Shown here one piece after another: positions 1 through 64,000 of a stretch of 64,000 nucleotides of DNA (its first letter is position 1; each line of letters opens with the position of its first letter). A program made the translations under genes and the position numbers. Below the pieces are notes generated by a model. It did no database searches. It saw only the letters and a list, made by a program, of their open reading frames with translations, and was not told the DNA's origin. The stretch spans positions 320,001 to 384,000 of the forward strand of contig CAWHAA010000008.1 of assembly GCA_963827275.1 (NCBI GenBank), read 5' to 3'. This DNA is from an uncultured Spirochaetota bacterium. Lineage in GTDB: Bacteria > Spirochaetota > UBA4802 > UBA5550.

Positions 1-43
1 CATGAGATCGGGCGTCAACAGGATAGAGATCTTCACTGAATAA
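1..43 (+). CDS. 3' end of a gene entering the window (…MRSGVNRIEIFTE*)
   Basis: Open frame with host-like codons ending at TAA 41-43; the product cannot be identified. Confidence 0.4.
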   Translation, partial: MRSGVNRIEIFTE

Positions 44-209
44 GCCGCCCAGGGTATTCCTCGTTATCCTCAACGCAGCAACAGTACCTCCGCGGGCCGT
101 TTCACCGCGTGATGCAGGCGTCTCTTAAAAAAATCATGGATCAGTGCGGGATTTCATCGAGCGGGCATCCGCTTGCGGCGATCTGCGCCGTGCGGCCTGT
201 GACGAGGGC

Positions 210-242
210 AAAAAAAAAGGCGGGGTCCTTTTTACCCCGCCT
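210..242 (-). terminator. Rho-independent terminator of the lysophospholipase gene
   Basis: Minus strand AGGCGGGGT-loop-ACCCCGCCT followed by a long T run, 11 nt after the stop at 254. Confidence 0.8.
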
Positions 243-253
243 CCCCTAACAAA

Positions 254-1399
254 CTATTTTTTCTTTTTGGCGGCTTTCTTTGCAGTCTTCTTGGCTGCTT
301 TCTTAACGGTTTTCTTAGCGGTTTTTTTTGTTGTTCCCACGGTTTTTTTTACTCCTTTTTTTATTGTTTTTTTAGCGCCCAATTTTTTGGGAGCCCTTTG
401 AGAACCTTTATATGCTGCTTTTGCAACAGATTCCTTTTTTATTTTTTTCTTTGCCGCGTTCCTGGCGGCGACTCTCTTCTTCAAAATTTTTTTTACTTTC
501 TTCTTTTTAATTACTTTCTTTATCGGTTTTTTCCGGCTTTTTTTCGCGATTTTTTTTCCCGCGATCGTTCTCAGTATCCAGCGGGAGACTGTCTGGAGGA
601 CTTTTTTGTTTTCCGTCTCGTTCATGGTCTCGTGATAGAGGCCCTCGAAGACGTGGAGCTCCTTGCTGAGTGATGACGCGTTGTTGAAAAGCGCTTCGCT
701 CCCGCGGTAATCGACTATTTTGTCGTCTTTCCCGGAGAATACCAGCAGCGGCATCCTGATCTCAAGCGACCTGTTTATGCATTCGTCTCCCGCTTTCATG
801 AATTCCGTGAACCATCGCGCGGTGACCTTGTCGTGCACCAGGCGGTCGTTTTCATACGCGTCGATGACCGCTGCGTCATGCGAGAGGCAGGACGTGTCAA
901 GCCCTGTCGAGAACGGCATCGATGGCGTATATTTTGACGAAATGCCGCTTAATTTCTTTTTTATTGCCGGCACATGGACCGCCGGGATAACGCCGGCTGA
1001 AGAGAGAATGAGGCCGTTGATGTCTTCGGAATATTCCAAAGCGTATTTGCAGGCGATGACGCCTCCCATGCTGTGGCCGAGCAAAATGAGCGGTATGGCG
1101 TTGTTTTCTTCCCTGATGAGGTCGATGAAAAGCTTCAAATCGTACACGTAATCCATGAAGGAATCGACGTGTCCGCGCTTGCCGCTTGATCTGCCGTGTC
1201 CGCGGTGGTCCAGGGCATATATGGAGATATTGCCGCCCTTCAGTTCGCTGATGATGTTGTCGTATCTTCCTGAATGTTCGCCGATGCCGTGAGCGATGAC
1301 GAGGATTCCGCGGGGCTTGTCGACACACCAATTCTGGAAAAATATTTCAGTACCGCCTTTTCCTATGAATGTTCCAGTATTGTGTGTGTAAGAATTCAT
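254..1399 (-). CDS. Lysophospholipase / monoacylglycerol lipase (alpha/beta hydrolase) with a C-terminal Lys/Ala-rich histone-H1-like tail
   Basis: HGIGEHSGRY, DHRGHGRS, GHSMGG nucleophile elbow, D..V and YHE catalytic motifs; the last ~100 aa are K/A repeats (KKTAKKAAKKKK). Confidence 0.9.
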   Translation of the reverse strand: MNSYTHNTGTFIGKGGTEIFFQNWCVDKPRGILVIAHGIGEHSGRYDNIISELKGGNISIYALDHRGHGRSSGKRGHVDSFMDYVYDLKLFIDLIREENNAIPLILLGHSMGGVIACKYALEYSEDINGLILSSAGVIPAVHVPAIKKKLSGISSKYTPSMPFSTGLDTSCLSHDAAVIDAYENDRLVHDKVTARWFTEFMKAGDECINRSLEIRMPLLVFSGKDDKIVDYRGSEALFNNASSLSKELHVFEGLYHETMNETENKKVLQTVSRWILRTIAGKKIAKKSRKKPIKKVIKKKKVKKILKKRVAARNAAKKKIKKESVAKAAYKGSQRAPKKLGAKKTIKKGVKKTVGTTKKTAKKTVKKAAKKTAKKAAKKKK

Positions 1400-1571
1400 T
1401 AATAATTTCTCTTTTTTTTAACTTGTGAACATTATACTATATCAATTTACTCTTGTCGAGAAAAAAATTATTTTTGGCCCTCTAAAATAATTTTTTCAAA
1501 ATTCTTTTCCGACACTTTCCATCTCTTCAGCACGAATCGTCGTGCGCGTGTTTGTCGATGATGCCTCTCAA

Positions 1572-2324
1572 TCACAGCACCTGGATCGGGCCGCTTGCTC
1601 TTCCTTCTATGAATTGCCTTACGTACGGGTTGTCCGCTTCCCTGAAGCGCTGCGGAGCGTCCTCGTAAATTATTTTTCCGTCATACAGCATCGCGATGCG
1701 GTCGGCGATACGGCCGGCTGAACGCATGTCGTGCGTCACCACGATCGACGTAACACCGAAGGTGTCGCGCGTCTTCATGATGAGGCGGTCAACCGCGCCG
1801 CCGGTAATCGGGTCAACCCCGGTGGTCGGCTCGTCGTAGAGCATTATTTCTGGACGGATCGCGATGGAGCGGGCAAGCCCCACGCGCTTCTGCATGCCGC
1901 CGGAAAGCTCCGACACGCGCTTCTGCTCGATCTCCTTGAGCCCAACGTTTTCAAGCACCCCGGGAACGATGGTCCGTATCTGTTCTTCGGGAACGTTTTT
2001 TCTCCTGAGCCCGAAGGCGACGTTGTCATAGATATTGAGAGAATCGAAGAGCGCGGCGCCCTGGAACAGGATGCCGTATTTCGCGAGGATCGTCTGGCGT
2101 GTTTCCGCGTCGGCGCCGGTAAATTCGGTCCCGTCAACGGTGATTGATCCGCTATCAGGCTGGAGTATGCCGATGAGATGCTTCAGGATCACCGATTTTC
2201 CCACGCCGCTGATGCCAACGATGCAGAGTATTTCGTTTTCGTACACAGTGAGATCGAGCCCGTCAAGGACAACCTTGCGGCCGAAGGACTTGTGGAGATC
2301 GCGTAATACTATTTTTTCTTTCAT
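1572..2324 (-). CDS. mlaF: ABC transporter ATP-binding protein, MlaF/Mkl family
   Basis: GISGVGKS Walker A, FQGAALFDSL, LSGGMQKRVGLAR, LYDEPTTGVDP, VTHDM, NPYVRQF; start taken at MKEKIV (2324). Confidence 0.88.
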   Translation of the reverse strand: MKEKIVLRDLHKSFGRKVVLDGLDLTVYENEILCIVGISGVGKSVILKHLIGILQPDSGSITVDGTEFTGADAETRQTILAKYGILFQGAALFDSLNIYDNVAFGLRRKNVPEEQIRTIVPGVLENVGLKEIEQKRVSELSGGMQKRVGLARSIAIRPEIMLYDEPTTGVDPITGGAVDRLIMKTRDTFGVTSIVVTHDMRSAGRIADRIAMLYDGKIIYEDAPQRFREADNPYVRQFIEGRASGPIQVL

Positions 2325-2537
2325 TTTTTTCCGCTTATGAAAAAAAATAACACATATATAAAAAATGTCAATTATTTTCTGGATTATGTCGCTAAAAGTT
2401 TCATTTTTTGTCAGGTCGCTGTTTTCACTCCCGCGAGTCTGTTTCACCGAGAACAACGCGCTGTGGCGCGTGAAGATATTTTTATTTGTTGCAATTTTTA
2501 ATTTCCGGTAATTGAGTACACGTGCGATAATGCTGCC

Positions 2538-3227
2538 ATGATACTTCTGCAAAAACCGCAACTCAGCCGGTCTTCACGCTGCTCGTATCTCCCGGACCGC
2601 GAGTGCAGGTTCAACTATTTTTTTGCCATCGACCTCGACGGGCAGGAGCTGGAGGAACTTCTCGGCGCGGGCTGGCGGAAATTCGGCGAATACTACTTCC
2701 GTCCTGACTGCGGCGACTGCCGGCGCTGCGTTCCGCTCCGTGTCATTGTGCCGGAGTTCAGGCCGTCAAAGGGACAGCGGCGCATCATGCGCGCCTGCGC
2801 CGGCATAGAGGTCAGGTTTACGGACCCTGAGTATCGCGAGGAGATTTTCGAGATATACCGCGATCATTCGCTGCGCCGCTTCGGCAAGGAGTGCGATCCT
2901 GACGAATTCATCACGGCTTTTTACACACGGTCCTGCCCGTCCCTGCAGTCGGAATATTACCTCGAGGGCGAGCTGGTCGCCGTCGGCTTCATCGATGTAT
3001 CGAGCGTGGCGATGAGCTCGGTCTATTTTGTGTATAAAACGGCATACGAGGAATACCGCCTCGGCACCTTCAGTGTGATCAGGGAGGTGGGACATGCCGC
3101 ATCGCGTGGCCTGAACTACTACTATCTGGGGTATTACATCGATGAGAATGGAAGGATGGAATATAAAGGGCATTTTCATCCTCATGAAACGTACGACTGG
3201 AACACGGGCAGATGGGTCAGGGAGTGA
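2538..3227 (+). CDS. bpt: Arginyl-tRNA-protein transferase family (bacterial Bpt/ATE-like aminoacyl transferase)
   Basis: CSYLP, GWRKFG.YYFRPDC..C..CVPLR, SSVYF, LGTFS, YYYLGYYI…MEYK motifs of the ATE_N/ATE_C domains. Confidence 0.9.
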   Translation: MILLQKPQLSRSSRCSYLPDRECRFNYFFAIDLDGQELEELLGAGWRKFGEYYFRPDCGDCRRCVPLRVIVPEFRPSKGQRRIMRACAGIEVRFTDPEYREEIFEIYRDHSLRRFGKECDPDEFITAFYTRSCPSLQSEYYLEGELVAVGFIDVSSVAMSSVYFVYKTAYEEYRLGTFSVIREVGHAASRGLNYYYLGYYIDENGRMEYKGHFHPHETYDWNTGRWVRE

Positions 3228-3292
3228 TTACTATCTGAGAAATCGCGTCCTCTCCATTGAAGGCCGAAGGGGCCATTCATGCAATCGACGAG

Positions 3293-3835
3293 CTAAAAAA
3301 AATCATCTACAATTACATCAATAATTTTTTCTCTTCTGCACTTATTGCCAATACCGGCAGGTGCCACAAAGATCCAATTAAATTGTTTCATTCTTAAAAC
3401 ATATTCCTTGTCATATAAAGGTTTTAACCCTTTATACAAAACAAGCCTGATTCCATACATGTCATGCTCGGATAAATAAGTCGGGACAATGCCAAGAGTA
3501 ACAATAGATAAGACAGCTATGCTTGTACCAAGCGGTCCTAAATATTTAACCTGTATTTCTAAATTGTAATTATCATGTGATAGCTGATTTATTTCATTGA
3601 TATCTTTGAAATTCATTTGTTTTAAACTACTGATAATCGGTTTTTTAATATTTTTTGATTGAAGATCTGCAAAATCAAATTTATAATTTAATACTATATG
3701 AGAAAAATCAATATCAGCCTTCTGTTTTTTAACGAAAGAACGAATAGTATAGCTTTCACAAGATAAAAATATTGAAAATGATATAATCATCAGTGTTCTT
3801 AATTGTTTATGAAATATATGTCTAAAGAAGAACAT
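3293..3835 (-). CDS. Hypothetical lipoprotein (AT-rich)
   Basis: Hydrophobic stretch ending in IFLSC lipobox; internal SIVTLGIVP segment; much more AT-rich than its neighbours. Confidence 0.6.
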   Translation of the reverse strand: MFFFRHIFHKQLRTLMIISFSIFLSCESYTIRSFVKKQKADIDFSHIVLNYKFDFADLQSKNIKKPIISSLKQMNFKDINEINQLSHDNYNLEIQVKYLGPLGTSIAVLSIVTLGIVPTYLSEHDMYGIRLVLYKGLKPLYDKEYVLRMKQFNWIFVAPAGIGNKCRREKIIDVIVDDFF

Positions 3836-4039
3836 ATAGAATTACCCCCACCCTTTATGTTACCTCATCAGTACAAGCCAAGGTGAAGCAATGACGTTTT
3901 ATGTGGAGCCGTCTCCTTTAAAATTAAGCCACAACCGGCAGAAATAGCGCCGGGCAGGGGCTTGAAATTTATCAACAATGAGTCGCGTTATTTATCGTAT
4001 TGCCTGCTTGAACGCATGCCGTTCATCACACCGGGGTGG

Positions 4040-4354
4040 TCACTTCTTCCTGTTTCTTTCTTCCAGAACGTATTTGCGCAACAACCTCTCGCCGCGCATT
4101 ACGTAAAGAATGAAAACGTTTTGCTTTTCAATTCGATAGAATATCCTGCAGGGATTTACAATAACCTCACGATACGCTGTTTTTATCAGTTCCGGGAGCT
4201 TTCTTCCGGAATTCGGGTGGGATTCGAGGCGCTCAGCCGCGTCAAAGATATTTTGAACGAGTCTCCGCGCCGCATCAACGTTATCCAGTGCGATGTATTC
4301 CGCGATTTCCTCAATGTCCGCCAGCGCAGTTTCTGTCCAGATCAGCCGAGCCAT
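4040..4354 (-). CDS. Type II toxin, ParE/RelE family
   Basis: LIWTETALADIEEIAEYIALDN…LESHPNSGRKLPE…YRE…RIFYRI. Confidence 0.9.
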   Translation of the reverse strand: MARLIWTETALADIEEIAEYIALDNVDAARRLVQNIFDAAERLESHPNSGRKLPELIKTAYREVIVNPCRIFYRIEKQNVFILYVMRGERLLRKYVLEERNRKK

Positions 4355-4599
4355 TTTCGCATTTTCCGCCTGGCGTCATCGCGTGAATAAACGCGGTTTT
4401 CAAGAACAGCCATTTCTCCACGTGCGATTCCCTCAAGTATCTGCATCCTTTCCCTCATGCTTTCATAATCGTCGGCATCGACCAGGTACGCTGAAGGCTT
4501 GCCGTGGAGGGTAATCAAAACGGGCTCCCTGGACTTGTTCAGGTCGACCAGGATTTTTGTGGCCCTTCTTTTCAACGATGTAACGATTTCTGTTTTCAT
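4342..4599 (-). CDS. Type II antitoxin, Phd/YefM family
   Basis: MKTEIVTSLKRRATKIL…REPVLITLHGKPSAYLVD; lies upstream of and overlaps the toxin. Confidence 0.9.
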   Translation of the reverse strand: MKTEIVTSLKRRATKILVDLNKSREPVLITLHGKPSAYLVDADDYESMRERMQILEGIARGEMAVLENRVYSRDDARRKMRKWLG

Positions 4600-4603
4600 A
4601 AAA

Positions 4604-4635
4604 GTAACACTATAGTGATACTTCCGATACGTCAA
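4604..4635 (-). promoter_or_regulatory. TA operon promoter with palindromic operator
   Basis: Minus strand TTGACG (4635-4630), 17 bp, TAGTGT (4612-4607); palindrome GTAACAC-TATA-GTGATAC at 4604-4621 overlaps the -10. Confidence 0.6.
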
Positions 4636-4863
4636 GAAGTATTGTGTAACAGACCCGGGAAAAGATAAAATGGCGGTGCGATGTCGCTCCTTTACAGGTG
4701 CCTGCTGATTGAACGAACAGGAAATGATGATAATGAAAAATTTTCGGGGACGCGGCGGCGCCATGAACGGTGAAATCGAACAGGCCCTTTTCTCCGCCTG
4801 CGGGAAAAAAAACATCAATATCAGAAATTTGAGATGACTTTATCCGAATTTTAATTGAAATGT

Positions 4864-4892
4864 GTGACAAAGTCGTCGTTTGATTGTATAAT
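4864..4892 (+). promoter_or_regulatory. Sigma70-type promoter of clpS-clpA
   Basis: GTGACA, 17 bp, TATAAT; SD GGAGAGG before the clpS ATG. Confidence 0.6.
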
Positions 4893-4921
4893 TAATATGC
4901 CAGCGTACTGCTGGAGAGGGG

Positions 4922-5251
4922 ATGCTTATGCCGGACGGGTCAGATACCGGTTACCGTTTCGATGAAGACCAGAGCATCAGGACCGAGAAAAAGCTCGAAG
5001 AGCCGAAAATGTTCAGGGTCATTCTTCATAACGACCACTACACCACCATGGATTTCGTGGTGGAGGTGCTGGTGAAGGTGTTCCGCATGCCCGCGGCGAA
5101 GGCAGTGCAGGTGATGATGGACGTGCACAAGAAGGGGGCCGGGATGTGCGGGGTGTACACCCTGGACATCGCGGTCACCAAGGTGGGGCAGGTGCACCAG
5201 ATGGCGCTGGCGAGGGAATTTCCCCTTAAATGTTCATACGAGGAAGCGTAA
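4922..5251 (+). CDS. clpS: ATP-dependent Clp protease adaptor ClpS
   Basis: PKMFRVILHNDHYTTMDFVVEVL…VHKKGAG.CGVY…EFPLKC. Confidence 0.95.
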   Translation: MLMPDGSDTGYRFDEDQSIRTEKKLEEPKMFRVILHNDHYTTMDFVVEVLVKVFRMPAAKAVQVMMDVHKKGAGMCGVYTLDIAVTKVGQVHQMALAREFPLKCSYEEA

Positions 5252-7514
5252 TGGAGATCAACCACGAGCTGAATAATATACTGATGGCCGCCTTCCAGGA
5301 GGCCAAGATGCGCAAGCACGAATACCTGATGCCGGAGCATATCCTGTACGCATCGCTGTAGAACGAGGCGGGGCGGGACATCATCCGCGGGAGCGGGGGC
5401 GATGTTGACGGGCTGGTGAAAAGGATCAGGGACTTTTTCAATTCAGCACGTGACCACGGTGGAGAGCGAGGAGCCGGAGCAGTCGGCGGGATTCAAGAAC
5501 GTCCTCGAGCGGGCGATATGGCACACCACGTCGGCGCAGAAAGACGAGCTCGATATCGGCGATGTCCTGGTCTCGATCTTCGACGAGACGGAGTCGTTTG
5601 CCGCCTTCTTCCTCCAGGAGGAGGGCGTCACGCGCTACAGCCTGCTGAATTACATATCGCACGGCGTGTCCCAGTATCCTGACGGGGGAGAGTCGGGGCC
5701 CGAGCCGGACGGTGAGGAGGAGGACGGGGCGAAGCAGAAGAAGGCCCCCGGGAAAAAGGCGGTCGAGTCCTTCACCACGGAGCTCACCGCGAAGGCGCGG
5801 GCGAACGAGCTCGACCCGCTGATCGGGAGAAAGGAGATCATCGAACGGACCATCCAGGTGCTGTGCCGGCGGATCAAGAACAACCCGATACACGTGGGCG
5901 ACCCGGGCGTCGGGAAGACGGCCATCACCGAGGGCCTCGCGCAGTTCATCGCGCGGGGCGACGTCCCCCTTCCGATCAGGGACGCGAAGATCTATTCCCT
6001 CGACATGGGCTCGCTCATCGCGGGCACGCGGTTCCGGGGCGACTTCGAAGAGCGGATGAAAAAGGTGATCGCCGAGCTCCAGAAGATGAAAAACGTCGAT
6101 CCTCTTCATCGACGAGATCCATACGGTCGTGGGCGCCGGGGCCGTTTCCGGCGGTTCGATGGACGCGTCGAACATGCTGAAGCCGCTCCTGTCGCACGGG
6201 AAGGTGAAGTGCATCGGCACCACCACCTACGAGGAGTACAAGAAGTATTTCGACAAGGACCGTGCCCTCTCGCGCCGGTTCCAGAAGATCGACATACCGG
6301 AGACCACCATGGATGAGACGCATGAAATCCTGGCCGGGCTCCGGGACCGCTACGAGGAATACCACCACGTGAAGTACACCGACGAGGCGCTGCGGGCCGC
6401 GGCGGAGCTTTCCGCGAAATACATCAACGACCGGTTCCTGCCGGACAAGGCGATCGACGTGATCGACGAGGCGGGGGCCTTTACCCGCATGTACCGCGAG
6501 TCGGACGAGGAGCGGATCGGGATCACGGTCCAGGACATAGAGAAGGTCGTGGCGAAGATGGCCAAGATACCGGAGAAGAGCGTCTCGTCGTCGGAGACGG
6601 GCAGGCTCAGGGACATCGAGGCGGAGCTCAAGAGGCAGATCTACGGCCAGGACAGCGCCATCGAGCACGTGTGCGAGGCGATCAAGCGGAACCGCGCCGG
6701 CTTCGGCAACCCGGACCGGCCCATCGCCTCGTTCCTCTTCGTGGGGCCCACCGGCGTCGGCAAGACCGAGCTGGCGCGCCAGCTCGCAGCGGTCCTGGGC
6801 GTGAAGCTCCACCGCTACGACATGAGCGAGTACCAGGAGAAGCACACGGTGGCGCGGCTCATCGGCGCGCCCCCGGGCTACGTGGGATACGAGGAAGGGG
6901 GGCTGCTCACCGAATCGATACGCAAGACCCCCTACGCGGTGCTTCTCCTCGACGAGATAGAGAAGGCGCACCAGGACATCTTCAACACGCTCCTCCAGGT
7001 GATGGACTACGCGACGCTGACCGACAACACCGGCAAGAAGGCGGATTTCAGGAACGTGATCATCATCATGACCTCGAACGCGGGCGCGCGGGAGATCGGC
7101 AAGGCGCAGGTCGGCTTCGATGAGCGGAAGGTGACGGAGACGGCCATCAAGGACGCGGTGGACCGGATCTTTTCGCCGGAGTTCAGGAACCGGCTCGACG
7201 CGGTGGTGAAGTTCAACGATCTGAGCCAGGAGATCATCGTCCAGATCGTGAAAAAGACGATCGACCAGTTCAGGCCGCAGCTCGCGGAGAAGAACGTCAC
7301 CCTTGAGGTGACCGACGAGTGCTACCGGTGGCTCGGCGCGAAGGGCTATTCGCCGAAATTCGGCGCGCGCGAGATCGACCGCCTGGTGCAGGACAAGATC
7401 AAGAAGTTCTTCGTGGACGAGGTGCTCTTCGGCAGGCTCGCCGCCGGCGGCAGGGCGGTCGCGGACATCGTCAATGACGACGTGGCGATCCGGGTAGAGG
7501 AGAGCGTGTCCTGA
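5251..7514 (+). CDS. clpA: ATP-dependent Clp protease ATP-binding subunit ClpA, interrupted by an in-frame TAG at 5359-5361 and frameshifts near 5443 and 6098
   Basis: TAATG overlap with clpS; N-domain [45 protein letters not shown]; pieces lie in successive frames. Confidence 0.9.
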
Positions 7515-7532
7515 CGCCCGCGCGGGGCGTCC

Positions 7533-8039
7533 CTATTCAATGTCCACCTGGAACGTCTCCAGGAAACAGCTCACCATCTGGTAGTAGCCGATGGCCACGG
7601 TCAGCTCCACCATCTCCGCGTGCGAAAGGCGCGCGGCGAGCGCGTTGAAGGTTTCATCGCTGGCTTTTCTTTTCTCGAATATCTCTTCAGTCATGCGGAG
7701 CACCAGCCGCTCGAGATCATCGAACAGCGGTGATGACGACCCGACCGAAAGCGCCTCTATCTTTTCATCCGGCATATGTAATTTCCGCGCGATCGCCCGG
7801 TGCTGGTGGACTTCATACGACGAGCCGCACAGTATGCCGGTGCGGATAATGGCCATCTCCCTGAGCGCGTGATCCAGCTTCCCGTTATATAATATCGCGG
7901 CGCCGAGGCCGATGAACTGGCGCCTGAGCGATTCGGCGTGCGCCATCATCCTGAATACGTTCAGCTTCGGCATCAGGTCGAAAAACTGCCTGCTCTTTTC
8001 ATCAAGGGCATCGTAGTCGAAATAGGGTATCCGTGACAT
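7533..8039 (-). CDS. Carboxymuconolactone decarboxylase / AhpD-like family protein
   Basis: LNVFRMMAH…LREMAIIRTG…YEVHQH…VELTVAIGYYQMVS. Confidence 0.8.
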   Translation of the reverse strand: MSRIPYFDYDALDEKSRQFFDLMPKLNVFRMMAHAESLRRQFIGLGAAILYNGKLDHALREMAIIRTGILCGSSYEVHQHRAIARKLHMPDEKIEALSVGSSSPLFDDLERLVLRMTEEIFEKRKASDETFNALAARLSHAEMVELTVAIGYYQMVSCFLETFQVDIE

Positions 8040-8141
8040 GGTGTTTGCTTCCTGTGATAACTATCCTCATATTCAGGGTCTTCCTCGTTCCCCCATCAAC
8101 CGGCCGGCGGGTTTTTGAAACCGGCAGGTAATATTCGCCTT

Positions 8142-9104
8142 CTACCAGCCGCCGGAGGCGCCGCCGCCGCCCGAGCTCCCGCCGCCGCCGGAAAATCCGC
8201 CCGAGCCGCCGGAGCTCCATCCCCCCGAGGATGAACCGCCTGATGTCACGGTGAACCCGCCGATGGTGGCGCGGCCCTTGGCCTTCAGGTCTTTCCCGGC
8301 CTTCTTGTACCACGCGGTCCTGCCGAGGATGATCTTTGCCACGGGATAGCCGACGAGATATATTCCGAGCAGGACTATGGTGGCGGTGCCGCCCACCACG
8401 ATGATGGGAAACATTGCCCAGAAGGGGATCAGAAAAACATAGAGGAACCAGCCCATGCCGGGGGTGAGAACGCCGATGACCGTGAAGAGCCCGATGATGC
8501 CGAAGATGAAACATCCGATGAGAATGCGTTGTATGATGGGAAGGTCGGGGCCGTCGAAGAACGAATCAGAGCTTTTCCCGGCGCTCCCCGACTCATCGGG
8601 AAGCACCGCCGAGGGGTCTTCCAGCAGGGAAATGATGGCCAGGATGCCCCCGGTCACGCCGCCGTCGAAATCATTGACCTTGAAGCGCGGGGCCATGATC
8701 GTGTCGATGATGCGTCCCGCCTTCAGGTCGGTGAGCGTGCCCTCGAGGCCGTAGCCCACCTCGATGCGCATGCGCCGGTCCCCCGAAGCGATGACCACCA
8801 GCACGCCGTTGTCTTTCTCCTTCTGGCCGAGCCGCCACGCGTCAAACACGCGCGTGCAAAACTCCTCGATGCTTTCGCCGTCAAGTGTCAGCACGGTCAG
8901 CAGCGCCACCTGGTTCGTGGTGCGGTCTTCATGGGCCTTGAGCAGTCCGCTGAGGTGCTCCCTGGTCGACTGGCTCAGGATGCCGGCGGCGTCAGTCACG
9001 CGGCCTTCAAGGCGCGGCACCGGTATCAGCGCCAGCGCCGGGGCGTGGGCCAGCAGCGCAAGCAGGGCCGCCGCCAGCAATGGGGTGCTATACCGGTGTT
9101 TCAT
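8142..9104 (-). CDS. TPM-domain (YgcG family) membrane protein with Gly-rich tail
   Basis: Signal peptide, GRVTDAAGIL, WRLGQKEKDNGVL, RIEVGYGLEG, C-terminal FSGGGGSSGGGGASGGW; start MKHRYS at 9104. Confidence 0.9.
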   Translation of the reverse strand: MKHRYSTPLLAAALLALLAHAPALALIPVPRLEGRVTDAAGILSQSTREHLSGLLKAHEDRTTNQVALLTVLTLDGESIEEFCTRVFDAWRLGQKEKDNGVLVVIASGDRRMRIEVGYGLEGTLTDLKAGRIIDTIMAPRFKVNDFDGGVTGGILAIISLLEDPSAVLPDESGSAGKSSDSFFDGPDLPIIQRILIGCFIFGIIGLFTVIGVLTPGMGWFLYVFLIPFWAMFPIIVVGGTATIVLLGIYLVGYPVAKIILGRTAWYKKAGKDLKAKGRATIGGFTVTSGGSSSGGWSSGGSGGFSGGGGSSGGGGASGGW

Positions 9105-9757
9105 TTGCCTTCTCCTTTTTGCTCGATGATTCCGTCCGCCAGTTCGTTGCCGGGTTTCGCCAGGGGCCCGGGGCCGCCCCGCAGCAGCTCGGCTTCCAGC
9201 GCCGCGAAGCCGTGAACAAGGGCCTGGAAACGGTCTCCCCTGCGGAGATACGGCGCCATCTCCCGTATGACCGCCCCCAGTGCCCCGCGGCCGAGTCGGG
9301 GTGCGGCGCCGGTGTCCGGCAGGATGACCACCCTGCGCTCGAAGAGGCTCACCAAAAGCAGGATGCCTGAGCGTGACCCGGTACGGAACAGCTCCCGCTC
9401 GAGGAAAAAGGCCCGTGCGTACTGGTCGATCTCGGTCTCGGCGCGCGCCCGGTCGAGGAAGAGACGGCCGAAGGCCGGCCAGAACACCGCAAGCAGGGCC
9501 GCCGCCGCGCCCGCGCCGAAGATGCACACCAGCCACTGCGGCGCGCTCCAGCCAGCAACGGGGCCGGGAACTGCGACGGCCAGGGCCACCAGCGCCAGGC
9601 AGGAGACGGCGGCGGACATGGCGAAGGCCTTCCACGGAATTTCCGGGTAGCTGTCGCATTTGCCGACCACTGCCGCCACCAGCTCCGTGCCGGTGCGCTG
9701 CTCGGTTTTTTTGATGAGCTCGTTCAGCTGAGTAGTCTGATCATTGTTGAAGTACAT
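9101..9757 (-). CDS. TPM-domain membrane protein
   Basis: EQRTGTEL, two TM segments, SGILLLVSLFERRVVILPD, NELAD C-terminus. Confidence 0.8.
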   Translation of the reverse strand: MYFNNDQTTQLNELIKKTEQRTGTELVAAVVGKCDSYPEIPWKAFAMSAAVSCLALVALAVAVPGPVAGWSAPQWLVCIFGAGAAAALLAVFWPAFGRLFLDRARAETEIDQYARAFFLERELFRTGSRSGILLLVSLFERRVVILPDTGAAPRLGRGALGAVIREMAPYLRRGDRFQALVHGFAALEAELLRGGPGPLAKPGNELADGIIEQKGEGK

Positions 9758-9848
9758 GGCTTTTACCCCTGTTGCTTTACACTGCATCCTCCGGAATAAT
9801 TATCAAGGAATATTTATTCCTCGCATGAGGGTTGTGTGCCGCTGTCCC

Positions 9849-10787
9849 TTAATGTATCCCCGGGCCCTGCCTGCCGGGATCGCCCGGTTGCGGGGAGGTG
9901 TCCTGCTTCTTCCCGTCAATGATGAGCGCAAGGTCGTTCCTGTCAAAATGATAGCGTTTTGCGCAAAAGGTGCAGGTGACTTCCGCGCCGCCGTCCTTGT
10001 CGATCATATCCTGGAGGTCTTCGCGATGGAGACTGGCAAGCATGGAACGGATCGTCCTCGGGTCGCACCGGCAGGAGGCCCGCAGCGGACGGGAATCCAG
10101 CAGGGTCACCGCTTCGTTGTCGAAAAGGAACTTCAGAATATCCAGTATGTCGACACCCTCCTTCAGGCTTTCGCCGAGTGATCTGCTCATGGAGGAGATG
10201 TTCTCCTCGACCCTGGCGATGGCATGCTCCGGGGTGTCCGGAAAAGTCTGTATGAGGATTCCCCCGGAGGAGGTAATGGCGCCTTCCTGCGAAAGGGTCA
10301 GGCCGATGATGACCGCGGAAGGTATCTGCTCGGAAACCGTAAGATAATAGGCGACGTCGCCGGCGACTTCTCCGGTCTGGAGGGGGATAACGCTGGTGTA
10401 GGGCTCTTTCATGCCGATGTCTTTACGCACGGTGAGGAACCCGGCGCCGATACTCCTGGAAAAGCTGAGCGCTCCTATGTCGTCGGTGAGGTCAGGCTGC
10501 GGGTTGGCCACATAACCCCTGATGTTGCCGCGGGCGTCAGCCTGCGCGTGGATCTCCCTGACAGGGCCGGTCCCCTCGATTTTGACCAGCAGGCTCTGGG
10601 CCGAGTCGGGCTTGAGCGTGGCGCTCAGCAAGGCCGCGGCCGTAATGGTCCTGCCCAGGGCGAGCGTGGCGTTGGGGGTGGTTTCGTGCAGGGAGGTGAT
10701 CTCCCTCGCGATATCCATCGAGGTCACGGTGTAGGCCCTCAAATTCAAGGGCCTGCAGATCAGTCTTGTCAGGCGGTCATTGCCCAT
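9849..10787 (-). CDS. hslO: Hsp33 redox-regulated chaperone
   Basis: ALGRTITAA, YYLTVSEQIPS, GGILIQ, zinc motif CRC…CTFC. Confidence 0.95.
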   Translation of the reverse strand: MGNDRLTRLICRPLNLRAYTVTSMDIAREITSLHETTPNATLALGRTITAAALLSATLKPDSAQSLLVKIEGTGPVREIHAQADARGNIRGYVANPQPDLTDDIGALSFSRSIGAGFLTVRKDIGMKEPYTSVIPLQTGEVAGDVAYYLTVSEQIPSAVIIGLTLSQEGAITSSGGILIQTFPDTPEHAIARVEENISSMSRSLGESLKEGVDILDILKFLFDNEAVTLLDSRPLRASCRCDPRTIRSMLASLHREDLQDMIDKDGGAEVTCTFCAKRYHFDRNDLALIIDGKKQDTSPQPGDPGRQGPGIH

Positions 10788-11030
10788 GGCGCTTTTTGTC
10801 CTTGTGCGCGGGATGGCATCATGCGTGCACGGGTCATAGTATTTTTCCGTGATGCCGTATCGTCAAGGAATTTGTGGAGTTTACCTGGCAGGGGGAGGAA
10901 TTAATATATCAATAAGATACAATGAGCACGCACCGCAGAACGGATCTTCCGGATGTGTCGGCCGGGGCGGCGGGCGGAACGGTCAACAGGGAGGAGTGCC
11001 GCATCGGCACTCCTCCCGCTATTGCAATTA

Positions 11031-11300
11031 TTATCTGCGGCCATCCATTTTTCTCATGCGCTCAAGGATGAGATCGGTCATCGGGGTTGTCGATACCTTT
11101 GTTTTTGCTGCTGCAGTTTTAACACGGGCCGGTTTGCGCGCGTTCTTCGCACGGGTGGTTTTTTTCGCGACTTTTTTCTTCACAATTTTTTTCGTAGCTT
11201 TTTTAACTTTCTTTAACGCCGGTTTTGGTTTTTTCACGGTTGATTTTTTCTTTTTTGCTGCCTTTTTTACAGATTTTTTAACCGATTTTGCTTTTTTCAT
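11031..11300 (-). CDS. Small histone-H1-like basic protein
   Basis: 89 aa of K/A/V/T repeats followed by a short non-repetitive C-terminus (TPMTDLILERMRKMDGRR); GGGAG SD upstream. Confidence 0.7.
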   Translation of the reverse strand: MKKAKSVKKSVKKAAKKKKSTVKKPKPALKKVKKATKKIVKKKVAKKTTRAKNARKPARVKTAAAKTKVSTTPMTDLILERMRKMDGRR

Positions 11301-11347
11301 CGTGACGCTCCCATTGTATAATGTAATCTAGGAATCTCATCCTCATC

Positions 11348-11464
11348 CTGCGCAGTTCCACGGGACGTAACGGACCATACCTGTGCCTGTCCCGGGTCTT
11401 GTACTACACCCTGTAACACGTTACAGGCAATGGACAGGTTCGTTCGTTTTATCGTGCGGGGCAG
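11348..11464 (+). ncRNA. Candidate structured RNA or regulatory element (nested inverted repeats)
   Basis: Nested pairs 11348-51/11461-64, 11359-63/11452-56, 11369-75/11442-48, 11386-92/11432-38, 11410-17/11420-27; no known family recognised. Confidence 0.3.
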
Positions 11465-11751
11465 TTATTGAGAATAATCGTAATGAAACGCATAGATTCC
11501 CCACCCGGTGAATGTATAAAGAGTGTGACGATTAATAGCAAGAAAAAACCGGGTGTCAGATTGTAAAAAATGTAAAAAATCGCATAACGGCACGCCACCG
11601 GAAAGGAATTTCGTCAGGCACGGACCGAAGGGGGAGGCGCGGGCAGCGGGTCGGTCATTGGCGGATAGTACACCAGATCATTCAAAATAACATGAATAAA
11701 AGATAAAATAAAGTACGGATTATGCCGGTTTTTAAGGCAGCATTGCCATCG

Positions 11752-13548
11752 TTATATAATCAGCTGGCCGGGCCTGAGGGAACCATCAGTTTTTCCCCTG
11801 TCCACTACCTGCCTCCCGTTGATGAACACTGCCTCGATCCCGCCGGGCGCCGCATCGGTCTTCCTGTCGGTGTTGTTGTCCCTGACTGATTTCCAGTCGA
11901 ATACGGTGATGTCAGCGGCATAGCCTTCCCTGAGAAACCCCCGGTTCTTGATGCCAAACCGCTCCGCCGAGGCGCCGGTCATCTTGCGCACGGCCTCCTC
12001 GAGGCTGATGGTCCGGAAATCGCGGGCATATTGTAAAAACCGCGGGAAGCAGCCGAAGGCGCCCGGGTTCTGGACTCCCTCGGGGATCACCCATGCATCG
12101 GTCATGAAGAGCGATGCCGGGTGGCGCATCAGATCCTTCACGTTATCGAGGCTGCTGTACCGGTGGTTGAGCACCCCCGCTTTTCCCTCGGTCTGTTTTG
12201 CCAGGTCGATGAAATTTTCGAACTGGTCCATATTCCGTTCTCTCGCGATATCCATGAGGAACATGCCGTTGTATTTATCCAGGTCGGGCCTGCCGGCGTT
12301 GGTGATCTGGATGTCTTCATAACCGAAGCCGAGGAGCCACTTGATGACCATGAACTCCATCTTCAGCCTCCTGAGGGCGGACCGGTCATCGTACACCGAC
12401 GGCACGCGCGCCAGGAACCATGCCGGCAGGACCACGCTGATGACGGAGGTGCCGCAGTGGTACGCGTAGGTGTCAAACTTGACGTCAACACCGTCGCGGA
12501 TTGCTGTATCGATCAGTTCCAGCGCGTCGCTGCAGGTGTCCCAGGTATCGGTACCGACAAAGATCAGGTGCGACACCTGGAGGCGCACTCCCGTTTCACG
12601 GGCGATTGCCAGCATCTCCTTGAGGGCCAGGAGATTGTGCGCTTTCCCGAAGGGAACCAGCGGATACGTGGGGGAGAGCGAGGAATACGCCTTCAGGTGG
12701 ACCGTCAGGACCCTGTCGCGCTTTTTAACCAGCCGCGCCACCTGCTTCAGCTCATCATCGGTGGCGAATATGCCCGGCTCGTACTGGAGGCCCAGTGACA
12801 CGCCGTGGCAGCCCTGCTCCATCGATTCGTCAAGGAGCGCGAGCAGCCTTTTCATCTCGCCGCCGTCCATTGGAGTGGGCCGGTACGCGCGGATCGACAT
12901 GCGCGAGGTGCCGTGGCCTGCGAGGTTCGCGATGTTGTGGGTGATGCCCTGGCGGCGGACCAGCGCGAAGTACTCTTCCATGGAGTCCCACGGAAGGTGC
13001 GGGTTGCCCATGAATTTTCCGGCCTTGTTCTCTATGAAGCTTTTATGCGGGGAATTTTTTTCGAACCCGGCGATGCCGAACCCGCAATTGCCGGTGACAA
13101 AAGTGGTGATCCCCTGGGCCGTGAAGGGGGTGGTGAATTTTGAATGGTCTCGCCGCGTGACCGCCCAGTCGTTGTGGGAATGCATGTCAATGAAGCCGGG
13201 AGCGATCACCTTTCCCGCGCAGTCGATGGTCCGCCCGTTGAAGGAGAGGTCGTTTGCGGTGACGGCCTCAATCCTGCTCCCGTTGATCAGCACATCGCCG
13301 GTAAAGGCTTTCTTTCCGGTGCCGTCAACGATCAGCCCCTTTTTCAGGAGGACGCGGCCTGCCGGGCTTCCCGTAACGGCGACTTTTTGCGGTGCGGCGG
13401 ATTTTTCCGGCGGGGTCGCGGCCGTCGTGTCTCCCTTTTTACATCCGATGAGCGGGTAGAGCGACAGCGCTGTCCCGAGGGAGGCGGCACGAACGATGAA
13501 ATTTTTCCTGGTCATGCCGGTACCGCCGTTTTTTTCTTTCCGTTTCAT
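11752..13548 (-). CDS. N-acyl-D-amino-acid deacylase family amidohydrolase, exported lipoprotein
   Basis: APGFIDMHSH, GITTFVTGNCG, GLQYEPG, AVRKMTG.SAERFG..RG.L.EGY.ADITVFD; N-terminal TRKNFI…LIGC. Confidence 0.88.
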   Translation of the reverse strand: MKRKEKNGGTGMTRKNFIVRAASLGTALSLYPLIGCKKGDTTAATPPEKSAAPQKVAVTGSPAGRVLLKKGLIVDGTGKKAFTGDVLINGSRIEAVTANDLSFNGRTIDCAGKVIAPGFIDMHSHNDWAVTRRDHSKFTTPFTAQGITTFVTGNCGFGIAGFEKNSPHKSFIENKAGKFMGNPHLPWDSMEEYFALVRRQGITHNIANLAGHGTSRMSIRAYRPTPMDGGEMKRLLALLDESMEQGCHGVSLGLQYEPGIFATDDELKQVARLVKKRDRVLTVHLKAYSSLSPTYPLVPFGKAHNLLALKEMLAIARETGVRLQVSHLIFVGTDTWDTCSDALELIDTAIRDGVDVKFDTYAYHCGTSVISVVLPAWFLARVPSVYDDRSALRRLKMEFMVIKWLLGFGYEDIQITNAGRPDLDKYNGMFLMDIARERNMDQFENFIDLAKQTEGKAGVLNHRYSSLDNVKDLMRHPASLFMTDAWVIPEGVQNPGAFGCFPRFLQYARDFRTISLEEAVRKMTGASAERFGIKNRGFLREGYAADITVFDWKSVRDNNTDRKTDAAPGGIEAVFINGRQVVDRGKTDGSLRPGQLII

Positions 13549-13650
13549 CGTAGGTCCTCCTCCGTTAATTTTGATTATCGGGGAATGCTCGGTTGTTGCG
13601 CCGTCTGATCACGGCAAACAAACAGTTTTTTTACACGATATGATATAAGG

Positions 13651-13684
13651 TCCCTCACGGCCCGGGAAACAGGGCCGTGAGGGA
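13651..13684. terminator. 13-bp-stem hairpin after the 13691-14065 gene
   Basis: TCCCTCACGGCCC-8 nt-GGGCCGTGAGGGA; no clear U tract. Confidence 0.55.
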
Positions 13685-13690
13685 AGCAGG

Positions 13691-14065
13691 TCACCTGTTC
13701 TTTATGGAAACAAGAGTGTACACGTCACCCTTTTTCTTGACAACGACTTCAACATCGAGACGGCTCTCTTTCTTTTTCAGAAATTGCCCGATTTTTTTGC
13801 TGCTTGCCGCATCAAAGCGGATGAGGGCCCCGTAGTGATACAGGGAATATCCGCTTGCCGCGCATTTCGGCATCAGGGCGCACTCCCTGGTGTGCGTTTT
13901 TATGAATTCGTCCAGTGTCGCCTTGTGCGCCTCTGCGCAGAGATTGTCCACGATGGTCCCGGTAAGGGATGCCGTGTCTGCGTTCATCCCCTTGTGGGGG
14001 TCCGCCGCCATGGCGCCCGTCGCCATTAATGCTACTGTCATTATTACGATATATAGATGTTTCAT
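13691..14065 (-). CDS. Hypothetical secreted Cys/His-motif protein
   Basis: Signal peptide; DNLCAEAH…THTRECALMPKCAASGY; AGGAG SD before MKHLY. Confidence 0.7.
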   Translation of the reverse strand: MKHLYIVIMTVALMATGAMAADPHKGMNADTASLTGTIVDNLCAEAHKATLDEFIKTHTRECALMPKCAASGYSLYHYGALIRFDAASSKKIGQFLKKKESRLDVEVVVKKKGDVYTLVSIKNR

Positions 14066-14170
14066 GATGGAGCTCCTGTATTTTAAGATTATAATAAAAT
14101 AATAAAATATCCGCACCCGGTCAAGTAATTCAAGAATTAATAATCGGCCTGTCGGTCAATGATGCACCTC

Positions 14171-14910
14171 TTACCCGGGCGGAAGATACTCCTTGTGCAC
14201 GTTCGACATCGCAGCAAAGAGGTTTTTTTTCGCTTTACCGTTCATCTTCGTCAGTTCGGCGACAAGGCGCTTCATGTCAGCGCGTCGTGTTGTATCGCCG
14301 TAGCGGCAGCGCGATTTCTCAACCGGAAACCCGCGGATGCGCGCGTACTGCTCAGCATCTCCTTTTCCTGAAGAGGTATGAGCGGCCGGATGATATCAAA
14401 CTCACCGCCGAACATGGCAAGCTTCGGCGGCATGGAGCTGATGGATCCGTTGAAGGTCATGTTGAGGAAGAGGGTTTCCAGCGCATCGTCCATGTGGTGG
14501 CCAAGGGCCAGCCGGTTGCAGCCGAGCTCCTTGACGGAGCGGAACAGCTCCTTGCGCCGGTGCCATGCGCACACGAAGCAGACGGTCTTTTTCGGGTCGC
14601 GGGCCAGGTCCACCTCGATCGTGCGCAGGTGGAAGGCAATGTCCAGCTCCCTGCAAAATCCTTCATAATATTCGCGGTCAAGCTCCGGGGTGATGCCTGT
14701 CACGCTGATGTGAATGGCGTGCAGGTCATAGTGGATCGGGATCCACCTGCGCCTGAGGGCCAGCGCCTCGAGGAGGACGATGGAGTCCTTGCCGCCGGAC
14801 ACACCCACGGCGATCCGGTCGCCCGCGCCTATCAGGCCGTACCGGTTTATCGCGCGGCCTGCCGTTTTTTGTACCTGCAAAAGGTAGTTCGATTCACTGG
14901 TGCGCTTCAT
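14171..14910 (-). CDS. ttcA: tRNA 2-thiocytidine biosynthesis protein TtcA family (frameshift near 14352)
   Basis: PP-loop SGGKDS, CFVC..HRR, ALGHHMDD, IIRPL; the C-terminus continues in another frame (…EKSRCRYGDTTRRADMK…EYLPPG*). Confidence 0.85.
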
Positions 14911-15148
14911 TTGGAATGCCCCGCCGGGGCGCGGCAGGAGTGCGTCCCGTCCCTGGTCCGGTGCCCGGCGCCGTATAGTGTGCTCATAACGGCACACCGG
15001 GATCCTGCACTCCGTAAAAAAATATGTCAAGCACTATGCGCCGCAACCGCTCTGCGGGAAGTGCCCGGAATAAAAAGTAATTGCGCAGATTGTGTCTTTG
15101 GTGCAAACTTGTCTCAATACCATAGATTCAGATACGAGGGTGGAGCGG

Positions 15149-15508
15149 ATGGCAAAGGGATTGATTGTCGATGATTCGAAGTTCATGAGAAAAATCCTCC
15201 GCGAATCGATCGAAAGCGGCGGTCATTCGGTTGTTGACGAGGCCGAGAACGGCGCTGACGGCGTTGAAAAATACAAGTCGTACACGCCTGATTTCGTCAC
15301 CATGGATATAACCATGGGCGGCGTGGACGGCATGATGGCGGTCAGGGCCATCAACGAATACGATCCCGGAGCGAAGATCATAATCATATCCGCGCTCAAC
15401 GAGAAAACGATCAAGATGAATGACAATGGCATCAGGGCCTCGGCCTATCTCCAGAAGCCCTTTGAACGCGAGCAGCTCCTTTCAGTAATCGCCGGCATAC
15501 TCGGCTGA
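15149..15508 (+). CDS. Single-domain response regulator (CheY-like)
   Basis: LIVDDSKFMR, PDFVTMDITM, ISA, KPF. Confidence 0.9.
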   Translation: MAKGLIVDDSKFMRKILRESIESGGHSVVDEAENGADGVEKYKSYTPDFVTMDITMGGVDGMMAVRAINEYDPGAKIIIISALNEKTIKMNDNGIRASAYLQKPFEREQLLSVIAGILG

Positions 15509-15535
15509 CCTTCCTGGAGTTCCGGCGGCGGTACC

Positions 15536-16597
15536 ATGGGCGGAAGCTACATAAAACTCTACGGGACATCGGATAGGGCGGATTCGGCGTTCCTGCTCGC
15601 CGAGGGGTCCGTGTATTTTTACGCCTCCAACGTGGACAAGTACGCCATCTCCGGAAAGAACCTGCTCGTCGGCGCGACGGAGATCATCCTGAACCGCATG
15701 CTCGGGAACACCACGGGCCGCATCGAAACCGCGGCGGCGGCCGCCGGGAGCGCGGTCAAAAAAATACCCGCGGACAGGTTTATCGAAGGCCTGGGGACCT
15801 ACTCGTTCGCCCTGAACGTGTCCATGGTGCTGGCGAAGCAGGTCGCGCTGACCGGCAGGATATTACAGAAGAACATGAGCGACCTTGAGAGCGAGGAAAA
15901 AAAGGTCCGTGAGAATGCCCTGGCCTACTATGCCGTCATGAACCGCCTGCACCAGGAATATGAACAGAGAAAACTCCCCTGGATACGGGACCTGCTCGAT
16001 GAATTCAAGGAAAACCTTACCTGCAAAAGGGGCGAGGCCCTGTTCAAGTCGATCGAGCCGGCCCATGTCAGCCCGGCGTCGGCGATCTCCGAACGGGACG
16101 CTGAATATCAGCGGGGCGCTGTCATATGCCAGGAGAACGAGCCCGGAGACGAAATGTATATTCTGAAGAGCGGCTCGGTCGATGTATTCGTGGGAGGCAG
16201 CCGCATCAACACCATCGATGAGCCGGGCACGGTGATCGGCGAGTCATCGCTGCTCCTCGGTGCGCCGCGCGCCGCTACCCTGAAGGCAAAAAACACGGTA
16301 ATCATCACCAGGATCGGGAAGGAGGACCTGAAGGAGTTTGCGGAACAGCAGGAAGATTTTTTTCCGGGCATCGTGGCATCGCTCGCCGGCAGGCATTACA
16401 GCAACGTGAGCAGGATAGAAGAGGTGAACCGTTCCCTCATAGGGAAAACCCTTGACAGTGAAACATCGAGGCTGGACAAAAACGCGGCGGTTGCGCGGCG
16501 CACGCAGCGCGACCTTGGCATGCTCCGGAACAGGGTAGAGGACGTGATTCGCGAAAAGAAGGCGGATTTCCTGAGCGACCTTGTGGCCGGGGCCTGA
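15536..16597 (+). CDS. Cyclic-nucleotide-binding domain protein (degenerate N-terminal plus intact C-terminal cNMP domain, no HTH)
   Basis: ICQENEPGDEMYILKSGSV…GTVIGESSLLLGAPRAATLKA. Confidence 0.8.
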   Translation: MGGSYIKLYGTSDRADSAFLLAEGSVYFYASNVDKYAISGKNLLVGATEIILNRMLGNTTGRIETAAAAAGSAVKKIPADRFIEGLGTYSFALNVSMVLAKQVALTGRILQKNMSDLESEEKKVRENALAYYAVMNRLHQEYEQRKLPWIRDLLDEFKENLTCKRGEALFKSIEPAHVSPASAISERDAEYQRGAVICQENEPGDEMYILKSGSVDVFVGGSRINTIDEPGTVIGESSLLLGAPRAATLKAKNTVIITRIGKEDLKEFAEQQEDFFPGIVASLAGRHYSNVSRIEEVNRSLIGKTLDSETSRLDKNAAVARRTQRDLGMLRNRVEDVIREKKADFLSDLVAGA

Positions 16598-16613
16598 TAG
16601 ATGCCCGGCGGCA

Positions 16614-17123
16614 TCACCAGTTCAGGGTTTTCAGCCAGCTCATCTCCGCTTTCAGGTGGTGCTCCAGGTAGGTGAAGATCTCGTGGTATGACTGCTCGCC
16701 CGAGCGGTTGGTGTCTCCGTCAATCTTCTTTTTAATCGAATCCAGCTTTTCCTTCAGTATGGCCATGCGCTGGTCGATGAATTGCTTCTTCTGGTCGTCG
16801 GTGAGATAATTGATGAACATCAGCACGATGTCGATATCGAAATGGATCATGGTTTTATCGTAATACTGCTTGAGCAGCTTTTTGTAATGCTTTTTCCCAT
16901 TGGGCAGAATCTCGTAAATATAGCGCTCGGGATTGCCGCTGTCCTTTTCCGTGCCGACCCGCTTCACCCAGCCGTTGTCAACCGCTTTCTTTATGGCATA
17001 GTAGATGGAGCCGAACTTGATGTCCACGTAGTCTTCCAGCCGCTCAACGATTTTTTTCTTTATCTCGTAGCCGTACAGGTTCTCTTCCATTAAAAGACCC
17101 AGGATGGTTATTTCGATCTTCAT
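16614..17123 (-). CDS. PadR family transcriptional regulator
   Basis: ILGLL…LYGYEIKK…GSIYYAIKK…R.IYEI…G; GGAGGAG SD before MKIEIT. Confidence 0.9.
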   Translation of the reverse strand: MKIEITILGLLMEENLYGYEIKKKIVERLEDYVDIKFGSIYYAIKKAVDNGWVKRVGTEKDSGNPERYIYEILPNGKKHYKKLLKQYYDKTMIHFDIDIVLMFINYLTDDQKKQFIDQRMAILKEKLDSIKKKIDGDTNRSGEQSYHEIFTYLEHHLKAEMSWLKTLNW

Positions 17124-17555
17124 GGTCTCCTCCACCAGAAAACATGCTCGCGGCAACGGGTCCTCCCGCTGCCGATTCATGGATATCAGCGTGGCGCAAG
17201 AACGTGTCTGCCGATCCATGCTTGTATCAACACGATGACGAATGGTTGCTTTTTTAAGGCAGGGTAATAGTCTAAAATAGGGCGGTGCTAAAATCAATAT
17301 TAATATTTATATATCAAAAAAAAATGAATATTTTTTGGTATATTAATATATAAATTATAACTATTTTTCGAATTATTTGATATAAAACGACGGGTTATTT
17401 CATTGCGGCACGCCATGAGGACCCTGGAAGGCGCGTTGATGAACATTATGTCTCAAATAATGGTTGATTTGTCGCCATGGCGGATAAAATGTATCTTGTA
17501 ATTAATCAAAAATTTAACCTCTCCTTGAGATAAGGGTGCGGCGGAGTGGGCGCGG

Positions 17556-18161
17556 ATGACTGACATGGTGAAAACGAAAAAGAGGCTTACTGCCGGCGAG
17601 GCGGTGCGCCTGATCGCGCTGGGCGATTCCCTGACCCAGGGCTGGATGGTGCGCAAGGGATACCTTGAGTTCCTCGCCGAGATGATCGGGGAAAAATATC
17701 CTTCAGCCGACGTTACGATCATCAACAGGGGCGTGCCCGGTGATACGGCCGAGGGAGGGCTGTTCCGCCTTCGCGACGAGGTGCTTGATTGCGATCCGGA
17801 CGCGGTCTTTATTCAGTTTGCCCTGAATGACGCTTTCACCGGCGTGACCCCGGCGCGTTTCAAAAACACCATCAGGGCGATCGTGGAAAAGGTCAGGAGC
17901 GATACCGACGCGGAGATTCTACTGGTGACCTCGGTGCCCATCGTCACGCACCCTGCCGAGGACAAAATGACCGGGCGGTTTTATGACGCCCTCGCAGACA
18001 TTGCCGGGGAGGAAGGGTGCGCCATCGCCCCGGTGCACCGGTACTGGAAAAAGAAAATCGCCGACGGTGTCGATTTCAGCGGCCTGGTGCAGGCCGACGA
18101 GGTGCATCCCACCGTGGAAGGATACCGCCTGATGGCGGAGGCGATCATGGAGGCGCTGTAA
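17556..18161 (+). CDS. SGNH/GDSL hydrolase
   Basis: ALGDSLTQG, NRGVPGD, FALND, DEVHP. Confidence 0.9.
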   Translation: MTDMVKTKKRLTAGEAVRLIALGDSLTQGWMVRKGYLEFLAEMIGEKYPSADVTIINRGVPGDTAEGGLFRLRDEVLDCDPDAVFIQFALNDAFTGVTPARFKNTIRAIVEKVRSDTDAEILLVTSVPIVTHPAEDKMTGRFYDALADIAGEEGCAIAPVHRYWKKKIADGVDFSGLVQADEVHPTVEGYRLMAEAIMEAL

Positions 18162-18167
18162 TCAATC

Positions 18168-18503
18168 ATGGCGGATTACCGGAAAGAGATGAAAAAGCTC
18201 AGGAAGCACCGGCGGCTGTACCGTCCCGCCATGTCGAGGGTGCTTGACCTGTACAACAGGGTAACGCCTTCCGATCTCCCGATAGAACTGATCGATGACA
18301 GGGACATACTTACGATACTTGAGCTGATCGATGTGGGGTACCTCGACGAAGAAGCGCTGGTAGCGAAACATCGCTTCGGCAGCGTCACGGGGCTCCGCTA
18401 CAACGGGGCGTATCCCTTCACGGAAGAGGGTACGGCCTTCTACCGCGCGCACCGGACGTTCATCAGCACGATTCTCGACACGCTACGGGGCAGGCAGGCG
18501 TGA
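18168..18503 (+). CDS. Hypothetical protein
   Basis: Host-like codon usage; tightly packed between the SGNH hydrolase and aat. Confidence 0.65.
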   Translation: MADYRKEMKKLRKHRRLYRPAMSRVLDLYNRVTPSDLPIELIDDRDILTILELIDVGYLDEEALVAKHRFGSVTGLRYNGAYPFTEEGTAFYRAHRTFISTILDTLRGRQA

Positions 18504-18518
18504 TCCTGCGACAGCGGT

Positions 18519-19232
18519 ATGCCGATATTCGCGCTCAATAAGGATATCCTGTTTCCCCCGGTCGGCCTCGCCGAGCGGAACGGGATCCTCGCCGTGGGCG
18601 GCGACCTGTCCAGCGGGCGGCTCGTCGAGGCGTACCGCAGCGGCATCTTCCCCTGGTATTCGGACGGCGACCCGATCATCTGGTGGTCGCCCGACCCGCG
18701 CTTTGTCCTGTTTCCGGATGAACTGTATGTCTCGAAGACAATGCGGCAGGTGCTCCGGAGGAACATCTTCAGGATCACCTGCGACGAGGATTTCCCCTCT
18801 GTGATCCGTGGGTGCCGCGACCCGCGGAAGAAGGAACAGGGCACCTGGATCACCGACGAGATGATGGAAGCGTATATACGGCTCCACCACGAGGGCGTCG
18901 CGCATTCGGTTGAAGCGTGGCAGGACGGCGCCCTTGCCGGCGGGCTCTACGGGCTTTCGCTGGGGCGCTGCTTTTTCGGGGAGTCGATGTTCACCAGGGT
19001 GGCGAACGCCTCGAAGGCGGCCTTCATAACGCTGGTGCGCCGCCTCACGGAGCTCGGGTACGTCATCATCGACTGCCAGGTGCATACCGCGCACCTGGAG
19101 AGCCTGGGCGCGCGGCATCTACCCCGCGATGAATACATCGATCTGCTGGCGGCCGGATTGAAGCTGGAGGGCCGCGATGGGAGCTGGAGGGGGCTGCTGC
19201 CCGGGCCGGCGGCGCAGGCCGGTCCCGGCTAG
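18519..19232 (+). CDS. aat: Leucyl/phenylalanyl-tRNA-protein transferase
   Basis: AVGGDLS..RL..AY..GIFPW, WWSPDPR, TWIT, AHSVEAW, FFGESMF, IDCQ. Confidence 0.95.
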   Translation: MPIFALNKDILFPPVGLAERNGILAVGGDLSSGRLVEAYRSGIFPWYSDGDPIIWWSPDPRFVLFPDELYVSKTMRQVLRRNIFRITCDEDFPSVIRGCRDPRKKEQGTWITDEMMEAYIRLHHEGVAHSVEAWQDGALAGGLYGLSLGRCFFGESMFTRVANASKAAFITLVRRLTELGYVIIDCQVHTAHLESLGARHLPRDEYIDLLAAGLKLEGRDGSWRGLLPGPAAQAGPG

Positions 19233-21858
19233 TTGATGGAGTCTATTATCTTTCTGAGGTGTGACCTGAACCGGGGGTAGCGGTCCCTGCTGGTTTTTCC
19301 CGTGATCAGCACCGTGAAGCCGTCCCGGTAGAGGGAGCAGGTTTCGGTAATGTTTTTGTCCCCGTCTTTCGCGAGGATCCAGAGATATTCCGCTTCGGGC
19401 CCCCGTTCCCAGCGCTTTTCAACCAGCACGCACCCCGATTTCCTGACCCAGTTTTCAGCCGTGTCTTTCATGTCGTCGTTTTCCATCGGCAGGCGCACCA
19501 GCCTGACGGTCGGTCCGCCCTCGCCGGCGGAGAAGGCCTTCACCACGCCCTGGAACGCTTCGGTCTGCCCGACGGTCTCCTCTGCCCATCCTGCCGGCAC
19601 CGCGAAGGAGAGGTCCGGGTCCTGTATGGTGATGGTGCGGCCGCGTTCCGCCTGCCGGCCGGTACCGCCGTCCTGCTTCCTGCCCGGCGAAGGTGCGTTC
19701 CGGTGGAGCAGCAGGGAGAGCTTTCTCGCCGCTTTCGCGTCGATCTCCTCCATGTTGGACTCGTTCATGGTCCAGGAATCGATCCGTGCCTGCGGCCCGG
19801 CGCCGAGACTTTTTTCTATCACGGCGATCTCTTCCGGTATCGGCGCGTCCGGGACCCGGACGTTGTTCTTCCTGTAGTAACGCAGCAGGGTGTAAAGGCG
19901 CGCCAGGGCGGCCTTTGCCTCGCCCTTGAGATAGTGCTTTGCCGTGAGCTCGCTGCGTACCCTGGCTGCGTTGAAGCCGTCAAGCGACGCGAGTATTGAT
20001 GCCGATCTCACCGCGCTTTCAAGGCCGGGAGAAGCGGCGCCGCTGCGCGCCTCTTTCAGGTACGCGACGTACCGCTCGGCGTACCGGCTGATCATCTCCC
20101 CGCCGTACTCGTAGCGCTGGTAGAGGGCGGCACAGTCGGCAGCGTGCTCGCGCTGCGCGTCGATATCGTCCTGCGCGATCTTTTCCTTCAGGCCCTCGTT
20201 TCCCTTGAGGTCCGCGCCCGCCGTTCGTGACAGCGCCCGCGCGTACCCGGCGTAGTCCTGCCTGACGCCGCCCCGCACCTGCTGCATCCACCCGGTGAAT
20301 TCAACGGTACGCGCCCGGATTGAACCGATCTCTTTCTGTGAAAGATAGGGGCGGTCGTTTTTGTCTATTCCCAGGGTGGCCCCTATGGCCGTGAATAAAG
20401 CGCTCGTGCCGTTCAGGCAGGTGGCGAAGCGCTTCTGTTCGCGCGGTCCGCCGAACGATGAGATGCGCGCGCTCACGGCGAACAGGTCGCCGGCGAGCCT
20501 GAGGTACTGCCGGTTGCGTTCCAGGAGATAGCGGTACCGCTCCGCTATTTCGCTGCCGGCCATTCTTTTTCCCTCAGACATGAGCGTGACGAGCGCCACG
20601 GTCCTGATGCGGCATTCCTCAAGGGAAGCGAGCCGCTCATGTACTATCCGGCGCGCTTCGTTGAATTCACGCTCGTTCTTAATGACGGCGCGGGGCCCCT
20701 CTTGTATCCCGAGGAGGCGCGCCTTCTCTTCTTCGCGGGCGACAGCGCGCCGGGCGTCTTCCGTGCCGCGCTGTATGACGCCCTTCAGGCGAACGTCAAG
20801 GTCGTTGATGAAGCCGGGCCCCTCCCTCCCGGTGGTCGTCAGGAGTGTGGCCCTGCGTATCCTCCCCATCTCCTCGCGCAGCGGGTTCTCCGCGGGGAGC
20901 GCCGGTATTTCCAGCGTCAGGGCGCCTGGCGCGCTGCCTGCCGGCGCGGGTGCCGGTGCCGGTTTGCTCTCCGCATTGCGCGGTGCGAAGAGGACCGGCT
21001 CGAGGTCTGACGGGTTGCGGTGGAACCTGCGCACCTGTTCGAGGGTCAGGCCCGCGGGGCCGCCCGGCAGCGCCATGATTTTTTTGTACGCCGCGAAGTC
21101 CCGGTTGATGAGCGCCTCTTTCCGCTTCCAGGTCCAGGACGCGGCCAGGGCGTCATCGTCATGAGAGCGGTCCGGCGCGTTGCACGCGTCGAGATATTCA
21201 AGCGCCGCGCTGACGGTGAGCGTTCGCAGCTCCCTGCCGTTGGCGGTATTGTTCTTTTCCCTGAGCTTCACGGACACGGCGGCCACGGTCCCGTTCAGCG
21301 CCTGTTCCTCGAATCGGCCCCTGCCGGCGATTGCGCTTCCCGCCAGCACTTCAACGGCCAGCACCTTCCACTCGGCAGCGCTTATATCTTCGGCCATGAT
21401 CCGCCGTGCGAGCCCGTCATCCGCTTCGCCGAAATGCTGTTTGGCGAGGGAGTCGATGCGGCGCCCGGCAGCGTCGCGTGCGGCGGACACCGGGCCGGGG
21501 CCGTCCGGGTCCTTCACAAGGAGCTCGAGCCGGCGCAGGGCGCAGAGGGTCGGGACCACAGTTAGCGCTTCGGCCGCGATGTCGGCGTCGGTGATCACGC
21601 GCGTCAGGTGGGTGAGTGACCCGTCGTGTTTCATTTCGCGCTCGAACACGTCGATGATAGCGCGGGCCCTGGCGATGTCCTTGTCGATGACGCCGAGGAG
21701 GGGGATCCGGGAGTGGCGTCCTGCCGTTTCGTCCGTTCAGCCTCGAGCTTCGTGAGGCGGACCTGCCACCACTGGAGCCGATTTTCGATGAAGCCGTAGG
21801 AATGTTCAATTGAAAGGAACAGAACGATAATGGCTGCCACCATGCGTGCTTTTTTCAT
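19229..21858 (-). CDS. Large hypothetical secreted protein (frameshift between about 21700 and 21740)
   Basis: Signal-peptide ORF 21631-21858 with GGAG SD joins the 806-aa ORF 19229-21649; the C-terminal ~140 aa begin DLSFAVPAGW. Confidence 0.65.
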
Positions 21859-22075
21859 AACGGTACTCCCGTGGTGTTGTATGGACCGGGACTCCTCCGC
21901 GGGAGGCCCGATGGATTGACGGTTATGTCGCTATCGTTATTATCGTTAGAAAAAAGGATTCAAATTAGGAGTTTGCTGAAAAACATTAAGGAGATGTAAA
22001 ATGGAGGCAGGACTGGCTATTTAGAGGATAGGCCAATAGGCTGGAAAAGAGCGGGTTTAATTTTTCAACAAGTAC

Positions 22076-22104
22076 TTGACAACCGTCCGGCCGGTCGTTA
22101 TTTG
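22076..22104 (+). promoter_or_regulatory. Promoter with TetR-type operator
   Basis: TTGACA 22076-22081 followed immediately by the near-palindrome ACCGTCCGGCCGGT (12/14) at 22082-22095. Confidence 0.5.
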
Positions 22105-22185
22105 TTATTTATTAAAGGGTCAAAGATAAATATACAGTATTTAAGTAGTTAGATTTTTAGAGTATGTCATAAGGGGGGATATATA

Positions 22186-24012
22186 ATGAAGAAATCATCT
22201 GCATTTCGTATGCTTTTCCTGATGAGCATGGCCGCTTTTCTGCTCTTTGGGTGTGATCAGGAAGGGGATACTCCCGGTTCCTTCCTGATGGGCCTTTTTG
22301 AAACGAGCGGCACCACGCATACCGGCGGTACGCCGCAGAACACCTGGCCGCCTGCCGGGTTCACGGAACAGATGGCGGACCAGAATACGAGGTTCCCGGA
22401 TTCCGTCGCGACGGATGTTGCCGTTTCAGCGCCGCTGCCGTCATCATTCGGCGAGCGTCCTGCCGAGTGTGACTGTGTCCATTTCCTTCGCATCAGGCAC
22501 GCGCGGGGGCCGGTACAACCGTCGGACGCCGACAGGATATTGATCGCCCAGCCGGGGGTGCTTGAAGGCGCTTCGGCTTTTTACAACGTCGCCGCCAACC
22601 TGGTGACGCGTGCGTACAGCGAGAGGGGAAAATTTGTCGAGTTCTGGGCGGTCGACCGCCGGCCCAACTGCCTCGAGGACCTGACCGGCCTAAAATTGGC
22701 GAAATCGACCGGTGACGTTCACGACGCCATCGATTACTATTACAGAAACAAGTCATATGAAGGCCGCCGGTTCGCGGGATTTTTAAACCCGTTTACGGAC
22801 GCGGCGTGGCTCGTTGACATGGGGATGGACCGCACGCTCCGTGACTGGAACGAGATCATCACGCGCGGCATACCCGATCAGTCCGTGCGGCAGGAGAAGG
22901 TCTTCCTGGGCGGCCACTCCCTGGGCGGGTTCATCACCGGCGCCTACGCCTGCTGGGACTTTGACGGTGACCCGTCGACGACGGAGGACGCCGGCTACAA
23001 CCAGTGCGCCGGTTATTTCGGGCTGGACACGCTGGTGACGGCCCAGCCGATGGCCGGGCTCATGTCAGGAGCGGGCTCCGGACTGGACCTGGGCGGGCTT
23101 CTCGGCAGCATCCCCGACGCGGTGGTGGACTTGATGCGCGCCGGCTACTTCGAGCGGTATGTATCGGTCCCCGGTGTTATCGATCCGGAAATCATGTACC
23201 TCCTGACGGGCCTCGGCATTGCGGCGCACTTCCAGCCAACGGATGAAGCTGACTCGATCGAGTATCTGCCGGCGACCCAGAACGCGCTCCTGACCTACCG
23301 GTTTTATCATTCGCGCGACCTGTGCGCGTTTCTCTCCCCGACGCCGACGCTCGGGATGTACCGCTACACCAACCAGGCGCTCCTCGCCGTTTTCACCGAC
23401 GATAACGCCATGCCCCTTTCGATCGTGCGGTCCAGCATGGGCTTCTTTACGGGCGGTCCGGTGGTTGACAAGAATTTTCCGTTTCCCTCGGATATGGCTG
23501 ACGCGCTTCAGGAAATTCCTTCCCTCAACATGATTACCGGCATGATAGGCGGTAACATCGCCATCGCGTCCGACAGCGGGAGCCCGTGCGAAAAGAAGGA
23601 CGGGCCGCTCTACGGATGGCTCAACTATAACGAACTGCAGGGGGTGGATGTCCCGCTGAATTCAGATGGCGAGCCGTACACGAGTGTCGCACAGGAGGTC
23701 ACCGATATCAGCGACTTCGCGCGGTGCCTTGCTGCGTGGCCGATGGACTTCGTCGAGAAGTACTTCCCGATCCGGCTGGCGGTCGATTCAATGTTCGGCA
23801 CTGACGGCATTGTCCATGCTGACGGGGTTTCGCGGCATCCCGTTATCGATATAATAGCGGGGGACGGCCCGAACCTCGGGGGGGACCAGAACCCGGCCGG
23901 ATCGCCGGTGCTGCCCGGATACGACCACCTGGACGTTCTCACCGCCGCGCCGGTCCAGAACAACGAACAGCCGGAACCGGTGACAACGCACCTGCTTGAG
24001 TTTATTTTCTAG
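22186..24012 (+). CDS. Lipoprotein with alpha/beta-hydrolase motifs
   Basis: Lipobox LFGC; WAVDRR.NCLED; GGHSLGG; C-terminal GYDHLDVL. Confidence 0.75.
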   Translation: MKKSSAFRMLFLMSMAAFLLFGCDQEGDTPGSFLMGLFETSGTTHTGGTPQNTWPPAGFTEQMADQNTRFPDSVATDVAVSAPLPSSFGERPAECDCVHFLRIRHARGPVQPSDADRILIAQPGVLEGASAFYNVAANLVTRAYSERGKFVEFWAVDRRPNCLEDLTGLKLAKSTGDVHDAIDYYYRNKSYEGRRFAGFLNPFTDAAWLVDMGMDRTLRDWNEIITRGIPDQSVRQEKVFLGGHSLGGFITGAYACWDFDGDPSTTEDAGYNQCAGYFGLDTLVTAQPMAGLMSGAGSGLDLGGLLGSIPDAVVDLMRAGYFERYVSVPGVIDPEIMYLLTGLGIAAHFQPTDEADSIEYLPATQNALLTYRFYHSRDLCAFLSPTPTLGMYRYTNQALLAVFTDDNAMPLSIVRSSMGFFTGGPVVDKNFPFPSDMADALQEIPSLNMITGMIGGNIAIASDSGSPCEKKDGPLYGWLNYNELQGVDVPLNSDGEPYTSVAQEVTDISDFARCLAAWPMDFVEKYFPIRLAVDSMFGTDGIVHADGVSRHPVIDIIAGDGPNLGGDQNPAGSPVLPGYDHLDVLTAAPVQNNEQPEPVTTHLLEFIF

Positions 24013-24042
24013 CCTGCGTCAGGGAGACGGGCGGCGGCGTGT

Positions 24043-25434
24043 TCACCGCCCGAGCGACTGTTTCTTCACGAAATGGTACTTCACCGCGTCGAGGAACGCG
24101 ACGCAGCGGCTGATCTCCTCGAAGACCGGCATCCCCGCGTCCTCCCACAGGGCGCGGTACTGCTCATTCGTGGGGTTGCTGCCCACCTGCCACACCGCGA
24201 CCGGCTTCCGGAATTTTCTCTTGAGCGCGCCGATCTCGGCGATGTAGTCCGGCGCGCCGAAGGCCCAGGCGAAGGTCTCGATGATGAGGGAGTCCACCGC
24301 CGGGTCGGCGAGCATCGCCTCCGCGACCGGGAGGTACACCTTTGCCGGGCCCTTCTGCTCCACCGCCGGCCAGAGGTCGACCGGGTGCGCCGGCTCCATC
24401 CACGGCGGGAATACTTTTTGAATCTCCGCCATGGTCTCCGGCGAGAGCTCCGCCAGCTCCAGGCCGCGGTCTTCGAGCAGGTCAACGGTGACGATGCCCC
24501 CGCCGCCGGAGAAGGTCATGACCGCTGTTTTGCCGCCGGGCGTGTAGGCTTCGGTCTTGGAAAAGCCCCGCACCAGGTCCATCAGCTCGTGCATGTCGTA
24601 AACCTGCACCACCCCGGACTGCCGGAAGGCGCCGCGGTACACCGCGGCAGAGCCGGAGAGGCTCGCCGTGTGGCTCATGGCCGCCTTCGCGCCCGACTGG
24701 CTCCGGCCCGACTTGAGCACCACCACCGGCTTTGTCGTGGAGCGGGCACGCTCCATGAATTTCCTCCCGTCGATGATCGATTCGAGGTAGCAGCCGATCA
24801 CCCCGGTGTCCGGGTCGTCGATCAGGTATTCGAGGAGCTCGGTCTCGTGCACGTCGCACTTGTTGCCGATGGAGCATACCTTGCTGAAGCCTATGCCGCC
24901 GCGCTGCATCATCATCAATAAAAATCCCGCCGAGAGCATGCCGCTCTGCACGATGAGGGACACGTTCCCCGGATTCATCAGGGTGGTCCACTTGTCGGTG
25001 TACATGAAGGAGAACACGTTCCGCGAGTGTCCGTCGAGGTATCCCATGCAGTTGGGCCCCCAGAGGCGGACGCCGAGGCTTCGCGCCAGCGCGACCGATT
25101 CTTCCTGGAGCCTTTTCCCCTCCGGGCCGATTTCCGAGAAGCCGGCTGACTGTATGATTATGCCTTTAACGCCTTTAGCCGCGCAGGCGCGTATCGTTTC
25201 GGGTAGGAACTTCGCCGGGATAAAGTAGACCGCCATGTCGATGGTGCCGGGTATCGACTGCACGTCGGGGTAGCAGGGGAGGCCGAGGATCTCCTTGTAC
25301 CGGGGATTGACCGGGTAGAGCCTGCCCCGGTAGCCGGCAAGGGCGTTCCTCACGATATGAAAGCCGCCCTTCATCTGGCTGTCTGTCGCGCCGATGACGG
25401 CGACACCGTCGGGATTAAAAAAGTATTCGAACAT
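24043..25434 (-). CDS. Acyl-CoA synthetase (NDP-forming) alpha-subunit family CoA-binding protein
   Basis: VAVIGAT, YPVNP, SAGFSE, GPNCMG, QSG, GNKCD, phospho-His SHTASLSG; no ATP-grasp domain. Confidence 0.88.
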   Translation of the reverse strand: MFEYFFNPDGVAVIGATDSQMKGGFHIVRNALAGYRGRLYPVNPRYKEILGLPCYPDVQSIPGTIDMAVYFIPAKFLPETIRACAAKGVKGIIIQSAGFSEIGPEGKRLQEESVALARSLGVRLWGPNCMGYLDGHSRNVFSFMYTDKWTTLMNPGNVSLIVQSGMLSAGFLLMMMQRGGIGFSKVCSIGNKCDVHETELLEYLIDDPDTGVIGCYLESIIDGRKFMERARSTTKPVVVLKSGRSQSGAKAAMSHTASLSGSAAVYRGAFRQSGVVQVYDMHELMDLVRGFSKTEAYTPGGKTAVMTFSGGGGIVTVDLLEDRGLELAELSPETMAEIQKVFPPWMEPAHPVDLWPAVEQKGPAKVYLPVAEAMLADPAVDSLIIETFAWAFGAPDYIAEIGALKRKFRKPVAVWQVGSNPTNEQYRALWEDAGMPVFEEISRCVAFLDAVKYHFVKKQSLGR

Positions 25435-25540
25435 GGCGATATCCTCAGTCTGATTTTTAATGGCCGCTTCGGCCTGTCAATACATTATTCCGGCGCGACT
25501 CATGGCGCTTTCATTTTGCATTTTTAATGTTCCCGTTTTT

Positions 25541-26668
25541 TCATATGCTTATAAAAATGTTTTTCCTGTACGGAAGATAGAGTGCCCCGAGCCAGAACAG
25601 GAGGAATGACGCCGCGTACAGCGCGGAGGCCGCCTCCGGCGTAAAATGCGGCGCGAACACCGCGTTGAAGATGATCGCTTTCAGCGTGGCGGTGCCGGTG
25701 CCGTGCGGGACCGGGATCGTGGCCATGGCCTTGCCCGCGAGGGAGGAAAGGACGTACAGCGCGATCGCGTTCCTTCCCAGGACCAGGAACGGGACCGCGG
25801 AAATACGGAGGCCCCTGATGTCGAACAGGTAGTGGCAGAGTGCGAAGACCATGGTTCCCAGTCCCCCCATGAAAAGGCAATAGCTCGGCGTCCACAGGTT
25901 CTTGTTGATGGGCACCGCGGAGTCGAGCGCCAGGCCGGCCGCGGCCATGACCGCGCCGGCGATCATGAGCTTCGCCGCGGACGCGCCCCCGGCAGGCCGT
26001 ATCAGGGACGCTGCCCACGCCCCGATCATGGCGCTGGCGACGGCGGGGATGGTGGTGAGGAGGCCTTCCGGGTCGAAGCCCGGCGCGGCCGCGTGCTCAT
26101 AGGTATGGCCGGCAAGGAGCGCACCGTCGATGAAGCCGGGCAGGTTGCAGCACGGCTCGAGCGACCCGCGGCCAAACCCCGGGGGCGTGACCAGGAGCAG
26201 GAGCGCGGTGTAAAGCGCGAGGAGGATGGCGGTGACGATCGGCCATGCACCCGGCTTCGCGTACAGTGCCAGCACGGCGGCGAAACAATAGCAGAGCCCG
26301 ATCCTCTGGAGCACGCCCGGGATGCGCACCGACCCGGGATCAAAGAGCGGGAAGAGGTTCAGGAAAAGCCCCAGTGCGATGAGCAGCAACGTGCGGCGGA
26401 GCACACGCGGCACCAGCACCGTGCCGGGCGTTCCCGCTGCCCTGGCCGATGAAAGGGGAAAGAAGAGGCTTGCGCCAAGCGCGAATAAAAAAAACGGGAA
26501 GACAATGTCGGCCCCCAGCCAGCCATGCCACGCCGCGTGCCGTAACGCGGGATAGACATGGCCCCAGTCTCCCTGGTTGTTGACCAGCACCATGGCGGCG
26601 ATTGTGAGGCCCCGGAACACGTCCAGGGAAACAAGCCGCTTCTTTTCTTCGGTAAATCCTTCTTTCAT
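25541..26668 (-). CDS. Heparan-alpha-glucosaminide N-acetyltransferase-like (NagX-type) membrane acyltransferase
   Basis: RLVSLDVFRGLTIAAMVLVNN, LRHAAWHG, RIPGVLQRIG, FDPEGLL, PINKNLWTPSY. Confidence 0.88.
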   Translation of the reverse strand: MKEGFTEEKKRLVSLDVFRGLTIAAMVLVNNQGDWGHVYPALRHAAWHGWLGADIVFPFFLFALGASLFFPLSSARAAGTPGTVLVPRVLRRTLLLIALGLFLNLFPLFDPGSVRIPGVLQRIGLCYCFAAVLALYAKPGAWPIVTAILLALYTALLLLVTPPGFGRGSLEPCCNLPGFIDGALLAGHTYEHAAAPGFDPEGLLTTIPAVASAMIGAWAASLIRPAGGASAAKLMIAGAVMAAAGLALDSAVPINKNLWTPSYCLFMGGLGTMVFALCHYLFDIRGLRISAVPFLVLGRNAIALYVLSSLAGKAMATIPVPHGTGTATLKAIIFNAVFAPHFTPEAASALYAASFLLFWLGALYLPYRKNIFISI

Positions 26669-26859
26669 ACTGATAATCAACGTTAATTTATTGTACAAAT
26701 AAGCGCAATTTGATAATTTTTGTTAGATAAAATCAAATAAAAAATTAAAAAACCGATACTTTTTCTTGCCTCTTCCCCTGTGATTTTGTATATTCCGTCG
26801 GTTGTACACAGAAACAGGGCGCTACTGCCCAGAGGATATGGAGAGGTTTAATTTTCATC

Positions 26860-27831
26860 ATGAATTCATCACGTAACCCGGTTATGCTCTATCGAGTATT
26901 GTTTGTTTTTCTGCTCTTCCTTGTCGGTGTCTTTTACTGGCGGTGTGCCGGCGACAATAAAAAGCAGGCTTCCAGCGGCGCTTCTCTGTCGGCGCAATGC
27001 GTCAATGAACGGGAGCCGGACAGGATAAACGAGGAGTTTTCGGACCCGGAGAAGGTGACGATACAGGGGTACAGCGGCCACGCCATGGACCCCTTCATCA
27101 CCCGCGACGGGAATTACCTTTTTTTCAACAGTCACAACGAAGGTGAGTATACCCGCCTCTATTACGCGCGCAGGGTCGATGACGCAACCTTCACCTTCAT
27201 GGGCGAGATTCAGGGCGCGAACGGGAAAGCCTCACATTTTGACGCGGTCCCGAGCATGGACGCCGAGGGACGGTTCTACTTTATTTCAACCCGGAATTAC
27301 TACCGCGATTACAATAACGTTTACAGCGGTAATTTTCTCGATGGAAAAGTCTATGACCTGGATTCCCAGCCCGGCAATTTCTATGCCGCGACGCCGGGGT
27401 GGATCGTCACGGATGCGGAGGTGAGCCCCGACGGCGGGATGCTCTATTTCGCGAACGCGCAGTACACCGGCGGCAGGGCTCCCGACAGGTCGGACATAGG
27501 GATCGCGCGCATGAATTTCGGAACATTCAATGTTGACAGGAAATTGGCCGGCGTACTGAAGAATGTCAACACCGGCGATTCGCTCGAGTTCGGGCCATCA
27601 GTCACCATCGACGGGCTCGAACTATTTTTTACGCGGATCGATCTCTGCGCGGGTTCGTCGAGGCTCTTCGTCGCCAAGCGGAATTCAATCGCCGAGCCGT
27701 TCCAGGCGCCCGAGCGGATCGACGCCCCTGATGGACAGGCCGAGTCGCCTTCGATTTCGCATGATAAAAAGACCCTCTACTACCACTCCATGGACGACAG
27801 CGTATACGCCATCTACAAGGTGTCCCGGTAG
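26860..27831 (+). CDS. Exported WD40-like (PD40) beta-propeller protein
   Basis: Repeats PFITRDGNYLFF, EVSPDGGMLYF, PSVTIDGLELFF, PSISHDKKTLYY; N-terminal hydrophobic segment plus Cys. Confidence 0.75.
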   Translation: MNSSRNPVMLYRVLFVFLLFLVGVFYWRCAGDNKKQASSGASLSAQCVNEREPDRINEEFSDPEKVTIQGYSGHAMDPFITRDGNYLFFNSHNEGEYTRLYYARRVDDATFTFMGEIQGANGKASHFDAVPSMDAEGRFYFISTRNYYRDYNNVYSGNFLDGKVYDLDSQPGNFYAATPGWIVTDAEVSPDGGMLYFANAQYTGGRAPDRSDIGIARMNFGTFNVDRKLAGVLKNVNTGDSLEFGPSVTIDGLELFFTRIDLCAGSSRLFVAKRNSIAEPFQAPERIDAPDGQAESPSISHDKKTLYYHSMDDSVYAIYKVSR

Positions 27832-30333
27832 GGGTTCACCGGCTTCACGCCCCATATCTCGTCCGCGTACTCCCTGATGGTGCGGTCGGTTGAGAACTTG
27901 CCCATGCCCGCGACGTTGAGGATCGACATGCGCGTCCAGGCCTCACGGTCGCGGAAGGCCCTGTTCACCCGCTCCTGGCAGTCGATGTACGACTCGTAGT
28001 CCGCCAGGCGCATGTACTGGTCGCCCCGGGAGAGGAGCGCATCCACGATCGGCCTGAACAGGTCCGGCTGGTCCGGTGAGAAATACCCGTCCCGGATCAT
28101 GTCGATCGCCTGACGCAGCTCCTGGTTCGAATCATACACGCGCGACGGGTCGTGTCCCCCGGACCTCATCTCCGCCACCTGGTCCGCCGTGAGGCCAAAG
28201 ATGAAGATGTTTTCGTCGCCCACCTCTTCCCGTATCTCCACGTTCGCGCCGTCCATGGTGCCGATGGTGAGGGCGCCGTTGAGCGCGAACTTCATGTTGC
28301 CGGTGCCCGACGCCTCGATCCCCGCGGTGGATATCTGCTCGGAGAGGTCCGCGGCGGGAATGATCTTTTCGGCGTTGGACACGCAGTAGTTGCGGATGAA
28401 CACGACCCTGAGCGCCTCGCCGACCCGGTGATCGTTATTCACGACCTCCGCCACCGAATTGATGAGCTTGATGACGAGCTTCGCGAAGAAATAGGCGGGC
28501 GCCGCCTTGCCGCCGAATATCACGGTGCGGGGGACGACCGCGTCGGCGCGTCCAGAAATGATCCGGTTGTACAGGGTGATGACATGGAGCAGGTTCAGGG
28601 TCTGCCGCTTGTACTCGTGCATCCGCTTCACGTGGCAGTCGAACAGGGAGTCGATGTTCACCCGGACCTTGTTGCGGGTCCAGATATACGCGGCCAGCCG
28701 CTCCTTGTTCTTCCGCTTAACCGCCCGCCATTCCTCCCGGAAGGCCGGGTCGTCCGCGAGCGGGACGAGCTCCCTGAGCTCGTCCAGATCGGTGGTCCAG
28801 CCGTCGCCGATCCGCGAGGAGATGAGGTCGGACAGCTTCGGGTTGCAGAGCCTGAGCCAGCGTCGCTGCGTGATGCCGTTGGTTTTGTTGTTGAACTTTC
28901 CAGGCCACATCTCGATAGAAGTCGCGGAAAATATCGGTCTTGATGATTTCGGTATGGAGCGCGGCGACGCCGTTCACCGAATGGCTCCCGATTATCGCAA
29001 GGTTTGCCATGCGCGCCTGCTTCTCGGTCCCTTCCTCGATCACCGACATGCGCCCGAGGCGGACGCTGTCGCCCGGATGCGCCTTCCGGACATCGTCGAG
29101 GAAACGCCGGTTGATCTCGTAGATGATCTGCATGTGGCGCGGCAGCACGTGCTCCAGGAGCGATACCGGCCACTTCTCCAGCGCCTCGGGCAGCATCGTG
29201 TGGTTGGTGTACCCGAAGGTCTTCACTGTGATATCCCACGCGTCCTCCCAGTCAAGGCCTTCGCGGTCAATGAAAAGACGCATGAGCTCCGGTATGGCGA
29301 TGGCCGGGTGCGTGTCGTTGAGCTGTATCGCGACCTTGTCCGGGAAGCGCTCGAACGTGTCATGGGCCTTCCGGTAGCGGCGGATGATGTCCTGCAGCGT
29401 GGCGGACACGAAAAAGTATTCCTGCTTGAGGCGGAGCTCCTTTCCGGCGAACTGGTAGTCGTTCGGGTACAGCACCTTGGATATGATCTCGGAGCGGTCT
29501 TTTTCAGATACGGCCATGTGATAGTCGCCGTGGTTGAAGTAGTCCAGGTTGAACTCGCGCGTCGATTTGGCGGCCCAGAGCCGGAGGGTGTTCACGGTGT
29601 TGTTCATGTAGCCGGGGACCGGAGTGTCATAGGCCATGGCCATGAGCACCTGCGCGTCGACCCAGTCGCTCCTGAAGCGTCCCTTTTCGTCGTGGTACTG
29701 GTGCACCGTCCCGTAAAATTTCACGGGGTAGATGTATTCGGGCCGCGGGAATTCCCAGGGATTTCCGTACCGGAGCCAGTTGTCCGGGGTCTCCGCCTGG
29801 TATCCCTGTATGATCTGCTGGAAAAAAATGCCGTATTCGTACCGGATGCCGTAACCGTACGCGGGAAGCTGCAGGGTGGCCATGGAATCCATGAAGCAGG
29901 CGGCCAGCCGGCCCAGCCCGCCGTTGCCGAGCCCCGCGTCCCATTCCTCTTCCCGAAGCTCTTCCATGTCGTAGCCCAGGTCTGCGAGGGCCCTGCCGGT
30001 GTCGCCGTACAGGCCGGTGTTGATCAGGCTGTTTCCCAGGGCCCTGCCCATGAGGAACTCCAGGGACAGGTAATAGACCCGCTTGGCGTCTTCCCGGTAA
30101 TAGGCCTGTTGCGTCTCGATCCACCGCTCCGCGAGCCGGTCGCGCGCAAGGAGCGCAAGGCATTTGTAGCGGTCATGCTTCGTGGCCGAGTACTCGTCTT
30201 TCGCCAGGGAGTACTCCATGTGGTGGATGAAGGATTCCTTCAATGATTCGATGTCCCTGCCCTGGAGCCTGTTCGTGGTGGTGGACAGGCCTGAAGACGG
30301 GGGGGACTGCTTTTTTGGTGTGAGCTTTTTCAT
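27813..30333 (-). CDS. glgP: Glycogen/starch phosphorylase (frameshift near 28914)
   Basis: [60 protein letters not shown] (PLP lysine). Confidence 0.93.
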
Positions 30334-30360
30334 GAGTATCTCCTTTCCGGGCCCGGGGCG

Positions 30361-30759
30361 TCATTCACCGCGCCGCGTGTGCGCGATGTACGAGAGCCAT
30401 GGCGCCACTACGACAAAGACCAGCACCAGCACCCATACCTTCCCTTCGAAAATGTTGTACGCATCCAAAAGCTCGGACCAGGGATGGCCCATCGCGAAAT
30501 GAAAGAACAGAAACTCGAAGGCGAGGGTGAGGCAGAGCCAGATCAGGCCCACGGTGACGGCCTGGCGCACTGATTCGAGCTTCCATTTCAGGCCGAGCGC
30601 CCAGATGTAGAGGCCGAAAAGAAGAATGCCGGTCGCAGTCGAAACCTGGTGCGCGGCAAGGTCACCCAGGCTGTCCCTGTACACGATATCCCTGATCGCG
30701 CCGTTGATGATCGCTATGAAGACCAGGGGAATCCAGAAGAGGGTGTATTTCAGTATCAT
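30361..30759 (-). CDS. Hypothetical membrane protein
   Basis: Four hydrophobic segments; NGAIRD…AHQVST…TLAFEFLF. Confidence 0.7.
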   Translation of the reverse strand: MILKYTLFWIPLVFIAIINGAIRDIVYRDSLGDLAAHQVSTATGILLFGLYIWALGLKWKLESVRQAVTVGLIWLCLTLAFEFLFFHFAMGHPWSELLDAYNIFEGKVWVLVLVFVVVAPWLSYIAHTRRGE

Positions 30760-30981
30760 GTCGCATGCCTGTTGTGATGGCGGTCGGGGCCTGTGCCGCG
30801 CGGGTAAAATATATGCCTGTACAGGCATCTTGTAAAGAACATTTTCGTGATAGAGTAATGTCGCGGGACAGGTAGTTTTTTTATGGGGCTGGACGGCTCC
30901 CGCCCAAAAAATAATGTTACTATCTGTCCCTTGCGGTAATTAATTCTTGCTATATGTTTCCCGGGGCGGATAGTGGAGTGC

Positions 30982-31933
30982 ATGGAAAAGAAAATTCTCC
31001 TCGGGATCAGCTCGTGCCTCCTTGGAGAGCCGGTGCGGTACGACGGCGGGCACAAGCTCGATCATTTTCTTGCAGACATCCTTGGCGGGTTCGTCGAGTA
31101 CGTGCCGGTATGCCCGGAGTACGAGGCGGGCTTCGGCGTTCCCCGGGAGGCGATGCGGCTCGTGGGCCAGCCGGCGGCGCCGCGGCTGATGACGATACAA
31201 ACAAGCATCGACCTTACCGAGCGGATGTCCAGCTGGACGGGCAAAAAGCTGCGCGAGCTGGAGAAGCGGGACCTGTGCGGCTTCGTGTTCAAGAGCGGGT
31301 CTCCGTCGAGCGGCATGGAGCGGGTCAAGGTATATGACGAGAACGGGAATTCGCGAAAAACGGGCGCCGGGCTCTTCGCGAAGGCCTACATGGAGCGCTT
31401 TCCCCTGGTGCCGGTCGAGGACGAGGGAAGGCTCCACGACATGGACATCCGCGAGAATTTCATCGTGCGCGTGTTCGCCTTTCACCGGTGGAAGGAGCAG
31501 TGCGCTGCGGACCGGGGCCCGGCCGCGGTCATCGGATTTTACGCGCGGCACAAGTACCTTCTCATGGCGCACAATCCCGCGATGCAGAAGGAGATGGGGA
31601 AGCTGGTCGCGCGGGTGAAGACGGTGGAGCGGGCGGAGTTCCTCCGGGAATTCGAGCGGCTTTTCATGACGGCGCTAAAATACCACGCGACCGTGAAGAA
31701 AAATTCGAATGTGCTCATGCACATGGCGGGCTACTTCAGGGACCGCCTCGGGGACGGACGAGAGAAAGGAGCTGGCCGAGATGATCGGGCAGTATCGCGG
31801 CGAGCTCATACCCCTCATCGTGCCGGTGACCATGATAAAGCATTACGTGCGCAAGTATGGCGACGACTACCTCGCCTCGCAGTACTACCTGGACCCGCAC
31901 CCGATGGAGCTGAAGCTCCGGAACCACGCGTAG
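30982..31933 (+). CDS. DUF523 + DUF1722 (YbbK/YbgA) protein, 2-thiouracil desulfurase-like N-domain (frameshift near 31753)
   Basis: GISSCLLGEPVRYDGGHK, VCPE…GVPRE, KSGSPSSG, KYLLMAH, NVLMHMAGYF; the second frame ends QYYLDPHPMELKLRNHA*. Confidence 0.88.
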
Positions 31934-32011
31934 CCCCTGCGTGCGGCATGATTGCGAGGATGGCTCCTCACGCTGGCGAAGATGGGCCGCGGGAGGCGTC
32001 CCGGACCGGGG

Positions 32012-33540
32012 CATGGGGGGCCGTTGCACGGGAGTGTTGACAAACTGACTAAATTATGTCATTATACGTCAACACAGCCGGGAGGCCCCCAATGCTAAAA
32101 GGCAAAGACGGCGAACAAAAATTTTATTACAACATAAGCCTGAATGAGCTTGTACCACTGGACCATTTTTTACGGCATGTTGATCGACTGATAGACTTCG
32201 ATTTTATAAGAAGCAGAGTTAAACACCTCTATAGCCATACCGGAAAACCAGCTGTTGATCCGGTCGTTTTATTCAAGATGCTGCTCATTGGCTATCTGTA
32301 CGACGTAAAATCAGAACGACAACTAGAAAAAGAGATTCAAGTCAATCTCGCCTACCGCTGGTTTATTAAATACGACATAGATGAGCGAATTCCGGATCAT
32401 TCAACCATATCACAGACGCGGCGGAGGAAATTTTCATCAAGCAATCTGTTTCAGGAAATTTTTGATGAAATAGTAAAACTATGCATGGCGAAAGGTTTAA
32501 TTACGGGTGAGACCATAATGACGGATTCGACCTATATACGTGCCGATGCATCGCTTGATAGCCTTCGCGAGGTTTTAATTACTCCCCGAGAATTTATTCG
32601 GAGACTTGATGAAAACAGTGACGAAATTCCTGATTCGGATAATGGGAATAAACCCGGAGAAGGCGGAGCTAACCAAAACAAAAGATATAGCAATAAGACG
32701 CATAGAAGTAACACCGATCCCGAGAGTCGACTGGTGAGCAGAAAGGGCATGGGGCCTGGTCTGTTCTATAAAGAGCATCGTAGTCTCGATAGTGGGGGGT
32801 ATATAACGGATGTGCACGTAACGGCGGGCAACATCTCTGATGCGGAACCTTACCTTGAACGATTGAAACGGCAGAGAGATGTTTTTTTGTTGCCCATTGA
32901 TTCAGTTGTCGCAGACAGAGGGTACGGGATATCCCATGTTTATAAAGATTTAACTGTAATGGGGATTGATGCCTACATCCCGCAGATTTCAAGCCCCAAA
33001 CAAAATGAACGGGCATATCCTCAAAATAATTTTATTTATGCCCCAGTTACTGACACCTTCCGTTGTCCGGCAGGTCATGTTATGACAAGAAAATTAAAAA
33101 AACCACGGAAGAAGGACGGGGGGATTATATACAGAGCTTCAAAGCGATTATGCAATAAGTCGTGTCCGCGTCGAAATGAGTGTACAACCGGCGGCGAAAA
33201 TTCTGTCCGTGAAGTGCAACGTAATATTTATCAAGACTATATAGATTGCCAGATAAAGAAACAAAACAGCCCTGTGTGGAGGGCTATGTTGAAAAAACGA
33301 AAAACGATGGTTGAGGGTTCTTTTGCGGATGCCAAGGAGAACCACGGGATGAGAAGGGCGAAATACAGGGGCTTGGCAAAGGTCCAGGAACAATCGTTTA
33401 TGACGGCTATCGTGCAGAATATTAAGAAAATGGTCAAAAGCGAACAGGCCGGCAAACGGATAATTGAAATGGCTAATTACATTATCCGTACCACGAGAAT
33501 CTTATGGGTGTGGGGTAACAATGCACGACGGCCCCCCATG
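32012..33540. repeat. Perfect 13-bp inverted repeat split by the IS, with TGCACG direct repeats
   Basis: CATGGGGGGCCGT (32012-24) + TGCACG (32025-30) … TGCACG (33522-27) + ACGGCCCCCCATG (33528-40). Confidence 0.85.
32031..33521 (+). mobile_element. IS1182-family insertion sequence
   Basis: Transposase inside; lower GC than the flanks; bounded by the direct repeat TGCACG (or ACG if the right end is 33524); left end GGAGTGTTGACAAA. Confidence 0.8.
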
Positions 33541-33657
33541 GACCCCCCGCGTGGTCGCTCATTCGCCGCGACGGGCTATGGCTGCTATCGGTTATTTATT
33601 TTAACCCGGTGCGTATTTTGGATTCGGGCGTCGCTGGAGAGCTTGCTAAGAGTGTAA
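32092..33657 (+). CDS. IS1182-family DDE transposase
   Basis: LVPLDHFLR, GKPAVDPVVLFKMLLIGYLY, PDHSTIS, TDSTYI.A.AS, TDPES, ADRGY, CPAG, RKTMVEGSFADAKE.HG.RR. Confidence 0.92.
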   Translation: MLKGKDGEQKFYYNISLNELVPLDHFLRHVDRLIDFDFIRSRVKHLYSHTGKPAVDPVVLFKMLLIGYLYDVKSERQLEKEIQVNLAYRWFIKYDIDERIPDHSTISQTRRRKFSSSNLFQEIFDEIVKLCMAKGLITGETIMTDSTYIRADASLDSLREVLITPREFIRRLDENSDEIPDSDNGNKPGEGGANQNKRYSNKTHRSNTDPESRLVSRKGMGPGLFYKEHRSLDSGGYITDVHVTAGNISDAEPYLERLKRQRDVFLLPIDSVVADRGYGISHVYKDLTVMGIDAYIPQISSPKQNERAYPQNNFIYAPVTDTFRCPAGHVMTRKLKKPRKKDGGIIYRASKRLCNKSCPRRNECTTGGENSVREVQRNIYQDYIDCQIKKQNSPVWRAMLKKRKTMVEGSFADAKENHGMRRAKYRGLAKVQEQSFMTAIVQNIKKMVKSEQAGKRIIEMANYIIRTTRILWVWGNNARRPPMDPPRGRSFAATGYGCYRLFILTRCVFWIRASLESLLRV

Positions 33658-33932
33658 TAACAGACTTTCGGCTTTCGCTCCGGAAGGCGCCGTCCTGCGG
33701 CATCCTCGCATCTCCGCACATCCTGTGCGGCGACTGGATGTAGGTTTTGTCAATCTTATCTTTCAAGATTTCTGTCCCCTCCTGGGTCTTAAACCAAAGA
33801 AAACAATGTGCTTCATTGTAATGGGGCTCGCTCAAATGAACGGCATTATGTAAGGGATAGGTGGCACCGCGGTACCTACCGCCGGGCGGCGGTCATCGGT
33901 TCCCAGCCGGCGGACGGTGCATTGTCCTGAAA

Positions 33933-34646
33933 TTACGGTTTTAAAATATGAGCGACAATATCATCATAGCCGGTTGATATGAATTTCTCCTGGTGCTTCA
34001 GCAATAATTCCTTGTTTGCATAGGTCAGGGGACACCAGTTGGTTTCAATGATGGACAGGGTGTGCTGAAACGATTGAAACACTATCCGGAGCTTGAACGC
34101 GTTTTGATAAATCGATCTGAAGCTGTCGGACCTCAGGCTTTTGCCAAAATTTATTTTTTTCAGATCATCTTTTATGGCGTTCAAATCCGCTCTTTTGTAT
34201 CCCAATAATTTTTCAAAAGTCAGAACAAACGCAAGGCCTATTATGCCGACCGGTTTGACGAAAAAGAAAGCCCTGGCGAGGAGGCGCTCCACCTGCTTTT
34301 TCTGCTGTTCATTCAGGGCGTTGATGTCGCATCCGCCCATGAGATCAAGCGTCGCGGAAATCATGTGAGTAATGCCGTTTGCGTATGCGCAGAAGTGGCA
34401 GTTGCCCCGGTCAAACCAGCTGTAATCATCAAGATTGATCCTGCCGTAGGAGACGAAATCTTTTTTATCCAGCACCCGGGCTCCCTTGTTGAGAATAAAC
34501 AATGCTTTCGTCAGTATTTTGAGAAATAAAATCTCAAAAATTAAAAAAATCACTATTGAGGGGTACATGATGTATCCGCCTATAGTCCCCCTGATAAAAC
34601 CATGCTTTTTATTATTTGTCCAAAAAATCCCTTTGAGCAGCATCAT
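33933..34646 (-). CDS. Hypothetical membrane protein with NCxFCxYANG and WCP motifs
   Basis: AT-rich; GAGG SD before MMLLKG; GNCHFCAYANG…ETNWCPLTYA. Confidence 0.65.
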   Translation of the reverse strand: MMLLKGIFWTNNKKHGFIRGTIGGYIMYPSIVIFLIFEILFLKILTKALFILNKGARVLDKKDFVSYGRINLDDYSWFDRGNCHFCAYANGITHMISATLDLMGGCDINALNEQQKKQVERLLARAFFFVKPVGIIGLAFVLTFEKLLGYKRADLNAIKDDLKKINFGKSLRSDSFRSIYQNAFKLRIVFQSFQHTLSIIETNWCPLTYANKELLLKHQEKFISTGYDDIVAHILKP

Positions 34647-34941
34647 ACACCTCGTTATTTTATTATACTGATATACAGGAATCTTCAATCTCTTCAGCAA
34701 GGTCGGATGAGATTGGATGCATTATAAGTGAAGGGCACCCCTCTCATAGTAAGTCCTCTCCGGCACGACATGGCCCTGTAAAGATGCCTCAAATTGTAAT
34801 GTTATCATGACGCGTGGAAAATGAGAAGTAGTACCTGAAATGCACGCAGAATGTCTGCACCCGGGACAATAAACAGCGGCATGCTTGCATGGCAAGAAAT
34901 TTTTGTAAATTATTGAGGTGAACCAATCGTCACGGCGGGGG

Positions 34942-35907
34942 CTACCGCGCGCACTCTATATACACCCACATGTCGTCCGGCACCGGGCACTCGAACATGA
35001 CCCGGAGTCCCGTCACCGGGTGGTCGAAGGAAAGCTTCGATGCGTGCAGCAGGTGGCGGCGCGCGTCCATCCAGGGGAGGGGCTCGTAGTTGCCCGCGCG
35101 CGCGTTGCGGACGAATTCCAGGAACTGCTCGTCGGTCCTGCCGTAGAGCTTGTCCCCTACGAGGGGATGGCCGGCGTGTGCAAGGTGGACGCGTATCTGG
35201 TTCGTGCGGCCCGTGGCGGGGATGCAGCGCACCAGGGTCGCCCCGGCGTAGCGCTCGATGACCTTGAAACGGGTCGATGCGGCGCGGGAGCCGGGGGTCT
35301 TTTCCGGCACGACTTTTTTTCTGATGGAGATCGCGCTCTCCGCATCCGGTGCGATCGCGCCGGATACCTCGAAGGAGTCTTCGGCGATGACGCCGCGCGC
35401 GACCGCCATGTATTCCTTGCCGACGGTCCCCTCCTCGAACTGCCGGACGAGGTCGCGGTGGGCGTCATCAGTTTTCCCGACGACCAGGAGGCCGCTCGTC
35501 TCCCGGTCGAGGCGGTGTACGAGCTTGACCGGGCCGTCGTATCCCGCCGCCTTCATGCGCTCTCTCAGGATATAAATGAAGGTGTTTTTTATGAAATTGC
35601 CGTCTGCGTGGGAGGGGAGGTTGCCCGGCTTGCCTGCCACGAGAAACGACCCCTCCTCGTGGAGGATCTCGATCCCCCTGTCAACGGGCGGCTCGCGGAG
35701 GACCACCGCGTAGGATACGGTGTCGTTCTTTTTAAGCACGCAGTCGGGGGAGGAGGGCTTCCCGTTCACCGACGCCTTTCCCTGGCCGATGATCGCGATC
35801 CATTCTTCGCGGCCGTGGTACCTGAAGCGGGAGCAGAGGTAATCGATGAGCCTCTGCCCTGCATGGTTCTGCGTTATGCGCGATGTGAGGATAGTTTCTT
35901 CCGGCAT
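34942..35907 (-). CDS. RluA/RluD-family RNA pseudouridine synthase
   Basis: S4-like N-terminus, KPGNLPSH, VHRLDRETSG, TGRTNQIRVHL, GHPLVGDKLYG, LHA. Confidence 0.92.
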   Translation of the reverse strand: MPEETILTSRITQNHAGQRLIDYLCSRFRYHGREEWIAIIGQGKASVNGKPSSPDCVLKKNDTVSYAVVLREPPVDRGIEILHEEGSFLVAGKPGNLPSHADGNFIKNTFIYILRERMKAAGYDGPVKLVHRLDRETSGLLVVGKTDDAHRDLVRQFEEGTVGKEYMAVARGVIAEDSFEVSGAIAPDAESAISIRKKVVPEKTPGSRAASTRFKVIERYAGATLVRCIPATGRTNQIRVHLAHAGHPLVGDKLYGRTDEQFLEFVRNARAGNYEPLPWMDARRHLLHASKLSFDHPVTGLRVMFECPVPDDMWVYIECAR

Positions 35908-36050
35908 GGACGGCCCTGCTGTGCATAAAGTGTGGCATCCGCAGCGCTTTGAATGACCGGTATAAGTAGAAGAGATGCGCGAAAATATGGCAACTATTTT
36001 AATGAATTTCATGAAAAATGCCTGAAACGCAGAGTAGGGGAATTTCTGTA

Positions 36051-36080
36051 TTGACAATGATCCATAAATGATTGTATATT
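36051..36080 (+). promoter_or_regulatory. Sigma70-type promoter of the MCP gene
   Basis: TTGACA, 18 bp, TATATT. Confidence 0.45.
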
Positions 36081-36134
36081 AACTTATCATTTCAACAGCA
36101 ACCGTCACCATACCTCGCCATCTCGGAGTGAAAC

Positions 36135-37715
36135 ATGCTTGATCGCATACAGAAATTTTTCCAAAAAAACATTGATATTTCTTCTGTCGTGGTAAAAAGA
36201 AAGACAGAGCTCCTTGCCTACATGGACATCCTTGTCATCCTGCTGGTATTCCCGGTAACGCCCCTCATATACATAATCCGCGGTGACTTTCTCCGGACGC
36301 TGGCCATCGGGGGCTCGATAACCATCGGGTGTCTCCTGAGCCTCGTGTTCCTCCGGAGGGGGCGCTACCATCTGGCTGCCAACACCACCTCCTTCGCCGC
36401 CGCGATGACAATCGTATTCGGCATCTTCTACCAGCACGTCGAGACCCCGACCATGGGGTTCTCATCGATGGTATATATGACCCAGGCCGTCGTTGTTTTT
36501 TCCTCCCTGTTCTGCGCCATTTCATGGACGGCGGTCCTGACCGCGGTCTTCACGGCGGTGCATATCGGGCTTTTCATTTTTCTCAATTCCCGGGGACAGA
36601 TAGAGCCGGACCTGTTGAGGACCGGCATGGTGGTCAGCACCCTCTCGCTGTTCCTCACCTTCGGCATCGCCCTGCTCATATCCAAGCTGAGCAAGGACGC
36701 GCTCAACGAGGTGCGGGAAGAGTCCGAGATCAATGAAAAGCAGTACGTGCGGATAAAAGAGCTCCTCGAATCCACGTCGTCCACGACGATTGACCTGGCC
36801 AGCGCGGCCGATGAGATGTCCGCCGCAACCGCCACGTTTTCAAACAACGCCCAGAACCAGGCCGCCTCGTCCGAAGAGATCACCTCGGCGATAGAGGAGG
36901 TCCATTCCAACATGGAGCTGCAGGTGGATAATGTCAGCGACCAGTTCGAAACGCTCGAGACGCTCGTCGGGAACATGCAGTCGCTTTCCGTGTCAATCGA
37001 GCGGATGAAGGACATGATCGGGGAGGCGATGCGTCTTTCTGACGAGACCTCAAGCCATTCGATCAAGGGGGAGAAAACACTGGACGTCATGAACGTCGCG
37101 ATGAACGCCATCAGCGACCGTTCGCAGCAGATGACCATGGTGGTTGACGTGATCAACAACATTTCCGAACAGATCAGCCTGCTCTCGCTGAATGCCGCCA
37201 TCGAGGCCGCCCGCGCCGGCGACGCGGGCCGGGGCTTCGCCGTGGTGGCTGATGAAATCTCGAAGCTCGCCATCCAGACCAGCGACAGCCTCAAGGAGAT
37301 TTCCCAGCTTATCGGCTCGACCGAACAGGAAGTGGTGAAGGGCGGCGCGAGCGTGAAGGACACGGTTGACATGATGAGAAGCACCATCAAGAACGTCAAC
37401 GCCATCAGCGACAGGATGAGAAATATCGACCAGCTCATGGCGGAGCAGGTGCGGCTCAACGGCATCGTCCACGATCAGTCGAACAGGGTCAAGCAGAAGT
37501 CGGAAGAGATCAACATCTCGACGAAGGAACAGCAGGTTGCCATTTCCGAGGTGAGCAGATCGATCGGCACCATCAACGAGGCGACCCAGTCCATTGCGTC
37601 CGCCTCTGAGGAGCTGATGGGCACCTCGCGCCATCTCTCCACAATCGCGGAAAACCTGTCGGAGAAGATCGGCATCAAACCGGAACAGAAGGGCCAGGCA
37701 GACCTGCCCGGTTAA
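36135..37715 (+). CDS. Methyl-accepting chemotaxis protein with multi-TM sensor region
   Basis: About six TM segments, then [37 protein letters not shown]. Confidence 0.93.
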
Positions 37716-37746
37716 TCAGGCCGCGCCGACGGCGCGGCGTCAGGCG

Positions 37747-39757
37747 TTACGCCAAATCCATCACCGCCATGAACCCGTCGTGGACCGCCTTGTCGATCCG
37801 GCCGATCTTTTTCGCGTCGCCGATGACGGTGATAGGGTATGCCGGTTTTTTCCATGGCGTCGGCGACCTTCCGCACCGGCCGGGAGCCGACCGCGTTCAC
37901 GATGGCGTCGAACTGCATCGATTCTGCTGCGCCGTTGCGCTCGAAGGTGACCGTGCCGCCCCTCAGGGAGGTCACTCTTCGCGCCGGTTATGACCTCGAT
38001 GCCGTAGCGCTTCACGCTGCCCATGAGGACCCAGCGGGTCGACCGCCCGACCTCCGCCGCGGCCTTCGGGAGCATCTCGAATACCGTCACCTTCTTGGTG
38101 CCCCTGGTGCAGAGCTCGCGCAGCCGCTCGACGGTCTCGGCCTCGTACATGAAGAGAAAGTGCATCGCCTCCGGCGTGAGGGTGCCCTTGGCCGCCAGGA
38201 ACTCGGCGGTTTCAAGCCCGACCGCGCCGCCGCCGATCACGGCGATGGACGGGCCGATCATCGGGTCGTTCATCAGCACGTCCCAGGCGGAATACACCTT
38301 CGGGTCGTCGATGCCGTCGATGCGCGGCTTGAGCGGCTCCGCGCCCTTCGGCCACGATCACGTGGTCCGGCTTTTCTTCTTTTATGATAATCCACGGTCA
38401 CCTCGTTGCCGAGGATCACGTCGATGTCATACTTGTCCAGCATCGCGTCGTAGTAATTGATGAGCTCCCACAGCTCGTGCTTGTGGGGCGGCGTGCCCGC
38501 GATCCAGAGCTGGCCGCCGATCCGGTCCGATTTCTCGTAGAGCTCGACGCGGTGGCCCGCCTCGGCCGCGCGGACGGCGGCCTCGAGGCCGCCCGGGCCC
38601 GGCGCCGATGACCATGATCTTCTTCGGCGGCGAGGCCTTCGTTGATGTTCCGCTCTCCCTCGAACCCGGCCCGGGCGTTGGCGATGCAGTAGACCGCCTT
38701 GCCGCTGAAGATGCTGTCCGTGCAGCCCTGGTTGCAGGCCACGCAGGGACGTATCTCGTCGACATCGCCCTCCTGCGCCTTTTTGCGGCCAGTAGGGATC
38801 GGCGATCAGGACCCGCGCCAGGTTCACGATGTCGCAGAACCCGTCCTTGATGAGCTGTTCCGCGGAAAAGGGGTCGGTGATGCGGTTGGACGCGCTCACC
38901 GGCACGGAGACCTCGCGCTTGACGTTCAGCGCGAGGTAGGAGTACACCGAACGCGGCGCGTCCATCGGGAGCTGGGGCACGTGGGCCTCGTGCCAGCCGC
39001 CGGTGACGCTGATCAGGTCGACGCCGGCCTTTTCGTACACCTTCGCGAACGCCGGCGTCTCGGAGCTCGTGTTGCTCCCCTCGACGAAGTCGTTGCCGGC
39101 CATGCGCACCGATATCGGGTAATCGGGCCCCAGCGCGGCGCGCATCATCTCCAGGATCTCCCGGGGGAAGCGGACGCGGTTCTCGAAGCTGCCGCCGTAC
39201 CGGTCGGTGCGCTTGTTTTTCAGGGGGGAGAGGAACTGCGTGATCAGGTACCCGGCCGATGCGATGATCTCCACGCCGTCGAAGCCGGCCTCCTTCGCAC
39301 GCAGCGCGGCCTTCACAAACCCCTCCTGCGCCTCCCTGATGTCGTCGAGGGTCATCTCGCGGGGGACGAGCTTTGAATACTGCGAGTAGATGGGCGACGG
39401 CGCGATGGGGTCCGGCCCGCCCATGAACTTGGAATAGGAATAGGCGCCCGCGTGGAACAGCTGTATCCACGACAGGGCGCCCTCCTTCTTTATAATCGAC
39501 GTTACCTTTCTGAAATCGGCGATCTTGTCGTCATCATCAAGGACGAGGATCACCTTTCCGCTCCCGACAACGTCGAACCCGACGGGGCCCACGGTCACGA
39601 TGCCCGCTCCGCCCCTGGCGCGTTCGGCGAAAAAATGGTAATACTTGTCGTTCAGCTTCCCGTCGTAGGAATACAGGAGGCCCAGCGAAGGATAGGCGAT
39701 CCTGTTCTTCACGACGGTCTTGTTTATGGTGATCGGGCTGAAAAGTGTATCGAACAT
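37747..39757 (-). CDS. fadH: 2,4-dienoyl-CoA reductase (OYE + FAD/NAD(P) domains), several frameshifts between about 37830 and 38790
   Basis: MFDTLFSPITI…ERARGGAG, GFDGVEI.ASAGYLITQFLSP..NKRTDRYGGSFENR, CVACNQGC.D, VIGAGP, VIGGGAVGLETA in successive frames. Confidence 0.85.
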
Positions 39758-39783
39758 GTGTCCTCCTCGTCCTGTTGAAAACG

Positions 39784-40818
39784 CTACTTTATCATCGTCC
39801 CCATCTTCGCATAGGACTCCTTCGCTTCCTTGATGGTGCGGTCGATGACTTCCTTGACCGTGGGTATGTCCTTGATGATGCCCTGGATCTGGCCGGTCAG
39901 GTGCACGCCGTTCTTTAAATCGCCGGTCTCGGTCGCGATCTGTATTTTCTTGAAGGCGGTGGCCATGTGCGCGAGCTTCATCATGTTTTCCGGCTGCGCC
40001 AGCATTCCCAGCATGAGCTTGACCAGCGGCAGTTTCATTTCCCGCGCGATCTGCGGCCCCACGATCACGGCCCTGAGCAGGTTGATCCCCTGCCGTATCG
40101 ATTTTTTTGACTGGGGCGTCTTGAGGACGCGGCACCAGAGGCCGTCGAACCGGTCGGAATAAAGGGTGTCCTCGATGCTCGCCTCGACCTGGGCCTTCTT
40201 CGTGAGCTCGTGGACCGGGCTCTCCTTTGTCATGGAGAGGCGCGTTCCCATGCCGATCGCTTCTGCGCCAAGGGCCAGGGCCGCCGCGAGGCCGTACCCG
40301 TCGCCGAATCCGCCGATCGCCACCACCGGGAGCTTCGTCGCCCGCACGATGGCCGGCGTGAGCACCAGCGTGGTGACCTGGCTGCCGTGCGCGGCCGCCT
40401 CGTTCCCGGTCACCTGCAGGGCGTCGGCCCCCTGCTTCTCCGCCGCCATCGCGTGCTTCTCGGTGGTCACCGTGGCGATCACCTTGCCGCCGTACTTGTG
40501 CACCCGCTCCGCGATCCAGTCGCATTTGCCGAGGGACACGTTGATGACCGGGACCTTCTCCTCGATAAGCACCTCGGCGTTTTCCCGCGCGCCCGGCATG
40601 AGCAGGGTGACGCCCGCGCCGAAGGGCTTGTCGGTCAGCTTCCTGATTTTCCTGATCGATTCGCGGGTCTGCTCGGTGCTCAGCGGTCCCGTGGCGAGCC
40701 ACCCGATACCGCCGGCGTTGCAGACTGCGGCGACCAGCTCGGGCACGCTGATCCAGCTCATGCCCGGCAGGATGATCGGATATTTGATGCCAAAAAGTTT
40801 CGTGATTCTTGTTTGCAT
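39784..40818 (-). CDS. Nitronate monooxygenase / FabK-like flavoenzyme
   Basis: TRITKLFGIKYPII, AAVCNAGGIG, GNEAAAH, GGFGDG, MGTR. Confidence 0.88.
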   Translation of the reverse strand: MQTRITKLFGIKYPIILPGMSWISVPELVAAVCNAGGIGWLATGPLSTEQTRESIRKIRKLTDKPFGAGVTLLMPGARENAEVLIEEKVPVINVSLGKCDWIAERVHKYGGKVIATVTTEKHAMAAEKQGADALQVTGNEAAAHGSQVTTLVLTPAIVRATKLPVVAIGGFGDGYGLAAALALGAEAIGMGTRLSMTKESPVHELTKKAQVEASIEDTLYSDRFDGLWCRVLKTPQSKKSIRQGINLLRAVIVGPQIAREMKLPLVKLMLGMLAQPENMMKLAHMATAFKKIQIATETGDLKNGVHLTGQIQGIIKDIPTVKEVIDRTIKEAKESYAKMGTMIK

Positions 40819-40875
40819 GATATATTCTCCTAATAATTTTTTTACTGGTTGTTATGCGCGGCGTCGTTCCCGTGC

Positions 40876-41859
40876 TTAAAAAAGCCTTCCCACCCTCTGA
40901 ATATCCTCCTTCGCCTCGGCTACCATCCGCTCGATCAGCTCCTTGCAGGTCGGGACGTCCCTTACCAGGCCCACCGACTGGCCCATCATCATCGGCGCGA
41001 TGTCCACGTTGCCGGTCTCCCACGCCTCCTTGACCCGCTTGCCCGACATGAGCGGTATGAGCTTCTCAAGGCCGCCGTGCTGCGCCTCGATGCCCAGCAC
41101 TTCCTCTGCCAGCCTGTTCCTGATGGCCCTTCCCTGCAGCCCGATCGACTTGCAGATGAGCGTCGTCTCGTGCTCCTGGCGCCGTATGATCTCCTGCTTG
41201 ATGTTGTCGTGCACCTCGCACTCCTTCGTCGCCACGAAGCGGGTCGCCATCATGACCCCCTGCGCGCCCAGGGCGAGTGCGGCGGCCAGGGTGCGGCCGT
41301 CGGCGATCCCGCCCACGGTGACCACCGGGATCTTCACCGATTCGGCGATGCGGGGCGTGAGCACCATGGTGGTCACGTCGTCGTTCAGCGGGTGCCCCCC
41401 TTCCTCGATGCCCGCAGCGTAGATGCCGTCGTAGCCTGTCTTTTCCGCGTGGACCGCGTGCCGCACCGAGCCGACCTTGTGAAAGAGCCGCACTCCCGCC
41501 TTCCTGAGCATTTCGATATAGTCCTTCCCTGCCGCCTTGTCCAGCGGCGTGCCGGATATCTCCAGGCCAGCGACCTTCTCCTCCGCGCAGACCCGCAGGA
41601 ACATCTTGTGGTGCTCCGCGGTTATGTGCACCGAGGGGAGGATGGTCACGTTCACCATGAAGGGCCGGTCCGTGAGCCTCCGCGTCTCGCGGATGGCCTC
41701 GCGGAACTGCTCCTCGTTTTCGTAGTTCCCTGCCGTGAGGTTCCCCATGCCTCCCGCGTTCGACACCGCTGCGCACAGCTTCGGCTTGCACAGCCACATC
41801 ATGGCCCCGCAGATGATGGGGTATTCGATCCCGAACATTTCGGTGATTGCTGTCTTCAT
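40876..41859 (-). CDS. Nitronate monooxygenase / FabK-like flavoenzyme
   Basis: TAITEMFGIEYPII, AAVSNAGGMG, GIEEGGHP, GGIADGR, ATRF, GQSVGL. Confidence 0.88.
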   Translation of the reverse strand: MKTAITEMFGIEYPIICGAMMWLCKPKLCAAVSNAGGMGNLTAGNYENEEQFREAIRETRRLTDRPFMVNVTILPSVHITAEHHKMFLRVCAEEKVAGLEISGTPLDKAAGKDYIEMLRKAGVRLFHKVGSVRHAVHAEKTGYDGIYAAGIEEGGHPLNDDVTTMVLTPRIAESVKIPVVTVGGIADGRTLAAALALGAQGVMMATRFVATKECEVHDNIKQEIIRRQEHETTLICKSIGLQGRAIRNRLAEEVLGIEAQHGGLEKLIPLMSGKRVKEAWETGNVDIAPMMMGQSVGLVRDVPTCKELIERMVAEAKEDIQRVGRLF

Positions 41860-42479
41860 TTTTCGGCTCCTTTCTCGTTTTTGTATCGTCTGTCCAGAAT
41901 GCCCCTTCCAATCGTGTCGCCCATGAATCTCCGGAAATCAGCGTCGCTGATCTCCATGTAATCGAACAGTCCCAGCTTTTTAAGCTGCAGCATCCCCTCG
42001 GCCACGGCGGCAAGAAGCATGGAGAGCATGCGCGGGTCGATGTCGCGGAACGATCCCTCCCGGATGCCGTCGCGGATCGTGTCCTCCATGAGCCCGTACA
42101 TCTCGCCCAGCTTTTTGGTTACTTCAAGATAGTCGTCCTTGACGTCCTGGTCGTAATGGGCCCTGTACTCCATCAGGATGTTGTAGTGGTCCCGGTTGTT
42201 GTAAAAGAAATCGATGTAGGAATCGAAGGTCGAAATCAGCTTCTGGCTCGGCGTCTTCCTGCTCTGCATGCGCTCGCTGAAGCTCTGAATGAGGATGTCG
42301 ATCGCCTCGAAGCAGATCGTCTTGTAGATGTCCTTCTTGTCCCTGAAGTGAAAATAGATGGCGCCGGTGGTGAGCTTCGCCTTTTCGGCTATGGCGCGGA
42401 TCGAGATGCCGTTATAGCCGTAGCGGGGGAGAAGCTGGCGGGCTGTTTTCAGTATGCGTTCCCTGTTGTTTTTTCTCAT
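41856..42479 (-). CDS. TetR/AcrR family transcriptional regulator
   Basis: RERILKTARQL…GYNGISIRAIAEKAKLTTGAIYFHFRDKKDI. Confidence 0.9.
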   Translation of the reverse strand: MRKNNRERILKTARQLLPRYGYNGISIRAIAEKAKLTTGAIYFHFRDKKDIYKTICFEAIDILIQSFSERMQSRKTPSQKLISTFDSYIDFFYNNRDHYNILMEYRAHYDQDVKDDYLEVTKKLGEMYGLMEDTIRDGIREGSFRDIDPRMLSMLLAAVAEGMLQLKKLGLFDYMEISDADFRRFMGDTIGRGILDRRYKNEKGAEK

Positions 42480-42564
42480 TGTACGGTCCGATGGCGCCCC
42501 TGATAAGGCCCCCGGCACACCCGGGGTTCCGGGCAGGGGGGTGCTCCAGGGGCGCGGTCGTTCA

Positions 42565-43290
42565 TTAATCCCCTATCATGAGGAAGACCGGCTCAATGGA
42601 TTCCTTCGGGTCCATCGTGTCCATCACCTCGATGATGTCGCGGTACATCCGCTTCTTCATCTCCCCGAGGATGCCCCGCTTTTTCTGGAAGGACCTTGCA
42701 AAGGCGAGCGCCTCGCTCATGAGTTCTTCCTTGCCGGCGCATGCCTTTTGAATTATATTGAACTTTTCCAGCTCGGGCGCGCCGTAGCGGTTGCCGCCGA
42801 ACTGCATCTCCACCAGCTTGTTCATGGGCACGACTTTTTTAACAAACGCGTTCATGCCGTAGAGGAGCGGAATGCCGACGTTCACTTCCGGGAAGCAGAA
42901 AAAACCTTTGTCCGCGCGCATGAACCTGAAGTCGCATGCGCAGGAGATGATCGCGCCATTGCCGAAGGCGTGGCCGTTTATGGCGGCGATGGTCGGCATG
43001 GGAGAGAGCATGAGTTTTTTGAAGACGTCGTTCATCCTGTACATGAAGTCCTTGATCGGCTGGAATTCCTTCTTCATGTACAGGGGGCCCATCCAGGAGA
43101 CATCGACCCCCTGGGAGAAGTTCTTTTCGTCGCTGGAGGTGAGCACCAGCGCCTGTATGGATGAATCGGCCACGATTTCGTCGATCGCCTTGTTCATCGC
43201 TTCCGCGAACGCGAGGTTCTGCCTGTTTTCGCCGTTGTTCATGCTTATGATTGCCACATTTCCGTCTTTTGACCAGGATATGATAGACAT
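42565..43290 (-). CDS. Enoyl-CoA hydratase/isomerase family protein (delta3,delta2-isomerase-like)
   Basis: KNFSQGVD, PTIAAINGHAFGNG, CDFRFM…FCFPEV. Confidence 0.88.
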   Translation of the reverse strand: MSIISWSKDGNVAIISMNNGENRQNLAFAEAMNKAIDEIVADSSIQALVLTSSDEKNFSQGVDVSWMGPLYMKKEFQPIKDFMYRMNDVFKKLMLSPMPTIAAINGHAFGNGAIISCACDFRFMRADKGFFCFPEVNVGIPLLYGMNAFVKKVVPMNKLVEMQFGGNRYGAPELEKFNIIQKACAGKEELMSEALAFARSFQKKRGILGEMKKRMYRDIIEVMDTMDPKESIEPVFLMIGD

Positions 43291-43360
43291 GGGGGATCCT
43301 CCTTCTTGGTGTAGTAGATGATTTCGGTCTCAGGTATTCGGCCCTTCGCCGATCCGAGCC

Positions 43361-43390
43361 AAACATAACGATGTTATGTTTAAAGGTCAA
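43361..43390 (-). promoter_or_regulatory. Promoter of the ECH-TetR-NMO-FadH cluster with perfect palindromic operator
   Basis: Minus strand TTGACC (43390-85), 17 bp, TATGTT (43367-62); AAACATAAC-GAT-GTTATGTTT at 43361-43381. Confidence 0.7.
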
Positions 43391-43502
43391 GAAAAAATAT
43401 GATTTTTTTGTTGCCATGCGGACCGCGGTCCGGATAGTGAGGGAGACCCGGCCCAGCCGTGCGGGCCCTGGAATGCTATAATTAAAAACGACAGGAGCGG
43501 TT

Positions 43503-43880
43503 ATGAAATTTTCATTATTACTCTTCGGCCTCTACAAGATGATGCAGCGGACTGCGAAGAAGGTCCCGGAATTCAAGAACAAGCTCAAAGAAAAGGATTA
43601 TACCGTTGTCATAAAAACCGAAGACGGCAAAAAGGGTCGCTCGTATACATTTGCCGGCGGCGATATCTCCTCCCGGAGCGGGGACAGCGCAGGCGCGAAC
43701 CTCACCTTGGCATGGAAGGATGCCGCGACAGGGTTCAGGATCATGTCCAAGGGAAAGACCAAGGCCTTCATCGCGGCGCTGCAGGACGGGTCCCTCAAGC
43801 TGCAGGGTGACGGGAACCTTGTCCCGGTCTTTCTCGGTGCGGTCAAGGACATGATGAAAGGATTTAAAAAGAAAAAGTAA
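43503..43880 (+). CDS. SCP2 sterol/lipid-binding-like small protein
   Basis: ANLTLAWKDA…AFIAALQDGSLKLQGD pattern typical of SCP2-fold C-termini. Confidence 0.6.
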   Translation: MKFSLLLFGLYKMMQRTAKKVPEFKNKLKEKDYTVVIKTEDGKKGRSYTFAGGDISSRSGDSAGANLTLAWKDAATGFRIMSKGKTKAFIAALQDGSLKLQGDGNLVPVFLGAVKDMMKGFKKKK

Positions 43881-43888
43881 GGAAACCG

Positions 43889-45355
43889 ATGCATCAGAAA
43901 GCGACGCCATCTCTGGGCGCTTATCTGCCCGGCAAGCTGCGACAGGCGGCGGACGACAGCGCCCGCTTGATGGACATGATCAACCGTCTCACCCAGATCG
44001 CCTATGAAAAGGGGACGCGCAAAGGTGATATCGCTATCAGGGAAAAGCTGAAGGGGGTCGTCGGCGAGGTCGAGGAGCAGTACCGCGCTCTCCGTCTTTT
44101 CGCATCCGGCAAGAGCGGCGAAATTGACGCTTTCAGGGAGCTGCTCGATTTTTTCGACAGGCGGTTCCTCGATCATTCGGTGGTGGGAGCGCGCCTCGAT
44201 GCGCTGAAGGATGAAATCGCCGGCCAGGAGAAGCTCGACCAGGACCACAACACAAGGCATGCCGCTGAAGGCTATGTCCGCAAGGTCAACAGGTATGTGA
44301 AAGACCTGGAACGCGATTTGGCCGAGTGGGAAAAATATTTTTTATACCACGCCGAGCCGAAGCTCCGCAGGGTGCTTCACGATATCAATGAAATCGTGCT
44401 GTATTACGGTATTGACAGCGGGTTCAGGCGGCTCATAACAAACGACGATGTGTTTTCCCGGAGCGGTACCGCGTATGCGGACTTCAAGAAGGGGCTTGCC
44501 AGGTATGCCCGGACCTATATCAAGCTGGCACGGGCGCCGATGCCGGATGCGGACATCAGGGAGCTGATGAACCGTATCCTGCAGCAGATGGGGTTCCGCA
44601 ATCCTATCATGCGTACCAGGAACATCAACCAGGAAAAATACAACGAGATACTGACCGAGATCATCACAGAGGGGAGGCTTGCTGAATATGCGGAGAACTA
44701 TGCCGGCATGTCAGGCGGTGCGCTCGATGCGATCCGCGAGCATGAAAAACAGCGGGAGGGCCGGCTCCCCGATGTAAAGGACGTGTTCAGGGTGCTGGAG
44801 GACCTGTGCAATCTCGATGATGCGGTGAAGCCCGTCCGCGCTGGCACCGCCAAGGGACTCGCCCGTAATGAAAGCGGCCGCTTCCTTTTCCATGTGCCCG
44901 GCGCGTCGGAATACACCCTTAAAACCGTTTCGGAGTATCTCCGCGATTCCCACATATTTGTGGTTGACTGGATGTACAGGGAATTGCAGAAGACCCCTTC
45001 CCTGTCGCGGCTCATGGAGCCGCTGCTGGCGCTACTCCCTGCCATTCAGGAATTCATCGGGCGGTATGTGAACGCGCTCGAGACCGCGTCCGAAAAGACC
45101 AACCAGGCCGCCGCGTCCCTCCTGTCCGGCGAGAAGCACTATATTTCGAAAGAAATCGCCGGCGACCTGATCGAATCGATACGCAGGAACTGCGACGGGG
45201 TAAAAAGCGCCCTGATTGAGCTGTCCTATAACGCAGGCAGCAGCTCGTATAACAGGTCTGGGGTGCTCTCAAAAAAAATCGATATCCTGAAAGATTCCTG
45301 CAGCTCTTCCTTTGCAAAGATCGGCAAGGGGATTTCTGAAATGGACAGGAAGTGA
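43889..45355 (+). CDS. Hypothetical helical protein
   Basis: 488-aa ORF with host codon usage and no recognised motif. Confidence 0.7.
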   Translation: MHQKATPSLGAYLPGKLRQAADDSARLMDMINRLTQIAYEKGTRKGDIAIREKLKGVVGEVEEQYRALRLFASGKSGEIDAFRELLDFFDRRFLDHSVVGARLDALKDEIAGQEKLDQDHNTRHAAEGYVRKVNRYVKDLERDLAEWEKYFLYHAEPKLRRVLHDINEIVLYYGIDSGFRRLITNDDVFSRSGTAYADFKKGLARYARTYIKLARAPMPDADIRELMNRILQQMGFRNPIMRTRNINQEKYNEILTEIITEGRLAEYAENYAGMSGGALDAIREHEKQREGRLPDVKDVFRVLEDLCNLDDAVKPVRAGTAKGLARNESGRFLFHVPGASEYTLKTVSEYLRDSHIFVVDWMYRELQKTPSLSRLMEPLLALLPAIQEFIGRYVNALETASEKTNQAAASLLSGEKHYISKEIAGDLIESIRRNCDGVKSALIELSYNAGSSSYNRSGVLSKKIDILKDSCSSSFAKIGKGISEMDRK

Positions 45356-45380
45356 GCAGGGGCGGCCCGCCTGCCCCGCG

Positions 45381-46083
45381 TCAGATTCCGCGGATCTCGC
45401 ACCGGTCAGCGAAGGTGCGGGCGAAATCCCTGAACTGTATAAGGGTCTCCGCCGGGTATGGTTCGATCGCGCTCCATGAAGGATCAAGGAGCGGGACATC
45501 GCGCTGGAACTGCTGGAGGTAGTAGTTGCTGACCCGGCCGATCGCGTCCCTGATGGCGGCAAGGTCGTCACGCGTTACGTATCCGGGGACGCAGGTGGTG
45601 CGTATTTCGTAATCGATCCCCTCCGACCTTATGATATCGAGGCTCTCCGCTATCTTCCCGAAGTCGGCGTCGCGGTTGGTCACCGCGCGGTAGTTTCCCG
45701 GCGAGGTCTTTATGTCGATCGCCGCGTAGTCGATGAGCCCTGTTCTTGACAAGGCGCGCAAGGACATGCGGGAGCAGCCCGTTGGAATCGAGTTTCACCG
45801 CGAGGCCCATCTCTTTTATTGATCCGATGAAGGAATCTAAGTTCGGGGAGAGGGTCGGCTCGCCGCCGGTGATGGTGACGCCATCAATGAGTTTTTTTCT
45901 CTTCTGTAGATGAGCGCGAGCGCTTCCTCGTTACCCGTCAGCGCCAGGTCATGGGAGTCGGCGACGAGGTCGGGATTATGGCAGTATCCGCATCGGAGGT
46001 TGCAGCCCCCGCGTAAACAGGACGGTGCATATCTTGCCCGGGAAATCGATGAGGGAGGTTTTATAGATTCCCCTGATATTCAT
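45381..46083 (-). CDS. nrdG: Anaerobic RNR activating radical-SAM protein (frameshifts near 46011, 45908 and 45741)
   Basis: KTSLIDFPGKICTVLF, GCNLRCGYCHNP, ITGGEPT, VKLDSNG, DIK, YEIRTT, YYLQQF. Confidence 0.88.
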
Positions 46084-46229
46084 AGGCGGGCGCCTGTTCC
46101 AGTCCGGTAGACTTTTCTTTCGCGTGAATTCTTCCTGCTTGCCCTTGTTCCACTGGTTTACCGGCCTGAAATATCCGACAACGCGGGAATAGACTTCGAC
46201 AGGGACTCTTAAGCTTCTTTCTTGTTCAT
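46080..46229 (-). CDS. Small stand-alone NrdD C-terminal glycyl-radical peptide (about 48 aa; indels near both ends; absent from the ORF track)
   Basis: GGGAG SD + ATG at 46229; VPVEVYSRVVGYFRPVNQWNKGKQEEF with the Gly codon at 46176-46174; the shifted frame gives ERKVY…* with an ATGA overlap on nrdG. Confidence 0.75.
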
Positions 46230-46330
46230 GTATATATCTCCCGTAGTATAGTAGTATAACGGCCTATGCCCGAAACGGGGGCCGGCAGGGACCCGGATTA
46301 TGTCGGATTCCCCTGATATAGTAATCGGCA

Positions 46331-48367
46331 TTATGCCCCGTCAACTTCAATACCAAATTCGATAAGCTGGTCCTCGGAATGGTCATAGGGACAGTAATTT
46401 ATGCGCCCCGGAGATATACCCGTGCACCGGGCATACGCTGAACGTCGGCGTAATGGTAAAATAGGGCAGCGAGTAGTTTTCCGCGATTTTTTTCACCAGC
46501 ATTCTTTACCGACTGGATGTCATTGATCTTTTCACCGAGGAAGAGGTGCACGACGGTACCGCCGGTAAACTTCGTCTGGAGCTCGTCCTGGTGGTCGAGC
46601 ACGTCGAACAGGTCGTCGGTGTGCCCCACCGGCAGGTGGACGGAATTCGTGTAATAGGGCTCCTGCCGCCCGACGTCTTGATGTCCCGGAAGAGCTTCCT
46701 GTCATGCATGGCGAACCGGTAGCTCACGCCCTCGGCCGGAGTGGCCTCGAGGTTGTAGAAGTTCCCGGTCTCCTCCTGGAACTTCATGATCCTGTCCCGC
46801 ATGAAATCGAGGATCTTGAGCGCGAAGTCCTTTCCCTCGATCGAGGCGATGTCGGTGTTGAGCATGTTCAGGCAGGTCTCGTTCATGCCGATCAGGCCGA
46901 TGGTGGAGAAGTGGTTGATCCAGTATTTCTTGTTCCGTTCGTAAATGCCTGAGAGGTAGTGCTTTGTGTAGGGATACAGGTTGTTTTCGGTGAAATTTTC
47001 CAGCGCCTTGCGCTTGATCTCCAGCGAGTTTTTCGCAAGGACCATGAGGCGCTCCAGCGTCTCGAAGAACTCGCCCTCGCTCTTCGACGTATAGGCGATG
47101 CGCGGCAGGTTGATGGTGACCACGCCGATGCTGCCGGTGAGGGGGTTCGCACCGAACAGGCCGCCGCCCCGCTTCCGGAGCTCGCGGTTGTCGAGCCGGA
47201 GGCGGCAGCACATGGACCGCGCGTCCTCCGGGTCCATGTCGGAGTTTATGAAATTCGCGAAGTAGGGGATGCCGTATTTCGCGGTCATCTCCCACATCAG
47301 GTCGAGCCGGGCGTTGTCCCAGTCAAAATCCTTGGTGATGTTGTAGGTGGGGATCGGGAAGGTGAAGATCCTGTTTTTCGCGTCGCCTTCCGACATCGCC
47401 TCGGCGAAGGCCATGTTGAACATGTCCATCTCTTCCTGGAAGTCGCCGTAGGTCTTTTCCCGGACCTCGCCGCCTATGATGACGTATTCGCCGGCGATGT
47501 TGCGCGGCACCGTGAGGTCCAGGGTCACATTGGTGAAGGGTGTCTGGAACCCTACCCGGGTGGGGATGTTCATGTTGAAGATGAACTCCTGGAGGCACTG
47601 CTGTCACCTCTTCATAGGAAAGCTTGTCATACCAGATGAAGGGCGCCAGGTACGTGTCGAAGTTGGCGAAGGCCTGGGCGCCGGCGGATTCGCCCTGGAG
47701 CGTGTAGAAAAAATTCACCACGTGGCCCAGGGCGCTCCGGAAATGCTTTGCCGGCCTGCTCTCGACTTTCCCCGGCACGCCGCCGAATCCGCGCATGCAG
47801 CAGGTCGCGCAGGTCCCATCCGACGCAGTAGGCGGAGAGGAGCCCCAGGTCATGGATATGGAAATCGCAGTTCACGTGCGCGTTCCGGATCTCCGGCGGA
47901 TAGATCCGCTCGAGCCAGTATTTCGCGGTTATCGCCGTGGCGATGTGGTTGTTCAGCCCCTGGAGGGAATAGCTCATGTTGCTGTTTTCGTTGACGCGCC
48001 AGTCGGAGCGGTCCAGGTAGCTTTCGATCAGTTCGAGCCCCTCGGTGAGAAGGCTTTTTCCTTCGCGGATCTTCCGGTGCTGCTCGCGGTAGATGATGTA
48101 GGCCTTGGCGACCTTGGCGTGGCCCCGCTCGATGAGCATTTTCTCGACCAGGTCCTGGACGTTCTCCACCGTGGGTATCCTGCCGTCCTTGTAGATGATG
48201 TTGAGGATGCCAATGATCGAGTCGGAGATGGCCTGGGCGGTGTTGCGGTCGCTTCCGCCGACGGCCTGGGCGGCTTTGTAGATGGCATCGGTGATTTTTT
48301 CCGGGTAGAAGGGGACGATTCTTCCATCGCGTTTTCTTATGAAGCTTGAATTGGTGTCGTCAGCCAT
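46331..48367 (-). CDS. nrdD: Class III anaerobic ribonucleoside-triphosphate reductase large subunit with ATP-cone (about five frameshifts)
   Basis: IRKRDGR…KI..AI ATP cone, DWRVNENSN, HIHDLG..SAYCVGW, FTFPIPT, RSMCCRL, TGSIGVVTIN, NLEATPAE, FTGGTVVH, CPVHGY…YCP. Confidence 0.9.
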
Positions 48368-48771
48368 CTGGTAACTCCGGGAAAACGAGAGGTTAATTTT
48401 GTATATACAAAATAATGAAATGTCGTTAAAAAAATAGAATTAGTTACTGCGTCAGGAAGAGAAATACTAATGTGACATAATCTTTCATGGTTGCTATGCT
48501 ACTTGTATATCCCATCATAATAAAAAGTCAATAAAAAATATTATGTCTCTCTAAAAAATTTTTTAAAAACTCATGTAAATTAAACAATGAGTTCAATTTA
48601 TACTTTTTTTGAAATTATTTTAAACAGGAAAACAGATGGCATGAAATTAACCCCGGGTATATTAATAATGAATAAAAAAAACTTGTATTCAGGGACTGAA
48701 GCTGGATTAATAAAATAAACCATGGGGAGCAAGCAATCTCGTATAATAAATTTTCACCTGAAGGTGCAATT

Positions 48772-49053
48772 ATGATAGAATTGACACATGTTGAAGGGAA
48801 AAATATCGGGAAACTGGTGCTGTACGCCCTATCCACCTGCATCTGGTGCAAAAAAACCAGGCAATTGCTCGATGATCTCAGGGTCGAGTACTATGTTACC
48901 TATGTTGACCTCCTGGAGGGCGATGATAACTCGTACGCAAAAAGCGAGGTAAAAAAATGGAACCCGCAATGCTCATTCCCCACGCTTGTCGTCAATGAGG
49001 AATCGTGCATCACCGGCTATGATGAAAAAAGGATACGGGAGCTGGCCAAATGA
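48772..49053 (+). CDS. Glutaredoxin / NrdH-like redoxin
   Basis: LYALSTCIWCKKT…NPQCSFPTLVV..I.GY. Confidence 0.88.
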   Translation: MIELTHVEGKNIGKLVLYALSTCIWCKKTRQLLDDLRVEYYVTYVDLLEGDDNSYAKSEVKKWNPQCSFPTLVVNEESCITGYDEKRIRELAK

Positions 49054-49565
49054 TGCCGCCGCGCGATCCTGCTCCGCCTGTGGTGGAAGCGCTCTACGAT
49101 GAGCTGCTCGACGACGCAGGCCGCGCCGGGTATTATCTGAACCCCGACGAAGCGTTCACGAAGGACCTGGTCCGGGGCCTCCTCATCAATGAAGAGAGGT
49201 ACGGGTACCGGGCCTGTCCCTGCAGGCTCGCGGCCGGGAGCCTGCGCGATGACAATGACATTATCTGTCCCTGCGATTATCGCGATGCCGATCTCACTGA
49301 ACACGGCGCCTGCTACTGCGGGCTGTATGTTTCGGGCGGGATACATGGGGGCAGGGAAGCCCTCATGCCGGTACCGGAGCGGCGTCCGCCGGAAGAGGAA
49401 CGCACGATGAAAAAAGAACAATCGGACCTGCCCCGGGATGCTACCGCATTGAGCTTCCCCGTGTGGCGGTGCAGGGTGTGCGGCTACCTCTGCGCCCGCG
49501 AAGAACCGCCGGAGATATGCCCCGTCTGCAAGGCAAAGCATGACCGGTTCGAGCGGTTCATGTAA
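49050..49565 (+). CDS. Ferredoxin:thioredoxin reductase catalytic-type protein fused to a rubredoxin domain (FDR-like)
   Basis: YG..ACPCR, ICPCDY, GACYCGLY; C-terminal WRCRVCGY…PPEICPVC. Confidence 0.9.
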   Translation: MMPPRDPAPPVVEALYDELLDDAGRAGYYLNPDEAFTKDLVRGLLINEERYGYRACPCRLAAGSLRDDNDIICPCDYRDADLTEHGACYCGLYVSGGIHGGREALMPVPERRPPEEERTMKKEQSDLPRDATALSFPVWRCRVCGYLCAREEPPEICPVCKAKHDRFERFM

Positions 49566-49680
49566 CGGCGGGAGGCGGCCATACTACCCGTCAAGTTTGC
49601 CCCGGGTAGTGACGATATTGTATAAAGAAGTTGCCTTGTTTTCTTAGAAGGCCCCGTACTACATATTCAAGGACACTGCG

Positions 49681-50202
49681 ATGAAAAGAGCCATATGCTG
49701 CGCCTGCGTTCTTATACTGATTGTCATGATGACCGTGTCACAGGGGAGCACCCAGTTCAAGTCAGATATGATCGACGCCGTGGCATTGACCGGTGGGGAT
49801 ATACCGGAAGGCTTCATGTTCGGCAAGATCCCTGAGCCTTATAGCAAAACATTGAAAGGCAACCCCTGGCTGATGGACAGGGCGGCGATCAAGCGGCTCG
49901 CCGGCAAGGTCTATCCGAACGGCGATTATAATAAAATAGCCGGCATGCATGTATCGATACTCGCCGACAAGAAAACGCCGTATGGGGACGATATCGTCTG
50001 CTACGTCATACTTTACACCGGCCTCAAGGCCGCCCAGGCGGAGATCAGGAAGGTCGCGGAGTTTGCCGACTTCAACAGGGACAGGGCCATTCTCATAACG
50101 AGGGACAACCTTGCGGTCATTCTGTTCGTTGATGACGTGAATAATCTTCACCTGATCCAGGAGCTGGCCCGGACCCTGGAGGGACGGATGAAGAATTTGT
50201 AA
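49681..50202 (+). CDS. Hypothetical secreted protein
   Basis: Signal peptide; no known motif. Confidence 0.7.
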   Translation: MKRAICCACVLILIVMMTVSQGSTQFKSDMIDAVALTGGDIPEGFMFGKIPEPYSKTLKGNPWLMDRAAIKRLAGKVYPNGDYNKIAGMHVSILADKKTPYGDDIVCYVILYTGLKAAQAEIRKVAEFADFNRDRAILITRDNLAVILFVDDVNNLHLIQELARTLEGRMKNL

Positions 50203-50452
50203 TCGTTGCTGCCTGGCCCCCAAACCCCCAGGATGGGGGCCTGAAAAACTTTTTATTCATGATGCTTGACGTTTTATAAAATATTTTCTATTTTATTAAT
50301 ATCCTGTTATTTCCTATCCTGTTGCTTAAATTCCTTGCATTTTTTATATTTTGCTGCCTGATTGATGGGGATCCCCTCCATCCGTTTTTTAATGCTTATG
50401 GAGCGGACCCTTTTCACGCGCGGTCGGATATTTTTTCTGGAGTGTGAGAGAT

Positions 50453-53037
50453 ATGAGAATGGATAAAATGACACTGAAGGCGCAGGACGCCATAAATACG
50501 GCGCAGAACATCGCCACGGACCTGAACCACTACGAGATCCAGCCGGAGCATCTGCTCCTGGCGCTCGTGGACCAGGACGACGGCATTTTCGGGTCGATCG
50601 CGCAGAAGATCGGCGACGCCGCTCAATGATCTGAAGGCCGAGGCTGACGCGGCGGTGAAATCGATGCCGCGCCAGGTGGGCGGCGGGCCGGGCGGCGGCG
50701 CCCTGTCGTCCGCGCTGCGTGACATCCTGAACGAGGCGTGGAACGAGGCCGTGGGGCTCAAGGACGAGTACTTGAGCACGGAGCACATGATACTTGCCCT
50801 TGCGTCCAAGGGAAGCGGCAAGGCGAAGAAGATCATGAACGGGCACGGCTTTATCCGCGACAATATCCTCAAGGTCCTGAAAGACATCCGCGGCAGCAAG
50901 AGGGCCGATGACCCGAGCTGCCGAGGACAAGTACAACGCCCTGGACCGGTACAGCAGGGACCTCACGAAGCTCGCGCGCATGAACAAGCTTGACCCGGTG
51001 ATCGGCAGGAACGAGGAGATACGGCGGGTCATGCAGGTGCTCACGCGGCGCACAAAGAACAACCCGGTGCTGATCGGCGAGCCGGGCGTCGGAAAGACGG
51101 CCATCGTGGAGGGACTGGCGCGGCGCATCGTCGAGGGCGACGTGCCGGAGAACCTGAAAAACAAGCGCCTGGTGGGCCTGGACATGGGGGCGCTGATCGC
51201 CGGCGCAAAGTACCGCGGCGAGTTCGAGGAGCGGCTCAAGGCGGTCATTAACGAGGTAGAGGAGTCGGCAGGGGACGTGATCCTCTTCATCGACGAGCTC
51301 CACACCCTGGTGGGCGCGGGCGCCGCGGAAGGCGCGGTGGACGCTTCCAACATGCTGAAGCCGGCCCTGGCGCGGGGCGACCTCCGGTGCATCGGCGCCA
51401 CCACGCTCAACGAGTACCAGAAGTATATCGAGAAGGACAAGGCGCTGGAGCGGCGGTTCCAGCCGGTCCTTACCAGGGAGCCTTCGGTCGAGGACACCAT
51501 CGCCATCCTCCGCGGGCTCAAGGAAAAGTACGAGGTGCACCACGGCGTTCGCATATCCGATTCGGCGTGCGTTTCCGCGGCCGTGCTCTCGGACCGGTAT
51601 ATCACCGACCGCTTCCTGCCCGACAAGGCCATCGACCTGGTGGACGAGGCGGCGTCGCGCATCAAGATGGAGATCGACTCGATGCCGATCGAAATCGACG
51701 AGATCGAGCGGAAGGTGCGGCAGCTCATGATCGAGTCCGAGGCGCTGAAGAAGGAAAAGGACGCCGCGTCCAAGAACCGGCTGGAGAAGATAAAGGAGCA
51801 GCTGGCGAACCTGAACGAGAAAAAGAACGGCCTCGTGGCCCAGTGGAAGAACGAGAAGGGCATCATCACCGACATACGGAAGATCAAGGAGCAGATCGAG
51901 CAGCTCCGCATGGATGAACAGCGCGCCGAGCGCGAGGGCAACCTGAACCTGGTCGCCGAGATCCGCTACGGGAGGATCGGCGAGCTCGAGAAAAAGCTGA
52001 CCGTTGCCAACGACCGGCTCAAGTCGATGCAGGGGGACAAGACCCTTCTGAAAGAGGAGGTCACCGAGCAGGAGATCGCGGCGGTGGTGTCCCGCTGGAC
52101 CGGCATCCCGGTGTCGCGGATGCTGGAGGGCGAAAAGGAAAAATTATTAAAAATGGAATCGCTCCTCGAAAAGCGGGTCGTGGGACAGGAGGAGGCGATC
52201 AACGCCATCTCGAGCGCGGTGCGCCGCTCCCGCTCGGGCATCCAGGAGCCGAACCGGCCCATCGGGTCCTTCATCTTTCTCGGCCCGACCGGCGTCGGCA
52301 AGACCGAAACGGCGAAGGCCGTGGCCGAGTTCATGTTCAACGACGAGAAGGCCATCATCCGCATCGACATGTCCGAATACATGGAAAAGCACACGGTGGC
52401 GCGGCTTATCGGGGCGCCCCCGGGATACGTCGGGTACGAGGAGGGCGGCCAGCTCACCGAGGCGGTGCGGCGCCGGCCTTACGCGGTGATCCTGTTCGAT
52501 GAGATCGAGAAGGCGCACCCCGACGTGTTCAACATCTTCCTCCAGATCCTTGACGAGGGGAGGCTCACCGACTCGAAGGGCCGGGTGGTCGATTTCAAGA
52601 ACGCCCTGATCATCATGACGTCGAACATCGGGACCTCGTACATCAGTGATCCCGATATCCCCTATGAAAAGAGGAAGGCCGGCGTGGAGAAGGAGCTCAA
52701 GGCCTATTTCAAACCGGAGTTCCTGAACCGGGTGGACGAGGTGATCATCTTCAACCCGCTTTCCCGCGAAAACATCGCGGAGATCGTCAAGCTGCAGCTC
52801 GCCAGGGTGGCGGTGCGGCTGAAGGAGCGGGGGATCTCGCTTGAAATTTCGAAAAGGGCGCTTGAATTTATCGTCCAGGAGGGGTATGATCCGCAGTTCG
52901 GCGCACGGCCGCTCAACCGGGCCATACAGAAGCACCTCCTCAACCCCCTGTCGGTGCGGCTTCTTTCAGGTGAGTCTCTTGCGGACCAGAAGCTCAAGGT
53001 GGATTCCGACGGGAAAAAGATTGTTTTTGGCAAATAA
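50453..53037 (+). CDS. clpB: Chaperone ClpB (frameshifts near 50616 and 50915)
   Basis: [14 protein letters not shown], two Clp-N repeats, GEPGVGKT, coiled-coil middle domain ([16 protein letters not shown]), GPTGVGKT. Confidence 0.93.
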
Positions 53038-53321
53038 AGCCGAAAACCGGGCCGCAGCGGTGCAGGGGGGGCTCCGGCGCGCCCCTGTACGGGGACGCGA
53101 TGGTTTCCCGGGCCGGGGCCGGGGAAAACCACTATGACCCGGTCAGGGCGTTTCCCTCCTGGTCCCCGCATTCAGAGCGAAAGTCTTTCCCTCTACGTAA
53201 TCTGTCTTGACAGATAAAACGATGCATGGCTTTTGTGTTTATTGTTTTTCAGCCCTTACGTTAGCTGCACCTGTGTGGATTCATTATACTGAGCAGATAG
53301 TTCCGATTATAACAAAACAAT

Positions 53322-54701
53322 ATGGATTTTACCTCGAATATTACACTACTCGCGCTCGTGCTGTTTTTTTTCGCGTATTTTATTATTTACAGGTTTTTCA
53401 AAGACAACGTCGCGGTGCTGAATGTCTTTGTCGCGGCGAGCTCCCTGTGCATGTACGCGATCTGGTACCCGCCGGCCGTGCTGATCCTGCTCTTTTACGC
53501 GGTACTGGTAAAATATGCGGGGGATGCGCTCCATCGCAACGGATCGAAAGCGCTGCTGCGCGCGCTGGTTGTGTTCATGGTCGTTGTCCTGGCGTTTTTC
53601 AAATACTACATCATATTTGTGATAGCGATTACGAAAAATCCATCCAGCCTCCTGAACGTCTTTGTCCCGCTGGGGATCTCTTTTTTCACCTGCACCATTA
53701 TCGGGCTCTTCATAGATATTTACCGGAAAGAAGCGGTGCCGCCGGAAACGCTGCTTGAGTCGGTGCTGTTCGTTTCATTCTGGCCGAGCATCTCTTCGGG
53801 GCCTATTTTACGGGGCGGTAATTTTTTTCAATTCCTGAAAAAGCGGGAGCCGGTTACCAGGGGCACCTTCGCCCTGAGCGCCGTCCTTATCGCTTCCGGG
53901 ATAATAAAAAAAATCCTCATAGCGGACAACCTGGGCTCCTGCGTGAACTGGAACATCGGGTTCGGCGTTGCGCGCCTTGACGTCCACGAGGCCTGGGCGA
54001 CAATGATCGGCTTTATCGGACAGATCTATGGCGATTTCAGCGGGTACAGCGACATGGCGATCGGTTTCGCCCTTCTCCTGGGGTTCAGGCTGCCCGCCAA
54101 CTTCAATTATCCGTATGTCTCGACAACGCTCGGTGAATTGTGGCGCCGGTGGCACATCAGCTTTTCCTTCTGGCTCAGGGACTACGTGTACATCCCGCTC
54201 GGCGGCAGTAAAAAGGGACGGGTGCGCAAATACCTGAACCTGATGATAACGTTCGTCGTCTCCGGCATCTGGCACGGCACCGGCCTCAATTATATCGTAT
54301 GGGGATCATTGCAGGGGATGGTCATTTCGATCGAAGACTACCTTGGCCCGCGATATACCCGGCTTAACCGAAACCTTCGCCGTATCGTGACTTTTCTGAT
54401 TTTTGTGATCGCCGCGGCCTTTTTCAGGCTGGACACGAAAAACGCGGTCACCATGCTCTCAAAGATGTTTTTTTACAATTCACTGAACTTCAGGCTCAGC
54501 ACCGCCACCTATTTTCTGCCGCTGGTCCTGGTGTTCGGTTTCGTGATCATCGACCACTGGGTGAAGTTTTATACTGTAGACGATAAAGGGTATCCGGAGA
54601 TAAATAAAAAGCCGTACGTGGTCGTCATCCTGTGCGCGCTGCTCCTGCTCGCCCTCCTTTTTCCCGGCCAGGACCAGCCGTTCATCTACTTCAAATTTTA
54701 G
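53322..54701 (+). CDS. MBOAT family O-acyltransferase (AlgI/DltB-like)
   Basis: PLGISFFT, SGPI.R, QIYGDFSGYSDMAIG, NFNYPY, WRRWHIS, YVYIPLGG, GIWHG. Confidence 0.92.
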   Translation: MDFTSNITLLALVLFFFAYFIIYRFFKDNVAVLNVFVAASSLCMYAIWYPPAVLILLFYAVLVKYAGDALHRNGSKALLRALVVFMVVVLAFFKYYIIFVIAITKNPSSLLNVFVPLGISFFTCTIIGLFIDIYRKEAVPPETLLESVLFVSFWPSISSGPILRGGNFFQFLKKREPVTRGTFALSAVLIASGIIKKILIADNLGSCVNWNIGFGVARLDVHEAWATMIGFIGQIYGDFSGYSDMAIGFALLLGFRLPANFNYPYVSTTLGELWRRWHISFSFWLRDYVYIPLGGSKKGRVRKYLNLMITFVVSGIWHGTGLNYIVWGSLQGMVISIEDYLGPRYTRLNRNLRRIVTFLIFVIAAAFFRLDTKNAVTMLSKMFFYNSLNFRLSTATYFLPLVLVFGFVIIDHWVKFYTVDDKGYPEINKKPYVVVILCALLLLALLFPGQDQPFIYFKF

Positions 54702-54709
54702 GCACGCAC

Positions 54710-55903
54710 ATGAGTCATAAAAAAATAATCATCAGCATCATTGTAACGCTTCTGGTGGGCGCCGCGGTATCAGCGGCCCTGCAGGCCTATAAGATTAAAA
54801 TCGAGAAGGAGATGGAAGCCCGTGAGGCGATAACGGACAATCCGTTTTATGAAGAGTTCCGCTCCGCCGGCGCCCGCTACGGATTGAACATGGACTTCAC
54901 CCGACGCGCCGCGTGCGTAAAGGGGACCCAGCTCGAACTGGAAAAGATACCCCTCCTCGGGTACGGGCGTCAATCGTGCGATATCCTCATCGTCGGCGAC
55001 AGCACCATGGCATGGGGCATGGTCCCCGAAGTTATTGAACAGATGACCGGCCTGAAGGTGGGCGTTTTCGGGTCAGAGGCGCTGGTCCTCAATGCGACCA
55101 TTGCGAAAGTCATTGATAATCTCGCGTCATATTATCTCAAGGACGACGGACTGCTCATCATCTCTTTCGGCGGATGGACGCAGGAGCAGAACGCGAACTC
55201 CATGGTGCTTGTCTATATTGACTGGATATACACTGTCGCGAGCATGAGCAACGCGGAGTTTGCCGCATACATGGAAAAGTGGAAAAAGGATCGGGCCGAC
55301 GGGGCCGCGGACGGCCTGCTGGACAGGCTCGCGTTTTCAGCGCACCGGAATTCGATCAGGGCGCTGAAAGACACGCTGGCTGAGCAGTATTGCTTTTCCC
55401 TCTTCCAGCTGCCCCTGTACAATGATTACATAGAACCGTTCATAAATCCAAAGTGGCACAAGCAGAAGATGGAGATGAAATCGAAGATAAAATGCTATCT
55501 GAGATGGAACAACAAGTCAATCGTGATGTATTCTTCTTACCAGGGAAAACGCTCTATCCATTCCGGGGCACGACCTGACCCCGGGTATACTAACAAGGAT
55601 ATCGCCATAGTTTCCGCACTGCTGAAAAAAATCCCCCGCAGAAAGGCGTACCAGATACATGTCAATTTCGATCATTCGAAGTACGCCAGGCTGAGGAGCA
55701 TTTACGCCTCGTATTACCGGGATTCGTTCGGCCTGATCGATCTAGGGGCCGATCACCCTGCGGATGCATCGTACGAGATGGACGAGAGCGGGCACACCAT
55801 CAATACCGGCGGTTTTTACCAGAGCGTCCTGATAGGCAACAATCTTAAGAGACATTTCAGCACGCTGGGAAAACTGCAGCCCGCCGGCCCGGCAATAAAA
55901 TAA
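54710..55903 (+). CDS. MBOAT partner, SGNH-like exported protein (AlgJ/DltD-like position)
   Basis: N-terminal anchor, IVGDS motif, C-terminal DESGH; starts 8 nt after the MBOAT stop. Confidence 0.6.
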   Translation: MSHKKIIISIIVTLLVGAAVSAALQAYKIKIEKEMEAREAITDNPFYEEFRSAGARYGLNMDFTRRAACVKGTQLELEKIPLLGYGRQSCDILIVGDSTMAWGMVPEVIEQMTGLKVGVFGSEALVLNATIAKVIDNLASYYLKDDGLLIISFGGWTQEQNANSMVLVYIDWIYTVASMSNAEFAAYMEKWKKDRADGAADGLLDRLAFSAHRNSIRALKDTLAEQYCFSLFQLPLYNDYIEPFINPKWHKQKMEMKSKIKCYLRWNNKSIVMYSSYQGKRSIHSGARPDPGYTNKDIAIVSALLKKIPRRKAYQIHVNFDHSKYARLRSIYASYYRDSFGLIDLGADHPADASYEMDESGHTINTGGFYQSVLIGNNLKRHFSTLGKLQPAGPAIK

Positions 55904-56106
55904 TCCGCACCCGGATAATGACCATTAAACATGCCGTCATATTCCGCTTTTCAGCTTTCCAATGTCTTGACATATTTCACGCAGGATGTTTTTTTGGTTG
56001 AAGCGTCCATGAGCGCCGAAGGCGGTCACGGACCTGTCTGTCAGTCTGTCCGGAGGCATCGCCTCCTGTATAAAAAATAAGCATGTAATCAACGAGGAGA
56101 ACCATC

Positions 56107-57306
56107 ATGTCAAACAAGGAAGCTGTCATTTTATCAGCGTGCAGGACCCCTGTCGGGAGTTTTGGCCAGTCGCTCAAGGACGTCAAGGCCTTCCAGCTCG
56201 GGGCAATTGTGATGCAGGAGGCGATACGGCGGGCCGGCGTTGCTGGCGACATGCTCGACGATGTCATTTTCGGTGACTGCATCCAGACCAGCGAGGAGGC
56301 CAATACGGCGCGGACTGCCGCGCTCAAGGCGGGGATCCCCGTCGAGGTGCCGGCCACGACCATCCAGCGGCAGTGCGCTTCCGGTATGCAGGCCACGATC
56401 TTCGGGTCGCAGCAGATCATGTCAGGCGATTCCGATCTGGTCCTGGTGGGCGGATGCGAATCGATGAGCAACGCACCCTATGTGCTGAAAAACGCGCGGT
56501 GGGGCTACCGGCTGACACACGGCGAGATGACCGACTCCATGTGGGAACTCCTCCATTCCGGGAGCGGGCTCCTCGGCGAGCCGTTCATCATGGGCCAGAC
56601 CGCGGAGAACCTTGCCGAAAAATATAACATATCGCGGCAGGACCAGGACCAGGTGGCGTTCGAGAGCCACAAGAAGGCGATTGCCGCCATCGAAGCCGGC
56701 AGGTTCAAGGAGGAGATCATCCCCGTGCCGGTGCCGCAGCGGAAAGGCGAGCCGAAGATGTTCACCACGGACGAGCACCCGCGGCGCGACGTGAGCCTGG
56801 AGAGCCTTGCGGCCCTCAAGCCGGCCTTCAAGAAGACCGGGACTGTCACCGCGGGCAACAGCTCGGGCCTGAATGACGGCGCCGCCGCCATGATTATCGC
56901 CTCGGTGGAGACGGCGGAGAAGCTCGGCAAAAAACCGCTGGCGCGGATTGCCGGGAACGCGATCGCGGGCTGCGAGCCGCACCTGATGGGATACGGCCCG
57001 GTGCCGGCAGTGCAGAAGCTGCTCAAAAAAACCGGCAAGAAGCTCGGCGACATCGGGCTCTTTGAATGTAACGAGGCCTTTGCCGCCCAGTACCTTTCGG
57101 TCGAGCGCGGGCTCGGCCTTGACCGCTCGATCGTGAACGTGAACGGATCGGGCATTGCGCTTGGCCACCCGGTAGGGTGCACCGGCGCACGCCTCATCGT
57201 ATCCCTCATCCATGAGATGAAACGCCGCAACACCCAGTGGGGTATTGCCACGCTCTGCGTGGGCGGCGGCATGGGGGCCGCGGTGCTTATCGAAAACATC
57301 AAGTAA
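56107..57306 (+). CDS. Acetyl-CoA C-acetyltransferase (thiolase)
   Basis: RTPVGSF, QCASGM, NEAFA, GHPVGCTG, LCVGGGMG. Confidence 0.95.
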   Translation: MSNKEAVILSACRTPVGSFGQSLKDVKAFQLGAIVMQEAIRRAGVAGDMLDDVIFGDCIQTSEEANTARTAALKAGIPVEVPATTIQRQCASGMQATIFGSQQIMSGDSDLVLVGGCESMSNAPYVLKNARWGYRLTHGEMTDSMWELLHSGSGLLGEPFIMGQTAENLAEKYNISRQDQDQVAFESHKKAIAAIEAGRFKEEIIPVPVPQRKGEPKMFTTDEHPRRDVSLESLAALKPAFKKTGTVTAGNSSGLNDGAAAMIIASVETAEKLGKKPLARIAGNAIAGCEPHLMGYGPVPAVQKLLKKTGKKLGDIGLFECNEAFAAQYLSVERGLGLDRSIVNVNGSGIALGHPVGCTGARLIVSLIHEMKRRNTQWGIATLCVGGGMGAAVLIENIK

Positions 57307-57330
57307 GAAAACAGCATCATTGTAGTATGA

Positions 57331-57368
57331 GAACACAAAAAGCGGCGCCATCGCCGCTTTTTGTGTTC
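57331..57368. terminator. Bidirectional Rho-independent terminator
   Basis: Perfect 17-bp stem GAACACAAAAAGCGGCG-CCAT-CGCCGCTTTTTGTGTTC. Confidence 0.85.
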
Positions 57369-57570
57369 CCTGCAGGATTTTAATGGAAAAAAATTTTAAA
57401 AAAAGGTTGAATTAATTTTTTCATCAACTTGGAATATCAGTATTATAGATGGAAGTATTTTTTTTCGGGCATCGTGTCATGCTTTACCGCGTCGGCACTA
57501 CATACAGAGAAGCGCCGCGGACGCATGTACCGTCCCGGGATTCGGGTGATTACATCAGCGGAGGATTGAC

Positions 57571-58557
57571 ATGAAAAAAATAGCATTGATGATAGCGGGA
57601 GCGCTGCTCCTGGCCGGCAGCTGGACCACGGATGCCGGCGCATGGATCATCGTCCGGACAAACCTGCCCGGTGCTGCGCAGTCGTACGTGGACAAGGTGT
57701 TTCTGCCCTACCAGCGGCAGGTAAAGCTGGTCAAGGGATTCGCCAACGCAAGCGCATATTCATCACACGTGGCGACACAGCGCGGGTATCAGGGGTACGA
57801 AAAATTCGCCATTACCGCGGGGACGATGGCGGCCGCGCAGGTGCCCGCAACGGTTGTCGACCTGGGTTATTACAAAAAGCTCGCCGACCGGCTCATGAAA
57901 GAGGGGGACATCTATGTGGGCGTGGCGTGGAACGCCTGGTCGCTCAACGTAGGGGTAAAGCTCCCCGCCGGCTTCTCGATTTCCGGAAAATTCGGCATGC
58001 TGAAATACACGTACGATAAATTCGATATTGACGGCATGAATGCGGGGGGGATGATCAACTACCAGATCATCGAGCCCAAGGCGCCGCCGGTCAAGTTCGT
58101 CCTCTGGCGGGGGCTTTCCATTGGAACCGGCTTCATGTGGCAGTACAACAAGACCCGCTATCATTACAAGTCGCCTGACCCCCAATCGGCCGGGGGATAT
58201 ATCATACAGCCTGAGCTGAAAATATTCGCTAAGACTGAATCCTACGTCATCCCCCTCGAGATTTCAACCGCGGTGCGGCTCTTCTGGGTGCTCAATATCC
58301 ACGCCGGCGGCGGCATCGATTTCGCGTGGGGGTCGTCGCGCCTGAATTATTCCGGGATGGGCTTCGTGGCCGACGGGGGCACCGTCGGCATGTACGCCGT
58401 CTATGGCAGGCAGGGCGGGACCGGCCCGACAACATTCCTGCCGAAGATATTCTGCGGCCCGGGGCTGAATTTCGGTCCGGTCGTCATCGATATCCCGTTC
58501 ACCTATTACTTCAACAATGGCTTCGATGTCGGCGTGACGCTGGGCGTGGTCTGGTAG
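57571..58557 (+). CDS. Outer-membrane / surface protein resembling the Leptospira Lsa36 family
   Basis: Signal peptide; GFANAS…ATQRGYQGY, LWRGLSIGTG, IPLEISTAVR; amphipathic strands and terminal W. Family assignment is from memory. Confidence 0.6.
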   Translation: MKKIALMIAGALLLAGSWTTDAGAWIIVRTNLPGAAQSYVDKVFLPYQRQVKLVKGFANASAYSSHVATQRGYQGYEKFAITAGTMAAAQVPATVVDLGYYKKLADRLMKEGDIYVGVAWNAWSLNVGVKLPAGFSISGKFGMLKYTYDKFDIDGMNAGGMINYQIIEPKAPPVKFVLWRGLSIGTGFMWQYNKTRYHYKSPDPQSAGGYIIQPELKIFAKTESYVIPLEISTAVRLFWVLNIHAGGGIDFAWGSSRLNYSGMGFVADGGTVGMYAVYGRQGGTGPTTFLPKIFCGPGLNFGPVVIDIPFTYYFNNGFDVGVTLGVVW

Positions 58558-58716
58558 CCGCGGCAGGGCGGAGTTGCGCGGGATCCGGTATCGCCGCTCC
58601 TGCGTTATGCGCGGGGCGCGGCGCCGGGTCAATAATTTATAACAATTGCTTGCAGCATGCCTGTTGGCCAGGCAGGATATATGTCCATATAACAATTATA
58701 GCGTAAGGAGTGGAAT

Positions 58717-60180
58717 ATGGTAAAAAAGTTTCTGAAGATCCTCGGCGGTCTGATCGGGTTCGTGGTGGTCCTCATCGTCGCCGCGAGTATTGCCATCATT
58801 CTTATCGTGAACAAGCAGCTGGTAGAAGACCAGATGAAGAAGGCCCTGAACCGGCACGTGCAGATACAGGACATCAAGGTCGGAATTTTCTCAATCGTGT
58901 CGGGGATAGAGGTGAAGGGCGTCACCATCTCCAACTTCAAGACCGGTACGCAGCTGGAGGCTCTCAAAGGAAAGCCGGTGCCCGCCCGCGACGTCTTCGT
59001 CAGCATGGAATCGCTCCGCCTGAAGCTGAAGTTCCTGCCGCTGCTCGATAAGAGGTTTGAGCTCAACGAGCTGGTGCTTCACACGCCGACGGTCAACGTT
59101 GCCCGCGGCAAGAATGGCAATTTTAACTTTGACGATCTCCTGCAGCCGAAGAAGCTCACGAAAGAGGAGCGGGAGGAGCTTGAGAAAGAGAAAAAGAAAG
59201 AGGAAGAGGAAAAGGCGAAAGAGCCGCAAAAACCCCTCACGGCGGACGATATACCCGTGGCGATCAGCATAGGGGAAGTGGGATTGAAAAACGGGACAAT
59301 AAATTATTACGATGCGAAGTTCGGCCAGCGGTTCCAGGTGTACAAGCTTACGGCGCTGGTGTCCGACATAGCGATAGATCCGAAAGATCTGCAAAAGAAG
59401 GACAACGCCAGGGTTAAATTCTACTCGGGGATCAGGACCGTCGGCCCGATGAAGAGCGGCTCCGTCGAATCGTTCGACATCACGTTCGATATCAGCGGCA
59501 ACGTGAAGCCTTTTGACCTGAAGACGCGGAAACTGGACCCGGAGATTTCGCTGCATGTCGGCTCTCCCGACGGCCAGTTCACCGGCCTCCAGATCTTTAA
59601 CGCCGTCGCCGGCGACAAGGTCCTGGGCAAGTATATCGGTGACGCCCTCTCGTTCCTGAAAGGCAAGCAGTCATGGAAGGGATCAAAGCTCGCCTATGTC
59701 AATGTATGGTACAAGGCGGGCGTGGCAAAGATCAGCGACGGGAACCTGAAGCTAACCGAAACATGGCTCCTCTTCGATGGCATGATCAAAACCGCCACCA
59801 AGGCCATGGACGTGAACCTGGAATTCGAGATGCAGAAATCGCGGCACAACGCCATCAGGGTCGGGATCCGGAGACAGATAGAGTCGGGCCTGAAGCAGAT
59901 GGGCGCCAAGAAGTATGCGAACCCGGAAAAGATTACCGATGTCGCGATGAAGCCCCTTCTCAACAAGAACGGCAGGGTCTACCTGAAGTTCAAGATCGCG
60001 GGAACAACCAGCAAGCCCGAGGCGACGCTGACCTTCCCGGCGCTCGGGTCGATAGGCGACATCATCAAGCAGGTCGCGGGCGACGTCGTCCTCGAAGCCG
60101 GCAAGGAAGCGGGTAAGAAAGCGGCGGAAGACGGCGCGAAGCAGCTTATCAAGAAGGCACCGAAGATCAAGCTCTGGTGA
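58717..60180 (+). CDS. AsmA-like protein
   Basis: N-terminal anchor, LKFLPLL…ELVLHTPTVNV.R..NG.FNFDDL, C-terminal FKIAGTTSKP. Confidence 0.8.
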   Translation: MVKKFLKILGGLIGFVVVLIVAASIAIILIVNKQLVEDQMKKALNRHVQIQDIKVGIFSIVSGIEVKGVTISNFKTGTQLEALKGKPVPARDVFVSMESLRLKLKFLPLLDKRFELNELVLHTPTVNVARGKNGNFNFDDLLQPKKLTKEEREELEKEKKKEEEEKAKEPQKPLTADDIPVAISIGEVGLKNGTINYYDAKFGQRFQVYKLTALVSDIAIDPKDLQKKDNARVKFYSGIRTVGPMKSGSVESFDITFDISGNVKPFDLKTRKLDPEISLHVGSPDGQFTGLQIFNAVAGDKVLGKYIGDALSFLKGKQSWKGSKLAYVNVWYKAGVAKISDGNLKLTETWLLFDGMIKTATKAMDVNLEFEMQKSRHNAIRVGIRRQIESGLKQMGAKKYANPEKITDVAMKPLLNKNGRVYLKFKIAGTTSKPEATLTFPALGSIGDIIKQVAGDVVLEAGKEAGKKAAEDGAKQLIKKAPKIKLW

Positions 60181-60216
60181 TGCGATCACCGGGGTATTTT
60201 TAATACGCAAACAGGG

Positions 60217-60247
60217 AGGCGCGGTGAAGTACACCGCGCCTTTTTTT
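60217..60247 (+). terminator. Rho-independent terminator
   Basis: AGGCGCGGTG-AAGTA-CACCGCGCCT followed by a T run. Confidence 0.85.
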
Positions 60248-60396
60248 GTGGCCCGGGGAGGCAATAAAAACTGCCCGCGGGTGTCACAGAGACGCCTTCA
60301 ATGAGTATACGTAGTGGGTGAGGTGATGTCGCCGGGAGCCTGCCGCCGGAGCATGACTGAAATCATGAAATATTGTATATCAGAAGGTGCAGTGAG

Positions 60397-61473
60397 ATGA
60401 ATAATGTTGAAGTAAAAAAACTCGTTCTGAACAGGGCATTGAAAGAATTTTTCAGGGACGCGGTGCGGATTACGCGCAGAAATCCGTCCCAGCTGGTGTC
60501 GTTTGTGCGTACGATACTCTGGCTCAGGAAAGCGTCAAAGCTCCGAGCATACTGGAATGAAAGGAATGTGATGGTGCCGCCGATCATCATGTTCAGCATT
60601 ACCAACCGCTGTAACCTGAGGTGTGCCGGCTGCTATAACCAGTCGTTCCATTGCGCGGACAATGGAGAGTTGAGCGCTGAAAAGCTGAGGTCAATAACCA
60701 GGGAGGCGAAGGAGATCGGCGTTTCATTCTTTGTCATCGCGGGCGGTGAGCCGTTCATGCGGCCTGAATATGTGGAGATCATGAAGGAGCATCCGGAGAT
60801 CATCTTCCTTGTGTTTACCAACGGCCTGCTGATCGATGACGCGCTCATCGGCACGTTCGGCCGGCACCGGAATATCGTGCCCATGCTCAGCCTTGAGGGG
60901 GATGATCGGGACACTGACCGGCGGCGCGGAGAGGGGACCTTCGCCGCCCTGAGCGCGATCATGGCTGAAATGAAAAAGCAGTCGGTTTTTTTCGGGACCT
61001 CCCTTGCGATGACGCGGGATAATTTTTCGACAGTCACCGACCGGAAGTATACGGAGCAGCTGGCGAATTCCGGGTGCAAGTTCTTTCTCTACATAGAATA
61101 CACCCCGACCGCTGAAGGCACCGAGGACTGGGTGCTCACGGACGAGCAGCGCGGCCGGACCAGGGGCATAATGGAAAAATTTCGTTCCGAATTTCCGGCC
61201 CTGTTCATAGCCGTGCCCTGGGACGAAGATGATGTCGGCGGCTGCCTTTCGGCCGGCAGGGGATTTGTCCACATCAACGCAATGGGAGACGTGGAGCCGT
61301 GCCCCTTCGCGCCGTTTTCCGACACCAACATCAGGGATTCTTCGCTTATCGATGCGCTGAAATCCCGCCTGTTTGCAACGATCCGCCGGCGGCCTGAATT
61401 ATCAAGGGAAGAGGGCGGCGGGTGCGTACTGTGGAAAAACAGGGAGGTTGTGCAGTCGCTGCTGGATAATTAA
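60397..61473 (+). CDS. Radical SAM protein with SPASM/twitch domain
   Basis: TNRCNLRCAGCY, GGEPF, FTNG, GCLSAGRGFVHINAMGDVEPCPF. Confidence 0.9.
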   Translation: MNNVEVKKLVLNRALKEFFRDAVRITRRNPSQLVSFVRTILWLRKASKLRAYWNERNVMVPPIIMFSITNRCNLRCAGCYNQSFHCADNGELSAEKLRSITREAKEIGVSFFVIAGGEPFMRPEYVEIMKEHPEIIFLVFTNGLLIDDALIGTFGRHRNIVPMLSLEGDDRDTDRRRGEGTFAALSAIMAEMKKQSVFFGTSLAMTRDNFSTVTDRKYTEQLANSGCKFFLYIEYTPTAEGTEDWVLTDEQRGRTRGIMEKFRSEFPALFIAVPWDEDDVGGCLSAGRGFVHINAMGDVEPCPFAPFSDTNIRDSSLIDALKSRLFATIRRRPELSREEGGGCVLWKNREVVQSLLDN

Positions 61474-61629
61474 TCGCGCGGGGTGCCGGGTAATGCCGAT
61501 CCTTTTCAGCCGTATACAGCGGATAATGTGGCGGCGTTTGCCATCTTCCCCCCCATACCGCCGGGCAGGGAGCTATCAGCCTGTGTCCGGCGGCAGTTTC
61601 ACGCCCAATTGCGACACGACTCACGCTAA

Positions 61630-61956
61630 CTATATAACCTGGGCAATTACAGCCCCGTTTGCATAATCAATTTGAACATCAATACATGCATTGCCTAATA
61701 ACTCCACCCTGGGATACGCATTTTTTATTGCATTACATAATTGTGTTTTTTGTTGATTGTTCAGCAACCGACTGTTCGACGATACCAAAATGTTTTCTGT
61801 TGATGGCGCCGGAAGATTGACCACCCGTATTTTATACGTTTTATAAAAACATGACACATCATATTTCCAGAAGACTTTTTTATTTTTTCCCGCCCATGTT
61901 CTTATAATGCCGGATAATCTTTTCTTTTCTAAAAGTCCTTGTCTGGTAGTGTTCAT
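61630..61956 (-). CDS. Hypothetical protein (AT-rich)
   Basis: ATGA overlap with the MarR gene; no motif. Confidence 0.6.
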   Translation of the reverse strand: MNTTRQGLLEKKRLSGIIRTWAGKNKKVFWKYDVSCFYKTYKIRVVNLPAPSTENILVSSNSRLLNNQQKTQLCNAIKNAYPRVELLGNACIDVQIDYANGAVIAQVI

Positions 61957-62390
61957 CTTTTTTTTCTCTCTAATATTTTATTCATATATTTTGAAATGGC
62001 GGTTAGTGATTCAAAAAATTCTTTTTTTTCTTTTTCTGAGAAATCAGATATCAATGACTCCAGATAAACATCAAAGTCATCTTTTATAATTTTTGCAGCT
62101 TTAATTCCTTTGTTCGTGAGAGATAACGTTATTTTCCTTCTGTCGTTTTCAGGAGAGTTCCTTGTAATAAACCCGTATTTTTCGAGGTAATCAACGGAAC
62201 GGGTAAAGGAGCTTTTTTCTAATCCATTCATCTGGCTTATTTCGGACATTGATTTTTCATTATTCTCATTGATACACATCAGGATGTTTATCTGGGTTTT
62301 GTTTATAGCGAGGTTCAGTTTTGATATGTCATGTTCATAGAATACCTTTTTAATAAACTGCGGAAAAATAGTGATTCTGTCCCGAAACAT
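61953..62390 (-). CDS. MarR family transcriptional regulator
   Basis: SMSEIS…LEKSSFTRSVDYLEKYGFITR…DRRKITLSLTNKG. Confidence 0.9.
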   Translation of the reverse strand: MFRDRITIFPQFIKKVFYEHDISKLNLAINKTQINILMCINENNEKSMSEISQMNGLEKSSFTRSVDYLEKYGFITRNSPENDRRKITLSLTNKGIKAAKIIKDDFDVYLESLISDFSEKEKKEFFESLTAISKYMNKILERKKR

Positions 62391-62406
62391 GCGCTCTTCC
62401 TTGATT

Positions 62407-62435
62407 GTTGTAAAAACAAAAGTTGTAAATACAAC
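62407..62435. promoter_or_regulatory. Tandem MarR-type operator sites
   Basis: GTTGTAAAAACAAA (62407-20) and palindrome GTTGTA-AA-TACAAC (62422-35), just upstream of the MarR SD. Confidence 0.65.
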
Positions 62436-62618
62436 AATAAAGAAACGGCCACATCCTGTCAAGCAGATAATTCAATTGGGGTTATGTGCCGATACCTGGC
62501 AGATAAGGAATGGATCTTTAACCGGATGTGCAGGATCAACGTGCCCGGGATTTTGTGGTGCTTGATCCAATGGTGTTAAGTATCAAGAAGCCGGCATGGT
62601 GACGGGGGCTGGGCGTCA

Positions 62619-62999
62619 TTACATGAAATATGCCGCCACGCACACCGCGCCGACCGCGATCCGTACCGCCCCTTCCACGTACATCAGCTTTTTTACGTGC
62701 CAGTCGTTAAATTCGTCCGATGCGGCCTGGAACATCTGCCTGAACTTGTCAGGATAGAGGAGCACGAAGGGGCCGCTCAGTACGACGATGAGCCCGGTGA
62801 TGAAGATGAACGGCGAGAACCGGCCATCATACACGGTGAGAGGAAGTCCCGCGGCGATGAGCAGGAGCCCGTGGAGGAAAAAGAATTTACTCGATGACCA
62901 GGCCCGCCAGACGCTGAAGATGCGCCGGGGCATGATCAGGTCGCTCATGCCGAGGGTGATAAAAAATATCCCGAAGATTAATATATAGAGCCGGATCAT
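62619..62999 (-). CDS. Hypothetical membrane protein
   Basis: Four TM segments; ATGA-coupled to the upstream hydrolase. Confidence 0.7.
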   Translation of the reverse strand: MIRLYILIFGIFFITLGMSDLIMPRRIFSVWRAWSSSKFFFLHGLLLIAAGLPLTVYDGRFSPFIFITGLIVVLSGPFVLLYPDKFRQMFQAASDEFNDWHVKKLMYVEGAVRIAVGAVCVAAYFM

Positions 63000-63790
63000 C
63001 GTTCTGCCGACCCGCTGCCTTCCGGCGCCGTCGGGCATTCTTCGGAGAGCCAGCCGATCAGTGACTCCTTGATGACGCGGATATCCGCGTCGCGCGTCAG
63101 GTTGTGGTCTCCATCCTCGATGATGACGGTCTTCAGAAATACCGGGAGCAGGTCCTCCAGGATGCCCGTGTTCCGCGGGTCCACGACGGCGTCCCTGCCG
63201 CCATGAATGGCCAGGACCGGGACGCGCACCTTCATGAGCGTCTCCTCCATGTCGATCCCCGCTATTTCGCGGAAGAAGGAATTTTTTATGTTTATCCCGT
63301 CAATTGCCGTCATGCCGTCTTCCGGGAGCGAGGCCGGGTCGCAGGCGCCGGGGATATCGGGAAACATGTTCCTGAAATCAACGGGCGCCGCGATAAGGAC
63401 CAGCGACCGGACTCCCGCGTCCCCGCGCGCGGCGTAGAGAAGGGTGACAGCGGCGCCCATGCTGGACCCCATCAGGTGGATTGCATTCACGCCCGATGCC
63501 TTGAAATGCGCGACCGCCGCTGAGAGGTCCTCAACCTCCTGAAGGACGGACAGGTCGCAGAGATCGCCCCCGGATTCGCCGGATGAGGAAAAGTCGAAGG
63601 TCATGAGCGCGTATCCGGCCGCGGCGATGTCATCCGCGAGCCTTGTTATCTTGTAGCCGTCCTTCGAGGAAAAGAGGCCGTGGCTGAAGATCACGCCGGC
63701 CCCGCAGGGCCGTTCCGGCCGGTATATCCTTCCGGCAAGCAAGCGCCCCCGGTTGTTTTTGAAACGGATGTTTTCACCCGACGCTGTCAT
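62996..63790 (-). CDS. Alpha/beta hydrolase
   Basis: FSHGLFSSKD, FDFSSSGESGG, GSSMG, IHGGRDAVV, GDH. Confidence 0.88.
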   Translation of the reverse strand: MTASGENIRFKNNRGRLLAGRIYRPERPCGAGVIFSHGLFSSKDGYKITRLADDIAAAGYALMTFDFSSSGESGGDLCDLSVLQEVEDLSAAVAHFKASGVNAIHLMGSSMGAAVTLLYAARGDAGVRSLVLIAAPVDFRNMFPDIPGACDPASLPEDGMTAIDGINIKNSFFREIAGIDMEETLMKVRVPVLAIHGGRDAVVDPRNTGILEDLLPVFLKTVIIEDGDHNLTRDADIRVIKESLIGWLSEECPTAPEGSGSAER

Positions 63791-64000
63791 TTTTTGGCCA
63801 GCTTGATAAGGGGCTCAAAATACCCTTCAGAGTTGTTGCCGTCGATCATGATTTTCAATGGGCGCAGGTAGAGGGTCTCCCTTCCGCCTTTTTTTGTCTT
63901 ATGCCCGCCGAAGAGAAAGTACGATGATTTCGCCTTTACGAATCCCTTACCGGTCCCCATAGATCGGTGCTCTTCCTTCATTTCGTATATGTTGATCTTC
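63787..64000 (-). CDS. 3' part of a hypothetical gene entering from the right edge
   Basis: Open frame to TGA at 63787, overlapping the hydrolase ATG. Confidence 0.55.
   Translation of the reverse strand, partial: KINIYEMKEEHRSMGTGKGFVKAKSSYFLFGGHKTKKGGRETLYLRPLKIMIDGNNSEGYFEPLIKLAKK

Follow-up and report, generated by a model that had tools for sequence, protein, structure and literature searches.

Support for a separately encoded glycyl-radical loop subunit in a class III ribonucleotide reductase

In the textbook view, class III ribonucleotide reductase (RNR) consists of a single chain, which oxygen destroys irreversibly. The nrdD locus described here raises the question of whether the chain can be encoded in two parts, with the glycyl-radical loop placed in a gene of its own. 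In the window (the whole stretch of 64,000 nucleotides that was analysed), reading of the frames agreed with an earlier note that nrdD ends at the TAA of 46333-46331, past CPVHGY...CPYDHS...EVDGA and without an RxxGY motif, and the GGGAG (46242-46238), the ATG (46229), the downstream RVVGY and the following nrdG were all seen where that note had placed them (Table 1). The mini-gene, with its Shine-Dalgarno (SD) word starting at 46242, its ATG at 46229 and its stop at 46063-46061, yields an RVVGY-bearing product of 54 residues and about 6.5 kDa, in place of the roughly 5 kDa first estimated, and the nrdG start ATG (46083) sits 23 nt within it. The two-gene layout of nrdD is real. The peptide-bearing layout is supported as a class III RNR with a separately encoded glycyl-loop subunit because of its conservation, the selection acting on it, the absence of the loop motif from the split bodies, the occurrence of unlinked halves in one genome, and a docking prediction.

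Table 1. Features of the split nrdD locus and its divergent neighbours (window coordinates)
Feature	Position	Strand	Remark
nrdD body	46331..48367	-	ATP-cone and class III barrel, PRK08270 family
NxN flap motif of NrdD	47978..48001	-	predicted contact with peptide
Finger-loop MCCR motif of nrdD body	47199..47216	-	double-cysteine class III lineage
Zinc site of nrdD body	46376..46442	-	C-x2-H then C-x3-H in this lineage
nrdD TAA stop	46331..46333	-	same in 4/4 short-read runs (no difference listed)
Spacer between nrdD and mini-gene	46230..46330	-	101 nt in this assembly, 99 nt in short-read strains
GGGAG, Shine-Dalgarno-like, of mini-gene	46238..46242	-	
Mini-gene	46061..46229	-	54 codons once four extra bases are removed; RVVGY glycyl-radical loop and NrdD C-terminal tail
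RVVGY motif	46191-46171	-	Gly codon 46176-46174
nrdG activase	45381..46083	-	TIGR02495 NrdG2; frameshifted in this assembly by assembly indels
Glutaredoxin-like gene	48772..49053	+	divergent from nrdD; candidate reductant
Ferredoxin-thioredoxin-reductase beta (PF02943) and rubredoxin-like (PF21349) gene	49050..49565	+	domain matches

Some 13 indel events were counted across the operon against one same-genus genome. The nrdD body is broken by five assembly indels (at about 47796, 47603, 46670, 46503, and 46396), present neither in a relative nor in short-read contigs, and the mini-gene has four surplus single bases (at about 46218, 46206, 46125, and 46101), which are missing from same-genus genomes and from the short-read contigs of all four runs, each from a different study; run X1 gave short scattered matches only. 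Stop, SD word and ATG are all kept in these contigs. The proposed path from ATG 46229 into the RVVGY peptide holds once the four extra bases are removed and fails as sequenced, where the ATG is out of frame and opens six residues before a stop. From the indel count, and from the RVVGY frame that runs on into nrdG as sequenced, one might suspect that an indel-rich assembly of long reads has produced a spurious split, or that the peptide is in truth the N-terminus of NrdG. However, the stop is retained in the short-read contigs, and a separate peptide with its own stop is present in 29/29 relatives' loci. The run-through into nrdG, which had been put forward as a possible fusion of radical domain and activase, is an assembly artefact since the surplus bases are absent from the short-read contigs and same-genus genomes; two extra bases account for it, and the restored peptide ends at 46061 in a frame other than that of nrdG. 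A continuous NrdD reading through 46331 was not seen in the four runs or in relatives and is ruled out for the lineage by the relatives' stops, the mixed frame relations described below, and the short-read TAA. On this sequence evidence, the artefact reading is already refuted for this lineage, and its probability is negligible.

The spacer, which the earlier note had found open enough for a single error to join the two genes, is indeed in the nrdD frame and stop-free over its 99 nt in the nearest short-read strains, where the TAA is the sole separator, and the nearest genome (L014) likewise has an in-frame open spacer with one TAA between the halves. Were the halves joined in expression through readthrough, frameshifting, hopping, or splicing, an ordinary single-chain NrdD would result, and linkers of 40-54 residues do occur at the same place in some fused NrdDs. 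Yet the frame relations 0/1/2 between nrdD and motif are distributed 26/40/27 over 93 split loci (a count that leaves out L206 and L221, fused loci that had been miscalled) and 3/5/5 over the 13 loci within the genus, the gap between halves ranges from overlap up to 185 nt, and in 56 of the 93 loci the frame of the motif is closed by a stop that coincides with or follows that of NrdD. An ATG lies ahead of the motif in 92/93 loci, with an SD-like word before the ATG in 83/93. In G053, a genome 99% complete, the body and the sole RxxGY peptide are found on different contigs, no peptide gene being located within 1.4 kb behind the body, while G227 has two peptide genes in tandem. No intein was evident between the halves, and the spacer RNA gave only a weak hairpin of 7 pairs, none with two-sided change and hence no covariation. 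Recoding is unlikely because each of the three frame relations is represented and the halves are unlinked in one genome, and we consider joined expression very improbable. The weak hairpin includes two genus-invariant motifs of the spacer, one just past the stop and the other, GACATAAT, at 46304-46297. This second motif is found again ahead of nrdD and ahead of the class II RNR gene; examined as a putative regulator site, it returned a mixed set of downstream genes in a genome scan, and no NrdR was found in this genome (92% complete).

The body itself has the hallmarks of NrdD up to the point of the cut. Its pieces in the window match PF13597 positions 1-521 of 562, while the mini-gene product matches positions 533-562. 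In intact relatives the body is 677 aa long and ends past the zinc site; an intact same-genus body scored 1041 bits against NF006126 (cut-off 548), spanning 4-655 of 684, and 516 bits against TIGR02487 (cut-off 326), with the window pieces falling into the same family. Among the 52 aligned split bodies, RxxGY is present in none, the loop being encoded by the next gene, whereas the M and both cysteines of the MCCR finger motif and the PAE glutamate are invariant in 52/52. The metal site, predicted from sequence, has three invariant ligands (C542, H545, and C555), the fourth being Cys in 25/52 and a nearby His in 27/52. The finger-motif classification of PMC9669993 (section 2.5) recognises a double-cysteine lineage and NrdD3, with QCCR/A and without Met. 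Assignment to NrdD3, a subtype with neither the finger Met nor the active-site Glu, was rejected as the finger here is MCCR, with Met. The six-frame motif scan of the assembly revealed no other NrdD-type RxxGY loop, and only one NrdD body is encoded. The NrdG of a relative scored 202 bits against TIGR02495 (cut-off 131), and the window nrdG pieces match too. A class II RNR is also encoded in this genome, which means that class III activity may be dispensable for this organism. In the same-genus loci L031-L034 and L036 the divergent glutaredoxin-like gene is likewise found at this place, and the ferredoxin-thioredoxin-reductase beta/rubredoxin-like protein is a candidate electron donor to its product. 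Methanosarcina NrdD3 presumably has similar neighbours, glutaredoxin-like and ferredoxin-disulfide-reductase-like, as found upstream of nrdD here.

All 52 peptides examined match PF13597, none matches PF01228 (the PFL-type Gly_radical domain) at E 0.1, and Gly18 is invariant in 52/52. In T. maritima NrdD its counterpart by alignment is the glycyl loop, albeit in a weak match (E 0.012), and 31 residues of the peptide match the tail of one fused NrdD at 71% identity. Over 13 same-genus genes, dN/dS lies at 0.02-0.14 (0.02 for the core, 0.12 for the part ahead of the motif), which indicates that purifying selection acts on the peptide. The co-folding check suggested in the earlier note was passed by a relative's pair: body and peptide of G010 reached 0.81 as compared with 0.00 for the best control, the mark applied being attained by 116/157 solved complexes and 2/215 mismatched pairs. 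At least 87% of contacts agree between runs and the partner pLDDT is at least 70. About 200 contacts make up a large predicted interface, in which the VEVY strand of the peptide pairs with the zinc-site strands, and later residues reach the NxN flap and the region of the PAE glutamate, like the fused tail in solved NrdDs; no finger cysteine appears in the list of named contacts. A role for the NxN flap motif is known from P. copri NrdD (PMC11226230). The pass may reflect likeness to the solved single-chain NrdDs 4COI and 8P23.

Judging from the genomes searched, the split is far from peculiar to this one and extends to many other bacteria, including Cupriavidus and Pseudomonas. The proposed conservation check bore out stop, SD and mini-gene alike: within the order, the peptide was found in 41/41 genomes searched, a count that takes in the present genome; among the matches listed there, 56/57 lie in open frames of 54-107 aa; and the nrdD stop falls 35-49 residues past the zinc site in 26/26 relatives' loci holding the tail. 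Further afield, the split was observed in 56/120 sampled GTDB loci from 13 named phyla, with shares of 36/41 in Pseudomonadota, 1/14 in Actinomycetota, and 3/8 in Thermodesulfobacteriota, as well as on pHG1 of C. necator H16 and a Ralstonia megaplasmid. Split peptide entries are named for many Pseudomonas species, P. aeruginosa not being among those named.

As to how such an enzyme would work, the body very probably functions with the separate 54-residue peptide docked as an obligatory, radical-carrying small subunit, in which NrdG installs the radical. The VEVY strand is predicted to dock the peptide against the zinc-site strands, and NrdG, as in characterised NrdDs, would take the hydrogen from Gly18; the peptide loop would then enter the barrel and turn one of the finger-loop cysteines into a thiyl radical. 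Oxygen, again by analogy with characterised NrdDs, would cut the peptide and not the body. The radical could instead reside on the glycine of the body's CxxHGY motif, leaving the peptide as an accessory. That glycine is invariant in 52/52 split bodies, and counting on the database record places Gly650 of C. necator NrdD in this motif; reportedly, G650A abolishes function in that enzyme and the radical was assigned to Gly650 (said to be the work of Siedow et al., J Bacteriol, 1999). Nevertheless, the 57 fused NrdDs listed, each with a normal RxxGY loop, have the same glycine too, in HGY/F form. In P. copri NrdD it corresponds to the glycine of the CxxCGY zinc site, which precedes Gly711, and not to Gly711 itself, so by alignment it is not equivalent to the radical glycine. 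A structural defect at the zinc site would account for the mutant, and the peptide has an invariant Gly of its own. A radical on the body thus appears exceedingly improbable.

A further reading concerns the purpose of the separate subunit. Under neutral, reversible fission, the peptide would be fixed in place, never exchanged, and of no benefit for oxygen repair, a reading that shares the architecture of the radical-carrying subunit and differs in purpose only. On the tree of 98 bodies (from which the mislabelled L045 and the long or intein-like rows L117, L160, L182, L112, and L179 were left out), 10 changes between split and fused were counted, 7 of them forced by well-supported branches, which fits easy fission and re-fusion. 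The breadth of the predicted interface speaks for the same reading, as do the rarity of the split in Actinomycetota and its presence in anaerobic groups, among them the Thermodesulfobacteriota. No clear link of the split to oxygen lifestyle emerged by phylum among the sampled GTDB loci, and taxonomy lends no support to the hypothesis of an oxygen-economy rationale. Against neutrality stand the extra peptide copies, which are retained at chromosomal sites distant from nrdD and on 29 viral contigs where neither nrdD nor nrdG is close by (no NrdD body was found in any of the 10 whole viral records carrying the peptide). Such copies make more sense if additional peptide supplied in trans does something. 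On balance, neutral fission is given somewhat short of an even chance. More tentatively, the peptide is conceivable as an exchangeable radical cartridge, activated by NrdG and loaded into bodies with oxygen killing the peptide alone, through which cells and phages would tune anaerobic dNTP synthesis and phages would boost or hijack the host enzyme; we regard this as possible, if rather doubtful.

A radical on the peptide would mean that much of one NrdD subfamily, with C. necator H16 and many Pseudomonas species among its members, depends on a third gene, one not counted in the literature found, and that reconstitution with nrdD and nrdG alone fails. With a free natural substrate of 6.5 kDa, direct experiments on NrdG activation, on loop insertion, and on oxygen repair would become possible; the radical-site assignment reported in 1999 for C. 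necator would be revised, and small phage nrdD-like genes would be explained. Should the cartridge idea also be true, it would provide the first example both of an obligatory glycyl-radical subunit acting in trans and of a spare-part system for a class III RNR, in roughly half of the NrdD subfamily.

The suggestion that short NrdD-tail genes may already be annotated elsewhere proved correct, as database entries of 50-65 aa, e.g., WP_011154154.1 of C. necator H16, are the same peptides. They are named "anaerobic ribonucleoside-triphosphate reductase", "oxidoreductase" or "hypothetical protein"; the whole-enzyme name comes via a profile match, no subunit description was found among the entries, and no paper describing the peptide was found in the literature searched. 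The solved NrdD relatives found (T. maritima 4COI/4U3E, P. copri 8P23, and phage T4 1H78) are all single chains; with these, for which PF13597, TIGR02487, and NF006126/PRK08270 serve as reference families, the present system shares the ATP-cone, barrel, finger cysteines, PAE glutamate, zinc site, RxxGY loop, and adjacent nrdG, but the break in its chain falls behind the zinc site and ahead of the glycyl loop, such that loop and tail form their own gene. GrcA/YfiD, the spare part of pyruvate formate-lyase, beside which phage T4 Y06I is placed as another glycyl-radical spare part, is likewise a small glycyl-loop protein for a large enzyme (here as predicted from sequence), and extra and phage-borne copies are now also known for the split peptide. 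However, GrcA/YfiD is a PFL-type domain and rescues a full-length enzyme after cleavage, whereas the present peptide belongs to PF13597 and its body is without the loop from the start. Formate lyases are given in PMC13450708 (2026) as the only glycyl radical enzyme class with identified spare-part proteins. The split class II RNR of Pseudomonas aeruginosa, NrdJa/NrdJb, also has its C-terminal part as a second operon gene, but NrdJb (229 aa) serves disulfide exchange and carries no radical, unlike the role proposed for the peptide described here.

The class III RNR of this Spirochaetota genome (G000; 4.13 Mb in 11 contigs) is almost certainly encoded by two genes: an nrdD body that, as the earlier note had read it, closes past its metal site without an RxxGY motif, and a small gene before nrdG that carries the glycyl loop. 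A search of the assembly found neither a second NrdD body nor another NrdD-type glycyl loop; elsewhere the assembly encodes one class II RNR plus two glycyl radical enzymes of PFL type. As sequenced, ATG 46229 and RVVGY lie in different frames, that of RVVGY continuing into nrdG.

Positions of the features discussed (window positions unless a contig or locus is named)
Feature	Position	Strand	Remarks
NrdD pieces	48367 to 46383	minus	match class III NrdD, PF13597 positions 1-521 of 562; best family PRK08270
nrdD stop TAA	46333-31	minus	after zinc site
Invariant ten bases from the nrdD stop on	46333-46324	minus	include GCCGAT
GACATAAT in spacer	46304-46297	minus	
GGGAG	46242	minus	101 nt past nrdD stop together with ATG 46229
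Short piece after NrdD	46212	minus	matches PF13597 positions 533-560
RVVGY motif	46191-46171	minus	
nrdG		minus	downstream of RVVGY piece; profile match
GACATAAT copies upstream of nrdD (two)	48547-48540; 48467-48481	minus; plus	
GACATAAT upstream of class II RNR gene (one)	G000:C5 about 763558		
Glutaredoxin-like gene, then ferredoxin-thioredoxin-reductase-beta + rubredoxin fusion	48772-49565	plus	divergent upstream of nrdD
Extra peptide copies	L043, L070, L226; L044, L046, L069, L227; L047, L224; L049; L050		

Compared with a same-genus genome (84% DNA identity), nrdD in the window carries five indels, the small gene four extra bases, and nrdG four indels. The short-read check bore out the start and stop: in contigs from four studies (~96% identity to the window, gaps aside), the four extra bases are absent and the TAA, ATG, and Gly codon are unchanged, with 46031-46440 covered by one single contig. 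The claim that ATG 46229 leads to RVVGY, which fails for the window as sequenced, is restored by the short-read differences, which give a frame of 54 codons ending at 46063-61 and overlapping the nrdG start in another frame. Since these contigs lack the extra bases and keep the stop, the radical-domain/activase fusion entertained in the earlier note is an artefact and is ruled out for this lineage, while the stop is not an artefact. The spacer (99 nt in the short-read strains) is open and in frame with nrdD, which counts against a two-gene reading, and the TAA alone thus parts body from peptide in this species; the caveat that one error could join the genes was right about the open frame but meets an identical TAA in the short-read contigs.

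Recoding of the stop into a single chain was also considered, and it cannot account for the mixed frames, unlinked halves, and tandem peptides met elsewhere. Among 93 split loci (95 rows minus two miscalled, with two pairs resembling one sequence fetched twice), the motif lies in frame 0, 1, or 2 relative to nrdD in 26, 40, and 27 cases, respectively, with an ATG upstream in 92/93 and an SD-like word in 83/93. In genome G053 (99% complete), no peptide gene follows the 683-aa body (L231, contig C41); the only RxxGY peptide is unlinked, on a different contig (L234, contig C3), where its gene directly precedes a radical-SAM gene other than a typical nrdG. In genome G227, two peptide genes stand in tandem between nrdD and nrdG (L067:4177-4581), and a third lies beside dinB (L224). 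G288 is the sole member of the family in which no peptide was matched; its nrdD lies at a contig end.

The two-gene arrangement, with its stop and separate ATG-started mini-gene, proved to be retained among relatives. The peptide was matched in 41/41 genomes searched, from genus to order; 56 of the 57 listed matches sit in open frames of 54-107 aa, the other being a weak match within a second, different NrdD whose frame spans 969 aa. The NrdD tail, present in 26 of 29 relatives' loci, stops 35-49 residues past the zinc site in all 26, and an ATG-started peptide of 50-65 aa occurs in 29/29, overlapping the nrdG start by 4-50 nt (mostly 23). Across 13 same-genus peptide genes, dN/dS is lowest in the core (0.02), against 0.12 ahead of the motif and 0.14 beyond it. 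Peptide matches were found in 194/401 genomes of a phylum sample, in which other families are split or fused, at times both within one family. Genome G034 encodes a second, different NrdD of 964 aa (L045:3090-5981) that has a SACCR finger and is lengthened considerably at its C-terminus; an nrdR-like gene adjoins it.

Beyond the lineage, a GTDB motif scan, whose pattern covers one NrdD subfamily only, returned 120 loci of an estimated 6400 stretches, from 2/64 parts; after a second look at four loci initially classed as orphan, 62 were classed as fused and 56 as split, the remaining 2 being extra copies. The split loci span 13 named phyla (Pseudomonadota 36/41, Actinomycetota 1/14, Thermodesulfobacteriota 3/8), and none of the archaeal loci in the sample is split. 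The peptide profile also picks up at least 7731 clusters of short proteins, although a portion of these may be fragments. The two-gene form of class III RNR is both genuine and widespread. On a FastTree phylogeny of 98 bodies, 10 changes of state are needed, seven of them forced by starred branches, so fission or re-fusion has recurred. Fused NrdDs with long linkers from zinc site to glycyl loop (L139, L144, L172, L197, L184, L164, L206, L065, and L066), some looking like the tail of a split body run on into the start of a peptide, are candidates for re-fusion. Three NrdD frames exceeding 1000 aa on long branches (L117, L160, and L182) perhaps contain inteins.

Extra peptide genes also lie away from nrdD on relatives' chromosomes and in phage-like regions; on chromosomes they recur ahead of birA, facing an ECF sigma cluster in convergent orientation, and close to dinB. 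None of 29 IMG/VR peptide loci had an NrdD body or NrdG match within up to 4 kb (28 parsed loci have frames of 49-146 aa), and a body query that does find NrdD in G000 found none in 10 whole viral records, four of them at least 90% complete. These free-standing copies suggest action in trans. Only two cultured or deposited phage records match the peptide. The archaeal virus ANMV-1 (KP703175.1) encodes a 144-aa protein with cysteine pairs and a terminal RIVGY loop (L073:4680-5114), with no nrdD annotated within 5 kb.

It is very probable that the peptide is the radical-bearing subunit. None of 52 aligned split bodies contains RxxGY, and all of them keep the MCCR, the PAE glutamate, and three zinc ligands unchanged; R15 and G18 are invariant in their 52 peptides. 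The peptide sequence lines up with a fused NrdD's tail and, weakly, with the T. maritima NrdD glycyl loop. Co-folding, as the earlier note had proposed, gave 0.81 for the body and peptide of a relative (G010) vs 0.00 for the best control, by a mark attained by 116/157 solved complexes and 2/215 mismatched pairs, with contact agreement of at least 87% between runs and partner pLDDT of at least 70. In the predicted complex, the zinc-site strands pair with peptide residues 8-13, and the NxN flap and residues 440-446 also belong to the interface; the equivalents of these elements, by alignment, are touched by the fused tail in P. copri NrdD (PMC11226230). Because split-gene halves may score well by resembling solved structures, and the named contacts do not include the finger cysteines, the model supports docking of the peptide on the body, not radical transfer. 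By analogy with characterised NrdDs, as described in PMC2795772 and PMC13450708, NrdG would activate Gly18 and oxygen would cleave the chain there; exchange of the damaged peptide is conceivable, if rather doubtful.

The divergent gene pair, glutaredoxin-like and ferredoxin-disulfide-reductase-like, probably supplies the reductant; it stands upstream of nrdD in several same-genus genomes and does not adjoin it in three loci of other families. An MCCR finger is compatible with formate too, according to PMC9669993. In an alignment of 11 same-genus sequences, the spacer copy of GACATAAT never varies. TTGAC follows by 7-13 nt in 7/138 genome-wide copies vs 0-2 in five control bands; the word is a candidate promoter element or regulator site, and a search for NrdR in G000 found none. 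The ten bases from the nrdD stop on, invariant in the same number of same-genus sequences, include a GCCGAT that resembles a sigma-28 -10 box, and an internal promoter for peptide and nrdG is possible there.

A two-gene class III RNR is not described in the open-access literature searched, and subscription papers might mention one; the peptides themselves are already in databases, labelled with the whole enzyme's name. C. necator H16 pHG1 has the same arrangement: its 676-aa body lacks RxxGY and is accompanied by nrdG and by a 66-aa gene that carries the nrdD annotation; a Ralstonia megaplasmid is similar. A 1999 paper reportedly placed the radical of C. necator NrdD on Gly650; residue count in the record puts Gly650 at the HGY glycine of the body, which is the zinc-site glycine.
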